From contig CAWATY010000007.1 in NCBI GenBank assembly GCA_963785115.1, positions 192,408-256,407 on the forward strand: a DNA stretch of 64,000 nucleotides. The letters are read 5' to 3'. This DNA comes from an uncultured Actinomycetota bacterium (GTDB lineage: Bacteria; Actinomycetota; Actinomycetes; Propionibacteriales; Nocardioidaceae). Within the stretch, counting starts at the first letter, position 1. Every line of letters begins with the position of its first letter. Both the position numbers and the translations under genes were made by a program. A model generated the notes under the pieces. That model was not told where the DNA came from. It ran no database searches and was given only the letters and a program-made list of their open reading frames with translations. Shown here in pieces: positions 1 through 64,000 of this stretch.

Positions 1-285
1 CGGCCGAGCCCGTGCAGGGCGCCCACCACGCCGATGCCGGCCCGCGGGTTGGCGGCGAGCACCGCGGTGACGTCGGCCGGCCCGGTGTCGCGGCGAGCAG
101 CGCGCGGGTCGCGACCTCGGCGTCGGCGACCTCGGCGCGGCCCGGCGGCACCCACTCCGGCAGGGCATCGACCCCGGCCCGGCGAGCGCGTCGCGGTAGC
201 CGGCGAGGCGCTGCACGGTGGTGGGGAACCGCGAGTCCTCGCCGATGAAGGCGATCCGGCGGTGCCCGTGGGCGAGCAAGGGCCT
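1..285 (-). pseudogene. LacI-family regulator, C-terminal ligand-binding-domain fragment (no HTH, runs off window start, internal frame break)
   Basis: Minus-strand translation right after the pfkB stop reads RPLLAHGHRRIAFIGEDSRFPTTVQRLAGYRDALA. One frame over it continues AGVDALPEWVPPGRAEVADAEVATRALLAA...TAVLAANPRAGIGVVGALHGLG, the LacI/PurR binding-fold core. There is no room upstream for the ~165 N-terminal residues. Confidence 0.5.
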
Positions 286-1247
286 TCACGAGCCGCCCAC
301 CAGGGCCGCGACCCGATCGGCGTCGACCCGGCCGGCGACCGGATGCTCCACCGCCGCGCTCGCCACCGCGAGGCCGTGCCGGACCGCCCCCTCCCAGTCG
401 GTGGTGGCGTCGCCGCTCTCGAGCGCCGACAGCACCCCACCCACCAGTGCATCGCCCGCGCCGATCGGGTTGGCAGCGCGGACCTGCGGCGCAGACAGCC
501 AGCGCCCCCGGCCGGTCCCGTCGGCGTACGCCGCGCCGTGCTCGCCGGCCGTGACCAGGGCCCGGCGGGCGCCACGCTCCAGCAGCGTCGCCGCGGCGGC
601 CAGCGCGCGGTCGGGGACGGTCTCGTGGTCGGCCGGGTCGTGCGCGACCTGCTCGACCACCCGGCCGGTGGCCAGGCCCTCGGCCTCCTCGAGGTTGGGC
701 GTCACCAGGTCGGGGCCCGCGACCAGCGCGGCGGCCAGCGCCTCGCGGGCGGCGTCGACGACGACGGCGCTCCCGCGCTCCCGGCCGAGGTCGACCAGGC
801 GGGCGTACGCGTCGTCCGGCAGACCGGGCGGCAGGCTGCCGGAGCAGGCGAGCGCACGGTGCCGTCCGGAGGCGAGCTCGCCATCAGCTGCCTCGATCAG
901 CCGGTCACGGTCAGCGGCGGTTCGTTCGGCACCCGGTTCGTTGAGGACGGTCGCACGCCCGCTGTCCTCGAGCACGATCGTGGCGCTGCGGAGCTCGCCG
1001 GGCACGTCGACGGCCACCAGCGTGAGCCCCTCGGCCACGGTCAAGCCGCCGAAGCGCCGGCGCCGGCGGCCGGCAGCAGCCCGAGCAGCGTGCCCGGCGT
1101 CCCCAGGTCGCGCAGCGCGCGTACGACGTTGACGCCCTTGCCCCCCGCGCTGACCAGGACACGCCGCGGCCGCGACACGGTGCCGAGCGTCAAGGCGTCG
1201 ACCCAAAGCGTTCGGTCGAAGCAGAGGTTCGCTGTCACCACGAGCAC
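286..1247 (-). pseudogene. pfkB: PfkB-family carbohydrate kinase (1-phosphofructokinase/tagatose-6-P kinase type), apparent single frameshift near 1041-1046
   Basis: The N-terminus VLVVTANLCFDRTLWVDALTLGTVSRPRRVLVSAGGKGVNVVRALRDLGTPGTLLGLLPAAGAGASAA* lies in one frame, with a GTG at 1247 nine nt after GGAGGA. The remainder LTVAEGLTLVAVDVPGELRSATIVLED...NPIGAGDALVGGVLSAL... lies in the frame of ORF 286..1647. Confidence 0.7.
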
Positions 1248-1321
1248 GAGCGGTTGTCCTCCAGGGCGGGCGTTGGCTGGCAGCCATACTGCAGGCCGGA
1301 CGACGCGGCTGCCCAGACGGG

Positions 1322-2509
1322 TCAGCGCAGGGCAGGCTGCAGCAGCCGGAGGGTGCCGGCGTCGGCGTCGAGCCGGGCGCGGACGCCGAGCGGCACCGGT
1401 CGGTTGGCAGGCACGTGACCGACCGGGGCGCCGGTGACCACCGGCACGCCGAGACCGCCGAGCCGGTCGGCGAGCACCGGACCGACGTCGGTGTCCCCGG
1501 TCTCGGTGAACGCACCGGCCAGCACGCCGCGGACGCCGTCGAACCACCCCGCGCGCAGCAGCTGGGTGAGCATCCCGTCGACCTTGTACGCCTGCTCGCC
1601 GACGTCCTCCAGCACGACCAGCCCGCCGCGCGCCGGTCGCGAGACACGGGTGCCGAGGCTCGCGGTGATCACCCGCAGGTTGCCACCGACCAGCACGCCG
1701 TCGGCCGTCCCGCCGGTGACCGTGGTGAGCCCGGCCGCGAGGTCGAGCGCGGTCTCCGGCTCGAACAGCATCCGGCGTACGGCCTCGCGGGTGTCCGGAT
1801 CGGCGTCGGCGAGTGAGGTGACGACCGGGCCGTGCAGGCTGGCCAGACCGAGTCGTTGGGCGACCCCCTCGTGCAGCGCCGTGACGTCGGAGAAGCCGAC
1901 CAGCAGCCGAGGACCCGCCGCGGCCATCGCCGCCCAGTCCAGCAGGTCGACCAGCCGGTGGCAGCCGTAGCCACCGCGCGCGGCCCAGACCGCGGCGACG
2001 TCTGACGACCAGCCGGCGACGAGGTCGGCCGCCCGCTCGGCGTCGGTGCCGGCCAGGTGGTCGAGGCCGGGGTGTTGGCCGAAGACGTGCGGGCCCGGCC
2101 GCACCCGCAGCCCCCACGACTCCAGCACGGCGGTGCCTGCCGCGAGCCGCTCGGCGCGTACCGGCCCCGCCGGCGTCACCACCGCAACGGCGTCACCGGC
2201 CACCAGCCGGCGGGGCCGCAGCAGCGCGGAACCCGCACGGCGACGCCCCGGCGCGTCACCCGGGCGGCGCCGGAGCCCGGCCTCGGTGAGGGCGGTGACA
2301 ACGTCCCGGCTGCCTACCGGGCGGGCGCCGGCCGCGACCAGGTCGTCGTAGCGCTCCTGCGGGACGTCGTAGTGGTCACGGTCGAATCCGCGCGCCGGGA
2401 TGCCGAGCCGGCGGGCGAACGCGTGCAGCTCCTCGTACGACGTGTCGCTGACCAGGTGCGACCACAGCCGCCCGTGCGCCGGCCAGCGCGGCGGGTCGAT
2501 CAGGATCAC
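1322..2509 (-). CDS. DUF4031 domain fused in frame to an LD-carboxypeptidase (peptidase S66, LdcA-like)
   Basis: A GTG at 2509 overlaps the cutC stop (GTGA). The N-terminus VILIDPPRWPAHGRLWSHLVSDTSYEELHAFARRLGIPARGFDRDHYDVP is DUF4031-like. After a linker comes GDAVAVVTPAGPV...GGYGCHRLVDLLDW...LLVGFSDVTALH...GHV, which is LdcA-like. No stop separates the two parts. Confidence 0.7.
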   Translation of the reverse strand: MILIDPPRWPAHGRLWSHLVSDTSYEELHAFARRLGIPARGFDRDHYDVPQERYDDLVAAGARPVGSRDVVTALTEAGLRRRPGDAPGRRRAGSALLRPRRLVAGDAVAVVTPAGPVRAERLAAGTAVLESWGLRVRPGPHVFGQHPGLDHLAGTDAERAADLVAGWSSDVAAVWAARGGYGCHRLVDLLDWAAMAAAGPRLLVGFSDVTALHEGVAQRLGLASLHGPVVTSLADADPDTREAVRRMLFEPETALDLAAGLTTVTGGTADGVLVGGNLRVITASLGTRVSRPARGGLVVLEDVGEQAYKVDGMLTQLLRAGWFDGVRGVLAGAFTETGDTDVGPVLADRLGGLGVPVVTGAPVGHVPANRPVPLGVRARLDADAGTLRLLQPALR

Positions 2510-3243
2510 GCGGTGTCCTGGCCCCCGGTGTCCTGGCCCCCGGCCCGGTCGACGGCGTCGTCGAGCAGCAGTCGCCAGGAGCGGACCAGCTTGGAGTCGG
2601 TGTAGGCCTTGGCCCACGAACCGCCGCCGGGGCGCACCGCGGTGCCGACATGGACGCGCCGCACGCCGGCCCGGACCAGCCACGGCACGTGCTCGGGCTG
2701 CAGCCCGCCCGTCGCGATCGCCAGCCCCGCGATGGTCGCGTCGGCCTCGGCCGCCTCGATCAGGGCCTGGTGCCCCTGCTCGGCCCCCAGGGCCGAGCCC
2801 GCGGTCAGCACGCCGTCGACCCACGGCAGCGCCTGCACCCTCCGCCAGGAGCGGCGCGGGTCGAGCGTCTTGTCGAAGACCCGGGTGAACGTCCAGGGGA
2901 TGCGCAGCCGGTCGGCCAGCTCGGCGCAGACCGCGGAGTCGATCTCGAGGTCGGTGTCGAGGAAGCCGAACGCGACGCCCTCGGCGCCGGCGGCCAGGTA
3001 GTCCGTCGCCAGGCCGGTCAGTCGGTCCAGCTCACCGCCGGTCGTGCTGTCACCGTCGTCGAGGCGCAGCACCGCCCGCAGCGGCAGGTCGGTGACCCGG
3101 CGCACCGACGACAACACGACGGGCTCGACCGAGCGCAGGCCACGGTGTTCGGCCGCGCCGACCAGCAGCCGGTGGGCGCCGCCCTCCTGGGCGGCCTCGG
3201 CGTCGGCCGGGTGCGCCACGCGTACCTCGAGCAGCGGGTCCAT
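2506..3243 (-). CDS. cutC: CutC-family copper homeostasis protein
   Basis: MDPLLEVRVAHPADAEAAQEGGAHRLLV...GVAFGFLD...RVFD...VLTAG...GGL matches the CutC TIM-barrel pattern. I chose the ATG at 3243. Confidence 0.75.
   Translation of the reverse strand: MDPLLEVRVAHPADAEAAQEGGAHRLLVGAAEHRGLRSVEPVVLSSVRRVTDLPLRAVLRLDDGDSTTGGELDRLTGLATDYLAAGAEGVAFGFLDTDLEIDSAVCAELADRLRIPWTFTRVFDKTLDPRRSWRRVQALPWVDGVLTAGSALGAEQGHQALIEAAEADATIAGLAIATGGLQPEHVPWLVRAGVRRVHVGTAVRPGGGSWAKAYTDSKLVRSWRLLLDDAVDRAGGQDTGGQDTA
2511..2540. repeat. 15-nt tandem duplication (cggtgtcctggcccc x2) giving GGQDTGGQDT at the CutC C-terminus
   Basis: Direct reading of the sequence. It lies immediately upstream of the downstream GTG start. 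Confidence 0.9.
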
Positions 3244-3281
3244 GACGTCGTCATCATCGCGCACGGTGGGAGAATCGGGGG

Positions 3282-3626
3282 GTGACGCCACGCGACTGCC
3301 TGCTCGAGGCCCGCGCGCTCGTCCTGCACGACCTGCAGGCCCGCGGGCTGGCCGACGCGGGCTCGGTGTCGATCCTCGAGGACGCGGTCGCGGGCCGCGG
3401 CTGGTGGCTCGAGCAGTGGCTCGACGGGCACCCTTTCGTGGCCGGGTTGGTGGCCCAGGACGTGCAGGACGCCCTGCACGACCGCACCGAGCGGTGGCCG
3501 CGCTGCACCGCCTGCGACCTCACCGCCGAGCACGCCCTACACATCGAGCCCGACCTCGGCGAGGACCCGCACTGGGTCTGCGGCGAGTCCGGGATCGTCG
3601 TCTCCGCCCTCGGCTCCCTGTCCTGA
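3282..3626 (+). CDS. hypothetical protein
   Basis: 114-aa ORF with a GTG start after a GGGAGAA-like SD. Composition is balanced (W, F, H, C, D/E), unlike the Arg/Pro-rich shadow frames. It is divergent from cutC. Confidence 0.5.
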   Translation: MTPRDCLLEARALVLHDLQARGLADAGSVSILEDAVAGRGWWLEQWLDGHPFVAGLVAQDVQDALHDRTERWPRCTACDLTAEHALHIEPDLGEDPHWVCGESGIVVSALGSLS

Positions 3627-3639
3627 CGCGGCTGCCGCC

Positions 3640-3671
3640 GCGGGTTTCGCAAGTCGGCTTGCGAAACCCGC
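3640..3671. terminator. perfect 14-bp stem / tcgg-loop hairpin between convergent genes
   Basis: gcgggtttcgcaag-tcgg-cttgcgaaacccgc. A second GC hairpin follows. Confidence 0.6.
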
Positions 3672-3736
3672 ACTCGCCCCGCGTTATGACACGGGGCAGG
3701 TGCGGGCTTCACGGGGCGAGTGGTGACGCGAAGCGG

Positions 3737-4492
3737 TCAGCGGCGGCGGATCAGCCGGACCAGGACGACCAGCACCACCAGGACGCCGAGGGCGGGGGCG
3801 GCGTAGCGGCGGGCGAGCACCGGCGCGATCGTGCGGAACAGGTCCAGCCCCTCGTCGTCGGCGGGCGGGGGCGACGACGTCCGCGTCGGTGCGGGCCGCG
3901 CCGACTCAGCCCCCGGTGCCGCGGCGGGCGCCGTCTCCGCCGGTGACTCCGGCGCGGGGGCGGTCGACTCCATCCCCGCCGAGGAGCTCGACGGGGCCTC
4001 GGCCGCGGCTACCGCAGCGCTGTCCTCCGCCGAACCGGCGGACTCGCCGGGGCCTCCCAGCGTGTCCGCCAGGCAGGCGGTGAACCGGCCCAGCAGCTTG
4101 TCGCTCACGTCCTGGATGACCCCGCGGCCGAACTGCGCCGGCTTGCCGGTGATCGCCAGGTCGGTGGTGACCTCCACCGCCGTCTCGTCGCCCTCGGCAC
4201 TGAGCACCGCGGTGACCGTCGCCGCCGCGGTGCCGTTGCCGCGCTTGTCCTTGCCCTTGGCCTCGAACCTGGCCCGGTGGCCGGCCTCGTCCCGCTCGAG
4301 GAACGTCCCGGTCCCGGAGTACTGCATCGAGATCGGGCCCAGCTTGACCTTCACCGTCCCGGCGAACTCGTCACCCTCGACCGACGTCAGCGAGGCGCCG
4401 GGGAAGCACGGCGCGACCTGCTCGAGGTCGTTGAAGGCGGCCCAGGTCACGTCGACCGGGGCCGGCACGGTGAAGCGGTGGTGCAGTTCCAC
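3737..4492 (-). CDS. coxG: CoxG-family SRPBCC protein with Pro/Ala-rich linker and C-terminal membrane anchor
   Basis: MELHHRFTVPAPVDVTWAAFNDLEQVAPCFPGASLTSVEGDEFAGTVKVKLGPISMQYSGTG...ITGKPAQFGRGVIQDVSDKLL is CoxG-like. The tail LGVLVVLVVLVRLIRRR is hydrophobic. Confidence 0.85.
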   Translation of the reverse strand: MELHHRFTVPAPVDVTWAAFNDLEQVAPCFPGASLTSVEGDEFAGTVKVKLGPISMQYSGTGTFLERDEAGHRARFEAKGKDKRGNGTAAATVTAVLSAEGDETAVEVTTDLAITGKPAQFGRGVIQDVSDKLLGRFTACLADTLGGPGESAGSAEDSAAVAAAEAPSSSSAGMESTAPAPESPAETAPAAAPGAESARPAPTRTSSPPPADDEGLDLFRTIAPVLARRYAAPALGVLVVLVVLVRLIRRR

Positions 4493-4523
4493 GACGTCCT
4501 CCGGGTACGCGACCGACGGCTGG

Positions 4524-5378
4524 TCAGGCGCCGGCGGCCGCCAGCACCGCGCGTCCGGCGAGCACCGTGGCCAGGTGCCGACGGTAGTCGGCGTCGCCGT
4601 TGATGTCGCTCGGCGGGTTGGTGCCCTCGGCCACGGCGGCCACGGCGGCGCGTACGGAGTCGGCGTTCGCCGGCGTGCCCGCGAGCGCCTGCTCGACCGC
4701 CGTCGCCCGCACCGGACCGGAGCCCATGTTGGTCAGCCCCACCCGGGCCTCGGCGATCGTGCCGTTCTCGACCCGGACCGTGGCCGCGACCGCCACGATC
4801 GACCACTGCTGGGCGACCCGGGTGAACTTCTCGTAGTGCCCGCCCCAGCCGGTGTGCTTCGGGACGCGTACCTCCACCAGGATCTCGTCGTCACCGAGCG
4901 CGGTGGTGAACAGGTCCTCGAAGAAGTCGGCGGCGGCGATCGTGCGCTGCCCGTTCGGGCCGGCGGCCACCATCTCCGCACCGAGCGACAGCACCACCGC
5001 TGGCATGTCACCGGCCGGGTCGGCGTGCGCCAGCGAGCCGCCGAAGGTGCCCAGGTGCCGCACCTGCGGGTCGGCCACCGTCGCCGTGGCCTCGGAGATC
5101 ACCCGGGCGTGCTCCTGCACCAGCGACGACTCGATCACCTCGTGGTGCTTGGTCATCGCACCGATCACCAGCGCGTCACCGTCCTCGCGGACGCCGCGCA
5201 GCGCCTCGATCTTGCCGAGGTCGACGATGACCTCCGGCGCGGCCAACCGCATCCGCAGCACGGGCATCAGGCTCTGGCCGCCGGCCAGCACCTTGACGTC
5301 GTCACCGGCCTCGCCGAGCAGCCGCACGGCGTCCTCGACGCTGGTCGGGGCGTGGTAGTCGAACGCGGCCGGAATCAT
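4524..5378 (-). CDS. coxM: FAD-binding medium subunit of a xanthine dehydrogenase/CO dehydrogenase-family molybdoenzyme
   Basis: MIPAAFDYHAPTSVEDAVRLL...VLAGGQSLMPVLRMRLAAPEVIVDL...HLGTFGGSLAHADPAGD. Its start overlaps the coxL stop. Confidence 0.9.
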   Translation of the reverse strand: MIPAAFDYHAPTSVEDAVRLLGEAGDDVKVLAGGQSLMPVLRMRLAAPEVIVDLGKIEALRGVREDGDALVIGAMTKHHEVIESSLVQEHARVISEATATVADPQVRHLGTFGGSLAHADPAGDMPAVVLSLGAEMVAAGPNGQRTIAAADFFEDLFTTALGDDEILVEVRVPKHTGWGGHYEKFTRVAQQWSIVAVAATVRVENGTIAEARVGLTNMGSGPVRATAVEQALAGTPANADSVRAAVAAVAEGTNPPSDINGDADYRRHLATVLAGRAVLAAAGA

Positions 5379-7860
5379 GAGCGGCCTCCCTCGGTCGCGT
5401 CCCCGGTGGGCGGTCGTCCGCTGCTGCCGCTGCCCTCGGCGAACTCTGGAGCGATGTGCTGGCCGACGTCGGCCTCACCGATCGACCGGCCCTGGATCGC
5501 CTGCCACACCCGGTGCGGCGAGCACGGCATCGGGACGTCGTCGACGCCCAACGGCCGCAGCGCGTCGACCACCGCGTTGACCACGGCCGGCGTCGAGGCG
5601 ATCGTGCCGGCTTCACCCACCCCCTTGACCCCGAGCTCATTGGTCGTGGAGGGCGTCTCGGTGAGGTCGGTGTTGAAGTGCGGTAGGTCGGCCGCGCTGG
5701 GCACCAGGTAGTCGACGAACGACCCGGTCACCAGCGTCCCCCGCTCGTCGTAGACGGCCTCCTCGAACAGCGCCTGCGCGACTCCCTGGACGAGGCCGCC
5801 GTGGACCTGGCCCTCGACGATGAGCGGGTTGACGACGACGCCGATGTCGTCCACACAGGTGTAGTTGCGGATCGTGACCTCACCGGTCTCGGTGTCCACC
5901 TCGGTGGCGCACAGGTGCGTGCCGTGCGGGAACGAGAAGGTGTCGGGGTCGAAGGTCGCGTCGGCGTCGAGCGAGCGCTCGACACCATCGGGCAGGTTGT
6001 GGCCCTGGAAGACCGCGAACGCCACGTCGCCGAGGCCAGTGGACGTCTCGGTCCCCGGACGCCGAAGCTTCCGTTCGCTGAACTCGAGGTCGTCGGCGCT
6101 CGCCTCGAGCAGGTGCGCGGCGATGACGCGGGCCTTCTCGATCACCTTGTCCGCGGCCGCCAGAACCGCCATGCCGCCGACCGCGAGGGACCGCGACCCG
6201 TAGGTGTCCAGGCCACGGGCGCGACACCTGGGTGTCCCCGTGCAGCACCTCGACGTCGTCGAAGGGCACGCCCAGCTTGTCAGCGACGATCTGCGACCAC
6301 ACCGTCTCGTGGCCCTGTCCGTGCGGGCTGGTCCCGGCCAGCACCTCGACCTTGCCGGTCGGCAGCACCCGCACGGTCGCGGCCTCCCAGCCGCCACCGA
6401 CGTACCCCATCGAGCCAAGCCAGCGCGACGGCGCCAGGCCGCACATCTCGGTGAACGTCGAGATCCCGATGCCGAGCTGGACGGGGTCGCCGCTCTCGCG
6501 GCGCTGCTTCTGCTCGGCGCGCAGGGCGTCGTACCCGAACAGCTCCTTCGCCTTGGCGGTCGCCGCCTCGTAGTTGCCGGTGTCGTAGTGGAGTCCGGCC
6601 ACCGTCGTGAACGGGAACTCCTCGTGCTTGATCCAGTTCTTCTCCCGCAGCTCGAGCGGGTCCATGCCCAGCTCGTTGGCCAGCTCGTCCATCAGCCGTT
6701 CGATCGCGAACGTCGCCTCCGGCCGCCCGGCACCGCGGTACGCGTCCGTCCACGCCTTGTTGGTGAAGACGTTGGTGCACGTCCAGCGGTAGGCCGGGAA
6801 CTTGTAGATGCCGTTGAACATCAGCGCTCCCAGGAACGGGATGGCCGATGTCACGAGTCCGAGGTAGGCGCCCATGTCTGCCAGCAGGTCCACCTTGAGA
6901 CCCGTCACCGTGCCGTCCCGGTTGGCGGCGAGGGTCAGTCGCTGCCACTGGTCGCGCCCGTGGTGCGCGACCATGAGTGACTCGCTGCGGGTCTCGGTGT
7001 ACTTGCACGGCTTGCCAGTCCGCCGCGCGGCGATGACGGTCAGCACCTCTTCGGGGGTGAACTGCAGCTTCCCGCCGAATCCTCCCCCGACATCGGGCGC
7101 GATGACGCGCACCTTGCTCTCGGAGATCCCCAGCACCAAGCTGATGAAGATCTTGACGAAGTGCGGCACCTGGGTGGACGTCCAGACGGTCAGTTGCTCA
7201 CCGGTGGGGTCGACCGCGATGGACCGGGGCTCCATGAAGGCGGGGATCAGCCGCTGCTGGCGGTACTCGCGTTCGATCACGACCCCGTCTTCGCGTGCCC
7301 TGCTGATCGCCTCGTCGACGTCGCCGCCCGTGCCCTCGGCCGCGGAGTCGAACGTCCGTACCGCTGAGACGTTCGTCCCCAGGTCGGGGTGGGCCAACGT
7401 CTCGTCGGCGGCAGCGGCCTTGAGGTCGAGGGCGACCGGAAGCTCCTCGTAGTCGACCTCGACCAGCTCGACGGCGTCGCGTGCCTCGGACGGCGACCGC
7501 GCGACGATCACCGCGACGATCTCGCCTGCGAACGCGACCCGGTCCACCGCGACGGACGGGTGGGAGGGCGCCTTCTGCTCGGGCACGATGGCCCAGGCGT
7601 TCGGCAGCTCGCCCTGCTCGTCGGCGAGGTCCGCGCCGGTCAGCACGCTGACAACCCCCGGCGCGGCCGTTGCCGCCTCGACGTCGAGGGAGGTGATCCT
7701 CGCGTGCGCCATCGGGCTGCGCACCATCGCGAGGTGCAGCATCCCGGGCAGCTTGATGTTGTCGGTCCACCGGGTGCGTCCGGTGAGCAGCCGGCTGTCC
7801 TCCTTGCGCTTGCGCGGACTGGCCGACCTCGGTGGTGGGGCGGTCGTCGACGGCGGTCAT
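5375..7860 (-). pseudogene. coxL: molybdopterin-binding large subunit, form-II CoxL-like (AYRGAGR), with two apparent frameshifts (~7815 and ~6213-6227)
   Basis: The ATG at 7860 (ATGA overlap with coxS) gives [15 protein letters not shown]. The frame then shifts to RKRKEDSRLLTGRTRWTDNIKLPGMLHLAMVRS...TDAYRGAGRPEATF...VEVLHGDTQV. A second shift gives RGLDTYGSRSLAVGG...GVKGVGEAGTIASTPAVVNAVVDAL. Confidence 0.85.
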
Positions 7861-8336
7861 CGCGCGCCTCCCTTGCTGGTGGCGGACGCGGCGGCCTGCA
7901 CGGCCTTGACGATGTTCTGGTAGCCGGTACAGCGGCAGAGGTTGCCCTCGAGCCCGTCGCGGACCTCCTCGTCGCTCGGTGACGGGTTGTCCTGGACGAG
8001 GTCGATGGCCTGCATGATCATCCCCGGCGTGCAGTAGCCGCACTGCAGCGCGTGGTTCTCGTGGAACGCCTGCTGCATCGGGTGCAGCTCACCGTCGGTG
8101 GCCAAGCCCTCGATCGTCGTCACCTCGTGGCCGTCGGCCTGAACCGCGAAGACCGAGCACGACTTCACGCTGCGACCGTCGAGGTGCACGGTGCACGCCC
8201 CGCAGTTGCTGGTGTCACAGCCGATGACGGTGCCCACCTTGCCGAGCTGCTCGCGCAGGTACTGCACCAGCAGCGTGCGCGGCTCCACCTCATCTGTGTA
8301 CGAGACCCCGTCCACCCTGACGCTGATCCGGGTCAT
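7857..8336 (-). CDS. coxS: (2Fe-2S)-binding small subunit of the molybdoenzyme
   Basis: [54 protein letters not shown]...[12 protein letters not shown]...[12 protein letters not shown]. Confidence 0.92.
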
Positions 8337-8526
8337 TCCCACGCCCACCCTCCGCTGTCGCCGAGGACTGGAGGCGCACCCGCGGCGGCGACGACCCCGG
8401 GCGTGCAGGGTCATCCCACTCCGGCGTGACCTCCGGCACAAGCCGAGTCCCAGATGAGCGTCACCAGGCGGAATGTGGACCGCAGCCGCGGTCCAGGCTG
8501 GGCGCATTCGCGACCGCAGACGAGGA

Positions 8527-9726
8527 TTAGGTAAGGCTTGCCTCGTCCGGTTCGGACGCCTCGCCTGCCGGTTCGGGGTCGCGATCATGGCTGGCCAGGC
8601 CGGCGTGGATGCGTCCGTCCAGCTCGCCGAGCGGCCGGCCGCCGCCACCCCAGCGCAGCGCGATCACCTCGGCGGCGATCGACACCGCGGTCTCCTCCGG
8701 CGTCCGGGCGCCGAGGTCGAGCCCGATCGGGCTGGACAGCCGGGCCAGCTCGTCGTCGGTCAGCCCCGCCTCGCGCAGCCGCTCGAGCCGGTCGTCGTGG
8801 GTGCGCCGGGAGCCCATCGCGCCGATGTAGGCGACCGCCGGCATCCGCAGCGCCACCTCGAGCAGCGGCACGTCGAACTTGGGGTCGTGGGTCAGCACGG
8901 CGACCACGGTGCGGCTGTCGAGGGCACCGGCCTCGGCCTGGCGGCGCAGGTAGCGGTGCGGCCACTCGACCACGACCTCGTCGGCGTCGGGGAAGCGCGC
9001 CGGGGTGGCGAACACCGGGCGCGCGTCGCACACCGTCACCTGGTAGCCGAGGAACGAGCCCACCCGCGCGACCGCGGCCGCGAAGTCGATGGCGCCGAAG
9101 ACCAGCATCCGCGGCTTCGGCGCGTACGAGGCGCAGAAGACCCGCATGCCTTCGCCGCGGCGTTGACCGTCGGGCCCGTACGTGAGCAGCGTGCTACGGC
9201 CCTGGGCCAGCAGCCCCCGCACGTCGTCGGTCACCGCGTCGTCGGCCCGCTGGCTGCCGAGACCGCCGCGTACCGGGACGTCGGCGTCCTCGGGGTGCAC
9301 GACCAGTCGCCGGCCCACCCAGTCGGCATCGGGGTGCGCCACCACCGTGACCACAGCCACGGGGCGGCCGGCCGCCACGTCGGCGGCCACGTCGGCGAGC
9401 TCGGGGAAGGTCTCGCGGGAGACCTTCTCGACGAACACGTCGAGCACACCACCGCAGGTGAGACCGACCGCGAACGCGTCGCCGTCGCTCACCCCGTACC
9501 GCTTGAGCACCGGCGTGCCGTCGCCGACGACCTCCTGCGCGAGCTCGTAGACCGCACCCTCGACGCAGCCGCCCGACACCGAGCCCACGGCGGTGCCCTC
9601 GGGGCCGACCAGCATCGAGGCACCCGCGGGCCGCGGGGCCGAGCGCCAGGTGGCGACGACGGTGCCGACGCCGACGGTCTCGCCGGCCTCCCACCACTCC
9701 AGCAGCTCCTCGAGCACGTCACGCAC
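8527..9726 (-). CDS. xdhC: XdhC/CoxI-family molybdoenzyme maturation protein
   Basis: The GTG at 9726 gives [59 protein letters not shown]...[16 protein letters not shown]...[11 protein letters not shown]. Confidence 0.88.
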
Positions 9727-17992: not shown

Positions 17993-19761
17993 CCGCGAGG
18001 GCGAGGACCGCGGTCAGCGGGATCGCCGAGTCCGGCGAGCTGGGCGGTGAGGGTGTCGATCTCGTCGTCGGGGTGTGGTGGCGCCGGTTGGTGCGGCAGG
18101 CCGTGGAGCCAGGTGAGCCATTCGGTGTCGACGGTGTGGTCGGTGGGGTCGGAGCCCGGGCCGAGGGCTGGTGGCGGCCGGCTGGTGTGGGTGGTGGTGT
18201 TGGGCAGGGTCCAGTCGATGTCGGGGGCGTTGGTCCGGTAGCTGTCGATGCCGTCGCCCCAGGGCCGGTGCGGTTTGGTCTTTGCGTGCACGCGGGGGTG
18301 GTCTTTGAGGGTGTGGCTGCGCCTGGACAGGCCTTGTCCGTTGTGCGCGGCGGTGGGGCCGCCGTGGTGGTGGTCGTGGATGTGGTCGATGTCGGCGATG
18401 GTGTCGCCGGTGAGCCGGTCGGTGTGGTCGCGCCAGGTGGTGAACTGGCGCAGCGTGCCGGTGAACCTGCGGGCGGTGGAGTCCATCTGGACCAGCCGGC
18501 CGTCGGTCGGGTCGCAGAACAACCGGCGCAGGCTGGTGGTCGCCCCAGTTTGCTGGGCGGTGGTGATGATGTCGGTGAGGGTGTCGGCGTCGATCGCGCC
18601 GTAGCCGCGGAGCAGGCCGGGTTCGCGGTCCAGACCGAGCCAGGTCGCCAACGACACCACCACCTGCACCTCGACATCGACCGGCACCCGCGGCTCGACG
18701 GCGGTGCCCGCCGGATGAAGGGTGGCATCGGTTTCGGCGTCGAGAGCCAGCTGGTCCGGGGGCAGATCCGCGGGGTAGGTGTCCCAGCAGCCCTCGGCGG
18801 ATGCGGGATCGTCGGTGCTGGCGGCGGGTGCCGGTGGCTTGGTCGCGACCCAGGGCTCGAGCCCGTTCACTGACCGCCAGTCCGGCACCACTGAGGTGTC
18901 CTCGGCAGGTTGGTCGGCAGGTTGGTCGTCGGGCTGCTCGGTCGGCTGGTCTGTCGGCTCGGTGGGGGTGACGGCGGCTTTGCCGAGGAGGAGTTCGCAG
19001 ACCAGGTCGGCGCGCAGGGTGTTCAACGGGCGGGGGTCGCCGGCCGACCGCATGGCGCGGGATGTGCGGTCGATGCGGGTGTAGATCGCCAGTGCTTCCT
19101 CGGCGCGCAGGCTGGCCCACACGGTCGCGGTGCCCTGCCACGGGTCGGACAGTCGCACGTCTCGGGTGGCCCGGGCGCGGGCGGCACGTTTCGCGGCGGC
19201 GTCGGGGTCGATCTCCAGCACACGGCGGTCGGCGGCCTTGGCCAGCTCACCGGGGGTCATCTTCCGCCGGCGGGCCTCGGCGCAGACCAGCTCGTCGACC
19301 CGCCGCTGCTGGGCGGGTTCCAGCACCCTGGTGGTCTCGATGACCCGGTTCAGCCCGGCCATCGAGACCCGGCCGGTGCCGACCAGCTCCAACAACCGCG
19401 GATGCGACTCGACCGCGGTGGCCGCGTTCTCCACCCGGGTCCGCGCCGTCATCGTCGCCACCCCGAGGGCCTTGGCGACCTCGACCGGCACCGACCGGCC
19501 GGCCAGCTCCCCGGACAGCCCGATCTGGGCGTCCTCGGCCACCCGCCGGGCCTTCAACGCCGCGAGCTCCCGCACCTGCTCTGCTTGCGCCGCTTGGGAC
19601 AGCCGCTCCAACGCACTGATCCGGTCCACCATTGTGGTGTCAGCAGTGTCGTCGACAGCAGCGGTGCTTCGATCCGTCGCCGAGCAGCGCGGCCAGTGCC
19701 GACCGGTCGCACCCGGTGGCCTCCGCCAGGGTCTCAACGACTGTTTCGAACATACGTTCAT
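17989..19761 (-). CDS. DUF222 / HNH endonuclease-family protein (REP13E12-type repeat gene), copy 1
   Basis: DRISALERLSQAAQAEQVRELAALKARRV...MTARTRVENAATAVESHPRLLELVGTGRVS...IDHIHDHHHGGPTAAHNGQGLSRRSHTLKDH contains the HNH core. The family-typical N-terminus MFETVVETLAEATGCDRSALAALLGD (ATG 19753) sits in another frame and stops early, so the true start is uncertain. Confidence 0.75.
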   Translation of the reverse strand: MNVCSKQSLRPWRRPPGATGRHWPRCSATDRSTAAVDDTADTTMVDRISALERLSQAAQAEQVRELAALKARRVAEDAQIGLSGELAGRSVPVEVAKALGVATMTARTRVENAATAVESHPRLLELVGTGRVSMAGLNRVIETTRVLEPAQQRRVDELVCAEARRRKMTPGELAKAADRRVLEIDPDAAAKRAARARATRDVRLSDPWQGTATVWASLRAEEALAIYTRIDRTSRAMRSAGDPRPLNTLRADLVCELLLGKAAVTPTEPTDQPTEQPDDQPADQPAEDTSVVPDWRSVNGLEPWVATKPPAPAASTDDPASAEGCWDTYPADLPPDQLALDAETDATLHPAGTAVEPRVPVDVEVQVVVSLATWLGLDREPGLLRGYGAIDADTLTDIITTAQQTGATTSLRRLFCDPTDGRLVQMDSTARRFTGTLRQFTTWRDHTDRLTGDTIADIDHIHDHHHGGPTAAHNGQGLSRRSHTLKDHPRVHAKTKPHRPWGDGIDSYRTNAPDIDWTLPNTTTHTSRPPPALGPGSDPTDHTVDTEWLTWLHGLPHQPAPPHPDDEIDTLTAQLAGLGDPADRGPRPRG

Positions 19762-19806
19762 CCTAGCATGATCGACGGACAGTGGCGAGGACTTTCCCCA
19801 ACCATG

Positions 19807-19822
19807 CTTGACGAAAGTCAAG
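19807..19822. promoter_or_regulatory. perfect palindrome CTTGAC-GAAA-GTCAAG in the conserved leader of the DUF222/HNH gene
   Basis: The identical 16-mer recurs at 49203-49218 upstream of copy 2. It contains a TTGAC(T) -35-like element on the minus strand. Confidence 0.5.
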
Positions 19823-20059
19823 AAACGTCTCGCGGACTCCACCCTCGAGCTGAGCGCGAACGCCGCCTCAACCACCGCCCGCTTCAATGCCGCTTGTGCT
19901 TTTCGAATCGGCGACAGCTCCTTGCCGAGCCGACGCTCGCCACCCCCTCAGTCGGCCGGCGACAGCTCAGTCGGATGCGCGACCACATCAACCATCGCCC
20001 CCGACCGCAGCACCGTCACCGCGAGCCGGCTGCCGATGGCCTCGGCGAGCATCAGCCGC

Positions 20060-22042
20060 CTAGGTCTCGATGAAGTACTGCTCCGGGTTGGTCGGCCCGG
20101 GGTTGTTGTACAGGGAGGCGTCGAACACCTCGGCCGGGACGTTGCGGAAGTCGGTCGCGACGATCCCGTAGCCGGGCGGGGTCAGGTTGACCCCGATCGC
20201 GTAGAACTGCTCCCGCGACGTCGCCAGCAGCTCCTTCATCACCTCGTACTGCCCCTCGGGGTCAGGCGTGGCGATCAGCCGGTCGTAGATCGCGAGGTGG
20301 TCCTTGACCGACTGGGGCGGCTCCTCCCCGCTCTCGTCCTCGCCGTCGGAGGAGTACCACTTCGCCCAGGGCTGGGCGTAGTTCGACTCCCCGCTGTTCG
20401 TCGGGCAGTACCAGCGGGGGTCGAGCATCGAGTCGATGAGGCCGTTGTCCCCGGACCACACGTTGGCGTCGTGCAGGTTCTGGTCCTTGCGCTCGTAGAA
20501 CAGCGAGCGCTCCTCACCCCTGACCTGCACGTCGATGCCCACCTCCTGCCAGTACCCCTGGACGAGGTCTGCCGAGTCGTTGATGTCGGGGCGGAACCCG
20601 GTCGGCACGGACAGGGTGAAGGCGATCGGGTCACCGCTGGGCCCGAGCCGGATCCCGGCGTCGTCGCGTTGGTCGTAGCCGGCCTCGTCGAGCAGCTGGT
20701 TGGCCAGGTCGACGTCGTACTCGGTGAACTGGGTGGCGAGCTCCTCGTCGAAGAACGGCGACTCGCGCCGCGGAGCGGCCTGCCAGGGCTCGCCCTGCTG
20801 CTGGTAGACGACGTCGATGATCTCCTGCCGGTCGATGGCGTGCGACAACGCGATCCGGAAGTCCTTGTTCTGGAAGACCTCGCGCAGCACCGGGTCGGGG
20901 TGAGCAAGATTGAGCGCGATGACCGACGTGTTCATCTCGCTGGGCCGGGAGTCGAAGAAGTCGAAGCCGCCGCCCTCCCGCTCGGCCGCGAGGACCGGCT
21001 TGTTCTGCAGCGTGTTGAAGTGCCGCATGTGCATGTCGAAGTCGCCGTTCAGGGCGCGGGTGAGCATCACCTCCTCGTCGAGGATCACGTCGAAGACGAC
21101 CCGGTCGAGGTACGGGAGCTGGCTGCCGTCGGGGTCGGTCTTCCAGTAGTAGGGGTTGCGTTCGAGCGTCACCCGGCTGCCGGTCCCGAGCGGCTCGATC
21201 ATCCGCCAGGGGTTGAGCGTCGGGATGTCACCGTTCTGCCAGTACAGGGACGAGTCGGTGATGCCGGCCTTGGTGTCGAGCAGCGCCACCCAGCTGTCCG
21301 CCCCCTCCTCCTCGACCAGCCGCTCGACGTCGGGGTTGTAATCGCGGTGGAACTGCTCCAGGTAGTGCCGAGGCTTGGCGACGATCTGGTACTGGAGGAT
21401 GTCGTAGGAGGCCCACAGCGCATCGGGGTCCTCGAAGACCAGCCGGAAGGTCAGCTCGTCGTCCTGCTGGAAGGTGAGGCCCACGCTCGTCGCCTCGGGG
21501 TAGACCGTGGGGTTGAGGAAGATGTCGTCGATGGCGAAGGCGATGTCATCGGCGGTGAACGGCTTGCCGTCGGACCACTTGATGCCCTCGCGCAACCGGA
21601 AGGTCAGCTCGGTGGCGTCGTCGTTGTACGAGAACTCCTCGGCGAGGTTCGGGATGGTCTCGGTCCACTCCACGTTCCAGCGGGTGAGGTTCTCGTAGCC
21701 GACGGTGCGGCCGAGCCAGGGCCAGTCCGCCACCCCGAGGGTGGCGCTGCGCCACTCGCCGCCGTAGATGCCGATCGCGTCGTTGGGCTCCACCACCAGC
21801 GGCGACGTGGGGAGCCGTTCCTCGACGGGCGGCAGCTCGCCCTTCTCCACCAGCGCGGCCAGCATCGGTGCCTCCTTGCCCTTCGCGCCCACCGCGGCCG
21901 TCGCCTCCTCGTCGGCGGGATCGGTGGAGAACCACGAGCAGCCGGAGCTCGCGGCGACGAGCGCAGCCGCCCCGCCGCCGCGCAGCACGCTGCGGCGGGT
22001 GGGCCGGAACCTCGGGTGGGGGTGCGGGGCCTGGCGATGCAT
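20060..22042 (-). CDS. ABC transporter substrate-binding lipoprotein, family 5 (peptide/opine/nickel type), Tat-like signal
   Basis: ATG at 22042. MHRQAPHPHPRFRPTRRSVLRGGGAAALVAASSGCS carries a twin-Arg motif and a lipobox. The rest includes YGGEWR...LTFRLREGIKWSDGKPFTADDI...LERNPYYW. Confidence 0.9.
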   Translation of the reverse strand: MHRQAPHPHPRFRPTRRSVLRGGGAAALVAASSGCSWFSTDPADEEATAAVGAKGKEAPMLAALVEKGELPPVEERLPTSPLVVEPNDAIGIYGGEWRSATLGVADWPWLGRTVGYENLTRWNVEWTETIPNLAEEFSYNDDATELTFRLREGIKWSDGKPFTADDIAFAIDDIFLNPTVYPEATSVGLTFQQDDELTFRLVFEDPDALWASYDILQYQIVAKPRHYLEQFHRDYNPDVERLVEEEGADSWVALLDTKAGITDSSLYWQNGDIPTLNPWRMIEPLGTGSRVTLERNPYYWKTDPDGSQLPYLDRVVFDVILDEEVMLTRALNGDFDMHMRHFNTLQNKPVLAAEREGGGFDFFDSRPSEMNTSVIALNLAHPDPVLREVFQNKDFRIALSHAIDRQEIIDVVYQQQGEPWQAAPRRESPFFDEELATQFTEYDVDLANQLLDEAGYDQRDDAGIRLGPSGDPIAFTLSVPTGFRPDINDSADLVQGYWQEVGIDVQVRGEERSLFYERKDQNLHDANVWSGDNGLIDSMLDPRWYCPTNSGESNYAQPWAKWYSSDGEDESGEEPPQSVKDHLAIYDRLIATPDPEGQYEVMKELLATSREQFYAIGVNLTPPGYGIVATDFRNVPAEVFDASLYNNPGPTNPEQYFIET

Positions 22043-22059
22043 GGCGTGTCCTCTCCTCG

Positions 22060-23121
22060 TCAGCCGACGCCGACGAGCTCGAGCTCCTCGGCGTAGTGGC
22101 AGGCGGTCAGCCGGCCGTCGGGCAGCGGGCGCAGCGGCGGCTCCTCGGCCGCGCAGCGCTCGGTCGCGTACGGGCACCGGGTGCGGAAGGCGCACCCGGA
22201 CGGTGGGTCGGTGGGGTCGGGCAGCTCGCCCTGCAGCACGATCCGCCGCTCGGGGTCGCGCAGCCGGGGGTCGGGCTTGGGCACCGCCGACAGCAGCGCC
22301 TCGGTGTAGGGGTGTCGCGGTCGCTCGTACAGCCGCTCGGTCTCGCACAGCTCCACGACGCGGCCGAGGTACATCACGGCGACCCGGTCGCAGACGTACT
22401 CGACGACGGACAGGTCATGGCTGACGAACAGGTAGGTGAGGTCGAGCTCCTGCTGCAGGTCGCGCAGCAGGTTGAGGATCTGGGCGCGGACCGACACGTC
22501 GAGGGCGCTCACCGCCTCGTCGGCCACCACCAGCCGCGGGTCGGTCACCAGCGCCCGGGCGATGCTGGCCCGCTGCCGCTCGCCGCCCGAGAACGCGTGC
22601 GGGTAGCGGTGCATGTACTCCGGTCGCAGCCCGACCCGGCGCAGGATCTCGGCCACCCGGTCCTCGAGCTCGCTGCCGCTCGCGATGCCGTTGACCTTGA
22701 GCGGCTCGCCGACGATCTGCAGCAGCGTGAACCGGGGGTTGAGCGACGAGTGCGGGTCCTGGAACACCATCCGGATGTCGCGCCGCACGTCGCGCAGCGC
22801 CCGCCGGTCCAGCGTCAGCAGGTCGATGACGGACCCGTCGGCCCGGCGGTAACGGATCTCGCCCTCGGCGGCGTCCAGGGCGCGGAGCACGCTCAGCCCG
22901 AGCGTCGTCTTGCCGCAGCCGGACTCGCCGACCAGACCCACCGTCTCGCCGGCCTGCACCTCGAGGTCGATCCCGTCGACCGCGCGCACCACCGCGTGGT
23001 GTCGGCGCCCCACGCCGCCGGAGCGGACCGGGAAGTGCACCCGCAGGTCGCGCAGCTCGAGCAGCGGCTCGGTCTGCACCGCGGGGTCAGTCGTCATGTC
23101 AGTCGTCACGTCAGTCGTCAC
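22060..23121 (-). CDS. ABC transporter ATP-binding protein (OppF/DppF type)
   Basis: [27 protein letters not shown] and [12 protein letters not shown] motifs, plus a C-terminal oligopeptide-type extension. Confidence 0.92.
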
Positions 23122-24178
23122 GTTCGTCTCCCGCCGGGTCCACGTGCAGCAGGCAGCGGGCGGTGCGACCGGGCCCCACCGACGTCACGGGCGGGACGAC
23201 CTGGTCGCAGCGGCCGGCCATGAATGCGTCGCAGCGCGGGTGGTACGGGCAGCCTTCGGGTCGGGCGTACGGGTCGGGGACCATGCCCCGGATGGGCTCC
23301 AGCCGCTCGTCGCGGCGCCGGCCGAGGGCGGGGATCGAGGCGAGCAGCGCCCGGGTGTAGGGGTGCTGCGGGTCGTGGAAGACGTCGTCGACGGGTCCCT
23401 GCTCGGCGACGATGCCGAGGTACATGACCGCCACCTCGTCGGCCATCTCCGCCACCACGCCCATGTCGTGGGTGATGAACACGATGGCCATGCCGAGCTC
23501 GGCCTGCAGCCGCCGCAGCAGGTCGAGGATCTGCGCCTGCGTGGTCACGTCGAGCGCGGTGGTGGGCTCGTCGGCGATGAGCAGCGCCGGTCGGCAGGAC
23601 AGGGCCATCGCGATCATCACCCGCTGCCGCATGCCGCCCGAGAGCTGGAACGGGTAGGCGTCGACGACCCGAGCGGGCGAGGGGATGCCCACCAGCCCGA
23701 GCAGGTCGATCACCTCGGCCCGTGCCTGCTTCTTGCTGAGCGTGGTGTGCACCCGCAGGGCCTCACCGACCTGGTTGCCGACGGTGTGCACCAGGCTGAG
23801 CGAGCTCATCGGCTCCTGGAACACCATCGCCATGTCCTTACCGCGCACCGCCCGGATCTCGCGGCCCTTGGGGTCCATGGCCGCCACGTCGACCGGCGGT
23901 TCGCCGGGTTCCCGGTACAGCAGCACCTCGCCGCCGACCACCCGCCCCGGCGGGTCGACCAGCTGCATCAGCGAGCGGGCGGTGACGGACTTGCCGCACC
24001 CGCTCTCGCCGACGACGCACAGCGTCTGGCCGGCCCGCACGGTGAGGTCGACGCCGTCGACGGCGCGTACCAGGCCCTGCTCGGTGCCGAACTGGGTCGT
24101 GAGCCCACGCACCTGGACCAGCACCCGACCCGGCTCGGCGACCGGCTCCGCAGCCCGCGCGGCATGCACCGCCGTCAT
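23111..24178 (-). CDS. ABC transporter ATP-binding protein (OppD/DppD type)
   Basis: [26 protein letters not shown] and [12 protein letters not shown] motifs. I chose the ATG at 24178 ([11 protein letters not shown]), 7 nt after the permease stop. 24235 is an alternative start. Confidence 0.9.
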
Positions 24179-24185
24179 GACGCGA

Positions 24186-25313
24186 TCACCGGGCCGCCGC
24201 CGCGTACGGGTCCGCGGAGTCACGCAGACCGTCACCGACGAAGTTCAGGGCCAGCACCGCCGTCGCCACGGCCGCGCCCGGTGCGAGCACCCACGGCGCG
24301 GTCGAGACCGCGCGGATGTTCTGTGCCTCCTGCAGCAGCACGCCCCAGCTGACGACCGGGGCCTGCAGTCCGAGGCCGAGGAACGACAGCGCGGTCTCGG
24401 CGAGGATCATGAACGGGATCGCGAGCGTCAGCGAGGCGATCACGTGGCTGGCGAACGACGGCAGCATGTGCCGGAAGATGATCCGCGGGCGGCTGCAGCC
24501 GTCCAGCTCCGCGGCACGCACGAAGTCCTCCTGACGCAGCGACAGGAATCGCCCGCGCACCACCCGGGCGAGGTCGGTCCACCCGAGGACCGAGAGCAGG
24601 ATGGTGATCGCGAAGTACGTCTTCAGCGGGCCCCACCCGGGCGGCACGGCCGCGGACAGGCCCAACCACAGCGGGATGGTCGGGATCGACATCAGGAACT
24701 CGATGACCCGCTGGATCGCCGTGTCGACCGCACCCCCGAAGTACCCGGACACCCCGCCGAAGACGATGCCGAGCACGAAGGCGATCGCTACGCCGACCAG
24801 GCCGATCGAGAGCGAGATGCGGGTGCCGTACGCGAGCCGGGAGACCATGTCCCGGCCGAGCCGGTCGGACCCGAGCAGGAACATCGCCTGGTCCGGGTCC
24901 TTGGGTCCGATCAGGTGGGTGTCCATCGGGATCAGGCCCCACAGCCGGTAGGACTCGCCGTCGACCAGGAAACCGACCTCGACCTTCTGCGACTCGTCGG
25001 TCTCGTACGTGCGCTCGAGCGTCTCGTCGTCGACGGTCGCGTCGTAGCCGTGCACGTACAGCCCGAGGTCGATGCCAGGACCCGAGGTGTCGATGAAGTG
25101 CAGCCGCTGCGGTGGTGCGTAGATGTGGTCGGGGTCGACCGAGTCGGGCCGCTGCGGCGACAGGAACTCGCAGGACAGCGCCACCATCACGAACAGCCCG
25201 ATGACGACGAGTCCGGCCATCGCGACGCGGTGCCGGCGGAACCGCCACCACACGAGCTTCCACTGCGGCGCGACGTAGACGCGTGGCTGCGGTTCCGTGC
25301 TCGTGCTGCTCAT
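24186..25313 (-). CDS. ABC transporter permease (DppC/OppC type)
   Basis: [43 protein letters not shown]... and the EAA-type loop [26 protein letters not shown]. Confidence 0.9.
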
Positions 25314-25320
25314 CGGCCGC

Positions 25321-26307
25321 TCACCGGTACCGGATCCGGGGGTCCCAGAGCGCCAGCAGCACGTCGGACAGCAGCGTGCCGACGACGGTGAGCGCGCTGA
25401 GGATGAGGATGAAGCCACCGGCCAGGTACATGTCCTGGCTGAGCAGAGCCCGCAGCAGCAACGGCCCGGTCGTCTCCAGGCTCAGCACGATCGAGACGAT
25501 CACCTCTCCACTGATGAGCGTCGGCAGGACCCAGCCGAGGGTGCTGATGAACGGGCTCAGCGACATCCGCACCGGGTACTTGTGGATGACCCGCCGTTCG
25601 GACAGCCCCTTGGCGCGGGCCGTGGTGACGTAGGGCTTGCGCAGCTCGTCGAGCAGGTTGGCGCGCATCACCCGGACGAGGGTTGCCGTGCCCGCCATGC
25701 CGATGATGAGTACCGGGACCCACAGGTGCGAGAGCAGGTCGAGCACCTTGCCGAGGTTCCACGCCGCGTCTGCGTACTCCGGCGAGAACAGCCCGCCCAC
25801 GCTCTGCCCGAAGAAGCGGAACGAGATGTAGAGGAACAGCAGCGCGAGCAGGAAGTTCGGGACCGCGAGGCCGATGAAGCCGATGAACGTGAAGACGTAG
25901 TCGCCGATGGTGTGCTGGTGCACGGCGGAGTAGACGCCGATCGGGAACGCGATCGCCCAGCTGAGCAGCAGGGTCGAGACCGCGAGCACGACGGTCAGGC
26001 CGATCCGGTCACCGATGAGGTCGGACACCGGCCGCCCCCACTCGAAGGACTGCCCGAAGTCGCCGTGCAGCAGGATGCCGCTGATCCACTTCCAGTACTG
26101 CACGACGATCGAGTCGTCGAGGCCGTAGCGCTCCTCCAGCGCCCGCAGCTGGCCCTGGTCGACGCTCTCGCCCCGCGAGGACAGTTCGGCGGCGTACGCG
26201 CTGAGGAAGTTGCCCGGTGGCAGCTGGATGATGACGAACGCCACCAGCGAGACGGCGAACAAGGTGACCACCATGTACACCAGCCGCCGGATCAGGAAGA
26301 CGAGCAT
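25321..26307 (-). CDS. ABC transporter permease (DppB/OppB type)
   Basis: MLVFLIRRLVYMVVTLFAVSLVAFVIIQLPPG...KPYVTTARAKGLSERRVIHKYPVRMSL. ATGA overlap with the cupin stop. Confidence 0.9.
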   Translation of the reverse strand: MLVFLIRRLVYMVVTLFAVSLVAFVIIQLPPGNFLSAYAAELSSRGESVDQGQLRALEERYGLDDSIVVQYWKWISGILLHGDFGQSFEWGRPVSDLIGDRIGLTVVLAVSTLLLSWAIAFPIGVYSAVHQHTIGDYVFTFIGFIGLAVPNFLLALLFLYISFRFFGQSVGGLFSPEYADAAWNLGKVLDLLSHLWVPVLIIGMAGTATLVRVMRANLLDELRKPYVTTARAKGLSERRVIHKYPVRMSLSPFISTLGWVLPTLISGEVIVSIVLSLETTGPLLLRALLSQDMYLAGGFILILSALTVVGTLLSDVLLALWDPRIRYR

Positions 26308-27008
26308 CAGTCGCCCGCCTCGGACAGGTCGTAGGTCGCGAGCCGCCCGCACATGCCGAACCGGCGATCGCCGGGCGCGCTGGCGGAGTGGGTGCGGCCC
26401 TCCCAGAGGTGCCCCACGTCGCCGTCCGCCAGCGCGGCCAGCTGCTCGCCGGTGCGATCCGCCGCTGCTCGCGCGCCCCGCTCCCACGTCTCGCGCCAGC
26501 GCTGCTGCTGGCCGGCGGTGAGGCGAGCCGCCGCCGCGTAGAAGCGACCCAGCGCGTCGGTGTCCCCCGACTCGACCTCGGTGCGCAGCGCCAGGAAGCC
26601 CTCGATCGCGAGGTCCTTGCGGCGACGCGCCGAGGCCTCGTCGCTGGCCGTCGCCGCGCGGGCGTACGCGTCCGCGTCGGCCAGCACCTCGGGAGGGAAC
26701 GTGAAGACGGCGTCACCGGCCTCGGGCAGACCGGAGTTCTGCATCACCACCACGACCTGCAGGCCACCGGTGTTGACCGCGCGATGCACGACGCCCGGGC
26801 CGAACCACACGGTGGTCAGCGGCTCCAGCGGGGTCTCCCGGAAGCCCTCGGCACCGAGCGTCTGCAGTGACCCGGTGCCGGCAACGGCCACATAGGCCTC
26901 GGTGCAGGCGAGGTGCACGTGCGCCGAGCCACCGCACCGGCCGTCCGGCGAGCTCCAGTCATAGACGTCGAGGTGGGTGACACCGGTGCCGCCCGGGAAC
27001 GTGTTCAC
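26307..27008 (-). CDS. cupin domain-containing protein
   Basis: GGSAHVHLACTEAYVAVAGTGSLQTLG...TVWFGPGVVHRAVN is a two-His cupin core, followed by a helical C-terminal extension. Confidence 0.7.
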   Translation of the reverse strand: MNTFPGGTGVTHLDVYDWSSPDGRCGGSAHVHLACTEAYVAVAGTGSLQTLGAEGFRETPLEPLTTVWFGPGVVHRAVNTGGLQVVVVMQNSGLPEAGDAVFTFPPEVLADADAYARAATASDEASARRRKDLAIEGFLALRTEVESGDTDALGRFYAAAARLTAGQQQRWRETWERGARAAADRTGEQLAALADGDVGHLWEGRTHSASAPGDRRFGMCGRLATYDLSEAGD

Positions 27009-28078
27009 CAGCGCGCCCCGTCGCCGTCCATCCGGTCGTGGAAGGGCGAGCCGGCGGTGAGCGAGTCGCGCCGGACCGTGCGCGACCCGAACGCCGACGC
27101 GTAGATGCCGGCGACCAGCTGGACCGTCCCCAGCGCGTCACCGGTCGTGACCGGTGGCGGCCTGCCCTCGCGCAGTGCCCCGACCACCTCAGCGAGCTGG
27201 GCGGCGTGCCCGCTCGGCCGTCCCCCCGGCAGCGCCTCCCACGCCTCCAGCACGTCGTCGCATCCCGGGGCCGGCGTGACCCGCCAGGCGGCGTCGTCAT
27301 AGCCGTACAGGTGTGTCACCTCGACGGTCGCTCGCTCCAGGTCGAAGCGCAGGTAGCTCTCCTCGCGGGGCGAGAGCACGCTGTTGACCACGCTGGCCAC
27401 CGCCCCGTTGGCGAAGGTCACGTGGGCAAGCGAGAGATCCTCGGTCTCCATCGAGCGGGCCTGCTGGCGGGCCAGCGCCGACACCTCGACCCACTCGCCG
27501 AGCACCGCCAGCAGCAGGTCCATCTGGTGGATGCCGTGACCCATCGTCGGGCCGCCACCCTCGCTGTCCCAGGTGCCCCGCCAGGGCAGGTCGAAGTACG
27601 GCTGCGGACGGAACCAGGTGGTGGTGCAGAGCGCCAGCAGCGGCCTGCCGAGGACACCGTCGGCGAGCAGTCGGCGCAGCCGCTGGGCGCCGCTGCCGAA
27701 GCGGTGCTGGAAGATGGTGGCGACCCAGGGCCCGGACGCCTTCTCCGCTGCCGCCAGGTCCTCCAGCTGCGCCACCGACAGGGTCGGCGGCTTCTCGACG
27801 ATCACGGAGACTCCGCTGCGCAGGCAGGCGAGCGCCTGCTCGTGGTGCAGGCCAGGCGGCGTGCACACGTGCACGAGATCGGGCCGGGCCGCGTCGAGCA
27901 TCGGCTCCAGCGCGGTGTAGCGACCCGCGACGTCGTGCTCGTCAGCGAACGCCGCCACCCGGTCGGCGTCGATGTCGGCCGCGGCCACCAGCTGCACGCC
28001 CTCGAGGGTGCGCAGCGCCCGGGCGTGGATGCCGGCGATGGTGCCGGTCCCGACGATGGCGGTGCGCACGGGCTGCAC
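27005..28078 (-). CDS. Gfo/Idh/MocA-family oxidoreductase
   Basis: MQPVRTAIVGTGTIAGIHARAL forms the Rossmann motif, followed by VHVCTPPGLHHEQALACLRSGVSVIVEKP. Confidence 0.9.
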   Translation of the reverse strand: MQPVRTAIVGTGTIAGIHARALRTLEGVQLVAAADIDADRVAAFADEHDVAGRYTALEPMLDAARPDLVHVCTPPGLHHEQALACLRSGVSVIVEKPPTLSVAQLEDLAAAEKASGPWVATIFQHRFGSGAQRLRRLLADGVLGRPLLALCTTTWFRPQPYFDLPWRGTWDSEGGGPTMGHGIHQMDLLLAVLGEWVEVSALARQQARSMETEDLSLAHVTFANGAVASVVNSVLSPREESYLRFDLERATVEVTHLYGYDDAAWRVTPAPGCDDVLEAWEALPGGRPSGHAAQLAEVVGALREGRPPPVTTGDALGTVQLVAGIYASAFGSRTVRRDSLTAGSPFHDRMDGDGARW

Positions 28079-28100
28079 GAGACTCCCTGTTGTTGTTGTG

Positions 28101-28114
28101 GGAAAGCGTTATCC
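28101..28114. promoter_or_regulatory. LacI-type operator (site A)
   Basis: GGAAAGCGTTATCC, 23 bp upstream of the 28078 start, in a locally AT-richer divergent promoter region. Confidence 0.55.
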
Positions 28115-28247
28115 GCTGACCGTAGGCAGCGGCTCTCCGCGCTGTCAATACCCGGACGTACCAGGACAAAGGCCGAAAACTTTCGAGGCAGCCGCCGGCC
28201 GTCCCGTGGCCTTGCGTCTCGGCGACGCGGCGTCCTAGAGTCGCCTG

Positions 28248-28261
28248 GGTAAGCGTTTTCC
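28248..28261. promoter_or_regulatory. LacI-type operator (site B)
   Basis: GGTAAGCGTTTTCC, immediately upstream of the GGAGG SD of the plus-strand operon. Confidence 0.55.
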
Positions 28262-28273
28262 ACGGAGGTGCCG

Positions 28274-29425
28274 ATGGTCGACCGCAGGCTCGGCGTGATC
28301 ATGAACGGCGTCACCGGCCGGATGGGGCACCGTCAGCACCTGGTCCGTTCGGTGCTCGCCATCCGTGACCGCGGCGGCGTGCCGTTGCCGGACGGCTCCC
28401 GGGTCCAGCTCGAGCCGATCCTGGTCGGTCGCCACGAGGGCCGGCTGCGCCGGGTGGCGGAGCAGCACGGCCTCGATCGCTGGACGACCGACCTCGACGC
28501 AGCGCTGTCCGATCCCGACGCCCCGGTCTACTTCGACGCGCAGGTCACCGCGGTCCGCGAGTCGGCCCTGACGGCGGCCATCTCCGCCGGCAAGCACGTC
28601 TACACCGAGAAGCCGATCGCCACCGACACCTCGGCCGCCCTCGCCCTGCACCGGCTGGCCATCACCGCAGGCGTGGTGCACGGCGTCGTGCACGACAAGC
28701 TCTACCTCCCCGGGCTGCGCAAGCTGCGGCGGCTCGTGCAGAGCGGGTTCTTCGGCCGGGTCCTGTCGGTGCGCGGGGAGTTCGGCTACTGGGTCTTCGC
28801 GGGTGACGACCAGGAGCCCCAGCGACCGAGCTGGAACTACCGGGCCGAGGAGGGCGGCGGGATCGTCACTGACATGTTCTGCCACTGGAGCTACGTCCTG
28901 GAGAACATCGTCGCCCCCGTCCGGGCCGTGACGGCGCGCGCCGTCACCCACGTGCCGCGTCGCTGGGACGAGCGGGGCGCCCCGTACGACGTCACCGCCG
29001 ACGACGCGGCGTACGGCATCTTCGAGCTGGACGGCGACGTGATCGCGCAGATCAACTCCTCGTGGGCGGTGCGGGTGCACCGCGACGAGCTGGTCGAGTT
29101 CCAGGTCGACGGGACCGAGGGCAGCGCAGTGGCGGGACTGCACGGCTGTCAGGCCCAGCACCGGGCGCAGACACCGCGGTGCGTGTGGGACCCCGACGTC
29201 CGCTCGAGCGACGAGCCCCGCGGCCGCTGGCTGGACGTGCCCGACAACGAGGAGTTCGACAACGGCTTCGCCGCCCAGTGGGAGGAGTTCGTCCGCGACG
29301 TCGTCGCCGGGCGGCCGCACCGCTACGACTTCTTGTCGGCCGCCCGCGGGGTGCAGCTCGCCGAGGCCGGGCTGGCCTCCTCGCGGGAGGGCAGGCGGGT
29401 CGAGCTGGAGCCGTTGCTGCCGTGA
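28274..29425 (+). CDS. Gfo/Idh/MocA-family oxidoreductase
   Basis: MVDRRLGVIMNGVTGRMGHRQHL...VYFDAQVTAVRESALTAAISAGKHVYTEKP. I prefer the ATG at 28274 (5 nt after GGAGG) over the GTG at 28268. Confidence 0.88.
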   Translation: MVDRRLGVIMNGVTGRMGHRQHLVRSVLAIRDRGGVPLPDGSRVQLEPILVGRHEGRLRRVAEQHGLDRWTTDLDAALSDPDAPVYFDAQVTAVRESALTAAISAGKHVYTEKPIATDTSAALALHRLAITAGVVHGVVHDKLYLPGLRKLRRLVQSGFFGRVLSVRGEFGYWVFAGDDQEPQRPSWNYRAEEGGGIVTDMFCHWSYVLENIVAPVRAVTARAVTHVPRRWDERGAPYDVTADDAAYGIFELDGDVIAQINSSWAVRVHRDELVEFQVDGTEGSAVAGLHGCQAQHRAQTPRCVWDPDVRSSDEPRGRWLDVPDNEEFDNGFAAQWEEFVRDVVAGRPHRYDFLSAARGVQLAEAGLASSREGRRVELEPLLP

Positions 29426-30584
29426 CCGTCGCCGAGCTGCCGCTTCCGGACGGCGGCACCGAGCACCGGGTCCTCCGCGAACCAGTCGCGTGGCGACGGC
29501 CCACCCGGCCGCTCGAGCAGCGCGTCGCGTACGCCGCCGCGCACGTGGTGCCGCGGGCGTTCGGTGACAACGTGCCCGGCGCCCCGGCCGACCTCGACTG
29601 GGACACGACGCTCGCGTTCCGCAGGCACCTGTGGTCCTGGGGCCTCGGCGTCGCGGAGGCGATGGACACCGCGCAGCGCGGCATGGGGCTGGACTGGCCG
29701 GCCACCCACGAGCTGGTCCGGCGCAGCGCCGCGGAGGCGCGGGCCGTCGGCGGCGCCGTCGTGGCGGGCGCGGCCACCGACCACCTCCCGGCGGCTGCTG
29801 TGCGCGACCTCCGCACCGTCGCCGACGCCTATCTCGAGCAGGTCGAGGCCGTGCAGTCGGCCGGTGCCCGCGTGGTCGTGATGGCCAGCCGACAGCTGGC
29901 CGCCGTGGCGACGGACCGCACGACTACGCGACGGTGTACGGCCGGGTCCTCGCCGCCGTCGACGAGCCGGCGGTGCTGCACTGGCTGGGCCCTGCCTTCG
30001 ACCCGTGCCTCGAGGGCTACTGGGGGTCGCCCGACCTCGACGTGGCAGCCGACGCGCTGGTGTCGCTCGTTGCCGAGCACGCCGACCGGGTCGACGGCGT
30101 CAAGGTGTCGCTGCTCGACGCCGACCGCGAGGTGGCGCTGCGGAGGCGGCTGCCGGCCGGCGTACGGCTCTACACCGGCGACGACTTCCACTACGACGAG
30201 CTGGTCCGGGGCGACGAGTCGGGCCACAGCGACGCGCTGCTCGGAGCGTTCGCCGCCGTGGCACCCCCCGCGTCGGCCGCCCTGCAGGCGCTCGAGCGCG
30301 GCGACGTCGAGGGCTACGACCGCGCACTCGCGCCGACGGTGCCGCTGGCCCGGCACCTGTTCGCCGCGCCCACGCCGTACTACAAGACCGGGATCGCGTT
30401 CTGCTCCTGGCTCGCCGGGCACCAGCCCGGGTTCACCATGGTGGGAGGACTGCAGGCCGGGCGTGGCCTCGGCCATCTGCTGGACGCGTTCCGGCTCGCC
30501 GACGCGGCCGGCGTGCTCCCCGACCCCGAGCTGGCCGCGACGCGGGTACGCAGGCTGTGCCAGCTCGCCGGCGCCCTGCCATGA
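29422..30584 (+). pseudogene. DUF993-family protein, apparent single-base frameshift near 29913
   Basis: The GTG at 29422 (GTGA overlap) gives VTVAELPLPDGGTEHRVL...AEAMDTAQRGMGLDW...VVVMASRQLAAVAT. One frame over it continues GPHDYATVYGRVLAAVDEPAVLHWLGPAFDP...YYKTGIAFCSWLAGHQ. The break falls at a GG run in gcgacggaccg. Confidence 0.75.
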
Positions 30585-31429
30585 GCGGTGTCGTGAGCGA
30601 CCCGGTGCGGCGGCTGTCGCTCAACCAGATGACGACGCGGGGCTGGGCGCTGCCGGACCTGGTCGACGGCTGCCGGCGCGCCGGCATCGGTGCGGTCGGG
30701 CTGTGGCGCGAGCCCGTCGCCGAGCACGGCCTGGCGCGCACCCGACGGCTGGTAGACGACGCGGGGATGCGGGTGTCGTCGCTGTGCCGCGGGGGGTTCC
30801 TGACCGGCACCGGGCCGGAGGCCGCGGCCGCCCGCGAGGACAACCGGCGCGCGGTCGACGAGGCGGCCAGCCTCGGTGCGGCCTGCCTCGTCCTGGTCGT
30901 CGGCGGCCTGCCGGACGGCTCGCGCGACCTGCCGGGCGCCAGGCAGCGCGTCGCCGACGCCGTCCAGGAGCTCGCGACGTACGCCGCGGGCAGCGGCGTG
31001 CGGCTGGCCCTGGAGCCGCTGCACCCCATGTACTGCGCCGACCGGGCGGTGCTCTCCACCCTCGGCCAGGCGCTCGATCTCGTCGAGGCGCTGCCGGCGG
31101 CGGTCGGCGGCGTGGTCGTCGACGCGTTCCACGTCTGGTGGGACCCCGACCTCGACCGCCAGCTGGCCCGCGCCGGTGCGCGGATCGCCAGCCTCCAGCT
31201 CGGCGACTGGGTCACGCCCCTGGCCGACGACGTGCTGCTCTCCCGCGGCCTGATGGGCGACGGCCACATCGACCTCGCCGGGCTGCACGCGGCCGTCGAC
31301 TCGGTTGGCTACCGCGGCGACGTCGAGGTCGAGATCTTCAACGAGCAGGTGTGGGCGACACCGCCGGAGGACGTCGTGACCGAGGTGGTGCGTCGCTACC
31401 GGGCGCTCGCGCCCGCAGCGGTCGGCTGA
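30581..31429 (+). CDS. sugar phosphate isomerase/epimerase (xylose isomerase-like TIM barrel)
   Basis: ATGA overlap with the preceding gene. MSGVVSDPVRRLSLNQMTTRGW...LVLVVGG...RLALEPLHP...VVVDAFHVWWDP...GDGHIDL. Confidence 0.88.
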   Translation: MSGVVSDPVRRLSLNQMTTRGWALPDLVDGCRRAGIGAVGLWREPVAEHGLARTRRLVDDAGMRVSSLCRGGFLTGTGPEAAAAREDNRRAVDEAASLGAACLVLVVGGLPDGSRDLPGARQRVADAVQELATYAAGSGVRLALEPLHPMYCADRAVLSTLGQALDLVEALPAAVGGVVVDAFHVWWDPDLDRQLARAGARIASLQLGDWVTPLADDVLLSRGLMGDGHIDLAGLHAAVDSVGYRGDVEVEIFNEQVWATPPEDVVTEVVRRYRALAPAAVG

Positions 31430-32367
31430 CTCCGCCGGCCTAGCTCGGCGAGCGCACTCGCCCGGTCGTCGTCCGCGTCACCGTCGGCCACCACGACGGC
31501 GTACGAGAGGTCGACCGTCTCACCGGGCGCGACGGTGTGCTCGGTGTCGAAGAACGGCGCGGGACACAGGCAGGCGTAGATGCCGGTGCGCACGAACCAC
31601 TGGGTCGGCTGCTCGCGTCGCGGGTCGTCGACGAAGACCAGCGTCGACGAGCGGGCGTGGTCGTCGTGCCGGCCGGTGTAGGCCATCCACGGCGCCCTGC
31701 TGCCCATCAGCTCGTCGCCCCCGGTGCGGTCCGGCGTGCGTACGGTGCCGCCGGAGAACGACCGTGGTCCGCGCCAGAACAGCCCGCCGTAGCCCGCGTC
31801 CGGACGGCCCTCGGTGGTGGGGCTGCCGATGACGACGTCGTGGCCGCTGACGTTGCGCATCCGGGTGCCGAAGCCGAGCGTCCAGGCCCGGTCGTCGGCC
31901 GCGACGGCGAACGCGAGGTCCCGCTCCTCCTCGAACCAGGTGTCGCCGCCCTCGGTGTCCCAGCGCAGTCGCTGGCGCACCCGCACCTTGTCGGAGTCGG
32001 CATCGAGCGCCTCGAAGCCGGCGTGCACCATCGACCCGTTGTTGTCGAGCTGGGCGTAGCCGCGACCACGCAGGAAGGTCGGCCCGCCCCAGAAGTTCTC
32101 GGTGCCCACGTTGGGCAGCGACCACGCGATGCCCTTGTGCCACACGTGGTCGTGCGGCCGGTACAGGCTCACCTGGTCACCGCCGAGGGTGCGCAGCGGG
32201 TGCAGGTACGGCTTCGGCGACTCCAGCTGCGGGTCCCACGGCTGGTACACGTAGCGCGCCAGCTCGATGTCGTCGTGGGTCACCCGCAGCGACCGGCCGA
32301 GCTCGTGCACGAGGCCGAGACCGGTTGCCGCGGGCTCCGTGGACCTGGCCGTGCTCGACATGCTCAC
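31396..32367 (-). CDS. PmoA-family (DUF6807-like) protein
   Basis: YVYQPWDPQLESPKPYLHPLRTLGGDQVSLYRPHDHVWHKGIAWSLPNVG...FWGG...GYGGLFWRGP. Confidence 0.7.
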   Translation of the reverse strand: MSMSSTARSTEPAATGLGLVHELGRSLRVTHDDIELARYVYQPWDPQLESPKPYLHPLRTLGGDQVSLYRPHDHVWHKGIAWSLPNVGTENFWGGPTFLRGRGYAQLDNNGSMVHAGFEALDADSDKVRVRQRLRWDTEGGDTWFEEERDLAFAVAADDRAWTLGFGTRMRNVSGHDVVIGSPTTEGRPDAGYGGLFWRGPRSFSGGTVRTPDRTGGDELMGSRAPWMAYTGRHDDHARSSTLVFVDDPRREQPTQWFVRTGIYACLCPAPFFDTEHTVAPGETVDLSYAVVVADGDADDDRASALAELGRRSQPTAAGASAR

Positions 32368-32395
32368 CTCGTCGATGGGGGAGCCACGAGCCTAT

Positions 32396-32409
32396 GGAAA
32401 GCGTATTCC
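32396..32409. promoter_or_regulatory. LacI-type operator (site C)
   Basis: GGAAAGCGTATTCC, 29 bp upstream of the PmoA-family start. Confidence 0.5.
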
Positions 32410-32453
32410 CGATGTCAACGGAGCGCCGCGTCGAAAGGTTGCGAAGCCCGGCG

Positions 32454-32729
32454 TCAGCCGCCCGCGACGGCCGGGATGATCGACAGCTGGGCGCCGTCGG
32501 CCACCGGGGTGGCCACGCCGTCGGCGAAGCGCACGTCGTCGTTGTCGACGTACACGTTGACGAACCGGCGTAGCGCGCCCTGCTCGTCGACGATCCGCTG
32601 CTTGATGCCGGGGTGGTCGGACTCCAGCGCGTCGAGCACCTCGCCCACGGTGGAGCCCTGCGAGGGGACCTCCTTGGCGCCACCGGTGTAGGTCCGCAGC
32701 ACGGTCGGCACCCGCACGGTGACGCTCAT
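32454..32729 (-). CDS. MoaD/ThiS-family sulfur-carrier protein ending in GG (candidate MetO/CysO-type)
   Basis: MSVTVRVPTVLRTYTGGAKEV...VNVYVDNDDVRF...LSIIPAVAGG. ATGA overlap with the upstream ThrC-like gene. Confidence 0.85.
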   Translation of the reverse strand: MSVTVRVPTVLRTYTGGAKEVPSQGSTVGEVLDALESDHPGIKQRIVDEQGALRRFVNVYVDNDDVRFADGVATPVADGAQLSIIPAVAGG

Positions 32730-34009
32730 GCGAGCCCCGCCTCGGTGAACGCCTCGTAGGTGGGCGCAATGGTGGCCGTAGGCCCCACCCGGTCGGCCAC
32801 GGCATTGAGCGTCTTCAGGCCGTCGCCGGTGTTGAAGACGACCGTCTCGGCGTCGGGATCGAGCTGGCCGCTCTCGAGCAGCTTCTTGAGGGTCGCGATC
32901 GTCACGCCGCCAGCGGTCTCGGCGAAGATGCCCTCGGTGCGGGCCAGCAGCGAGATGCCGGACCGGATCTCCTCGTCGGTCACCGACTCGACAGCGCCGC
33001 CGGTCCGGCGGGCCACGTCGAGCACGTACGGGCCGTCGGCCGGGTTCCCGATGGCCAGCGACTTGGCGATCGTGTCGGGCCGCACCGGCCGGACGACGTC
33101 GTGCCCCTCGGCGTACGCGGTGGCGACCGGCGAGCAGCCGGTGGCCTGGGCGCCGAACACCCGGTAGGGCGTCGGCTCGACCAGCCCGTGCCGGCCGAGC
33201 TCGCCGAAGCCCTTGTCGACCTTGGTGAGCTGGGAGCCGGAGGCGACGGGCACGACGACCTGCTCAGGCAGCCGCCAGCCCAGCTGCTCGGCGACCTCGA
33301 AGGCCAGCGTCTTGGAGCCCTCGGAGTAGTAGGGGCGCACGTTGACGTTGACGAACGCCCAGTCCTCCTGCTCGCCGGCGATCTCGGAGGCCAGCCGGTT
33401 GACGTCGTCGTAGGTGCCGTCGACGGCGACCAGGGTGCCGCCGTAGACGGCGGTGGTGAGGATCTTGGGCTGCTCGAGGTCCTGCGGGATCAGCACCACG
33501 CTGCGGATGCCCGCGCGAGCGGCCGCGGCGGCCGTCGCGTTGGCGAGGTTGCCCGTCGACGGGCAGGCCAGCACCGTGAAGCCGAGCTCGCGGGCGGCGG
33601 TGAGGGCGACCGCCACCACCCGGTCCTTGAACGAGTGCGTCGGGTTGCCCGAGTCGTCCTTGACCCACAGCGTCTTGATGCCGAGCTCGCGGGCGAGGTT
33701 GTCGGCGCGTACCAGCCGGGTCATGCCGGGGTCGGTGCTGGGGAACGTCGCGACGTCGACCGGCACCGGCAGCAACGGCTGGTAGCGCCAGATGCTGCGC
33801 GGTCCGGCGGCCAGCTGCTCGCGGGTCACGGTCAGGTCGGGGTCGTACGCGACCTCGAGGGGGCCGAAGCACTCCGGACACGCGTAGACCGCGCCGAGCT
33901 CCTGGCGGACCCCACACTCGCGACAGGACAGCGCGACCGCGTTGCCGAATGCTCCGTCGCGCACGGCGCCCGCAGGCGACCGGGTCGGGACGAGGGTGGA
34001 CGTGCTCAC
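32726..34009 (-). CDS. threonine synthase-family PLP enzyme with N-terminal Cys4 zinc ribbon (candidate MetM-type homocysteine synthase)
   Basis: The GTG at 34009 lies 10 nt after GAAGGAG. LSCRECGVRQELGAVYACPECFGPLEV is the zinc ribbon. NPTHSFKDRVVAVAL carries the PLP lysine. GNLANATAAAAARAGI follows. Confidence 0.85.
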   Translation of the reverse strand: MSTSTLVPTRSPAGAVRDGAFGNAVALSCRECGVRQELGAVYACPECFGPLEVAYDPDLTVTREQLAAGPRSIWRYQPLLPVPVDVATFPSTDPGMTRLVRADNLARELGIKTLWVKDDSGNPTHSFKDRVVAVALTAARELGFTVLACPSTGNLANATAAAAARAGIRSVVLIPQDLEQPKILTTAVYGGTLVAVDGTYDDVNRLASEIAGEQEDWAFVNVNVRPYYSEGSKTLAFEVAEQLGWRLPEQVVVPVASGSQLTKVDKGFGELGRHGLVEPTPYRVFGAQATGCSPVATAYAEGHDVVRPVRPDTIAKSLAIGNPADGPYVLDVARRTGGAVESVTDEEIRSGISLLARTEGIFAETAGGVTIATLKKLLESGQLDPDAETVVFNTGDGLKTLNAVADRVGPTATIAPTYEAFTEAGLA

Positions 34010-34025
34010 AGGCTCAGCGCTCCTT

Positions 34026-34142
34026 CTCATCTTCCCCGGGGCGTCTCTCGCCGCGGGACGGAGTTGGCACCTGGCCACGCGTGACGCGCGTGGTGGGTTG
34101 CCGGGGCTTCACCGGGCCGTTCCCTCTGCCCCTCTGGATGAG
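34026..34142 (-). promoter_or_regulatory. SAM-I (S-box) riboswitch
   Basis: The minus strand reads CTCATCCAGAGGGGCAGAGGGAACGGCCCGGTGAAGCCCCGGCAACC...GGTGCCAACTCC...GAAGATGAG. P1 pairs CTCATC with GATGAG. GA motifs and the GGCAACC and GGTGCCAA-TCC cores are present. The SD follows directly after P1. Confidence 0.85.
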
Positions 34143-34209
34143 CAGGTTCGAGCGTAGGCGGCCGAGCGGGACGGGGCCGAATCACCCGTCCATCATGTGG
34201 ATGGCCGTC

Positions 34210-34644
34210 TCAGCTAGTGGACTCGTGGTGGCGGGTGCCATGGGTGCGGCGGCGCTCCTTCATCTCCGCCTCGTACAGGTGCCGACGGCCGGCGACCAGC
34301 GCCTCGCGGGCGTCGTGTTCCAGCTCCTTGAAGGTCGCGTAGTAGCCGTCGTCGTACTCCTCGACGACCTGGAAGCTCCATCTGCCCTCGGCGATGTTGC
34401 GACCGACCAGCTCGGTGTCGATCCGGTCGGCCAGCTCACCGTGTCCGGCCGCCCGCAACATGTCGACCGCCTCGCCGACGGCCAGGTCGGCGGTGCCGCA
34501 CATGCGGTGGAAGCCGTAGAGCAGGCCGCGGGCGTGCTCGACCACCTCGAGCGCCTCGGACAGCTTGCCGAGCGCCTCGACGGTGGCGTCGTCGACGCCG
34601 TCCGGGCGCTGGTGCTGCGGCGCCGGGGTCTCGCGGTCGCTCAT
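34210..34644 (-). CDS. hypothetical protein (conserved-looking, cytoplasmic)
   Basis: MSDRETPAPQHQRPDGVDDATVEALGKLSEALEVVEHARGLLYGFHRMCGTADL... ATGA overlap with the otsB stop. Confidence 0.6.
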   Translation of the reverse strand: MSDRETPAPQHQRPDGVDDATVEALGKLSEALEVVEHARGLLYGFHRMCGTADLAVGEAVDMLRAAGHGELADRIDTELVGRNIAEGRWSFQVVEEYDDGYYATFKELEHDAREALVAGRRHLYEAEMKERRRTHGTRHHESTS

Positions 34645-35477
34645 CGGGCCTCCGCCAGTCGGTCGCCCAGCGCGCCGAGCCACGCCACCACTCCGCCCGG
34701 GCCGTCCAGCACCAGGTCGGCACGGGCGGACAGGCCGGGCCCGTCGCTGCCGGCCGACCAGATCAGCAGCCCGTTTCCGCCGGCCTCCCGGTACCGCTCC
34801 ACGGCGTCGTAGGCGGCGGCATCACCCAGGTCGTCGCCGGCGTAGACGACGGTGCCCGCACCGGAGTCGGCGAGCAGCTCGTCGATGGCGCCACCCTTGT
34901 CGGCGCCCGGCGCGCGCAGCTCGAGCACGTGCTTGCCCGGCTCGACGTGCAGGTCGACCTCGGTGGCCAGCGCATCCAGCGGCTCGCGCAGACGCTCCAT
35001 GGCGCCGGCCGGGTCTGCCGTACGACGCAGGTGCACGACGAGCGCACGACCTTTGTCCTCGACCTGGGCGTCGGCGAGGTCGAGCCCGGCCAGCAGCTCC
35101 GGCAGCCGCTGCCGCGCCTGCTCGACCCCCGGCGGCGGGGGCGGGCCGTCGGTCTCACCGGTCCGGGCGTCCCACCGCTCGACGCCGTACTGACCGAGCA
35201 CCCGCAGCCCGGACAGCCCGTCAGCACCGGCGAACCCGCCGAGCTCGAGGACCTGGGCCACCGACCGCCCGGTGACCACCGCGACACCGCGCAGGTGACC
35301 GGCCAGCCGGCCGAGGACGCCGACCGCGTCGGGGTGCGCGTAGGCACGGGCGGGGTCGTCGATGATCGGCGAGAGAACGCCGTCGAAGTCGGAGGCCAGC
35401 AGGGCGTCACCCGGGTCGTCCAGCAGCGCCGCGAGCGCCGCCCGACCCGCATCCGTCGTGGGCTCGGCGAGGGCCAT
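34641..35477 (-). CDS. otsB: trehalose-phosphatase
   Basis: The HAD motif LLASDFDGVLSPI is followed by VAVVTGRSV, LELRAPGADKGGAI and VVYAGDDLGD. Confidence 0.88.
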   Translation of the reverse strand: MALAEPTTDAGRAALAALLDDPGDALLASDFDGVLSPIIDDPARAYAHPDAVGVLGRLAGHLRGVAVVTGRSVAQVLELGGFAGADGLSGLRVLGQYGVERWDARTGETDGPPPPPGVEQARQRLPELLAGLDLADAQVEDKGRALVVHLRRTADPAGAMERLREPLDALATEVDLHVEPGKHVLELRAPGADKGGAIDELLADSGAGTVVYAGDDLGDAAAYDAVERYREAGGNGLLIWSAGSDGPGLSARADLVLDGPGGVVAWLGALGDRLAEAR

Positions 35478-35499
35478 GGCCCGACCGTACGCCGCCGGG

Positions 35500-36024
35500 T
35501 CAGGGCGAGCCGACGAGGATGACCGTCAGCCGGTCGAAGCTCATCGGTGACACGGCCGGGTGCACCCGGCTGATGCCGAGGTCCCTGGCCAGCAGCCCGG
35601 CCTGCGCCTTCAGCCGGCTCGGGTAGTAGACGGTGTTGGCGGGGATCTCGCCGTACCAGTTGTCGGTGGCGACGACCCGCCACCCGCTGTCCTGCAACAC
35701 CGCGCCGGTGTCGCTGGCGAGTCCGCTGATCCCGGAGTTGTTGTAGACCTCGACGTAGGCGGTGCGCCGCTCGACCGGCTGGTTGGTCCCCTGGCCACCG
35801 TGATCACCGTGATCACCGTGGCCGTCAGGCCCACCCTGACCCGCGTGGTCGCCCGCGCCGCTCCCGTTACCGGTGTCCGACGATGGCGGCGCGGTGGACC
35901 CGGTGTCCGGCGCCGCCTCGACGTCGCCGTCGCGGTCGCCGGTCACCACGAACCCCACGAGGGCGAGCGCGACCACGGCGGCGCACACGGCCACCAGCCA
36001 GGAGGGAAGAGCGACGCCCCGCAC
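35500..36024 (-). CDS. LytR C-terminal domain-containing membrane protein
   Basis: An N-terminal TM segment and a Gly/His/Asp-rich linker are followed by VEVYNNSGISGLASDTGAVLQDSGWRVVATDNW...TVYYP...LARDLGI. Confidence 0.75.
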   Translation of the reverse strand: MRGVALPSWLVAVCAAVVALALVGFVVTGDRDGDVEAAPDTGSTAPPSSDTGNGSGAGDHAGQGGPDGHGDHGDHGGQGTNQPVERRTAYVEVYNNSGISGLASDTGAVLQDSGWRVVATDNWYGEIPANTVYYPSRLKAQAGLLARDLGISRVHPAVSPMSFDRLTVILVGSP

Positions 36025-36030
36025 GGGGCC

Positions 36031-36330
36031 TCAGACGTCGATGCCGAGCCGACGGGCCGACCGGGCCCGCTGCCGGGCGGCGCGCAGCCGGCGCAGCCGC
36101 TTGACCAGCAGCGGGTCGTACGCCAGCGCGGCCGGCTGGTCGATCAGCGCGTTGAGCACCTGGTAGTAGCGGGTGGCCGACATCGCGAACTGCTCGCGCA
36201 CCGCCTGCTCCTTGGCGCCCGCGAACTTCCACCACTGGCGCTCGAAGCGCAGCAGCTCCTTGTCGCGGTCGGACAGCTCCTCCGCCGCGCGGGCGGAGAC
36301 GCCGGAGGTCACGACGTCGGCGGCATCCAT
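36031..36330 (-). CDS. DUF3263 domain-containing protein
   Basis: LSDRDKELLRFERQWWKFAGAKEQAVREQFAMSATRYYQVLNALIDQPAALAYDPLLVKRLRRL. Confidence 0.8.
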   Translation of the reverse strand: MDAADVVTSGVSARAAEELSDRDKELLRFERQWWKFAGAKEQAVREQFAMSATRYYQVLNALIDQPAALAYDPLLVKRLRRLRAARQRARSARRLGIDV

Positions 36331-36542
36331 GCAGCGACTCCGATCGGCGGAGCGGACAGGTCGGACGGGCTGAGCTCGGACGCACCCCATCGTAGGCGAC
36401 GAACCACAACGGTGTCATTCGCCACGACGGTTGTCCCCAGAGTGTCGCAAGTGCCCGACGCCCGCCGCGACCCGGCCCGGCGACCCCTGAGCGCGCTCAC
36501 CTCCGGATGCGGGTCGCCGCGGGCTGGGTAGGGTCGGCGCAA

Positions 36543-37994
36543 ATGGCTCGCAAGGGGACGCGGCGCGGCGCGGACGCCGGCCAGGCAGACCTGGTCGTGG
36601 TCGCCAATCGGCTGCCGGTCGACCGCACGGTCGACGACGACGGCAGCACCAGCTGGCAGACGTCGCCGGGCGGGCTGGTGACCGCGCTCGAGCCGGTGAT
36701 GCGCTCCAACGACGGCGCCTGGATCGGCTGGCACGGCGGCGATGACGACGTGGACCCGTTCGAGCACGAGGGCCTGCAGCTGGTGCCGGTGGCCCTCGCG
36801 ACCGACGAGGTCGAGGAGTACTACGAGGGCTTCTCCAACGCCACGTTGTGGCCGCTCTACCACGACGTGATCGCGCCTCCGGAGTTCCACCGGGAGTGGT
36901 GGGACTCCTACGTCGCGGTCAACCGCCGCTTCGCCGAGCGCGCCGTCGAGGTCGCGGCCGAGGGCGCGGTCGTGTGGGTGCAGGACTACCAGCTGCAGCT
37001 GGTCCCCCAGATGCTGCGCGAGAAGCGCCCGGACCTGCGGATCGGCTTCTTCCTGCACATCCCGTTCCCGCCGATGGAGCTGTTCAGCCAGATCCCGTGG
37101 CGCCGGCAGCTGATCGAGGGCCTGCTCGGGGCCGACCTGGTGGGCTTCCAGCTGCCGGGGGCAGCGGCCAACTTCATCCGGCTGGTACGCAGCCGCGTGG
37201 GCCACAAGACGCACCGCGACTCGGTCTACCTGCCGGACGGGCGCACCGTGCTGGCCCGGGCGTACCCGATCTCGATCGACACCCAGGGCCTCGAGGACCT
37301 CGCTCGCCGCCCGGAGACGACCGCGCGGGCCGCCGAGATCCGCGAGCAGCTCGGCAACCCCCGCCAGGTGCTGCTGGGCGTCGACCGGCTCGACTACACC
37401 AAGGGCATCACCGAGCGGTTGCGCGCGTACGGCGAGCTGGTCGAGGACGAGGTCATCGATCCCGCCGAGACGGTGTTCGTGCAGGTCGCCACGCCGTCGC
37501 GGGAGCGGGTCGAGCAGTACCGGGTGCTGCGCGACGACATCGACCGGTTGGTGGGACGGATCAACGGCGAGCTCGGCCAGATCGGCGCGCCGCCGATCAC
37601 GTACCTGCACAGCTCCTACCCCCGCAGCGAGATGGCGGCGCTGTTCCGGGCGGCCGACGTCATGGTGGTGACGCCGCTGCGCGACGGGATGAACCTGGTG
37701 GCCAAGGAGTACGTCGCCTGTCGCTTCGAGGACGACGGCGCGCTGGTGCTCAGCGAGTTCGCCGGCGCGGCCGCCGAGCTCAAGCAGGCCTTCCACGTCA
37801 ACCCCTACGACATCAACGGCCTCAAGTCGGCGATGCTCGCCTCGCTGCGCTCCGACCCGCGCGACCTGGGTCGCCGGATGCGCGCGATGCGCAAGCAGGT
37901 GCGGGACAACGACATCGCCAAGTGGGCGTCCAGCTTCCTCGAGGAGCTGCGCCGCGACCACCCCCCGCACGGCAAGACCCCCCGCCCCGTCTGA
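36543..37994 (+). CDS. otsA: alpha,alpha-trehalose-phosphate synthase (UDP-forming)
   Basis: [13 protein letters not shown]...[12 protein letters not shown]...WIGWHG...[12 protein letters not shown]...[15 protein letters not shown]...FFLHIPFP...[15 protein letters not shown]. The GTG at 36507 is an alternative start. Confidence 0.93.
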
Positions 37995-38027
37995 CCTGGC
38001 GGTTGCACGCGGGACAGGACAACGGGC

Positions 38028-38047
38028 CGGCGTGGATGTCCACGCCG
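38028..38047. terminator. hairpin between convergent otsA and the protease gene
   Basis: cggcgtgga-tg-tccacgccg. Confidence 0.45.
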
Positions 38048-38096
38048 ACCCGCTGCCGGTCCCTCCGCGATGGTTGCCGCGGTGTCGGTGCCCGCC

Positions 38097-39782
38097 CTAG
38101 AGGGTGGCCCCGCAGTTGCCGCAGAACTTCTGTCCGGCGACGGCACGCGTCCCGCAGGTGCCGCAGAAGGCGTGTGCCTGCTCAGGCACGTGCGGCTGCT
38201 CCACCTGCTCCGTCTCCGGCTCCGAGCTGGCGGAGCTGAACCCGACCCGCTCGGACGTCGACGGCGTCGACGGCGTCGACGGTGGAGCCGGAGGCGCCGG
38301 AGGCGTGCTGGACGCCGTCGGCGCAGCCGGAGCCGGCGGGGTGGCCGGTGCCGGAGGCGTCGCCGCCTGCGGTGCCGGCGGCGCCTGGGCGGTCGCCGGG
38401 GCCACGTACGGACCCGCCGGTGCCGCCGAGGAGCTGGTCGTCGTCGGGGTCACTGGCGCGCCCGGCTGGGGAGCCCAGCCACCGTCGCCACCCGGGGCCT
38501 GACCGACCGGCATCGCTGGGCTCGGACCGCCCTGACCGCTCTGGCCCTTGCCCCGACGCGAGATCAGGAACACGACCAGGCCGAGAAGGACCAGGACACC
38601 GACGCCGATGCCACCGACCAGAGCGATCGGGAAACCGTCGCCGTCGTCAGCCGCAGCGGCGTCGTCGGAGGCCTCCTCCGGCAGCTGGTTGGCGTTGCCC
38701 AACATCTGCTGGGCCAGCTCGTGCGAAGGCTGCTGGCTGAGCACGTCCTCGAATGCGGCGATGGCCGCCTCCCGGTCCCCGGCGAAGTACGCGTCCAGGC
38801 CCTCGCGATAGGTGGTGTTGACGTCACCGATCTCATTCGTGGGCCCGACGTCGCTCAGGACCTCGGAGACGATGCTCGCGGAGCGGGCGAAGTTGAACTG
38901 CTGCGTCTCGCCCGACGGGCCGTAGCTGTTCAGGCCGATGACCTGCCCGTCGAGGTTGACCGTGGGGCCACCACTCATCCCACCGCTCATGGCGGTCGAC
39001 AGCTCGTAGACCTTGACGAGACCGTTCTGGGCGGTGGTCACCTGGCTGACGTTGCCTGGCTTGAAGCTCGGCGAGCCCAGCTTGGCGTCGCTGACCGCGC
39101 CGACCGATGCCGGGAAGCCGACGGACACGACGTCTGTCCCGGTGGTCACGTCGGCGTCGGGGGCGAGTTCGAGCGCGCTCAGGTCGGTCTCCTCGATCTT
39201 GAGGATCGCGCCGTCACCGGCGTCGAACGACTGGTACTTCAGCAGGCGCGCGGGGAGCGCCTTACCGGCTGAGATGCCAGAGGTCGCGACGCCCCACGCC
39301 ACGGACTGGGTGCGGTCAGGACGCCCGTGTGCGTCAGCGCCGTCGAGCCGCAGGTCGGGCAGGATCTCGTCGATCGAGTTGCCCGGCCCGTAGTAGTGCT
39401 TCTGCGCCCACTTCGCGGCCGAGACCAGCAGGAACTGCTCGAGGTCGTCGTCCTTGGGGTCGAAGCAGTGGCCGGCGCTGGCGATGTAGCCGTCGGGGTT
39501 GACGACGAAGCCGGTGCACTGGCCGCTCGCGGTGAAGGGCTGGTTGCGGATGTAGGCCTTGTTGTACGTGTCGTACACGTAGGCCGTCCAGGAGACCGAC
39601 ACGTACACGATGCTCGGCTCTACGTAGTAGACCATCTGCTCGGTGTCGGTGAACTCTTGCGGGTCTTCGGCGGTGGCGGTTTCCTCCGGCGTGGTCGGAG
39701 TGGTCTCGTCCGCCGAGGCGGCCGGGATCGTGAGCGCCAAGCCGAGCGAGGTGAGGGCTGCGATGGCGCAGAATCGCTTCAT
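38097..39782 (-). CDS. membrane-anchored trypsin-like serine protease (S1 family) with cytoplasmic Pro-rich tail and C-terminal double-CxxC zinc ribbon
   Basis: Signal peptide MKRFCAIAALTSLGLALTIPAASA. Triad contexts SAGHCF, DGAILKI and GMSGGP. TM segment FPIALVGGIGVGVLVLLGLVVFLISRR. C-terminal end FCGTCGTRAVAGQKFCGNCGATL. Confidence 0.85.
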   Translation of the reverse strand: MKRFCAIAALTSLGLALTIPAASADETTPTTPEETATAEDPQEFTDTEQMVYYVEPSIVYVSVSWTAYVYDTYNKAYIRNQPFTASGQCTGFVVNPDGYIASAGHCFDPKDDDLEQFLLVSAAKWAQKHYYGPGNSIDEILPDLRLDGADAHGRPDRTQSVAWGVATSGISAGKALPARLLKYQSFDAGDGAILKIEETDLSALELAPDADVTTGTDVVSVGFPASVGAVSDAKLGSPSFKPGNVSQVTTAQNGLVKVYELSTAMSGGMSGGPTVNLDGQVIGLNSYGPSGETQQFNFARSASIVSEVLSDVGPTNEIGDVNTTYREGLDAYFAGDREAAIAAFEDVLSQQPSHELAQQMLGNANQLPEEASDDAAAADDGDGFPIALVGGIGVGVLVLLGLVVFLISRRGKGQSGQGGPSPAMPVGQAPGGDGGWAPQPGAPVTPTTTSSSAAPAGPYVAPATAQAPPAPQAATPPAPATPPAPAAPTASSTPPAPPAPPSTPSTPSTSERVGFSSASSEPETEQVEQPHVPEQAHAFCGTCGTRAVAGQKFCGNCGATL

Positions 39783-39982
39783 GTGTGTGCTCCCTGGACG
39801 GAATGGGATGACCAGGGTCACAACAGACGCCACGCCGTACGACCGATTGAGGTCCAATGCCACCAACGGATCACCCGGGGTAGCCCCAATGGACTACCCC
39901 GAACTGCCACGAAAGGCTCATCGATCGGGCCCGGTCCTGAGACCTCGGCCGAGCTGGGTCACCCGTGATTGACTCAGCACCG

Positions 39983-40723
39983 ATGCGCATCGGGCTGTTC
40001 GTCACCTGTTTGGCCGACACGCTGTTCCCCTCGGTGGGTCAGGCCACGGTGCGGCTGCTGGAGCGGCTCGGCCACGAGGTGGTCTTCCCGCCGGAGCAGA
40101 CCTGCTGCGGGCAGATGCACGTCAACACCGGCTACCAGCGGCAGGCGCTGCCGCTGGTCCGCCACCACACCGAGGTGTTCGCCGGCTGCGACGTCGTGGT
40201 CGCCCCGTCCGGCTCGTGCGTCGGGTGCGTACGGCACCAGCACGCGATGGTGGCCGCGCGGTACGGCGACCCGGCGCTGGCCGAGGCCGCCGAGCGCGGC
40301 GCGGCGCGGACCTACGAGCTCTCCGAGCTGCTGGTCGACGTGCTCGGGGTCGACGACGTCGGCGCGTACTTCCCGCACCGGGTCACCTACCACCCGACCT
40401 GCCACTCGCTGCGGGTGCTGCGCGTCGACGACAAGCCGCTGCGACTCCTGCGGGCGGTGCGCGGCATCGACCTGGTCGAGCTGCCCGCGGCCGAGCAGTG
40501 CTGCGGCTTCGGAGGGACGTTCGCGGTCAAGAACGCCGACACCTCGACGGCGATGCTCGCCGACAAGATGCGGCACGTGGTCGGCACCGGCGCCGACGTG
40601 CTGACCGCGGGCGACTCGTCCTGCCTGATGCACATCGGCGGCGGGCTCTCCCGGCTGCGGACCGGCACCCGGACGCTGCACCTCGCCGAGGTGCTCGCGG
40701 CGACCGAGGAGGCACCCGGATGA
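39983..40723 (+). CDS. lutA: (Fe-S)-binding CCG-domain protein LutA
   Basis: MRIGLFVTCLADTLFPSVGQATVRLLERLGHEVVFPPEQTCCGQMH...CCGFGGTFAVKN. The GTG at 39965 is an alternative start. Confidence 0.9.
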   Translation: MRIGLFVTCLADTLFPSVGQATVRLLERLGHEVVFPPEQTCCGQMHVNTGYQRQALPLVRHHTEVFAGCDVVVAPSGSCVGCVRHQHAMVAARYGDPALAEAAERGAARTYELSELLVDVLGVDDVGAYFPHRVTYHPTCHSLRVLRVDDKPLRLLRAVRGIDLVELPAAEQCCGFGGTFAVKNADTSTAMLADKMRHVVGTGADVLTAGDSSCLMHIGGGLSRLRTGTRTLHLAEVLAATEEAPG

Positions 40724-42189
40724 GCGAGACCTTCCTGGGGCTCCCCACCGCGCCGCGCGGTGTCGGCAAGCTGCGCGGTGACGTGTCGTTCCCCGAGGCG
40801 GCGCGCATCGCGCTCGGCGACTCCCAGCTGCGGCACAACCTGACCCATGCGACGACGACGATCCGCGCCAAGCGCGCCCGGGTCGTGGGCGAGGTCGACG
40901 ACTGGGAGCAGCTGCGGCTGTCCGCCGAGGCGATCAAGGCCAGCACGATGGCCCGCCTCGACGAGCACCTGGTCCGGCTGGAGGAGCAGGTCACCGCCCA
41001 CGGCGGAGTGGTGCACTGGGCCCGCGACGCCAACGAGGCCAACCGCATCGTCACCGACATCGTCCGCGACACCGGCCACACCGAGGTGGTCAAGGTCAAG
41101 TCGATCGCGACCCAGGAGATCGGTCTCAACGAGGCCCTGGCCGACGCCGGCATCGCCGCGTACGAGACAGACCTCGCCGAGCTGATCGTGCAGCTCGGCG
41201 ACGACTGGCCGAGCCACATCCTGGTGCCGGCGATCCACCGCAACCGCTCGGAGATCCGCGACATCTTCCTGCGCGAGATGGTCGGGGTCGACCCCGCACT
41301 CACCGACGACCCGCCAGCCCTCGCCGAGGCGGCGCGCAAGCACCTGCGGGCGAAGTTCCTCTCCGCCAAGGTTGCGATCAGCGGCGCCAACTTCGCGATC
41401 GCCGAGACCGGCACCACGATGGTGGTCGAGTCGGAGGGCAACGGGCGGATGTGCCTGACCCTGCCCGACACCCTGATCACCGTGATGGGCGTGGAGAAGC
41501 TGCTGCCCAGCTGGCGCGACCTCGAGGTGTTCCTGCAGCTGCTGCCGCGCTCGTCCACCGGCGAGCGGATGAACCCGTACACGTCGATGTGGACCGGCGT
41601 CACACCCGGCGACGGCCCGCAGGCGTTCCACCTGGTGCTGCTCGACAACGGCCGCACCCACGTGCTCGCCGACGCGGTCGGCCGGCAGGCACTGCACTGC
41701 ATCCGCTGCAGCGCGTGCCTCAACGTCTGCCCGGTCTACGAGCGGACCGGCGGGCACAGCTACGGCTCGGTCTACCCCGGCCCGATCGGGGCGGTGCTGT
41801 CGCCGCAGCTGACCGGCGTCGAGGACAACGCGAGCCTGCCGTACGCCTCCAGCCTCTGCGGTGCGTGCTTCGACGCCTGCCCCGTTCGCATCGACATCCC
41901 GGCGGTGCTGGTCGACCTCCGCCGCCAGCACGTCGAGGCGGTGGCGGAGAAGTCCGTCCCCTCGGCGGAGTCGGTCGCGATGGCGGCGGCGGCGTGGACG
42001 ATGGGCGACGCGAAACGCTTCCGCCGTGCCGGACGCGCCGGCCGGGTCGGCAGGCTCTTCGCCCGGCGCGGGCGGATCGGCACGCTGCCGCCTCCGCTGT
42101 CGGCCTGGACCCGCAGCCGCGACGTCCCCACCCCGCCACGAGAGACGTTCCGGGACTGGTGGACGCGGACCCGGGGGCCGGACCGATGA
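40720..42189 (+). CDS. lutB: LutB/LldF-family lactate-utilisation iron-sulfur protein
   Basis: ATGA overlap. ISGANFAIAETGTTMVVESEGNGRM...CIRCSACLNVCPVY...SLCGACFDACPVRIDIP. Confidence 0.92.
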   Translation: MSETFLGLPTAPRGVGKLRGDVSFPEAARIALGDSQLRHNLTHATTTIRAKRARVVGEVDDWEQLRLSAEAIKASTMARLDEHLVRLEEQVTAHGGVVHWARDANEANRIVTDIVRDTGHTEVVKVKSIATQEIGLNEALADAGIAAYETDLAELIVQLGDDWPSHILVPAIHRNRSEIRDIFLREMVGVDPALTDDPPALAEAARKHLRAKFLSAKVAISGANFAIAETGTTMVVESEGNGRMCLTLPDTLITVMGVEKLLPSWRDLEVFLQLLPRSSTGERMNPYTSMWTGVTPGDGPQAFHLVLLDNGRTHVLADAVGRQALHCIRCSACLNVCPVYERTGGHSYGSVYPGPIGAVLSPQLTGVEDNASLPYASSLCGACFDACPVRIDIPAVLVDLRRQHVEAVAEKSVPSAESVAMAAAAWTMGDAKRFRRAGRAGRVGRLFARRGRIGTLPPPLSAWTRSRDVPTPPRETFRDWWTRTRGPDR

Positions 42190-42818
42190 GCGGCGCCCGC
42201 GAGGAGATGCTGGCGCGGATCCGCACCGCCAACGCCGACGCGACCGCGGTGGCACCGACAGTGCCGCGCGACTACGCCGACGGCGGCACGTACCCGCCCG
42301 GCTCGGCCGAGGCCGTCGAGCTCCTGGCCGACCGGCTGGTCGACTACAAGGCCACCGTCACCCGCGTCGACGGTGCCGACGTCGCGGACGCCGTGCGGGA
42401 GGCGCTCGGTGACGCGCGCCGCTACGTCGTGCCACCCGGCCTGCCCGCGGAATGGATTCCGACCGTGGGTCCGGAGGCGATCACCGACGAGGGGGCCATG
42501 ACGCCGGCCGACCTCGACGAGATGGACGCCGTGGTCACCGCCGCCACCGTGGCCTGCGCGGTCACCGGCACCATCGTGCTCGACGGCTCCTCCGACCAGG
42601 GCAGGCGCGCGATCACGCTGGTCCCCGACCTGTACGTCTGCGTGGTGCGGCACGACCAGGTGGTGCACTCGGTGCCCGAGATGCTGACCCGGGTCGAGCC
42701 CACCCGTCCGCTCACCCTGGTGAGCGGACCGTCGGCGACCAGCGACATCGAGCTCGAGCGGGTCGAGGGCGTGCACGGACCGCGCACCCTGCACGTGGTC
42801 CTCGTGTCCGGGTCGTGA
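42186..42818 (+). CDS. lutC: LUD-domain protein LutC
   Basis: ATGA overlap. MSGAREEMLARIRTA...TAATVACAVTGTIVLDGS...LVPDLYVCVV...SGPSATSDIE. Confidence 0.85.
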   Translation: MSGAREEMLARIRTANADATAVAPTVPRDYADGGTYPPGSAEAVELLADRLVDYKATVTRVDGADVADAVREALGDARRYVVPPGLPAEWIPTVGPEAITDEGAMTPADLDEMDAVVTAATVACAVTGTIVLDGSSDQGRRAITLVPDLYVCVVRHDQVVHSVPEMLTRVEPTRPLTLVSGPSATSDIELERVEGVHGPRTLHVVLVSGS

Positions 42819-42864
42819 CCGACTAAGTCCCAACGCCTGCTGCGAAGTCGGCGTCTCACCTGGC

Positions 42865-44043
42865 ATGAGACGACTGCACACGACGACCGTGCTCGCGACG
42901 TCGATGGGCCTGATCGCCCTCGCCGTCGCGGCGTGCGGCCCCGAGACCGACGACACCGACAGCCCGGCTGCGGCCGGCGACGGCGGCACGGAGAGCGCAC
43001 CGCCCGCCCGGCTGACCAGCAGCATCGACTCGGCGATGTTGCAGGCCGCGCACCGCGCGCGGGTGCACGTGACGGGAGGCGAGCTCACCGACGTCTCACT
43101 GCACGCCGTCGGTTCGTCGGTCGACGTGGCCGGCAGCCTGTCCGGTGACACCTGGCGGCAGACCGACCCGCTGGTGCCCGCGACGCGGTACGTGCTCGAG
43201 GCGGCGGCGGTCAACGCCGACGACCGAGGGACGCACCGGTCCTGGTGGTTTCGTACTGCCGAGCCCGCGGTCACCGACCTGCCCGCTGTGAGCCCGCTGG
43301 CCGGTAGCGAGGTCGGCGTCGGCCACCCAGTGGTCGTGTCCTTCGACCACCCGGTCACCGACAAGAGCGCTGTCGAGGCGGGGCTGGAGGTCCGTACCAG
43401 CCGTCCGGTCACGGGCGCCTGGGGCTGGCTCGACGACGAGACCGTCGCCTGGCGACCTCGCGAGTTCTGGCCTGGGCAGACCGATGTCAGCGTCCGGCTC
43501 GACCTCGCCGGCACCGAGCTGCGGCCAGGGGTGTGGGTGATGGAGGACCGGCGGATCGACTTCCGGGTCGGGCGCGAGCAGGTGCTGCGCATCACCGACG
43601 CCACGCACACGATGACCGTCGAGCGTGCCGGCGAGACGATCCGCACCATGCCTGTGTCGCTCGGCAAGCCCGGCTTCACCACCCGCTCGGGCGTGAAGGT
43701 GATCATGACCCGGCAGCTCGAGGAGCGGATGACGTCGGTCGAGACCACCGGCCCGAACGCGTACGACGTCGTGGTCCCGTACGCCATGCGCATGACGACG
43801 TCTGGTGAGTTCCTGCACGCGGCACCGTGGTCGGAGTGGGCGCAGGGCAGCCAGAACGTCTCGCACGGTTGCACGAACGTGTCGTGGGACGACGGCATCT
43901 GGCTGTACGAGAACACGTTGGTGGGCGACCCGGTCGTGACGAACGGCACCGGCCGGCCGACGGAGACCTGGAACGGTCTGGGCGGTTTGTGGAACTTCAG
44001 CTGGGACGAGTGGCAGCAGCGGTCCGCCGGCGCACAGTCTTGA
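42865..44043 (+). CDS. L,D-transpeptidase lipoprotein (YkuD domain, LdtMt-like with Ig-like N-terminal domains)
   Basis: Lipobox LIALAVAAC. Catalytic context SGEFLHAAPWS...NVSHGCTNVS. Confidence 0.88.
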   Translation: MRRLHTTTVLATSMGLIALAVAACGPETDDTDSPAAAGDGGTESAPPARLTSSIDSAMLQAAHRARVHVTGGELTDVSLHAVGSSVDVAGSLSGDTWRQTDPLVPATRYVLEAAAVNADDRGTHRSWWFRTAEPAVTDLPAVSPLAGSEVGVGHPVVVSFDHPVTDKSAVEAGLEVRTSRPVTGAWGWLDDETVAWRPREFWPGQTDVSVRLDLAGTELRPGVWVMEDRRIDFRVGREQVLRITDATHTMTVERAGETIRTMPVSLGKPGFTTRSGVKVIMTRQLEERMTSVETTGPNAYDVVVPYAMRMTTSGEFLHAAPWSEWAQGSQNVSHGCTNVSWDDGIWLYENTLVGDPVVTNGTGRPTETWNGLGGLWNFSWDEWQQRSAGAQS

Positions 44044-44075
44044 CAGCCCTCGGGGGCCGGGAGTACGGCTGACGG

Positions 44076-44273
44076 ATGCCCGAACCGCGATCCCGCAAGG
44101 ACCGGACGCCGAAGACCAAGCGCGCCCCGCACGCGGACCTGAGCGACTTCGCCGAGTGGGTGGGCCGGCAGGGCCGGAGCAGGCCGGGCGACGAGGGCGA
44201 GAGCCCGCCGCCACCGCCCGACGACCAGCGTGAGCCCCGGGTGCACGGCAGCGACGCCGAGGTGCGGAAGTGA
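44076..44273 (+). CDS. small charged hypothetical protein (65 aa)
   Basis: ATG start, high GC3, and a stop that overlaps the next start (GTGA). No recognisable motif. Confidence 0.3.
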   Translation: MPEPRSRKDRTPKTKRAPHADLSDFAEWVGRQGRSRPGDEGESPPPPPDDQREPRVHGSDAEVRK

Positions 44274-44833
44274 TCCCGTACCTGCACAGCTACGTCAACA
44301 GCCGCGATGACGTCGACTGGAACACCTGTGGCCAGGCGGCGATCGCCACGATGGTCGACTACTGGGGCAAGGACCCGTGGGACCTCGAGCGTCGCGAGCG
44401 CGACCCGGAGAACGACCGGTGGTACTGGGACGACGGCGCGGCGATCGACGCGGTCAAGAAGGATGGGTACGACTCCGACGTCGTGTTCGGCTGGGGCACC
44501 ACCGGCAACCGGATCAAGGACGCGCTCAAGCACTACGGGCTGAGCGCGTCGGTCGGCTACTCCGGCTTCGCGTCGTGGGGGTGGCAGGACCGCTGGAAGT
44601 CGGTGCAGTCATACGTGCAGAAGAACCGGCCGGTGCCGGTGATGATCGACCTCGGCGCCATCGGCGGGCCGGACTGGACCGCGCACTGGGCGATTTGTTA
44701 CCGCGTTGACGACGGCCGGGTCTACCTCGGCAACTGCTCGTGGAACGAGTCGCCCACGACCGACGACTTCCTGGACGCGTGGCGGGCGTGGTTCCTGCCG
44801 CACGGGTTCAACCACTGCGCGGTGTTCTGCTGA
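44270..44833 (+). CDS. papain-fold cysteine peptidase, C39-like (Peptidase_C39_2-type), no signal peptide
   Basis: NTCGQAAIATMVDYW is the putative nucleophile context and DWTAHWAICYRVDDGRVYLGN the putative His/Asp-Asn context. Codon usage is lower in GC than the neighbours. Confidence 0.6.
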   Translation: MIPYLHSYVNSRDDVDWNTCGQAAIATMVDYWGKDPWDLERRERDPENDRWYWDDGAAIDAVKKDGYDSDVVFGWGTTGNRIKDALKHYGLSASVGYSGFASWGWQDRWKSVQSYVQKNRPVPVMIDLGAIGGPDWTAHWAICYRVDDGRVYLGNCSWNESPTTDDFLDAWRAWFLPHGFNHCAVFC

Positions 44834-44837
44834 CCGG

Positions 44838-45587
44838 TCACCCGACCTCCGGATCGGGCGCGAGGACGGCAATCCGCGCCGGGTCGGCGACGAGGGTCTG
44901 AGCGAGCTCGCTGACGCGCAGGTGGTTGCGCCGCGCATGTGCGCGCATCAGCTCGAAGGCTCGGTCGACGCTCACCCCGAGCACCTGGGCAACCGCTCCC
45001 TTGGCCTGCTCGATGGCGATGCGACTCGTCAGCGCGAACTGCAGCTGGTGAACGAGATCCTGCTCGCCCTGGATGGTCCGATCCTGGATGAGCCGGATGG
45101 CGGTCAGCGAGCCCAGCGACGCGGCGATCTGGACGTCGTCGGGCTCCAGCTCGCGGGCGTCGTTGTGCACCAGGCTCATCGCACCGACGACGGCGTCGTC
45201 GTTGGGTCTCCGCAGCGGGATGGCGTGCACCGCCTGGACGTCGGCGCCCAGTGCCATCGGCGCGAACCGCGGCCACCGGTCGGCCGCCTGGGCGAGGTTC
45301 GTGTTCACGACAGGCTCCCCGGACTTGAAGCAGTCGAGGCACGGTCCTTCTTCGTGCTGCAGCTGGAAAAGCTCGAGCATGGTCGTGGCCTCGTCGGAGC
45401 CGGCCACGAACCGCAGCTGCCCGGTGCGGTCGGCGAGCAGCATCCCGGCCGCGTCGGACTGCATCACCTCGGCCACGCGCAGGGTGACCAGCCGGAGATA
45501 CGCGCTGAGGTCGACTGTGTCCTCGGGAGGGTCAGCAAGCTCCACGAACACTTCGGCGAGCCGTACGGCTGAGACCGTCACGGACAC
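44838..45587 (-). CDS. GAF and ANTAR domain-containing RNA-binding regulator
   Basis: GAF-like segment AAGMLLADRTGQLRFVAGSDE...GPCLDCFKSGEPV...AVHAIPL. ANTAR segment LQFALTSRIAIEQAKGAVAQVLGVSVDRAFELMRAHARRNHLRVSELAQTLV. Confidence 0.85.
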   Translation of the reverse strand: MSVTVSAVRLAEVFVELADPPEDTVDLSAYLRLVTLRVAEVMQSDAAGMLLADRTGQLRFVAGSDEATTMLELFQLQHEEGPCLDCFKSGEPVVNTNLAQAADRWPRFAPMALGADVQAVHAIPLRRPNDDAVVGAMSLVHNDARELEPDDVQIAASLGSLTAIRLIQDRTIQGEQDLVHQLQFALTSRIAIEQAKGAVAQVLGVSVDRAFELMRAHARRNHLRVSELAQTLVADPARIAVLAPDPEVG

Positions 45588-45717
45588 CTCCTCTGGCGGG
45601 CGAGCCTATGCGAGGACTGAAGTTCGGCCACCTCAGGACAGGCGACCTCGCCGCAGGACCGCTGGGAGCGTCGGCAAGGCCCTACCCCGCCGCGATGCTG
45701 CGGAGCACAATGACGGG

Positions 45718-47232
45718 GTGCCCACGGATGACGCGGCATCGGGTACCGGCGGCCCGCCCGGTACACCGACACCGCGCCCACGTCAGGCCCAAGGCAGCAT
45801 CCACACGTTCCTGATCGCCGACATTCGGGGATACACCACGTACACCCAGGAGCGTGGCGACGAGGCCGCTGCGTTGTTGGCAACAACCTTTGCTGCGTCG
45901 GTCGAAGACGTCGTATCCGCGTTCGACGGCCTGCTCCTCGAACTGCGTGGTGACGAGGCCCTGGTCGTCTTTACGTCGGCACGTCAGGCCATCCGCGCAG
46001 CGGTTGCGCTGCAGGAACGATTCGCTCGCGACACCGGCGACGATCCTGACGTTCCTGTGGGTATCGGCATTGATGCTGGCGAAGCGGTTGCGGTGCGCGG
46101 TGGGTTCCGTGGAGCGGCGCTCAACATGGCCGCTCGCCTCTGTGGGCAGGCCACGGCGGGCCAGGTGCTCGCCACGCCCGAGGTCGTTCATCTTGCGACC
46201 AAGGTTGAGGGTGTCCGCTTTCGCCCGCAGGGACAGATGCAACTGAAGGGGTTGCGTGATCCTGTCGATGTCGTCGTCGTCGAGGCCGATGAACCTCACG
46301 CAGTCGGTGCCTCGTCTCGGCGTGCACCCCTGTTCAATCTTTTCGCCGCCGCGGGCAGGCCTTCACGGTTGCGCAATCCCCAGGGGCACCGTCGCGGCTG
46401 GCCACTTCCGGTGACGATCATCAGTGGCGCGCTGGTGGTCTTGACGGCACTGCTGTGGGGACCTTGGCTCCCGCCCGCCGAAGAGGGCTCGACAACGGGC
46501 CCTCCGGAAGGGTCGGCACACGATGCGTTGCGGGCCGTTCTGCTGTTCAACGATGAGTTCCCGTGGCCGGTCAATCCCTTCGGTCACGTGTACATGTTCT
46601 CGTCGGAGGGTGGCGTCCGGCCGCAGGACTATCCCCCCGCGGGCAACACGGGCGGTGCGCGTCCGACCTTCCGGTACTGGGAGGGGAACCACGGCGGCGT
46701 GCCGTTGGTGCAGCAAACGGTGCGCCTCGAGCTCGAAGGTCTCACCGATGAGCCTGTGCTGGTCACCCGCATCGATCTTGATGTGGTGGAAGAGGGGCCG
46801 CCGCTGTCCGGGTGGTTCGTTGCGCCTGACGCTGGCAGCGGCGCCACCGTGCGCTACTTCGAGGCAAATCTGGATTGTGCCCAGCCGATCCTTGTGCCGA
46901 TGGGCGGGAACCTGGCGGCGCGGAAAGACCCCACCACGGCGTTGGACCTCCAAGTGAGCCAGCTGGACAAGGAACAGCTCGAGATCACTGCCTACAGCCC
47001 GCGCAGGTACGTTCGTTGGGCGCTGAACATCACGTACGTCTTCGATGGCGACGTGCACACCTTGGTCGTCAAGGACCCACGCCTGGAGGTGACTGCGCCA
47101 AGCCCGGCGAACCGTGCGTTTGCGGCTCCGATCAAGGAAGGCGCGCTCGTTCGGGTCCCGTATGCGGATCCGACGGCTGCGGACATGGCCGATGGGCAGC
47201 GGTATGCAGCGTCTCTGTGCGCGTCGGGGTGA
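45718..47232 (+). CDS. class III adenylate/guanylate cyclase domain, one TM segment, ~270-aa unassigned extracytoplasmic domain
   Basis: The GTG at 45718 is tentative. TFLIADIRGYTTYTQERGDEAAA...LELRGDEALVVF...GIGIDAGEAV...GAALNMAARL is the cyclase core. TM segment WPLPVTIISGALVVLTALLWGPW. Confidence 0.78.
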   Translation: MPTDDAASGTGGPPGTPTPRPRQAQGSIHTFLIADIRGYTTYTQERGDEAAALLATTFAASVEDVVSAFDGLLLELRGDEALVVFTSARQAIRAAVALQERFARDTGDDPDVPVGIGIDAGEAVAVRGGFRGAALNMAARLCGQATAGQVLATPEVVHLATKVEGVRFRPQGQMQLKGLRDPVDVVVVEADEPHAVGASSRRAPLFNLFAAAGRPSRLRNPQGHRRGWPLPVTIISGALVVLTALLWGPWLPPAEEGSTTGPPEGSAHDALRAVLLFNDEFPWPVNPFGHVYMFSSEGGVRPQDYPPAGNTGGARPTFRYWEGNHGGVPLVQQTVRLELEGLTDEPVLVTRIDLDVVEEGPPLSGWFVAPDAGSGATVRYFEANLDCAQPILVPMGGNLAARKDPTTALDLQVSQLDKEQLEITAYSPRRYVRWALNITYVFDGDVHTLVVKDPRLEVTAPSPANRAFAAPIKEGALVRVPYADPTAADMADGQRYAASLCASG

Positions 47233-47284
47233 CCAAGCGGTTAACCCGACCGCCGTCAATTGCCGACGTCGGTTCGTAGCCTCG

Positions 47285-47356
47285 AGCCGGCGGGGGACTC
47301 GAACCCCCAACCTCCTGTTTACAAGACAGGTGCGCTGCCAGTTGCGCCACGCCGGC
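47285..47356 (-). tRNA. tRNA-Thr (anticodon UGU)
   Basis: Minus strand: GCCGGCG-TG-GCGC-AACTGGCA-GCGC-A-CCTGT-CTTGTAA-ACAGG-AGGTT-GGGGG-TTCGAGT-CCCCC-CGCCGGC-T. All four stems pair perfectly. CCA is not encoded. Confidence 0.92.
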
Positions 47357-47385
47357 GGATGGTCGGAACTGTAGTTGGCGGCCCG

Positions 47386-49157
47386 TCAGGGGTCGCCGAG
47401 GCCGGCGAGCTGGGCGGTGAGGGTGTCGATCTCGTCGTCGGGGTGTGGTGGCGCCGGCTGGTGCGGCAGGTCGCGGAGCCAGGTGAGCCATTCGGTGTCG
47501 ACGAGTGTGGTCGGTGGGGTCGGAGCCCGGGCCGAGGGCTGGTGGCGGCCTGCTGGTGTGGGTGGTGTTGTTGGGCAGGGTCCAGTCGATGTCGGGGGCG
47601 TTGGTCCGGTAGCTGTCGATGCCGTCGCCCCAGGGCCGGTCCGGTTTGGTCTTTGCGTGCACGCGGGGGTGGTCCTTGAGGGTGTGGCTGCGCCTGGACA
47701 GGCCTTGGCCGTTGTGGGCGGCGGTGGGTCCGCCGTGGTGGTGGTCGTGGATGTGGTCGATGTCGGCGATGGTGTCGCCGGTGAGCCGGTCGGTGTGGTC
47801 GCGCCAGGTGGTGAACTGGCGCAGCGTGCCGGTGAACCGCCTTGCGGTGGAGTCCATCTGCACCAGCCGGCCGTCGGTCGGGTCGCAGAACAACCGGCGC
47901 AGGCTGGTGGTCGCCCCGGTGCTCTGCGCGGTGGTGACGATGTCGGTGAGGGTGTCGGCGTCGATCGCGCCGTAGCCGCGGAGCAGGCCGGGTTCGCGGT
48001 CCAGACCGAGCCAGGTCGCCAACGAGACGACGACCTGCACCTCGACGTCGACCGGCACCCGCGGTGCAGCGGGGACTGTCGGCCGGTCTCAGGTTCGGCG
48101 GCGTCGGGGTCCAGCTGGCCGCGGTGTCAGGTGTGCGGGGTAGCTGTCCCAGCAGTCCTGCTCCGGCGCCGGGTCGGGGTCGGTCACCGCGGCAGCCGGC
48201 GGCGGCTCGTTGGCCACCCAGGGCTCGAGCCCGTTGGTCGACCGCCAGTCCGGCACCGCCGAGGTGTCCTCGGACAGGCTGCCTGGTCGGTCTGCTCGGC
48301 CGGCTGCTCGGCCGGCTGTCGCGTCGGCTCGGCCGGCTGCTCGGCCGGCTGCTCTGTCGGTGGTGATCGGCGGCTTTGCCGAGGAGGAGTTCGCAGACCA
48401 GGTCGGCGCGCAGGGTGTTCAGCGGTCGGGGGTCGCCGGCGGCGCGCATGCCGCGGCTGGTGCGGTCGATGCGGGTGTAGATCGCCAGTGCTTCCTCGGC
48501 CCGCAGGCTGGCCCACACGGTCGCGGTGCCCTGCCACGGGTCGGACAGCCGCACGTCCCGGGTGGCCCGGGCACGGGCGGCACGTTTCGCGGCAGCGTCG
48601 GGGTCGATCTCCAACACACGGCGGTCGGCGGCCTTGGCCAGCTCACCGGGCGTCATCCGCCGGCGGCGGGCCTCGGCGCAGACCAGCTCGTCGACCCGCC
48701 GCTGCTGGCCGGGTTCCAGCACCCTGGTGGTCTCGATCACCCGGTTCAGCCCGGCCATCGACACCCGGCCGGTGCCGACCAGCTCCAACAACCGCGGATG
48801 CGACTCGACCGCGGTGGCCGCGTTCTCCACCCTCGTCCGCGCCGTCATCGTCGCCACCCCGAGAGCCTTGGACACCTCGACCGGCACCGACCGGCCGGCC
48901 ATGTCCCCGGACAGCCCGATCTCGGCGTCCTCGGCCACCCGCAGCGCCTTCAACGCCGCCAGCTCCCGCACCTGTGCCGCCTGTGCCGCCTGGGACAGCC
49001 GCTCGAGTGCGCCGATCCGGTCCGTGATTGCGACATCGTCGGAGTCGCTGGCGGAGGTGATGTTCGAGGGGTCGCCGATCAGCGCGGCCAGTGCCGACCG
49101 GTCGCACCCGGTGGCCTCCGCGAAGGCTCTCAACGACTGTTTCGAACATACGTTCAT
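47386..49157 (-). pseudogene. DUF222 / HNH endonuclease-family gene, copy 2, decayed (at least three frame disruptions)
   Basis: Highly similar to copy 1 at protein level (VPVEVSKALGVATMTARTRVENAATAVESHPRLLELVGTGRVS; IDHIHDHHHGGPTAAHNGQGLSRRSHTLKDH). The N-terminal, middle and tail parts lie in three different frames. Relative to copy 1 there is a 1-nt insertion at ~47504, and the 48.06-48.40 kb linker is scrambled. Confidence 0.85.
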
Positions 49158-49202
49158 CCTAGCACCTCCGACGGACAGTGGCGAGGACTTTCCCCAACCA
49201 GG

Positions 49203-49218
49203 CTTGACGAAAGTCAAG
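49203..49218. promoter_or_regulatory. palindrome CTTGAC-GAAA-GTCAAG in the leader of DUF222/HNH copy 2
   Basis: Identical 16-mer to 19807-19822, within a ~100-bp conserved leader. Confidence 0.5.
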
Positions 49219-49332
49219 AAAGTCTCGGGTCGTCCACGATCGAGCTGAGGCCGAATGCTGCCTGAGCGCACCCTCCCTCCATCGTCGCGGCCGCAGTCAG
49301 CCTCACCACCACCCACCGTGCACAATCGACCC

Positions 49333-49689
49333 ATGACCCACGCCCGCTCGCTCTGGTCCTGGCGCTCGAGGAACTCCGTGCTCTCGATCGCCTCGGATGG
49401 CTCGGTCCTGTCCATCGGCAGCATCGGCTCGGCGGCGTCGATCGGCAGCGTCGGCTCGTTCGCCTCCATCGGCAGCGTCGGCTCCTTCGCCTCGATGCTC
49501 TCGGTGATGTCGTCGATGTCGAACGGGTCGGTCATGTCGCACCAGGCCAACCGCTCGCTGCTCTCCCACCAGTCCGATGGCGCGATGATGGCCACCCGCG
49601 AGGACGGCGACGGCCGCCCTGTCGTCCTTACCCTGGCGATCCTCGCCATGACCGCGGGCGTCGTCGTCTGGTCCCGCCGCCGCGGATAG
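49333..49689 (+). CDS. Ser-rich nonapeptide-repeat protein with C-terminal transmembrane anchor (hypothetical)
   Basis: ATG at 49333. Eight consecutive 9-residue units: SVLSIASDG SVLSIGSIG SAASIGSVG SFASIGSVG SFASMLSVM SSMSNGSVM SHQANRSLL SHQSDGAMM. Then VVLTLAILAMTAGVVVW-SRRRG. An antisense ORF is also open, so the strand call rests on the repeat and TM logic. Confidence 0.5.
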   Translation: MTHARSLWSWRSRNSVLSIASDGSVLSIGSIGSAASIGSVGSFASIGSVGSFASMLSVMSSMSNGSVMSHQANRSLLSHQSDGAMMATREDGDGRPVVLTLAILAMTAGVVVWSRRRG

Positions 49690-49715
49690 CCGCAACCACG
49701 AGAGGAGGCCAGCAC

Positions 49716-50342
49716 ATGGGCTGGTGGGGTGACCGGGTCCTCCCCCGCATGACCGACCGCGTGCTCGGTGACGAGGCGATCGCGAAGGTGCGCGCCGAGG
49801 TGTGCAGCGGCCTGCACGGCGAGGTCGTCGAGATCGGATTCGGCTCGGGGCTGAACGCGCCGCACTACCCCGCGTCGGTGACCTCGGTGACCGCGATCGA
49901 GCCGTCGGAGCTCGCCTGGGAGATCGCCCAGCCGCGCATCACCGCCACCCACGCCGACGTACGCCGCGGCGGTCTCGACGGCCAACGGCTCGACCTCCCC
50001 GACGAGAGCGTCGACTCGGCGCTGTCCACGTTCACCATGTGCACCGTGCCCGATCTCGACCTGGTGCTGCGCGAGGTCACCCGGGTGCTGCGACCCGGCG
50101 GTCGCCTGCACTTCCTCGAGCACGGTCGAGCGGACGAGCCGCGGGTGGCGCGCTGGCAACGGCGGGTACGCCCGCTCAACCGGCGGTTGATGGGCGGCTG
50201 CATCATCGACCGGCAGATCGACGCGTACCTCGATCGCAGCCGCCTGAGTCTCGAGCATCTCGAGACCGGATACGGCGAGGGCCCGAAGGTGGCGGCGTTC
50301 CGCTATCTCGGCACCGCGGTCAAGCCGGCCGCGCCCGCATAA
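49716..50342 (+). CDS. class I SAM-dependent methyltransferase
   Basis: VVEIGFGSGLN is motif I, followed by VLRPGGRLHFLEHG. Confidence 0.85.
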   Translation: MGWWGDRVLPRMTDRVLGDEAIAKVRAEVCSGLHGEVVEIGFGSGLNAPHYPASVTSVTAIEPSELAWEIAQPRITATHADVRRGGLDGQRLDLPDESVDSALSTFTMCTVPDLDLVLREVTRVLRPGGRLHFLEHGRADEPRVARWQRRVRPLNRRLMGGCIIDRQIDAYLDRSRLSLEHLETGYGEGPKVAAFRYLGTAVKPAAPA

Positions 50343-50374
50343 CCCTTGTACGGCGGGCCGGTCATACTGACGGC

Positions 50375-51577
50375 GTGGCGGCGTCGATTCCTTCTCCCGT
50401 CCGCGACGCCGGCCTCCCCGATCGTTTCCGCCTGGACAACCTGACCGTCCACGTCGACCCGCCGCTGGCCGTGGTCGACCTGCCGGCATTCGACGCCAAT
50501 GCCGACGATCTCGTCCGCCGCGCTGACGGTACGCCGATCCGCGTTGCCACCAAGTCGGTGCGCTGCCGCACCCTGATCGACCGGGCACTGTCCCGACCCG
50601 GCTTCCGCGGCCTGATGACCTACTCGCTCGCCGAGGCCGTGCGGCTGGTCGACTCCGGCCACGACGACGTGCTGATGGCGTACCCGACAGCCGACCGTGG
50701 CGCGATCGAGGCCCTCCTCGCCGACGAGCGCCGGACCGCCGCGATCAGGCTGATGGTCGACTCCACCGAGCAGCTCGACCTGCTTGACGCTGTCGTCGGT
50801 CCCGACCACCGTCCGCCCGTGCGCGTCTGCGTCGACGTCGACACCTCGCTGCGGGTCGGCCGGGCCTGGCTCGGCGCCCGCCGTTCGCCCCTGCGCAGCC
50901 CGGCCGAGGTGGCCGCCGCAGTGGGCGCGCTCGCCGCGCGGCGGGGCGTACAGGTCGTCGGGCTGATGACGTACGAGGCGCAGATCGCCGGGCTGCCGGA
51001 CACCTCGCCGGCGGTCCGCGCGGTGAAACGGGCATCGCTGCGCGAGCTCGGTGCGCGCAGAGCCGCCATTCTGAGTGCCGTACGCGACGTCGCCGACATC
51101 GAGCTCGTCAACGCCGGCGGCACCGGCTCGCTCGAGACCAGCGCCGCCGACCCCGGGGTCACCGAGGTCACCGCCGGCTCGGGACTCTTCGGACCCGCGC
51201 TGTTCACCGGCTACGACACGTTCTCGCCGCGCGCAGCCGCGTTGTTCGCCCTGCCGGTGGTGCGCCGCCCGTCCGCCGACGTCGCGACCTGCCTGTCGGG
51301 CGGCTACGTCGCGTCCGGCCCGGCGGGAGCCGACCGGCTCCCCCGACCGGTGCTCCCCACCGGCCTGCGACTGATCAGCGGCGAGGGCGCGGGTGAGGTG
51401 CAGACCCCCGTTCGTGGCGCGGCGGCGCGGCACCTGCGGATCGGCGACCGGGTGTGGTTCCGGCACGCCAAGGCCGGCGAGATGTGCGAGCGGTTCGACC
51501 GGCTGCACCTGCTGGAGGCCGACCGCCTCGCCGGCGACGTCGCGACCTACCGCGGCGAGGGCTGGAACTTCGGGTGA
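50375..51577 (+). CDS. alanine racemase-fold (type III PLP) amino acid deaminase/aldolase-like enzyme
   Basis: PLAVVDLPAFDANADDL...IRVATKSVRC...GLMTYEAQIAG...VNAGGTGS. The GTG at 50375 is a tentative start. Confidence 0.7.
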   Translation: MAASIPSPVRDAGLPDRFRLDNLTVHVDPPLAVVDLPAFDANADDLVRRADGTPIRVATKSVRCRTLIDRALSRPGFRGLMTYSLAEAVRLVDSGHDDVLMAYPTADRGAIEALLADERRTAAIRLMVDSTEQLDLLDAVVGPDHRPPVRVCVDVDTSLRVGRAWLGARRSPLRSPAEVAAAVGALAARRGVQVVGLMTYEAQIAGLPDTSPAVRAVKRASLRELGARRAAILSAVRDVADIELVNAGGTGSLETSAADPGVTEVTAGSGLFGPALFTGYDTFSPRAAALFALPVVRRPSADVATCLSGGYVASGPAGADRLPRPVLPTGLRLISGEGAGEVQTPVRGAAARHLRIGDRVWFRHAKAGEMCERFDRLHLLEADRLAGDVATYRGEGWNFG

Positions 51578-52803
51578 GTGCCACCGCCCTCCCGACCGCC
51601 CTGGTGTCGCGCGGGTGGATCGGGCTGCTGACGCTGGCCAACCTGGGGCTCTGGATGGCGCTGTTCACCCCCGTGCAGGTGCTGCTGCCCGACCAGATGG
51701 AGAGCATCGACGACGCGCACAAGGTCACGGCGCTCGCGGTGGTCTCCAGCGTCGGCGGCGCGATCGCCCTGGTGGCCGCCCCGCTCGCGGGCGCGCTCTC
51801 GGACCGGACCGCGTCGCGACGCGGGCGCCGGCACCCGTGGACACTGGGCGGCTCCCTCATCACCGCGCTCGCGCTGGTGGCCCTGGCCGAGCAGCACACC
51901 GTCGCCGGGGCTGCCCTCTGCTGGGGCCTCGCCCAGCTGGGCATGAGCATCGTGCTCGCCACGCTCACCGCGGCCGTCCCCGACCACGTCCCGGTGGAGC
52001 AGCGCGGCACGGTGTCGGGCTGGGTCGGCGTGCCGCAGTGCATCGGGGTGGTGGTCGGCACCGTCCTGGTCACGACCGCGTTCACCGGGCAGCGCGCCGG
52101 GTACGCCGTCGTCGCGGTGGCGATGGTGGTGCTGGTGCTGCCGTTCGTGCTGCGTACCGACGACCCCGCCCACCCCGACGCCGCGGCCACTGCCCCGCCG
52201 TGGACCGGCTTCGCCACCGGCGGGTGGGCGGCGTTGCGGCAAAGCCCCGACCTCGCGTGGGCGCTCGGCACCCGGTTCCTGGTGATGCTCGGAAACGCGC
52301 TCGGCACCATGTACCTGCTGTACTTCCTCGACGACGAGGTCGGGGTGGCCGACCCCGAGCTGGGCCTGCTGGTGCTGGTGCTCGTCTACAGCCTCGGCGT
52401 GATCTGCTCGGCGGTGCCGGGCGGGCTGGCCAGCGACCGGGCCGGCAGGCGGCAGCCGTTCGTCGTGGCGTCGGGGGTGGTCATGGCCGCGGCCGCCGCG
52501 CTGCTCGCGGTGGTGCCCACCATGACCGCGGCCGTCGTCGCCGCGGCGCTGCTCGGCCTCGGCTACGGCCTCTACCTCGCCGTCGACTCCGCCCTGCTGA
52601 CCCAGGTGCTCCCCGACCCCGACTCCTTCGCCCGCGACCTCGGCGTGCTCAGCATCGCCGGCACCGCGCCGCTCGTGCTCGCCCCCGTGCTCGCTGCGCT
52701 CGTCGTCAACCTGCTCGGCGGCTACCTGGTGCTCTACCTGCTCACCGCCGCCGTCACGCTGGCCGGCGGTCTGCTGGTCCGGCGGATCCGGAGCGTCCCG
52801 TGA
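51574..52803 (+). CDS. MFS transporter
   Basis: GTGA overlap. About 12 hydrophobic segments. GALSDRTASRRGRRHPW is an MFS loop 2-3 motif. Confidence 0.85.
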   Translation: MSATALPTALVSRGWIGLLTLANLGLWMALFTPVQVLLPDQMESIDDAHKVTALAVVSSVGGAIALVAAPLAGALSDRTASRRGRRHPWTLGGSLITALALVALAEQHTVAGAALCWGLAQLGMSIVLATLTAAVPDHVPVEQRGTVSGWVGVPQCIGVVVGTVLVTTAFTGQRAGYAVVAVAMVVLVLPFVLRTDDPAHPDAAATAPPWTGFATGGWAALRQSPDLAWALGTRFLVMLGNALGTMYLLYFLDDEVGVADPELGLLVLVLVYSLGVICSAVPGGLASDRAGRRQPFVVASGVVMAAAAALLAVVPTMTAAVVAAALLGLGYGLYLAVDSALLTQVLPDPDSFARDLGVLSIAGTAPLVLAPVLAALVVNLLGGYLVLYLLTAAVTLAGGLLVRRIRSVP

Positions 52804-54134
52804 CCCGCAGCAGCGCGTCGAAGCGGTGGCGCAACTGGGCAGGCACCGCCACCGCCAGCCCGGCCCGCGTAGTGCGGCCCCGCTCGGTGGATGAGCTGGC
52901 GGCAGAGGTACGGCGAGCGGCAGCCGACGGCCTGCGGGTGCGCGCGGTCGGATCGGGACACTCCTTCACCGACACCGCCGTCACCGACGGAGTCATGGTC
53001 GACATGGGCGCCCTCGACCGGCTGGTGCGGCTCGACGCAGCGACCGGACTGGTCACCGTGCAGGGCGGCGCCACCCTGCACCGGCTCAACCGAAGGCTCG
53101 CCGTCGACGGACTGGCGCTCGCCAACCTCGGCGACATCGACGCCCAGACGATCAGTGGCGCGCTCGCGACCGGCACCCACGGCACCGGCGCCCGGCTCGG
53201 CGGCCTGGCCACCCAGGTGACGGCGCTCGGTCTGGTGCTGGCCGACGGGTCGCTCGCGCGCTGCAGCGCCGAGGAGCGACCCGACCTCTTCGCCGCGGCC
53301 CGGGTCGGCCTCGGCGCGTACGGGATCGTCGCCACCGTCACGCTGCGGTGCGTCCCCGCCTTCCTGCTGCACGCCCGCGAGACGCCGATGCCGCTGGAGG
53401 AGGTGCTCGCCGACTTCGACGACCTGGCCGACGCCCACGACCACGTGGAGGCGTACTGGTTCCCGCACACCGACCGTGCCCTGCTCAAGCGCAACGACCG
53501 GGTGCCCGAAGACATCGAGCGGCAGCCGCGGTCGTGGCTGCGCGGCTTCGTCGACGACGAGGTGCTGGCCAACGGGAGCTTCGCGGCGGCGCAGTGGCTG
53601 GTGGCCCGACGACCGGCTCCGCTGGCGCCACGGCTGCAGCGGCTGGCCGCGAGCGCCTGGTCGACCAGCGAGCAGGTCGACCACTCCTACGCCGTCTTCT
53701 GCACGCCGCGGCGGGTGCGGTTCGTCGAGATGGAGTACGCCGTCCCGCGTGCCGCGCTGTCCGATGTGGTGCGCGAGCTCAAGCGGTTCGTCGACACCGA
53801 GCGGGAGCCGGTCAGCTTCCCGGTCGAGCTGCGGGTGGCGGCCGCGGACGACGTCTGGCTGTCCACCGCGCACGGCCGCGACACGGCGTACGTCGCCGTG
53901 CACCAGTCACCGCGACTCCCGCACGAGCGGTGGTTCGCGCACGCCGAGCAGGTCGCGGGCGCGGTCGGCGGTCGCCCGCACTGGGGCAAGCTGCACGGCC
54001 TCGACGCGCAGGTGCTGGCCGGTCGCTACCCGCACTTCACCGACGCGGTGACGTTGCGCCGCGAGCTCGATCCCGAGAGCCGCTTCGGCAATGCCTACCT
54101 CGACCGCGTGCTCGGACCGGTCGAGCCGGCCTGA
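52800..54134 (+). CDS. FAD-binding D-arabinono-1,4-lactone / L-gulonolactone oxidase-family oxidoreductase
   Basis: GTGA overlap. NWAGTATASPARVVRPRSVDELAAEV...VRAVGSGHSF...GTHGTG...RPHWGKLH. Confidence 0.88.
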   Translation: MTRSSASKRWRNWAGTATASPARVVRPRSVDELAAEVRRAAADGLRVRAVGSGHSFTDTAVTDGVMVDMGALDRLVRLDAATGLVTVQGGATLHRLNRRLAVDGLALANLGDIDAQTISGALATGTHGTGARLGGLATQVTALGLVLADGSLARCSAEERPDLFAAARVGLGAYGIVATVTLRCVPAFLLHARETPMPLEEVLADFDDLADAHDHVEAYWFPHTDRALLKRNDRVPEDIERQPRSWLRGFVDDEVLANGSFAAAQWLVARRPAPLAPRLQRLAASAWSTSEQVDHSYAVFCTPRRVRFVEMEYAVPRAALSDVVRELKRFVDTEREPVSFPVELRVAAADDVWLSTAHGRDTAYVAVHQSPRLPHERWFAHAEQVAGAVGGRPHWGKLHGLDAQVLAGRYPHFTDAVTLRRELDPESRFGNAYLDRVLGPVEPA

Positions 54135-54211
54135 GGTCACAGTCGGGTCTCGTCCGGACGGTCGGGGGCTGATCACGGAACCGGCGCCGGGGCCAACCCC
54201 GTCGCACCGCC

Positions 54212-55801
54212 ATGAGCCATCGCCGCGCCGCCGCCGTTCCCTGCCTCGCTCTCACCGCCCTGCTGGTCTCCGGCACCAGTGCCTGCACCGACTCCGGCGG
54301 GCGCGGCTCCGACCCGGTCAGCGACCCCCGGTCGTACGTGCGCGACTACGACAGCGACCAGGACGGCGACCTCGCGTACGCAATCCCCGACATGGCCAGC
54401 GGGGACTCCGGCGGTGTCTCGGAGCCGCCGATGCCGCCCGGCCTGCTGGAGGACAACACCTTCGTCGACGAGGGCCAGAGCGGTTTCGTCGACGCGACCG
54501 AAGACCCGTTGTCCACCTTCGGCCTCGACGTCGACACGGGCTCGTGGTCCACCGGCCAGCTGCTGCTGGCGGAGGGTCATCGCCCGCCACCCGCGTCGAT
54601 CCGTGCCGAGGAGTGGGTCAACGCCTTCGAGCCCGGTTACCCCGAGCCGTCCGGCACCGACCTCGGACTCACGGTCGACGGTGCCCCGGCGCCGCACGCC
54701 GACGACGGCACGGTGCTGGTCCGGGTAGGCGTGCAGGGACGCGCGGTCGACGACGCCGACCGACCGCCGGTGGCGCTGACGTTCGTCGTCGACACCTCTG
54801 GCTCCATGGACATCCGCAACCGGCTCGGGCTGGTGCAGTCGTCGTTGGCCCTGCTGGTCAACGCGCTGCGTCCCGGCGACTCGATCGGCATCGTCACGTA
54901 CAGCACGAGGGCCGAGGTCGTGCTCGAGCCGACCCGCGTGGCCGATGCCGACGAGATCGTCGACGCGATCGACGAGCTGCGACCGAGCGGCAGCACCAAC
55001 ATGGCGGGCGGACTGCGACGCGGCTACGAGCTGGCCGAGCAGGCGTACGTCGAGGGCGGCCTCAACACCGTCGTGCTCGCCTCCGACGGGGTCGCGAACG
55101 TCGGCACCACCGACCCGGCCGACCTGGCGGCCAGCGTGCAGGACCGCGCCGAGCAGGGCATCCACCTCGCGACGGTGGGCTACGGGATGGGCAACTACAA
55201 CGACCACACGATGGAGCAGCTCGCCGACGGCGGTGACGGCTTCTACTCCTACGTCGACACGTTTGCCGAGGCCGAGCGGCTGTTCGTCGACGACCTCGGC
55301 TCGCTGCTCACCGTGGTCGCGGACGACGCGAAGGCGCAGGTCTCCTTCGACCCCGAGCTGGTCGAGGACTACCGGCTGGTCGGCTACCGCAACCGCGCCC
55401 TCTCCGACGGGGCGATCGACGACCCCGACGCCGACGCGGGCGAGATCGGCGCCGGGCACTCGGTCACGGCGCTGTACGAGCTGCGGCTGGCCGCGGGCGT
55501 ACCGGCGGGCACCGAGGTGGGGACCGTCGACCTGCGCTGGACGTCGACAGCCGACCGCGCGGCCGCGCAGCTCCAGGCACCGGTGATCGTGCCCGAGCCC
55601 GACGCCGCGACCGACGGGTCGCTCGGTGTCGCGGCGACTGCGGCCTCCCTGGCCGAGCTGCTGCGCGGCGACACCGTCGTCGCCGGGCGCGGCGTGACGC
55701 TCGACGACCTCGCGACCGACGCCGCGGCGCTGCAGCAGGCCGGCGCGCCCGGCGCCGACCTGCTGGTCGAGACCGTTCAGGCGGTGCAGCAGGCAGACTG
55801 A
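54212..55801 (+). CDS. von Willebrand factor type A domain lipoprotein (YfbK-like, vWA plus DUF3520-type C-terminus)
   Basis: Lipobox LLVSGTSAC. STFGLDVDTGSW. MIDAS context FVVDTSGSM...SGSTNM...LASDG. Confidence 0.85.
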   Translation: MSHRRAAAVPCLALTALLVSGTSACTDSGGRGSDPVSDPRSYVRDYDSDQDGDLAYAIPDMASGDSGGVSEPPMPPGLLEDNTFVDEGQSGFVDATEDPLSTFGLDVDTGSWSTGQLLLAEGHRPPPASIRAEEWVNAFEPGYPEPSGTDLGLTVDGAPAPHADDGTVLVRVGVQGRAVDDADRPPVALTFVVDTSGSMDIRNRLGLVQSSLALLVNALRPGDSIGIVTYSTRAEVVLEPTRVADADEIVDAIDELRPSGSTNMAGGLRRGYELAEQAYVEGGLNTVVLASDGVANVGTTDPADLAASVQDRAEQGIHLATVGYGMGNYNDHTMEQLADGGDGFYSYVDTFAEAERLFVDDLGSLLTVVADDAKAQVSFDPELVEDYRLVGYRNRALSDGAIDDPDADAGEIGAGHSVTALYELRLAAGVPAGTEVGTVDLRWTSTADRAAAQLQAPVIVPEPDAATDGSLGVAATAASLAELLRGDTVVAGRGVTLDDLATDAAALQQAGAPGADLLVETVQAVQQAD

Positions 55802-55805
55802 GCGC

Positions 55806-57074
55806 GTGGCCCTGCGCATCCTCGCCGCCCGTCCGAGCCAGCAGCTGCTCACGCTGCCGTGGCACCTGCCGCTCGAGGAGTGGCCGGACGACTGCCAGGT
55901 GCCCCTCGCCCGGGGCATCAGCCGGCACATCGTGCGCTTCGTCCGCGTCGACCACGAGGTCTTCGCCGCGAAGGAGACCCGCGAGGCATGGGCCTGGCGC
56001 GAGTACGGCCTGCTGCGCAACCTCCGCCGCCTCGACCTGCCCACCGTCGAGCCGGTCGGCGTGGTGACCGGCCGGGTGACCGAGAACGGCACCGAGCTCG
56101 AGCCGTGCCTGCTGACCCGGCACCTGCCGCACTCGTTGCCCTACCGGGCGCTGTTCTCCCAGCGGCTGCGTCCCGAGACGATCCGCCAGGTCGTCGACGC
56201 GCTCGTGGTGCTGCTCGTGCGACTGCACGTGGAGGGGTTCTGGTGGGGTGACTGCTCGCTGTCCAACACGCTGTTCCGGCGGAGCGCGGGCGAGTTCGCC
56301 GCCTACCTGGTCGACGCCGAGACCGGCGAGCTGCACGAGCGGCTCTCGGACGGGCAGCGCGCCCACGACCTCGACCTGGTCGAGACCAACGTGTTCGGCG
56401 AGCTGCTCGACCTCGAGGCCGGCGGCCTGCTCAGCGAGGAGGTCGACCCACAGGAGCTGGTGGCGCGGGTGCTCGAGCGCTACCAGGCTTTGTGGAGCGC
56501 GCTGACCGGCGTCGAGGAGTTCGACTCCGGGGAGATGTGGCGGATCGAGCAGCGCATGCACGCGCTCAACGAGCTCGGCTTCGACGTCGAGGAGCTGGAC
56601 ATCGTCACCGACTGGGACGGCGCGTCCGTACGCATCCAGCCGGCTGTGGTCGAGGCCGGGCACCACCGTCGGCGGCTGCAGGGACTCACCGGGCTCGACG
56701 TCGAGGAGCCGCAGGCCCGACGACTGCTCAACGACCTGGATGCGTTCTCGGCCAGCCAGGACCTACAGGGTGAGGACCCGATGGTGGTGGCGCACCGCTG
56801 GCTGACGACCGTCTACGAACCGCTCTGGGCGATGGTGCCCGCCGAGTTCCGCGACCGGCTCGAACCGCCCGAGCTGTTCCACGAGGTGCTCGAGCACCGC
56901 TGGTTCATGTCGCAGCAGCAGGGCAAGGAGGTCGACTTCTTCGACGCCGCCCGCGCGTACATCGACGAGCAGCTGCCGCAGCGGTCGCAGACGCTGTCCG
57001 GAGCCGTACCCGCCTCGCTGGAGCCCGGCCTCGAGCCCGCGTTCGGCACCGACGACGACATGATCGACTCATGA
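55806..57074 (+). CDS. DUF4032 domain-containing protein (kinase-fold-like)
   Basis: LTLPWHLPLEEWPDD...RHIVRFVRVDHEVFAAKETREAWAWREYGLLRNL...GFWWGDCSLSNTLF...AYLVDAETGE. Confidence 0.8.
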   Translation: MALRILAARPSQQLLTLPWHLPLEEWPDDCQVPLARGISRHIVRFVRVDHEVFAAKETREAWAWREYGLLRNLRRLDLPTVEPVGVVTGRVTENGTELEPCLLTRHLPHSLPYRALFSQRLRPETIRQVVDALVVLLVRLHVEGFWWGDCSLSNTLFRRSAGEFAAYLVDAETGELHERLSDGQRAHDLDLVETNVFGELLDLEAGGLLSEEVDPQELVARVLERYQALWSALTGVEEFDSGEMWRIEQRMHALNELGFDVEELDIVTDWDGASVRIQPAVVEAGHHRRRLQGLTGLDVEEPQARRLLNDLDAFSASQDLQGEDPMVVAHRWLTTVYEPLWAMVPAEFRDRLEPPELFHEVLEHRWFMSQQQGKEVDFFDAARAYIDEQLPQRSQTLSGAVPASLEPGLEPAFGTDDDMIDS

Positions 57075-57691
57075 GTGACGACCCGCGGACCACGTACGCC
57101 GAGGCGGTCGCCTGGTGGGTCGGCCTGGTCCGCCGCGTCGACACCGACGACAGCATCAGCTGGGACGCGCCGGGGCTCGGCGTCTGGACGGTCCGCGACC
57201 TGGTCGGACACACCAGCCGGTCGCTGCTGACCGTGGAGTCGTACCTGCGGGAGGGACCCGGGCCCGAGGAGGCGCTGTCGGCGGCCGACTACTACGAGGC
57301 GTGCCGCCCCCTGCTGGCCGACGCCGAGGCGGTGGCCGAGCGGGGCCGGCAGGCGGCAGCCGCACTCGGCGCCGAACCGGTGGCTGCGGTCACCGAGATC
57401 GTCGACCGGGTGTTGCCGCTGGTCGCCGCCGCTGGCGTCGACGCATACATCGCCTCGCCCGTGGGTGACCTGTGGCTCGCTGACTACCTGCAGACCCGGA
57501 TCCTCGAGCTGGTCGTGCACGGCTGCGACCTCGCCGCGGCGTGCGCGCTCACCGCCGACGTGCCGGAGGCGGCGGCTGCCGCCGTCGGGGCACTGGCCGG
57601 ACGGCTCGCGGCCCGGGGCGGTACCGCCGGCGACCTGCTGCTCGCCGCCACCGGACGGCGCGCCCTGCCGCCCGGGTTCACCGTGCTCTGA
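57071..57691 (+). CDS. maleylpyruvate isomerase N-terminal/DinB-like, mycothiol-dependent enzyme family (TIGR03083-like)
   Basis: ATGA overlap. WTVRDLVGHTSRSL...LELVVHGCDLA. Confidence 0.7.
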   Translation: MSDDPRTTYAEAVAWWVGLVRRVDTDDSISWDAPGLGVWTVRDLVGHTSRSLLTVESYLREGPGPEEALSAADYYEACRPLLADAEAVAERGRQAAAALGAEPVAAVTEIVDRVLPLVAAAGVDAYIASPVGDLWLADYLQTRILELVVHGCDLAAACALTADVPEAAAAAVGALAGRLAARGGTAGDLLLAATGRRALPPGFTVL

Positions 57692-57713
57692 GCGGTGACG
57701 GGCGGCCGCCCGC

Positions 57714-58112
57714 TCACCAACGCAGCCCGGCCCCGGTGAGGGTCAGCTCGACGTCGGTGCGGGAGTCATGCCCCAGCGGCACGGACGGCTCGGGGTCGCA
57801 GGGGCACACGGCGTGCCACGCCTCGAGGAGGGTCGCGTCGTAGGCCAGCCGGAGCGCGCGGACGTGGTGTGCCTTGGCCGACACCCGCCCGGACTCGACC
57901 GCCTGCAGCTCGGCGGCCAGCCGACGCAGCCGGGCGGAGAGCTCCTCGATCGGCGGGCCGGAGGCTGCGGGATGGCGACGGACCCGGCGCTCCACCAGCT
58001 GGTCAGGCAGCCACCGGATGGCGTACCAGCCACCGAGCACGACCCCGACCCCGACGGCCAGGGAGATGACGTCGTCCACCACGGTGAGCCTCTCCGGCCT
58101 CCATCGTGCCAC
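57714..58112 (-). CDS. hypothetical membrane protein
   Basis: 132-aa ORF with one N-terminal TM segment (VISLAVGVGVVLGGWYAI) and a helical remainder. Confidence 0.45.
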   Translation of the reverse strand: MARWRPERLTVVDDVISLAVGVGVVLGGWYAIRWLPDQLVERRVRRHPAASGPPIEELSARLRRLAAELQAVESGRVSAKAHHVRALRLAYDATLLEAWHAVCPCDPEPSVPLGHDSRTDVELTLTGAGLRW

Positions 58113-58160
58113 CGGTCCGCCGACCGTGGGCCCCGACTGCGTGAGCGGGACCCGCGGCGG

Positions 58161-58388
58161 TCACACCGGGACGGCCTGGCGACTCCCCACCGCCGCCCAG
58201 ACCCAGTGGGCCAGGTCCACCACCCGCGGGCCGGGCCGCGCGAGCGCGAGGGCAGCGCCGTCCGGGGCAGCAGGGTCGGCTGCCAGGGCGTCGGCGGCGC
58301 GCAGCGCCGTCTCCAGCGTTCGCGAGCCCGGCCGCGGGTTGCCGCACAGCACGGTGACGGGACCGGCGGCGGCCGTGGTGGGGACCAC
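58161..58388 (-). pseudogene. N-terminal remnant of an NAD(P)H-dependent FMN reductase
   Basis: VTVLCGNPRPGSRTLETALRAADAL...VVDLA matches the first ~60 residues of the family. The ORF stops at 75 aa, and only ~50 bp remain before the next gene. Confidence 0.4.
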
Positions 58389-58443
58389 GATTAAAATTAT
58401 CGTGAGTCACTCAACTTGATGCAAGAACCGTTTCCGGCGTGGC

Positions 58444-59598
58444 TCAGCGGCGGTGCTCGGCGAGCAGGTGGCGGGCGATCACCAGGCGCTGCACCTGGTT
58501 GGTGCCCTCGAAGATCTGGGTCACCTTGGCCTCGCGCATGAACCGCTCGACCGGGTAGTCGCTGGTGTACCCGTAGCCGCCGAGGACCTGCACGGCGTCG
58601 GTCGTGACCCGCATGGCCGCGTCGGTGGCGACCAGCTTGGCCACCGAGGCCTGCCGGCTGAACGGACGCCCGGCGTCGCGCAGCCGGGCCGCGTGCAGGT
58701 AGCACGCGCGCGCCGACTCCACCGCCGCCTCCATGTCGGCGAGCAGGAACTGCAGGCCCTGGAAGTCGGCGACCGGCCGCCCGAACTGCTCCCGACCGAC
58801 CGCGTACGCCGCCGCGACGTCGAGGGCTGCCTGTGCCAGCCCGGTCGCGCAGGCGGAGATGCCGAGCCGCCCGGAGTCCAACGCGGCAAGGGCGATCCGC
58901 ATCCCCGCGCCCTCGCCGCCGATCAGCTGCTGGGAGGGGACCCGCACCTCCTCGAGCAGCACCTGCGTCGTGGTCGAGCCGGTGAGGCCCATCTTCTTCT
59001 CGGGCGCACCGAACGCGAGCCCGTCGCTGTTCGCGGACACCTGGAAGGCCGAGATCCCGCGGGTGCGATCGGGCGAGGTGCGCGCGAACACGAGGTAGAA
59101 GTCGGCCTCGCCGCCGTGGGTGATCCAGGCCTTGGTGCCGCTGAGCAGGTAGTCGTCGCCGTCGGGCACCGCCTTGGTGGCCATCGCGGCGATGTCGGAG
59201 CCGGCCTGCGGCTCGGACAGGCAGTAGGCGCCGAGCTGGGAGCCGCCGAGCATCTCGGGCAGCAGCCGCTTGCGCTGCTCGTCGTCGCCGTACGTCGCGA
59301 GGGCCCAGCACGCCAGCGAGTGCACCGACACCCCGACGCCGACGCTCATCCAGGCGCCGGCGATCTCCTCCAACGCCTGCAGGTAGACCTCGTACGGCTG
59401 GTCGCCGCCGCCGTGCTCCTCGGGATAGGGCAGCGCCAGCAACCCAGCCTCGCCGAGCAACCGGAACACGTCGCGCGGGAACGTGCTCGTCGCCTCGTCG
59501 GCGGCCGCTCGCGGTGCCAGTCGCTCGGCCGCGATCTCGCGGGTCAGCGCGAGGAGGTCATGGGCCTCCTCGGTGGGAAGCAGACGCTCGACGGCCAT
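58444..59598 (-). CDS. acyl-CoA dehydrogenase
   Basis: MAVERLLPTEEAHDLLALTREIAAERL...GAYCLSEPQAGSD...WITHG...GGYGYTSDYPVERFMREAKVTQIFEGTNQVQRLVIAR. Confidence 0.92.
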   Translation of the reverse strand: MAVERLLPTEEAHDLLALTREIAAERLAPRAAADEATSTFPRDVFRLLGEAGLLALPYPEEHGGGDQPYEVYLQALEEIAGAWMSVGVGVSVHSLACWALATYGDDEQRKRLLPEMLGGSQLGAYCLSEPQAGSDIAAMATKAVPDGDDYLLSGTKAWITHGGEADFYLVFARTSPDRTRGISAFQVSANSDGLAFGAPEKKMGLTGSTTTQVLLEEVRVPSQQLIGGEGAGMRIALAALDSGRLGISACATGLAQAALDVAAAYAVGREQFGRPVADFQGLQFLLADMEAAVESARACYLHAARLRDAGRPFSRQASVAKLVATDAAMRVTTDAVQVLGGYGYTSDYPVERFMREAKVTQIFEGTNQVQRLVIARHLLAEHRR

Positions 59599-59603
59599 GC
59601 CGG

Positions 59604-60464
59604 TCAGGGTAGGTGACCGCCGCCGCGCGGGGTCGGTCTGCTCCACGGCGACACCGGGCGGGGACGCAGCTCGCCGTCGACGGTGATGTCGACGTGCTCG
59701 TTGAAGAAGGCGACCATGTCCTTGACCGGCGCCGCATCGGGGAACGGTTCGCGATAGGTCCAGCAGACGTCGATCTCGCCGTCACGGGTCGCCACTGCCC
59801 AGTAGTCGGCGAACCCCTTGTACGCGCACACCGTCCGGCTGGTGCTGGACAGCAGCGCCTCGATCCGCACGTCCTCAGCGGGCAGGTACCACCGCGGCGG
59901 CAGCATGGTCTCGACGAGCACCGACGGGTGGTGGCTTTCCGCCAGCAGGACACCCTCGCTCTCGACCCGGACGTGTCGGGCCGTGCGCCGGACGTCGATG
60001 CGCTTGAACGGGTCGCGGGCGTGTCCCACGGCCGGCTCCTCCTCCTCGAGCCAGCGGTCGAAGGCACTGAAGTCCAGCACCACGTGTCCGGGGAGGTCGG
60101 CGTCCTCGAGCCGGAAAGCACGCCCCTCCCGCCAGCGGCCTCCGATCTCGACGGCCAGCTCCTCGCCGGGCGCGGTGTGCAGCCGGAACATCCCCGGCGG
60201 GAGCATCCGCAGCCCGGGGATGACCTCCGCGGAGTGGTCCGCGTATTCGGGCGGCGGCCGACGGATCGGCCGCAGTCCGATACGCACATCCTGCTCCGGC
60301 ACCGCGTAGTAGGGCACCATGCGGCCCGGCTCCCACACCACCTGCGCCCGGTAGGAGTCGACGGCCAGCCGGTCACCGTCGAAGGCGCGCAGCCGCACGT
60401 CCATCGGTTCGTGCAGCAGCACGTCACGCGTGCCCAGCCAGGCCAAGCCTGCTCGTCGTGCCAT
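59604..60464 (-). CDS. DUF427 domain-containing protein (two DUF427 repeats)
   Basis: The pattern LAVDSYRAQVVWEPGRMVPYYAVPEQDV recurs as LLAESHHPSVLVETMLPPRWYLPAEDV, plus CAYKGFADYW. The start may instead be the internal M at 60404. Confidence 0.75.
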   Translation of the reverse strand: MARRAGLAWLGTRDVLLHEPMDVRLRAFDGDRLAVDSYRAQVVWEPGRMVPYYAVPEQDVRIGLRPIRRPPPEYADHSAEVIPGLRMLPPGMFRLHTAPGEELAVEIGGRWREGRAFRLEDADLPGHVVLDFSAFDRWLEEEEPAVGHARDPFKRIDVRRTARHVRVESEGVLLAESHHPSVLVETMLPPRWYLPAEDVRIEALLSSTSRTVCAYKGFADYWAVATRDGEIDVCWTYREPFPDAAPVKDMVAFFNEHVDITVDGELRPRPVSPWSRPTPRGGGHLP

Positions 60465-60525
60465 CGGACGACTGTCGGACGGACGCGAGCACGCGTCAAG
60501 GCCGAGAGGGATGAATTCACCTTGG

Positions 60526-60537
60526 ACTTATATAAGT
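60526..60537. promoter_or_regulatory. perfect 12-bp palindrome ACTTATATAAGT inside a TTGGAC-17nt-GATAGT promoter (probable ArsR operator)
   Basis: Read directly in the AT-rich stretch 60511-60558, immediately upstream of the ArsR start. Confidence 0.55.
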
Positions 60538-60558
60538 ATCCACTGATAGTATCACGGC

Positions 60559-60924
60559 ATGCACGCGTTCGACGTCCTGGGCGACCCGGTCCGGCGCCGG
60601 ATCCTCGAGCTGCTGGCCGACGGCGAGCAGCCGGCGGGTCAGGTGACTGCGGTCGTGCAGGACGAGTTCGGCATCTCGCAACCCGCGGTGTCGCAGCACC
60701 TGCGGGTGCTGCGGGACAGCGGCTTCGCCACCGTGCGACCGGACGGCGCCCGACGGCTGTACGCGGTCGACTCGGCACCGTTGCGCGACGTCGATGCGTG
60801 GCTCGACCCGTTCCGGCGGTTCTGGACCCCGCACCTGGACGCGCTCGGCACCGAGCTGGCGCGCGGCAGGCGGCAGCGCCGGACCCGTACCGACGACCCA
60901 GCAGCCACCAGGAGGAAGCAGTGA
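60559..60924 (+). CDS. ArsR/SmtB-family transcriptional regulator
   Basis: MHAFDVLGDPVRRRILELLADGEQPAGQVTAVVQDEFGISQPAVSQHLRVLRDSGFATVRPDGARRLY. Confidence 0.9.
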   Translation: MHAFDVLGDPVRRRILELLADGEQPAGQVTAVVQDEFGISQPAVSQHLRVLRDSGFATVRPDGARRLYAVDSAPLRDVDAWLDPFRRFWTPHLDALGTELARGRRQRRTRTDDPAATRRKQ

Positions 60925-61571
60925 TCGACGTCGCTCACCAGATCGAGGCAGTCCGCCGCGAGGTCGGGAGCCGGGTGCTCGAGGCCGGCGAAGCGCGGAC
61001 GGTGACCGTGAGCCAGACCTACCCGGCGAGCGTCGACGACGTCTGGGACGCCTGCACCAACGCCGAACGCATCCCGCGGTGGTTCCTGCCGGTCGCCGGC
61101 GACCTGCGCCTCGGCGGGCGCTACCAGCTCGAGGGCAACGCGGGCGGCGTGATCGAGACCTGCGACCCGCCGCACGGGTTCACCGCGACGTGGGAGTACG
61201 GCGGCGACGTCAGCTGGATCGAGCTGCGACTGTCGGCGACGGACGGCGGCACCAGGTTCGAGCTCGTCCACGTCGCGCACGTCGACGACGAGCGGTGGAC
61301 CGAGTTCGGTCCTGGTGCCGTCGGCGTCGGCTGGGACCTCGGGCTGCTGGGACTGGCCGGCCACCTCACGCCCGGTCCGACGGTGAAGCCCGACGAGGCC
61401 CCCGCCTGGATGGCGACCGACGAGGGTCGTCGGTTCATGCAGCTGAGCGCCGAGCGGTGGGGCGACGCCGACGCCGCCTCCGGGGTGCCACCCGACGTCG
61501 CCAGCGCTTCCGCCCGCCGCACCGCTGCCGCCTACACCGACAGCTCGGTCGACCCGGCCGCTGACGGCTAG
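60921..61571 (+). CDS. SRPBCC-family protein (AHSA1/Aha1-like)
   Basis: GTGA overlap. VSQTYPASVDDVWDACTNAERIPRWFLPVAGDLRLGGRYQLEGNAGG... Confidence 0.8.
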   Translation: MIDVAHQIEAVRREVGSRVLEAGEARTVTVSQTYPASVDDVWDACTNAERIPRWFLPVAGDLRLGGRYQLEGNAGGVIETCDPPHGFTATWEYGGDVSWIELRLSATDGGTRFELVHVAHVDDERWTEFGPGAVGVGWDLGLLGLAGHLTPGPTVKPDEAPAWMATDEGRRFMQLSAERWGDADAASGVPPDVASASARRTAAAYTDSSVDPAADG

Positions 61572-63586
61572 TTGGCCAGCAGGGTCACCGCCACCCTTCC
61601 GTGCCCCAACGCGCCCCGGAGTCGGAGCAGGTGTGGCGGTCGGTGTGACGCCCAGATCCCCTCGCCGGTGATCCGGCCGTCACGGCCGTGTGGCCCCCGC
61701 ACCCGCACCCGCCATGTCAGCTCGTCGGAGGCGTACACCAGCGTCGACCGGCCCGAGACCACGACGTCGCGGGCGAGCCGGACCCGGTCCAGACGTACCA
61801 CCGCGTGGTCGGAGGCGGTGTAGTCGTAGCTGAACGTCCCGCCGCGGAGACCGTGGGCCTCGCCGACGGCGTCGGGGGTCTGGAGGCTCAACAACCACGC
61901 ATCCTGAACCGTGCGAGCGGCCACCGTCGCGACCCGCCGGTCGAGCCGCGGGGCATGGTTCGCCGGCAGGGCAGCGGCCGGGCGCGCGCCCCGCGCCAGC
62001 AGCGGGAAGTCCGACGAGGCCCGGAACGGGAAGTTGGGGGTATCGGCGCAGCTCGTGTCCCCGGTCTCCAGCGTGCGCAGGAACCGCACGGTGATCTGGA
62101 CGGAGCAGGGTCCCGCGAACACGGTGGTGTGTCCCGCACCCGCGATGCGGACCCGGTCGGCAGCGGTGAGCACGCGCCGGACGCCTCCCGCCAGTGAGGC
62201 AGGGGTCGTGGGATCGAGCTCACCGCTCAGCAGCAACGCCGGCACGTCCGACGTCGCCCCCGGCCGCACCGCCGGCACGAAGCGGTCCGGGGCCGGGTAG
62301 CCGATGCACAGGTCCGGCGGGTAGATGCTGGTCAACGCGCGCGGGGCGAACGGGGCGTACTGCTGCTGGGGCAGCCCCTCGAGGGACTCGGCGTACTTCT
62401 CGCGGCGGACGGGCCGCGGGTCGGTCCGGTCCCAAGCAGGGTTCATGTCGTTGCAGAACGCCGCGGCGTTGGCCCCGTTGGAGAAGACTCGATTCGGGTC
62501 GTCGCCGGGCAGCCAGGTGAGCGGATTCTGCGCTCCGAGCCGGAGCAGCGGCTTGGCGTCGCCGTGCCGCAGCGCGTCCGCGACGGCGGCCAGCTCGGCC
62601 GGGGCGTCCTCGTCCGCCGTGACCAGCCAGGCCAGCACCCGCTCGCTGACCCGCACGTGCCGTCGAACGCCGGTCAGGTCGTGGGCGTACCCCACGACCG
62701 GCCGCTGGCGCACCCGCGCGGCCAGGTAGTCGAGCGCCCGCTCCGCACGGGGCTGCTCCTGCGCGCAGGCGGGGGCGCGGCGACAGTGCACCGCCGCCGC
62801 GTGGTCGGCGACCGGCCCCGACCCGTAGGCGTACATCCACGGCTGTGGGTTGCCGCGGACCGGGATGGGCGAGTCGGCCACCACGGCGCGGACGCGCTCG
62901 GGGAAGCGAGTGGCGTAGGCCTGCTGCTCGACGGTGCCGTACGAGGCGGCCCAGTAGCTGAAGCGCGGGATGTCGAGAGCCTGTCGCACCGCCTCGAGGT
63001 CGAGGGCCACGTCGCCGCTGCCGTAGCGGTCCGCGGCGTCGCCGAGCTGGCGGCCGCAGGCTCCGTACGAGCGGATGAACTCCTGCCGGGAGTCGACGTC
63101 GGCCATCACGCCGGTGCAGTCGATGAGCCCGGACCGCCCGGTGCCCCGGCGGTCCACGAGCAACAGGTCGCGGTGCGCCAGCAGCGGTTGGAGGATGAAC
63201 GAGACCACGAACCGGAAGTTGTCCGCGCTGGAGGCGCCGCCGGGGCCACCGGCCGTCGCCAGCAGCACGTCGTTGCGCGCCGGGCCGGGGTCGCTGTGCG
63301 GCAGGTACATGAAGCCGATCCGCAGCGTGCCTTGCGACGGGTCGGCGCGGTCGAGGGGCACCGGCACCCGCCCGCACAGCCACGCCGGGTCGACCTGGCA
63401 CGGGTGCATGTCGACCCCCGGACGGTGCACCAGCCGGTCCACCGACCCCACCGGGAGGTCGGCGGTCACGGACCGGGCATCGGCGCGCCACGGCGGGTCA
63501 GCGCGGCCGGCGCCCGCGGGTGCCGGTGCGAGAAGGGTGGCTGCAGCGACGGCGACCACGGTGATGACGACGATGCGAGACCTCAC
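61568..63586 (-). CDS. secreted alpha/beta hydrolase (S33 tripeptidyl-aminopeptidase-like) with extra C-terminal domain
   Basis: Signal peptide MRSRIVVITVVAVAAATLLAPAPAGA. LLVDRRGTGRSG. Nucleophile elbow YWAASYGT. LLLSGELDPTTP. GAGHT. Confidence 0.82.
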   Translation of the reverse strand: MRSRIVVITVVAVAAATLLAPAPAGAGRADPPWRADARSVTADLPVGSVDRLVHRPGVDMHPCQVDPAWLCGRVPVPLDRADPSQGTLRIGFMYLPHSDPGPARNDVLLATAGGPGGASSADNFRFVVSFILQPLLAHRDLLLVDRRGTGRSGLIDCTGVMADVDSRQEFIRSYGACGRQLGDAADRYGSGDVALDLEAVRQALDIPRFSYWAASYGTVEQQAYATRFPERVRAVVADSPIPVRGNPQPWMYAYGSGPVADHAAAVHCRRAPACAQEQPRAERALDYLAARVRQRPVVGYAHDLTGVRRHVRVSERVLAWLVTADEDAPAELAAVADALRHGDAKPLLRLGAQNPLTWLPGDDPNRVFSNGANAAAFCNDMNPAWDRTDPRPVRREKYAESLEGLPQQQYAPFAPRALTSIYPPDLCIGYPAPDRFVPAVRPGATSDVPALLLSGELDPTTPASLAGGVRRVLTAADRVRIAGAGHTTVFAGPCSVQITVRFLRTLETGDTSCADTPNFPFRASSDFPLLARGARPAAALPANHAPRLDRRVATVAARTVQDAWLLSLQTPDAVGEAHGLRGGTFSYDYTASDHAVVRLDRVRLARDVVVSGRSTLVYASDELTWRVRVRGPHGRDGRITGEGIWASHRPPHLLRLRGALGHGRVAVTLLAN

Positions 63587-63738
63587 GGCAAACCACCCAC
63601 TCCCAGCGGCCCACCCTGCGCAGCAGGATGCTGCACCGGTGCGGTGGACTCCGCAAACAGATTCACCTGGCGAACGCGCGTACCGGTCCCAAAGGTTGGA
63701 GCCCTGGGACAGGAAGTTTCCGCGGGCTCCGCCGCGCC

Positions 63739-63778
63739 GGCGTCAGCCCCGGCGTCAGCCCCGGCGTCAGCCCCGGCG
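63739..63778. repeat. 12-nt tandem repeat ggcgtcagcccc x3.3
   Basis: Direct reading. The third unit contains the last codons and stop of the rlmB-like gene. Confidence 0.9.
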
Positions 63779-64000
63779 GCGGGCGATCTCGTAGAGCGCG
63801 ATGCCGGCGGCCACACCGGCGTTGAGCGACTCGAGACCGGAGGCCATCGGGATCGAGACCAACACGTCGCAGTGCTCACGCACCAGCCGGGACAGGCCGG
63901 CACCCTCGCTGCCGACGACGAGGACGAGCGGGCCGTCGGCGAGGTCGAGGTCGACCAGCGAGGTGTCGCCGTCGGCGGCGAGGCCGGCGACCATCAGACC
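63767..64000 (-). CDS. TrmH/SpoU-family RNA 2'-O-methyltransferase (RlmB-like), C-terminal part; continues beyond the window
   Basis: [48 protein letters not shown]. Confidence 0.85.

What the first reader, a model, noticed from the sequence alone, without database searches (positions are those of the whole stretch)
32454..34142. SAM-I riboswitch in front of a ThrC-like enzyme plus GG-terminated sulfur carrier: probable MetM/MetO homocysteine route rather than threonine synthase
A textbook S-box aptamer (34026-34142, minus strand) directly precedes the SD and GTG of a threonine synthase-family gene. That gene is translationally coupled (ATGA) to a 91-aa MoaD/ThiS-fold protein ending in GG. 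SAM riboswitches control Met/SAM genes, not threonine synthesis. A ThrC homologue (MetM) with a thiocarboxylated carrier (MetO) has been reported in Streptomyces to convert O-phosphohomoserine to homocysteine; this is my recollection of that literature. Homology-based annotation would most likely call the gene thrC. The enzyme also carries an N-terminal CxxC...CxxC zinc ribbon. No adenylating/sulfurtransferase (MoeZ-type) or JAMM partner is adjacent.
Basis: partly seen in the sequence, partly recalled or inferred. Interest (0 to 1): 0.6.

Follow-up and report, generated by a model that had tools for sequence, protein, structure and literature searches.

The report
SAM-controlled MetM/MetO homocysteine synthase operon
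A SAM-sensing RNA switch controls a gene that databases call "threonine synthase" but that is an orthologue of MetM, which makes the methionine precursor homocysteine with a small sulfur-carrier protein; the pathway was published in 2024, so this is a correct reading of a known system and not a new one.

Summary

- **Elements.** An RF00162 aptamer (73.6 bits, window 34024-34144, minus strand) abuts the SD and GTG of a 427-aa ThrC-family enzyme with a CxxC...CxxC ribbon. That gene overlaps by ATGA a 91-aa ThiS-fold carrier ending in GG.
- **Match to the characterised enzyme.** I recovered the characterised MetM (UniProt A0A059WBP2, record BHXC01000007.1). The window enzyme is 66% identical to it. 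The housekeeping ThrC is only 32% identical to it.
- **Phylogeny.** In a tree of 113 ThrC-family genes from 61 genomes of the class plus that enzyme, the riboswitch-linked genes and the characterised MetM form one clade (SH-aLRT 100). The hom/thrB-linked ThrC genes form a separate clade.
- **Own genome.** It has a canonical hom-thrC-thrB cluster, one MoeZ, and a mec-cysO-cysM cluster. It has no MetX or MetA, so O-phosphohomoserine is the only activated homoserine found.
- **Class-wide pattern.** 48 of 52 SAM-I riboswitches precede this gene. Its presence anticorrelates with MetX/MetA (Fisher p = 4e-5).

Enzyme activity and SAM binding remain inferred. Novelty: new member of a known kind. Interest: low to moderate.

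The parts
34024..34144 (-). SAM-I (S-box) riboswitch aptamer, RF00162
   Evidence: cmscan 73.6 bits, gathering score 44.4, E = 2.3e-15, full-length model match. It is the only RF00162 in the genome. An aptamer lies in the same place in 78 of 80 orthologous loci and in the characterised S. albulus locus.
34020..34027 (-). Shine-Dalgarno sequence AGAAGGAG; its first 4 nt are the last 4 nt of the P1 3' strand
   Evidence: Read from the sequence. In 78 of 79 leaders a GGAG-type SD starts at the aptamer's 3' end and the start codon follows 8-17 nt later. There is no terminator.
32726..34009 (-). metM-like gene: a 427-aa PLP enzyme of the ThrC family, predicted O-phosphohomoserine-dependent homocysteine synthase (GTG start, TGA stop)
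   Evidence: PALP and TIGR00260 matches. 66% identity to the characterised MetM A0A059WBP2. Same clade at SH-aLRT 100, with the MetM residue at all 45 discriminating positions.
33869..33925 (-). N-terminal zinc ribbon, C29-x2-C32 ... C44-x2-C47
   Evidence: Translation. Present in all 49 MetM-clade genes and in none of 55 canonical ThrC genes. Solved ThrC structures align only from residue ~70 onward.
33626..33628 (-). Codon of the PLP-binding lysine K128 in the motif SFKDR
   Evidence: This motif is invariant in both the MetM-like and ThrC clades. That this lysine binds PLP rests on general knowledge of fold-type II PLP enzymes.
32454..32729 (-). metO-like gene: a 91-aa ThiS/MoaD-fold sulfur carrier ending in Gly-Gly, overlapping metM by ATGA
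   Evidence: Pfam ThiS 64.9 bits. 63% identity to the S. albulus MetO. Best PDB matches are 4n6e_B and 3dwg_C, the latter being the CysO carrier by my own identification. A carrier lies directly downstream in 54 of 80 and 33 of 49 orthologous loci.

Best explanation
This is a SAM-repressed metM-metO operon for the O-phosphohomoserine (OPH) route to homocysteine.

Proposed pathway:
1. Homoserine kinase (ThrB, contig C31) makes OPH.
2. The ThrC-like PLP enzyme MetM eliminates phosphate. Instead of adding water at C-beta, as ThrC does, it accepts sulfur at C-gamma from the C-terminal thiocarboxylate of the carrier MetO, giving homocysteine.
3. MetO-COSH is made by the genome's single MoeZ (an adenylyltransferase/sulfurtransferase with a rhodanese domain, contig C6). 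That MoeZ probably also serves the CysO of the mec-cysO-cysM cluster on C19.
4. The JAMM protease Mec may release a carrier-amino acid adduct. This carrier already ends in GG, so it should not need C-terminal trimming.

Proposed regulation: when SAM is plentiful it closes the aptamer's P1 helix. The 3' strand of P1 overlaps the SD, and the start codon lies 14 nt further on, so translation initiation is blocked. There is no room for a terminator and none is found.

Shown here: the RNA family match, orthology to the characterised MetM, conservation of the operon, presence of all partner genes, and absence of MetX/MetA.

Inferred: the chemistry (by orthology, from papers that cite Hasebe 2024, which I could not read), SAM binding, the direction of the switch (OFF), and which carrier MoeZ and Mec act on.
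For: - RF00162 scores 73.6 bits and is the only copy in the genome.
- The characterised MetM was identified as P0248 = UniRef100_A0A059WBP2 / GCB92938.1. It is encoded on BHXC01000007.1, the accession that PMC12172450 gives for S. albulus metM.
- The window enzyme is 66% identical to it over 414 aa. The genome's hom-linked ThrC is 32% identical to it.
- In the ML tree of 113 rows, the 48 riboswitch-linked genes, one contig-edge gene and the characterised MetM form a clade with SH-aLRT 100 and a stem of 1.33. The 55 hom/thrB-linked genes form another clade with SH-aLRT 100.
- Identities to the query are bimodal, 64-80% or 39% and below, with nothing between.
- The reference locus has the same layout: RF00162 at 74.2 bits, then metM, then a 92-aa ThiS carrier.
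- Partner genes: MoeZ NF005902 at 718.6 bits against a cut-off of 647; Prok-JAB at 108 bits next to a GG-ended carrier and cysM; thrB TIGR00191 at 182 bits against 168.
- No MetX (best 29 bits) and no MetA.
- Across 61 genomes, MetM-positive genomes split 10 with and 38 without MetX/MetA. MetM-negative genomes split 11 with and 2 without. Fisher p = 4.4e-5.
- 48 of 52 SAM-I riboswitches in those genomes precede this gene.
- The SD abuts P1 in 78 of 79 leaders.
Against: - No biochemical or genetic data exist for this organism.
- The primary paper (Hasebe et al. 2024) is not in the library, so what MetM does rests on three papers that cite it.
- 26 of 80 close loci and 16 of 49 class-wide orthologues have no carrier gene next to metM. 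An adjacent carrier is therefore not obligatory, and free sulfide or a shared carrier cannot be excluded.
- The carrier is as similar to the genome's own CysO-like protein (58%) as to MetO (63%). The CysO-like protein is itself 62% identical to MetO. "MetO" is therefore assigned by position only.
- A test for a conserved anti-SD in the 5' flank was negative: duplex dG -4.96 against -5.14 for shuffles, p = 0.14. How the SD is masked is not resolved beyond its overlap with P1.
- The genome is a 96%-complete draft, so absence of MetX/MetA is not absolute.
- Three Cys/Met-metabolism PLP paralogues exist, one a MetB-type gene above its cut-off. They could in principle give a parallel plant-like OPH transsulfuration route.
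Confidence: 0.88

Rival explanations
1. The enzyme is a MetM-type OPH sulfhydrylase that takes sulfur mainly from free sulfide, or from the CysO carrier encoded elsewhere. On this view the adjacent carrier is dispensable or has another role. The product and regulation are the same; the sulfur donor differs.
For: 26 of 80 close loci and 16 of 49 class-wide orthologues lack an adjacent carrier but keep the riboswitch and the enzyme. In those loci the conserved neighbours (cold-shock protein, GroEL) simply follow metM directly. PMC12172450 describes adding Na2S to OPH to mimic the MetM activity. MetO-like and CysO-like carriers cannot be told apart by identity.
Against: In this window the carrier is translationally coupled to the enzyme by an ATGA overlap. 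It is kept in about two thirds of loci. GapMind lists MetM as MetO-thiocarboxylate-dependent with experimental evidence.
Confidence: 0.07
2. It is a genuine second threonine synthase placed under SAM control to balance the threonine/methionine branch point at O-phosphohomoserine.
For: It exceeds the curated cut-off of the thrC equivalog model TIGR00260, 283.9 against 167.1 bits. It keeps the SFKDR lysine motif and 61 positions that are invariant across both clades. All databases name it threonine synthase.
Against: A canonical ThrC already exists in hom-thrC-thrB, with 425 bits to the solved ThrC 2D1F. The gene is 35% identical to that ThrC but 66% identical to the characterised MetM. 45 positions conserved within each clade differ between the clades, including the GNAG-to-ASGS loop. 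It is coupled to a sulfur carrier. Its presence anticorrelates with MetX/MetA. SAM repression of a threonine synthase would be the opposite of the known plant logic, in which SAM activates threonine synthase (from my own knowledge).
Confidence: 0.03
3. The enzyme makes a different sulfur compound from OPH or a related substrate, for example cystathionine from cysteine (plant CGS-like chemistry) or a specialised thio-amino acid. On this view the carrier serves another pathway.
For: Substrate and product have not been measured for this protein. The ThrC family also contains cysteate synthase: TIGR03844 hits it weakly at 66 bits. CysO-type carriers are known to be co-opted by other pathways: 4n6e_B is the best PDB match to the carrier, and the identity of that entry as such a case rests on my own knowledge.
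Against: It is orthologous to an enzyme reported as a homocysteine synthase, with all 45 clade-specific residues shared. The gene is near-universal in the class and is not confined to biosynthetic clusters. SAM-riboswitch control and complementarity with MetX/MetA point to core methionine synthesis.
Confidence: 0.02

Closest known systems
MetM/MetO (with MoeZ and Mec) of Streptomyces albulus: O-phospho-L-homoserine route to homocysteine (Hasebe, Adachi, Maruyama, Hamano 2024, Appl Environ Microbiol 90:e0124724; cited in PMC13759103, PMC12172450 and bioRxiv 10.64898/2026.09.15.751699)
   Same: Same order of RF00162, metM and metO. The enzyme is 66% and the carrier 63% identical. Same tree clade and all 45 clade-specific residues. 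The zinc ribbon is present in both. MoeZ and Mec are unlinked in both. The SD abuts the aptamer in both. otsA/otsB lie nearby in both.
   Different: The host is a member of the Nocardioidaceae (closest relatives Mumia and Aeromicrobium), not Streptomyces. The carrier ends in GG, whereas S. albulus MetO ends in GGC, so no C-terminal trimming is needed here. The genes overlap by ATGA here instead of being 56 nt apart. This genome has no MetX or MetA, so the route appears to be the only one using an activated homoserine. Whether S. albulus has MetX could not be checked.
CysM/CysO/Mec/MoeZ of Mycobacterium tuberculosis: thiocarboxylate-dependent cysteine synthesis from O-phosphoserine. PDB 3DWG holds the carrier chain; its identification as the CysM-CysO complex, and the pathway details, are from my own knowledge.
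   Same: A ubiquitin-like GG carrier is activated by MoeZ and delivers sulfur to a fold-type II PLP enzyme acting on an O-phospho amino acid. The carrier here scores 97 bits, full length, against 3dwg_C. The genome carries its own mec-cysO-cysM cluster.
   Different: The PLP enzyme here is of the ThrC family, not the CysK/CysM family. The substrate is OPH, not O-phosphoserine, and the product is homocysteine, not cysteine. Control is by a SAM riboswitch.
Canonical threonine synthase ThrC (TIGR00260; solved structures 2D1F, 1UIM, 2ZSJ, 6CGQ)
   Same: Same fold, same PLP-lysine motif SFKDR and same substrate OPH. The window enzyme scores above the TIGR00260 cut-off and matches these structures at E of about 1e-47 to 1e-52.
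   Different: Only 31-38% identity. An extra ~70-residue N-terminal zinc ribbon. 45 clade-specific substitutions. No hom/thrB neighbours. Riboswitch and carrier present. The predicted reaction is gamma-replacement with sulfur instead of beta-addition of water.
HcyS/HcyF/HcyD with MetY of Wolinella succinogenes: protein-thiocarboxylate-dependent homocysteine synthesis (from my own knowledge; not checked here)
   Same: A GG sulfur-carrier thiocarboxylate donates sulfur to make homocysteine. A JAMM protease processes the carrier.
   Different: There the PLP enzyme is a MetY-type O-acetylhomoserine sulfhydrylase (Cys/Met-metabolism family) acting on an acylated homoserine. It is not a ThrC-family enzyme acting on OPH.
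Plant cystathionine gamma-synthase route from O-phosphohomoserine (mentioned in bioRxiv 10.64898/2026.09.15.751699)
   Same: It uses OPH, not an acyl-homoserine, as the branch-point substrate for methionine synthesis.
   Different: A different enzyme family (Cys_Met_Meta_PP), cysteine as sulfur donor, cystathionine as product, and no carrier protein.

Membership tests
MetM (ThrC-family, MetO-thiocarboxylate-dependent homocysteine synthase) | Orthology to the characterised enzyme (UniProt A0A059WBP2) | tested here: met
   66% identity over 414 aa. Same clade at SH-aLRT 100, with the clade residue at 45 of 45 discriminating positions. The accession was traced.
MetM (ThrC-family, MetO-thiocarboxylate-dependent homocysteine synthase) | It is a paralogue distinct from a separately encoded housekeeping ThrC | tested here: met
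   A canonical thrC lies in hom-thrC-thrB on C31. It scores 425 bits against 2D1F and is 35% identical to the window enzyme.
MetM (ThrC-family, MetO-thiocarboxylate-dependent homocysteine synthase) | SAM riboswitch upstream and metO downstream, as at the characterised locus | tested here: met
   Window. S. albulus locus L212. Conservation: 78 of 80 loci have the riboswitch and 54 of 80 have the carrier.
MetM (ThrC-family, MetO-thiocarboxylate-dependent homocysteine synthase) | Accessory MoeZ (carrier activation) and Mec (JAMM hydrolase) encoded in the genome | tested here: met
   MoeZ NF005902 at 718.6 bits against a cut-off of 647, and it is the only ThiF-family gene. Prok-JAB at 108 bits on C19, next to cysO-cysM. 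Whether they act on this carrier was not testable.
MetM (ThrC-family, MetO-thiocarboxylate-dependent homocysteine synthase) | Catalysis: OPH + MetO-COSH gives homocysteine; supports growth without methionine | not testable with these tools
   Needs an enzyme assay or genetics. Indirect support: no MetX or MetA in the genome, and anticorrelation across 61 genomes.
MetO / CysO-type sulfur carrier (ThiS/MoaD fold) | ThiS-family fold, about 90 aa, C-terminal Gly-Gly | tested here: met
   Pfam ThiS 64.9 bits. Ends AVAGG. 97-100 bits, full length, against 3dwg_C and 4n6e_B. 63% identical to S. albulus MetO.
MetO / CysO-type sulfur carrier (ThiS/MoaD fold) | Sequence distinguishes a methionine-pathway MetO from a cysteine-pathway CysO | tested here: inconclusive
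   The window carrier is 63% identical to MetO. The genome's CysO-like carrier is 62% identical to MetO. The two carriers of this genome are 58% identical to each other. Only gene position separates them.
SAM-I riboswitch (RF00162) | Covariance-model score above the gathering threshold over the full model | tested here: met
   73.6 bits against 44.4, model positions 1-108.
SAM-I riboswitch (RF00162) | Binds SAM and represses the downstream gene | not testable with these tools
   Inferred from family membership and from the SD overlapping P1. No terminator. The anti-SD test was negative.
Canonical threonine synthase (ThrC) | Score above the TIGR00260 equivalog cut-off | tested here: met
   283.9 against 167.1 bits. 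This is why it is annotated threonine synthase, but the model does not separate the two clades.
Canonical threonine synthase (ThrC) | Groups with hom/thrB-linked, structurally characterised ThrC | tested here: not met
   It lies outside the 55-member ThrC clade, SH-aLRT 100. It scores 164.7 bits against 2D1F, compared with 425 bits for the genome's real ThrC.
PRK08197-type 'threonine synthase' (NF006050) | Score above the NF006050 cut-off | tested here: not met
   283.3 against 303 bits. A different gene of this genome, on contig C6, scores 600 bits and falls outside both clades.

The most novel reading that the evidence does not exclude
In this organism, and in about four fifths of the MetM-bearing genomes of its class, the MetM route is not a back-up. 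It is the only way into homocysteine from an activated homoserine, because MetX and MetA are missing. That would make the carrier-thiocarboxylate/O-phosphohomoserine route the principal methionine pathway of most of this actinobacterial class, with the SAM-I riboswitch there almost wholly dedicated to it. In the third of loci without an adjacent carrier, MetM would have to share the CysO carrier or use sulfide.
Probability: 0.5. Interest if true: 0.45.

Novelty: new member of a known kind. Interest (0 to 1): 0.3.

Why it matters
There are three practical points.

1. **Annotation.** The curated thrC equivalog model TIGR00260 does not separate MetM from ThrC. Every orthologue seen here, including the characterised S. 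albulus protein itself, is still named "threonine synthase" in NCBI and UniRef. Metabolic reconstructions of these bacteria will therefore report a methionine gap and a spurious second thrC. The 45 clade-specific positions, the zinc ribbon and the riboswitch context give simple rules to fix this.

2. **Distribution.** The class-wide sample suggests the pathway is the rule in this class, not a Streptomyces curiosity: 48 of 61 genomes have it, and 38 of those lack MetX/MetA.

3. **Regulation.** The leader is a compact, conserved example of a SAM-I aptamer whose P1 helix overlaps the ribosome-binding site, which makes it a useful model for translational SAM-I control.

None of this changes the picture set by the 2024 discovery.

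Tried and rejected
- **Primary paper.** Hasebe et al. 2024 is not held under either its PMC id or its DOI. The GapMind supplements are not held either. Pathway facts come from three citing papers.
- **Reaching the reference protein.** The first homologue search listed only close Nocardioidaceae relatives. I reached Streptomyces by using the orthologue from an anonymous 8.5-Mb genome as a bridge query. I then found the reference accession among cluster members.
- **P1 extension masking the SD.** A fixed-register extension is not conserved: pairing frequencies are 0.16-0.59. Duplex energy between the 5' flank and the SD is no better than for shuffled flanks (-4.96 against -5.14, p = 0.14). Anti-SD tetramers are not enriched (10 against 11). 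I rejected this as a general mechanism, although the window's own MFE does pair the SD in an extended P1.
- **Terminator or sigma-70 promoter near the leader.** None was found.
- **NIL-domain third partner.** Earlier scan notes for other phyla suggested one. It is not present here: the neighbours are DUF6807, a 157-aa ORF with no family, and otsB. In carrier-less relatives the downstream genes are a cold-shock protein and GroEL.
- **SAM-IV riboswitch elsewhere in the genome.** None.
- **Structure prediction.** Not run. It would not discriminate between the hypotheses.
Full report
**Observation**

The window holds an RF00162 (SAM-I) aptamer at 34024-34144 on the minus strand. It scores 73.6 bits against a gathering score of 44.4, with E = 2.3e-15 and a full-length model match. 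It is the only RF00162 hit in the 4.4-Mb genome, and there is no SAM-IV riboswitch.

Directly after the P1 3' strand (…GAAGAUGAGAA) comes GGAG. The extended SD AGAAGGAG (34027-34020) therefore shares four bases with P1. A GTG at 34009 opens a 427-aa ORF that ends at 32726. Its TGA overlaps the ATG of a 91-aa ORF (32454-32729) as ATGA, and that ORF ends …AVAGG.

The large protein matches Pfam PALP and NCBIfam TIGR00260 thrC at 283.9 bits (cut-off 167.1). The small one matches Pfam ThiS. The N-terminus carries C29xxC32…C44xxC47.

**The literature**

The recalled pathway exists.
[quoted passage not shown] It cites Hasebe et al. 2024.
- PMC12172450 states that S. albulus metM has an upstream SAM riboswitch and gives the record as BHXC01000007.
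- A 2026 preprint states that B. subtilis ThrC is only 33% identical to MetM.

The primary paper is not in the library.

**Direct comparison with the characterised enzyme**

The first homologue search returned only close relatives from Mumia, Aeromicrobium, Solicola and Nocardioidaceae. All are named "threonine synthase". I then used the orthologue from an anonymous 8.5-Mb genome as a bridge query and reached Streptomyces proteins. In one cluster I found P0248, which carries UniRef100_A0A059WBP2 and GCB92938.1. It is encoded on BHXC01000007.1.

- The window enzyme is 66% identical to it over 414 residues, zinc ribbon included.
- The genome's other thrC is 32% identical to it.
- The reference locus has RF00162 (74.2 bits), metM, and a 92-aa ThiS-family gene 56 nt downstream.
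- The carrier here is 63% identical to that MetO.

**Is it a separate lineage from ThrC?**

The genome has three ThrC-family genes.
1. The one on C31 sits between hom and thrB, next to rho, lysA and argS. It matches the solved ThrC 2D1F at 425 bits over its full length. The window enzyme scores only 164.7 bits against 2D1F, and only from residue ~70 onward.
2. The window gene.
3. A PRK08197-type gene on C6.

I sampled 61 genomes (52 genera) of the class for all ThrC-family genes and for all RF00162 hits, fetched 110 loci, and labelled each gene by its context. The result is bimodal.

| Group | Identity to window enzyme | Zinc ribbon | Riboswitch | hom/thrB neighbour | Carrier downstream |
|---|---|---|---|---|---|
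| 49 genes | 64-80% | all | 48 (the other is cut by a contig end) | none | 33 |
| 55 genes | 32-39% (62-73% to the C31 ThrC) | none | none | all | none |

An ML tree gives each group SH-aLRT 100 on a long stem. With the characterised MetM added, it falls inside the first clade, nearest the two Streptomyces genomes. It has the clade's residue at all 45 positions that are conserved within each clade but differ between them.

**Pathway context**

The genome has the following:
- thrB (TIGR00191, above its cut-off);
- a single ThiF-family gene that is a MoeZ (718.6 bits against 647);
- a JAMM gene next to a GG-ended carrier and cysM, which is the mec-cysO-cysM order.

It has no MetX (best hit 29 bits) and no MetA. 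None of its three Cys/Met-metabolism PLP paralogues reaches a MetY or MetZ cut-off; one is a MetB-type gene. O-phosphohomoserine is thus the only activated homoserine found.

Across the 61 genomes:

| | With MetX/MetA | Without MetX/MetA |
|---|---|---|
| MetM-positive | 10 | 38 |
| MetM-negative | 11 | 2 |

Fisher p = 4.4e-5. The genomes are related, so the p-value overstates independence, but 52 genera are represented.

48 of the 52 SAM-I riboswitches in these genomes lie 190-260 nt upstream of the conserved core of this gene. In one MetM-negative genome the riboswitch instead lies about 1.5 kb upstream of metX on the same strand.

**Regulatory mechanism**

In 78 of 79 leaders a GGAG-type SD begins at the aptamer's 3' end, and the start codon follows 8-17 nt later. 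No terminator or sigma-70 promoter was found. This points to control of translation initiation through P1 closure.

In the window's MFE fold the SD is paired in an extended P1. A general P1 extension or 5' anti-SD is not supported. The detail of masking is therefore inferred from the overlap only.

otsB lies upstream on the same strand in 43 of 80 loci. A translational switch would allow independent control inside a longer transcript. This is inference.

**Caveats**

- Function rests on orthology.
- An adjacent carrier is missing in a third of the loci.
- MetO and CysO cannot be told apart by sequence.
- The genome is a draft.
- MetE/MetH were not searched for.

**Verdict**

It is a Nocardioidaceae member of the published MetM/MetO system. 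It differs in small ways: a GG carrier end instead of GGC, ATGA coupling, and no MetX/MetA. Earlier notes of this scan report the same operon type in over 200 genomes; I treat those as unchecked leads only. Novelty: new member of a known kind. Interest: 0.3.

Noticed in passing
Genome contig C6:14887-16104 (-), outside the window (locus L003): A third ThrC-family gene of 406 aa with a partial ribbon (CPRC...C). It scores 600 bits on NF006050 (PRK08197 'threonine synthase', cut-off 303) but only 151 bits on TIGR00260. It has no riboswitch, carrier or hom/thrB neighbour and lies outside both the MetM and ThrC clades. Similar genes occur in only a few of the 61 genomes. Its function is unknown.
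   Followed up: partly
Genome contigs C19:198460-200239 and C25:36444-37668, outside the window: The mec-cysO-cysM cluster appears on two contigs with identical scores (JAMM 108.4 bits on both, PALP 37.5 bits on both). This is either an assembly duplicate or a real duplication; contamination is given as 3.8%.
   Followed up: no
L212:3001-3035 (S. albulus BHXC01000007.1): The annotated start of the characterised MetM (436 aa, GTG at 3001) lies inside the riboswitch aptamer (2859-3016). An ATG at 3035, preceded by GGAGAAAGGG, fits the geometry seen in 78 other leaders. The database N-terminus is therefore probably about 11 residues too long.
   Followed up: partly
L010-L089 and L102-L211, downstream of metM: Carrier C-termini vary. 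Among the close loci 47 end in VAGG, but some carry extra residues after GG: GGC, GGS, GGA, GGQR and GGCC. The characterised S. albulus MetO itself ends in GGC. Those carriers would need a JAMM protease to expose GG, and the window's carrier would not.
   Followed up: partly
26 of the loci L010-L089, for example L073, L075, L081 and L025: These loci keep the riboswitch and metM but have no carrier gene. Where enough downstream sequence was available and an ORF could be called (L025, L073, L075, L081), metM is followed directly by a cold-shock protein or GroEL, the genes that follow metO in S. albulus. The carrier has been lost from a conserved neighbourhood.
   Followed up: partly
Genome G009:C1:577614-580268 (anonymous genome of the class): In a genome without metM, the single SAM-I riboswitch lies about 1.5 kb upstream of metX on the same strand, leaving room for a metY-sized gene. 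Where MetM is absent, the riboswitch seems to control the acyl-homoserine route instead.
   Followed up: no
window 34210-34683 (-): A 157-aa ORF between otsB and the riboswitch has no Pfam or NCBIfam match. It is conserved upstream of metM in only 5 of 80 related loci. Its 5' end overlaps the otsB ORF, so the true start is probably further downstream.
   Followed up: partly
window 34641-35477 (-) and 36507-37994 (+): The trehalose genes otsB (Trehalose_PPase) and otsA (Glyco_transf_20) flank the operon. otsB is upstream on the same strand in 43 of 80 loci, and otsA is next to metM in S. albulus. This synteny is long-lived, with no evident functional link.
   Followed up: partly
window 47285-47356 (-): A tRNA gene scores 61.1 bits on RF00005. 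From the printed anticodon loop (CUUGUAA) it appears to be tRNA-Thr(UGU).
   Followed up: no
NCBIfam TIGR01392 (technical): The curated cut-off shown for the MetX model (500 bits) is not reached by any hit, not even the clear MetX genes of control genomes, whose best scores are about 360-443 bits. Presence had to be judged from bit scores and not from the cut-off flag.
   Followed up: yes
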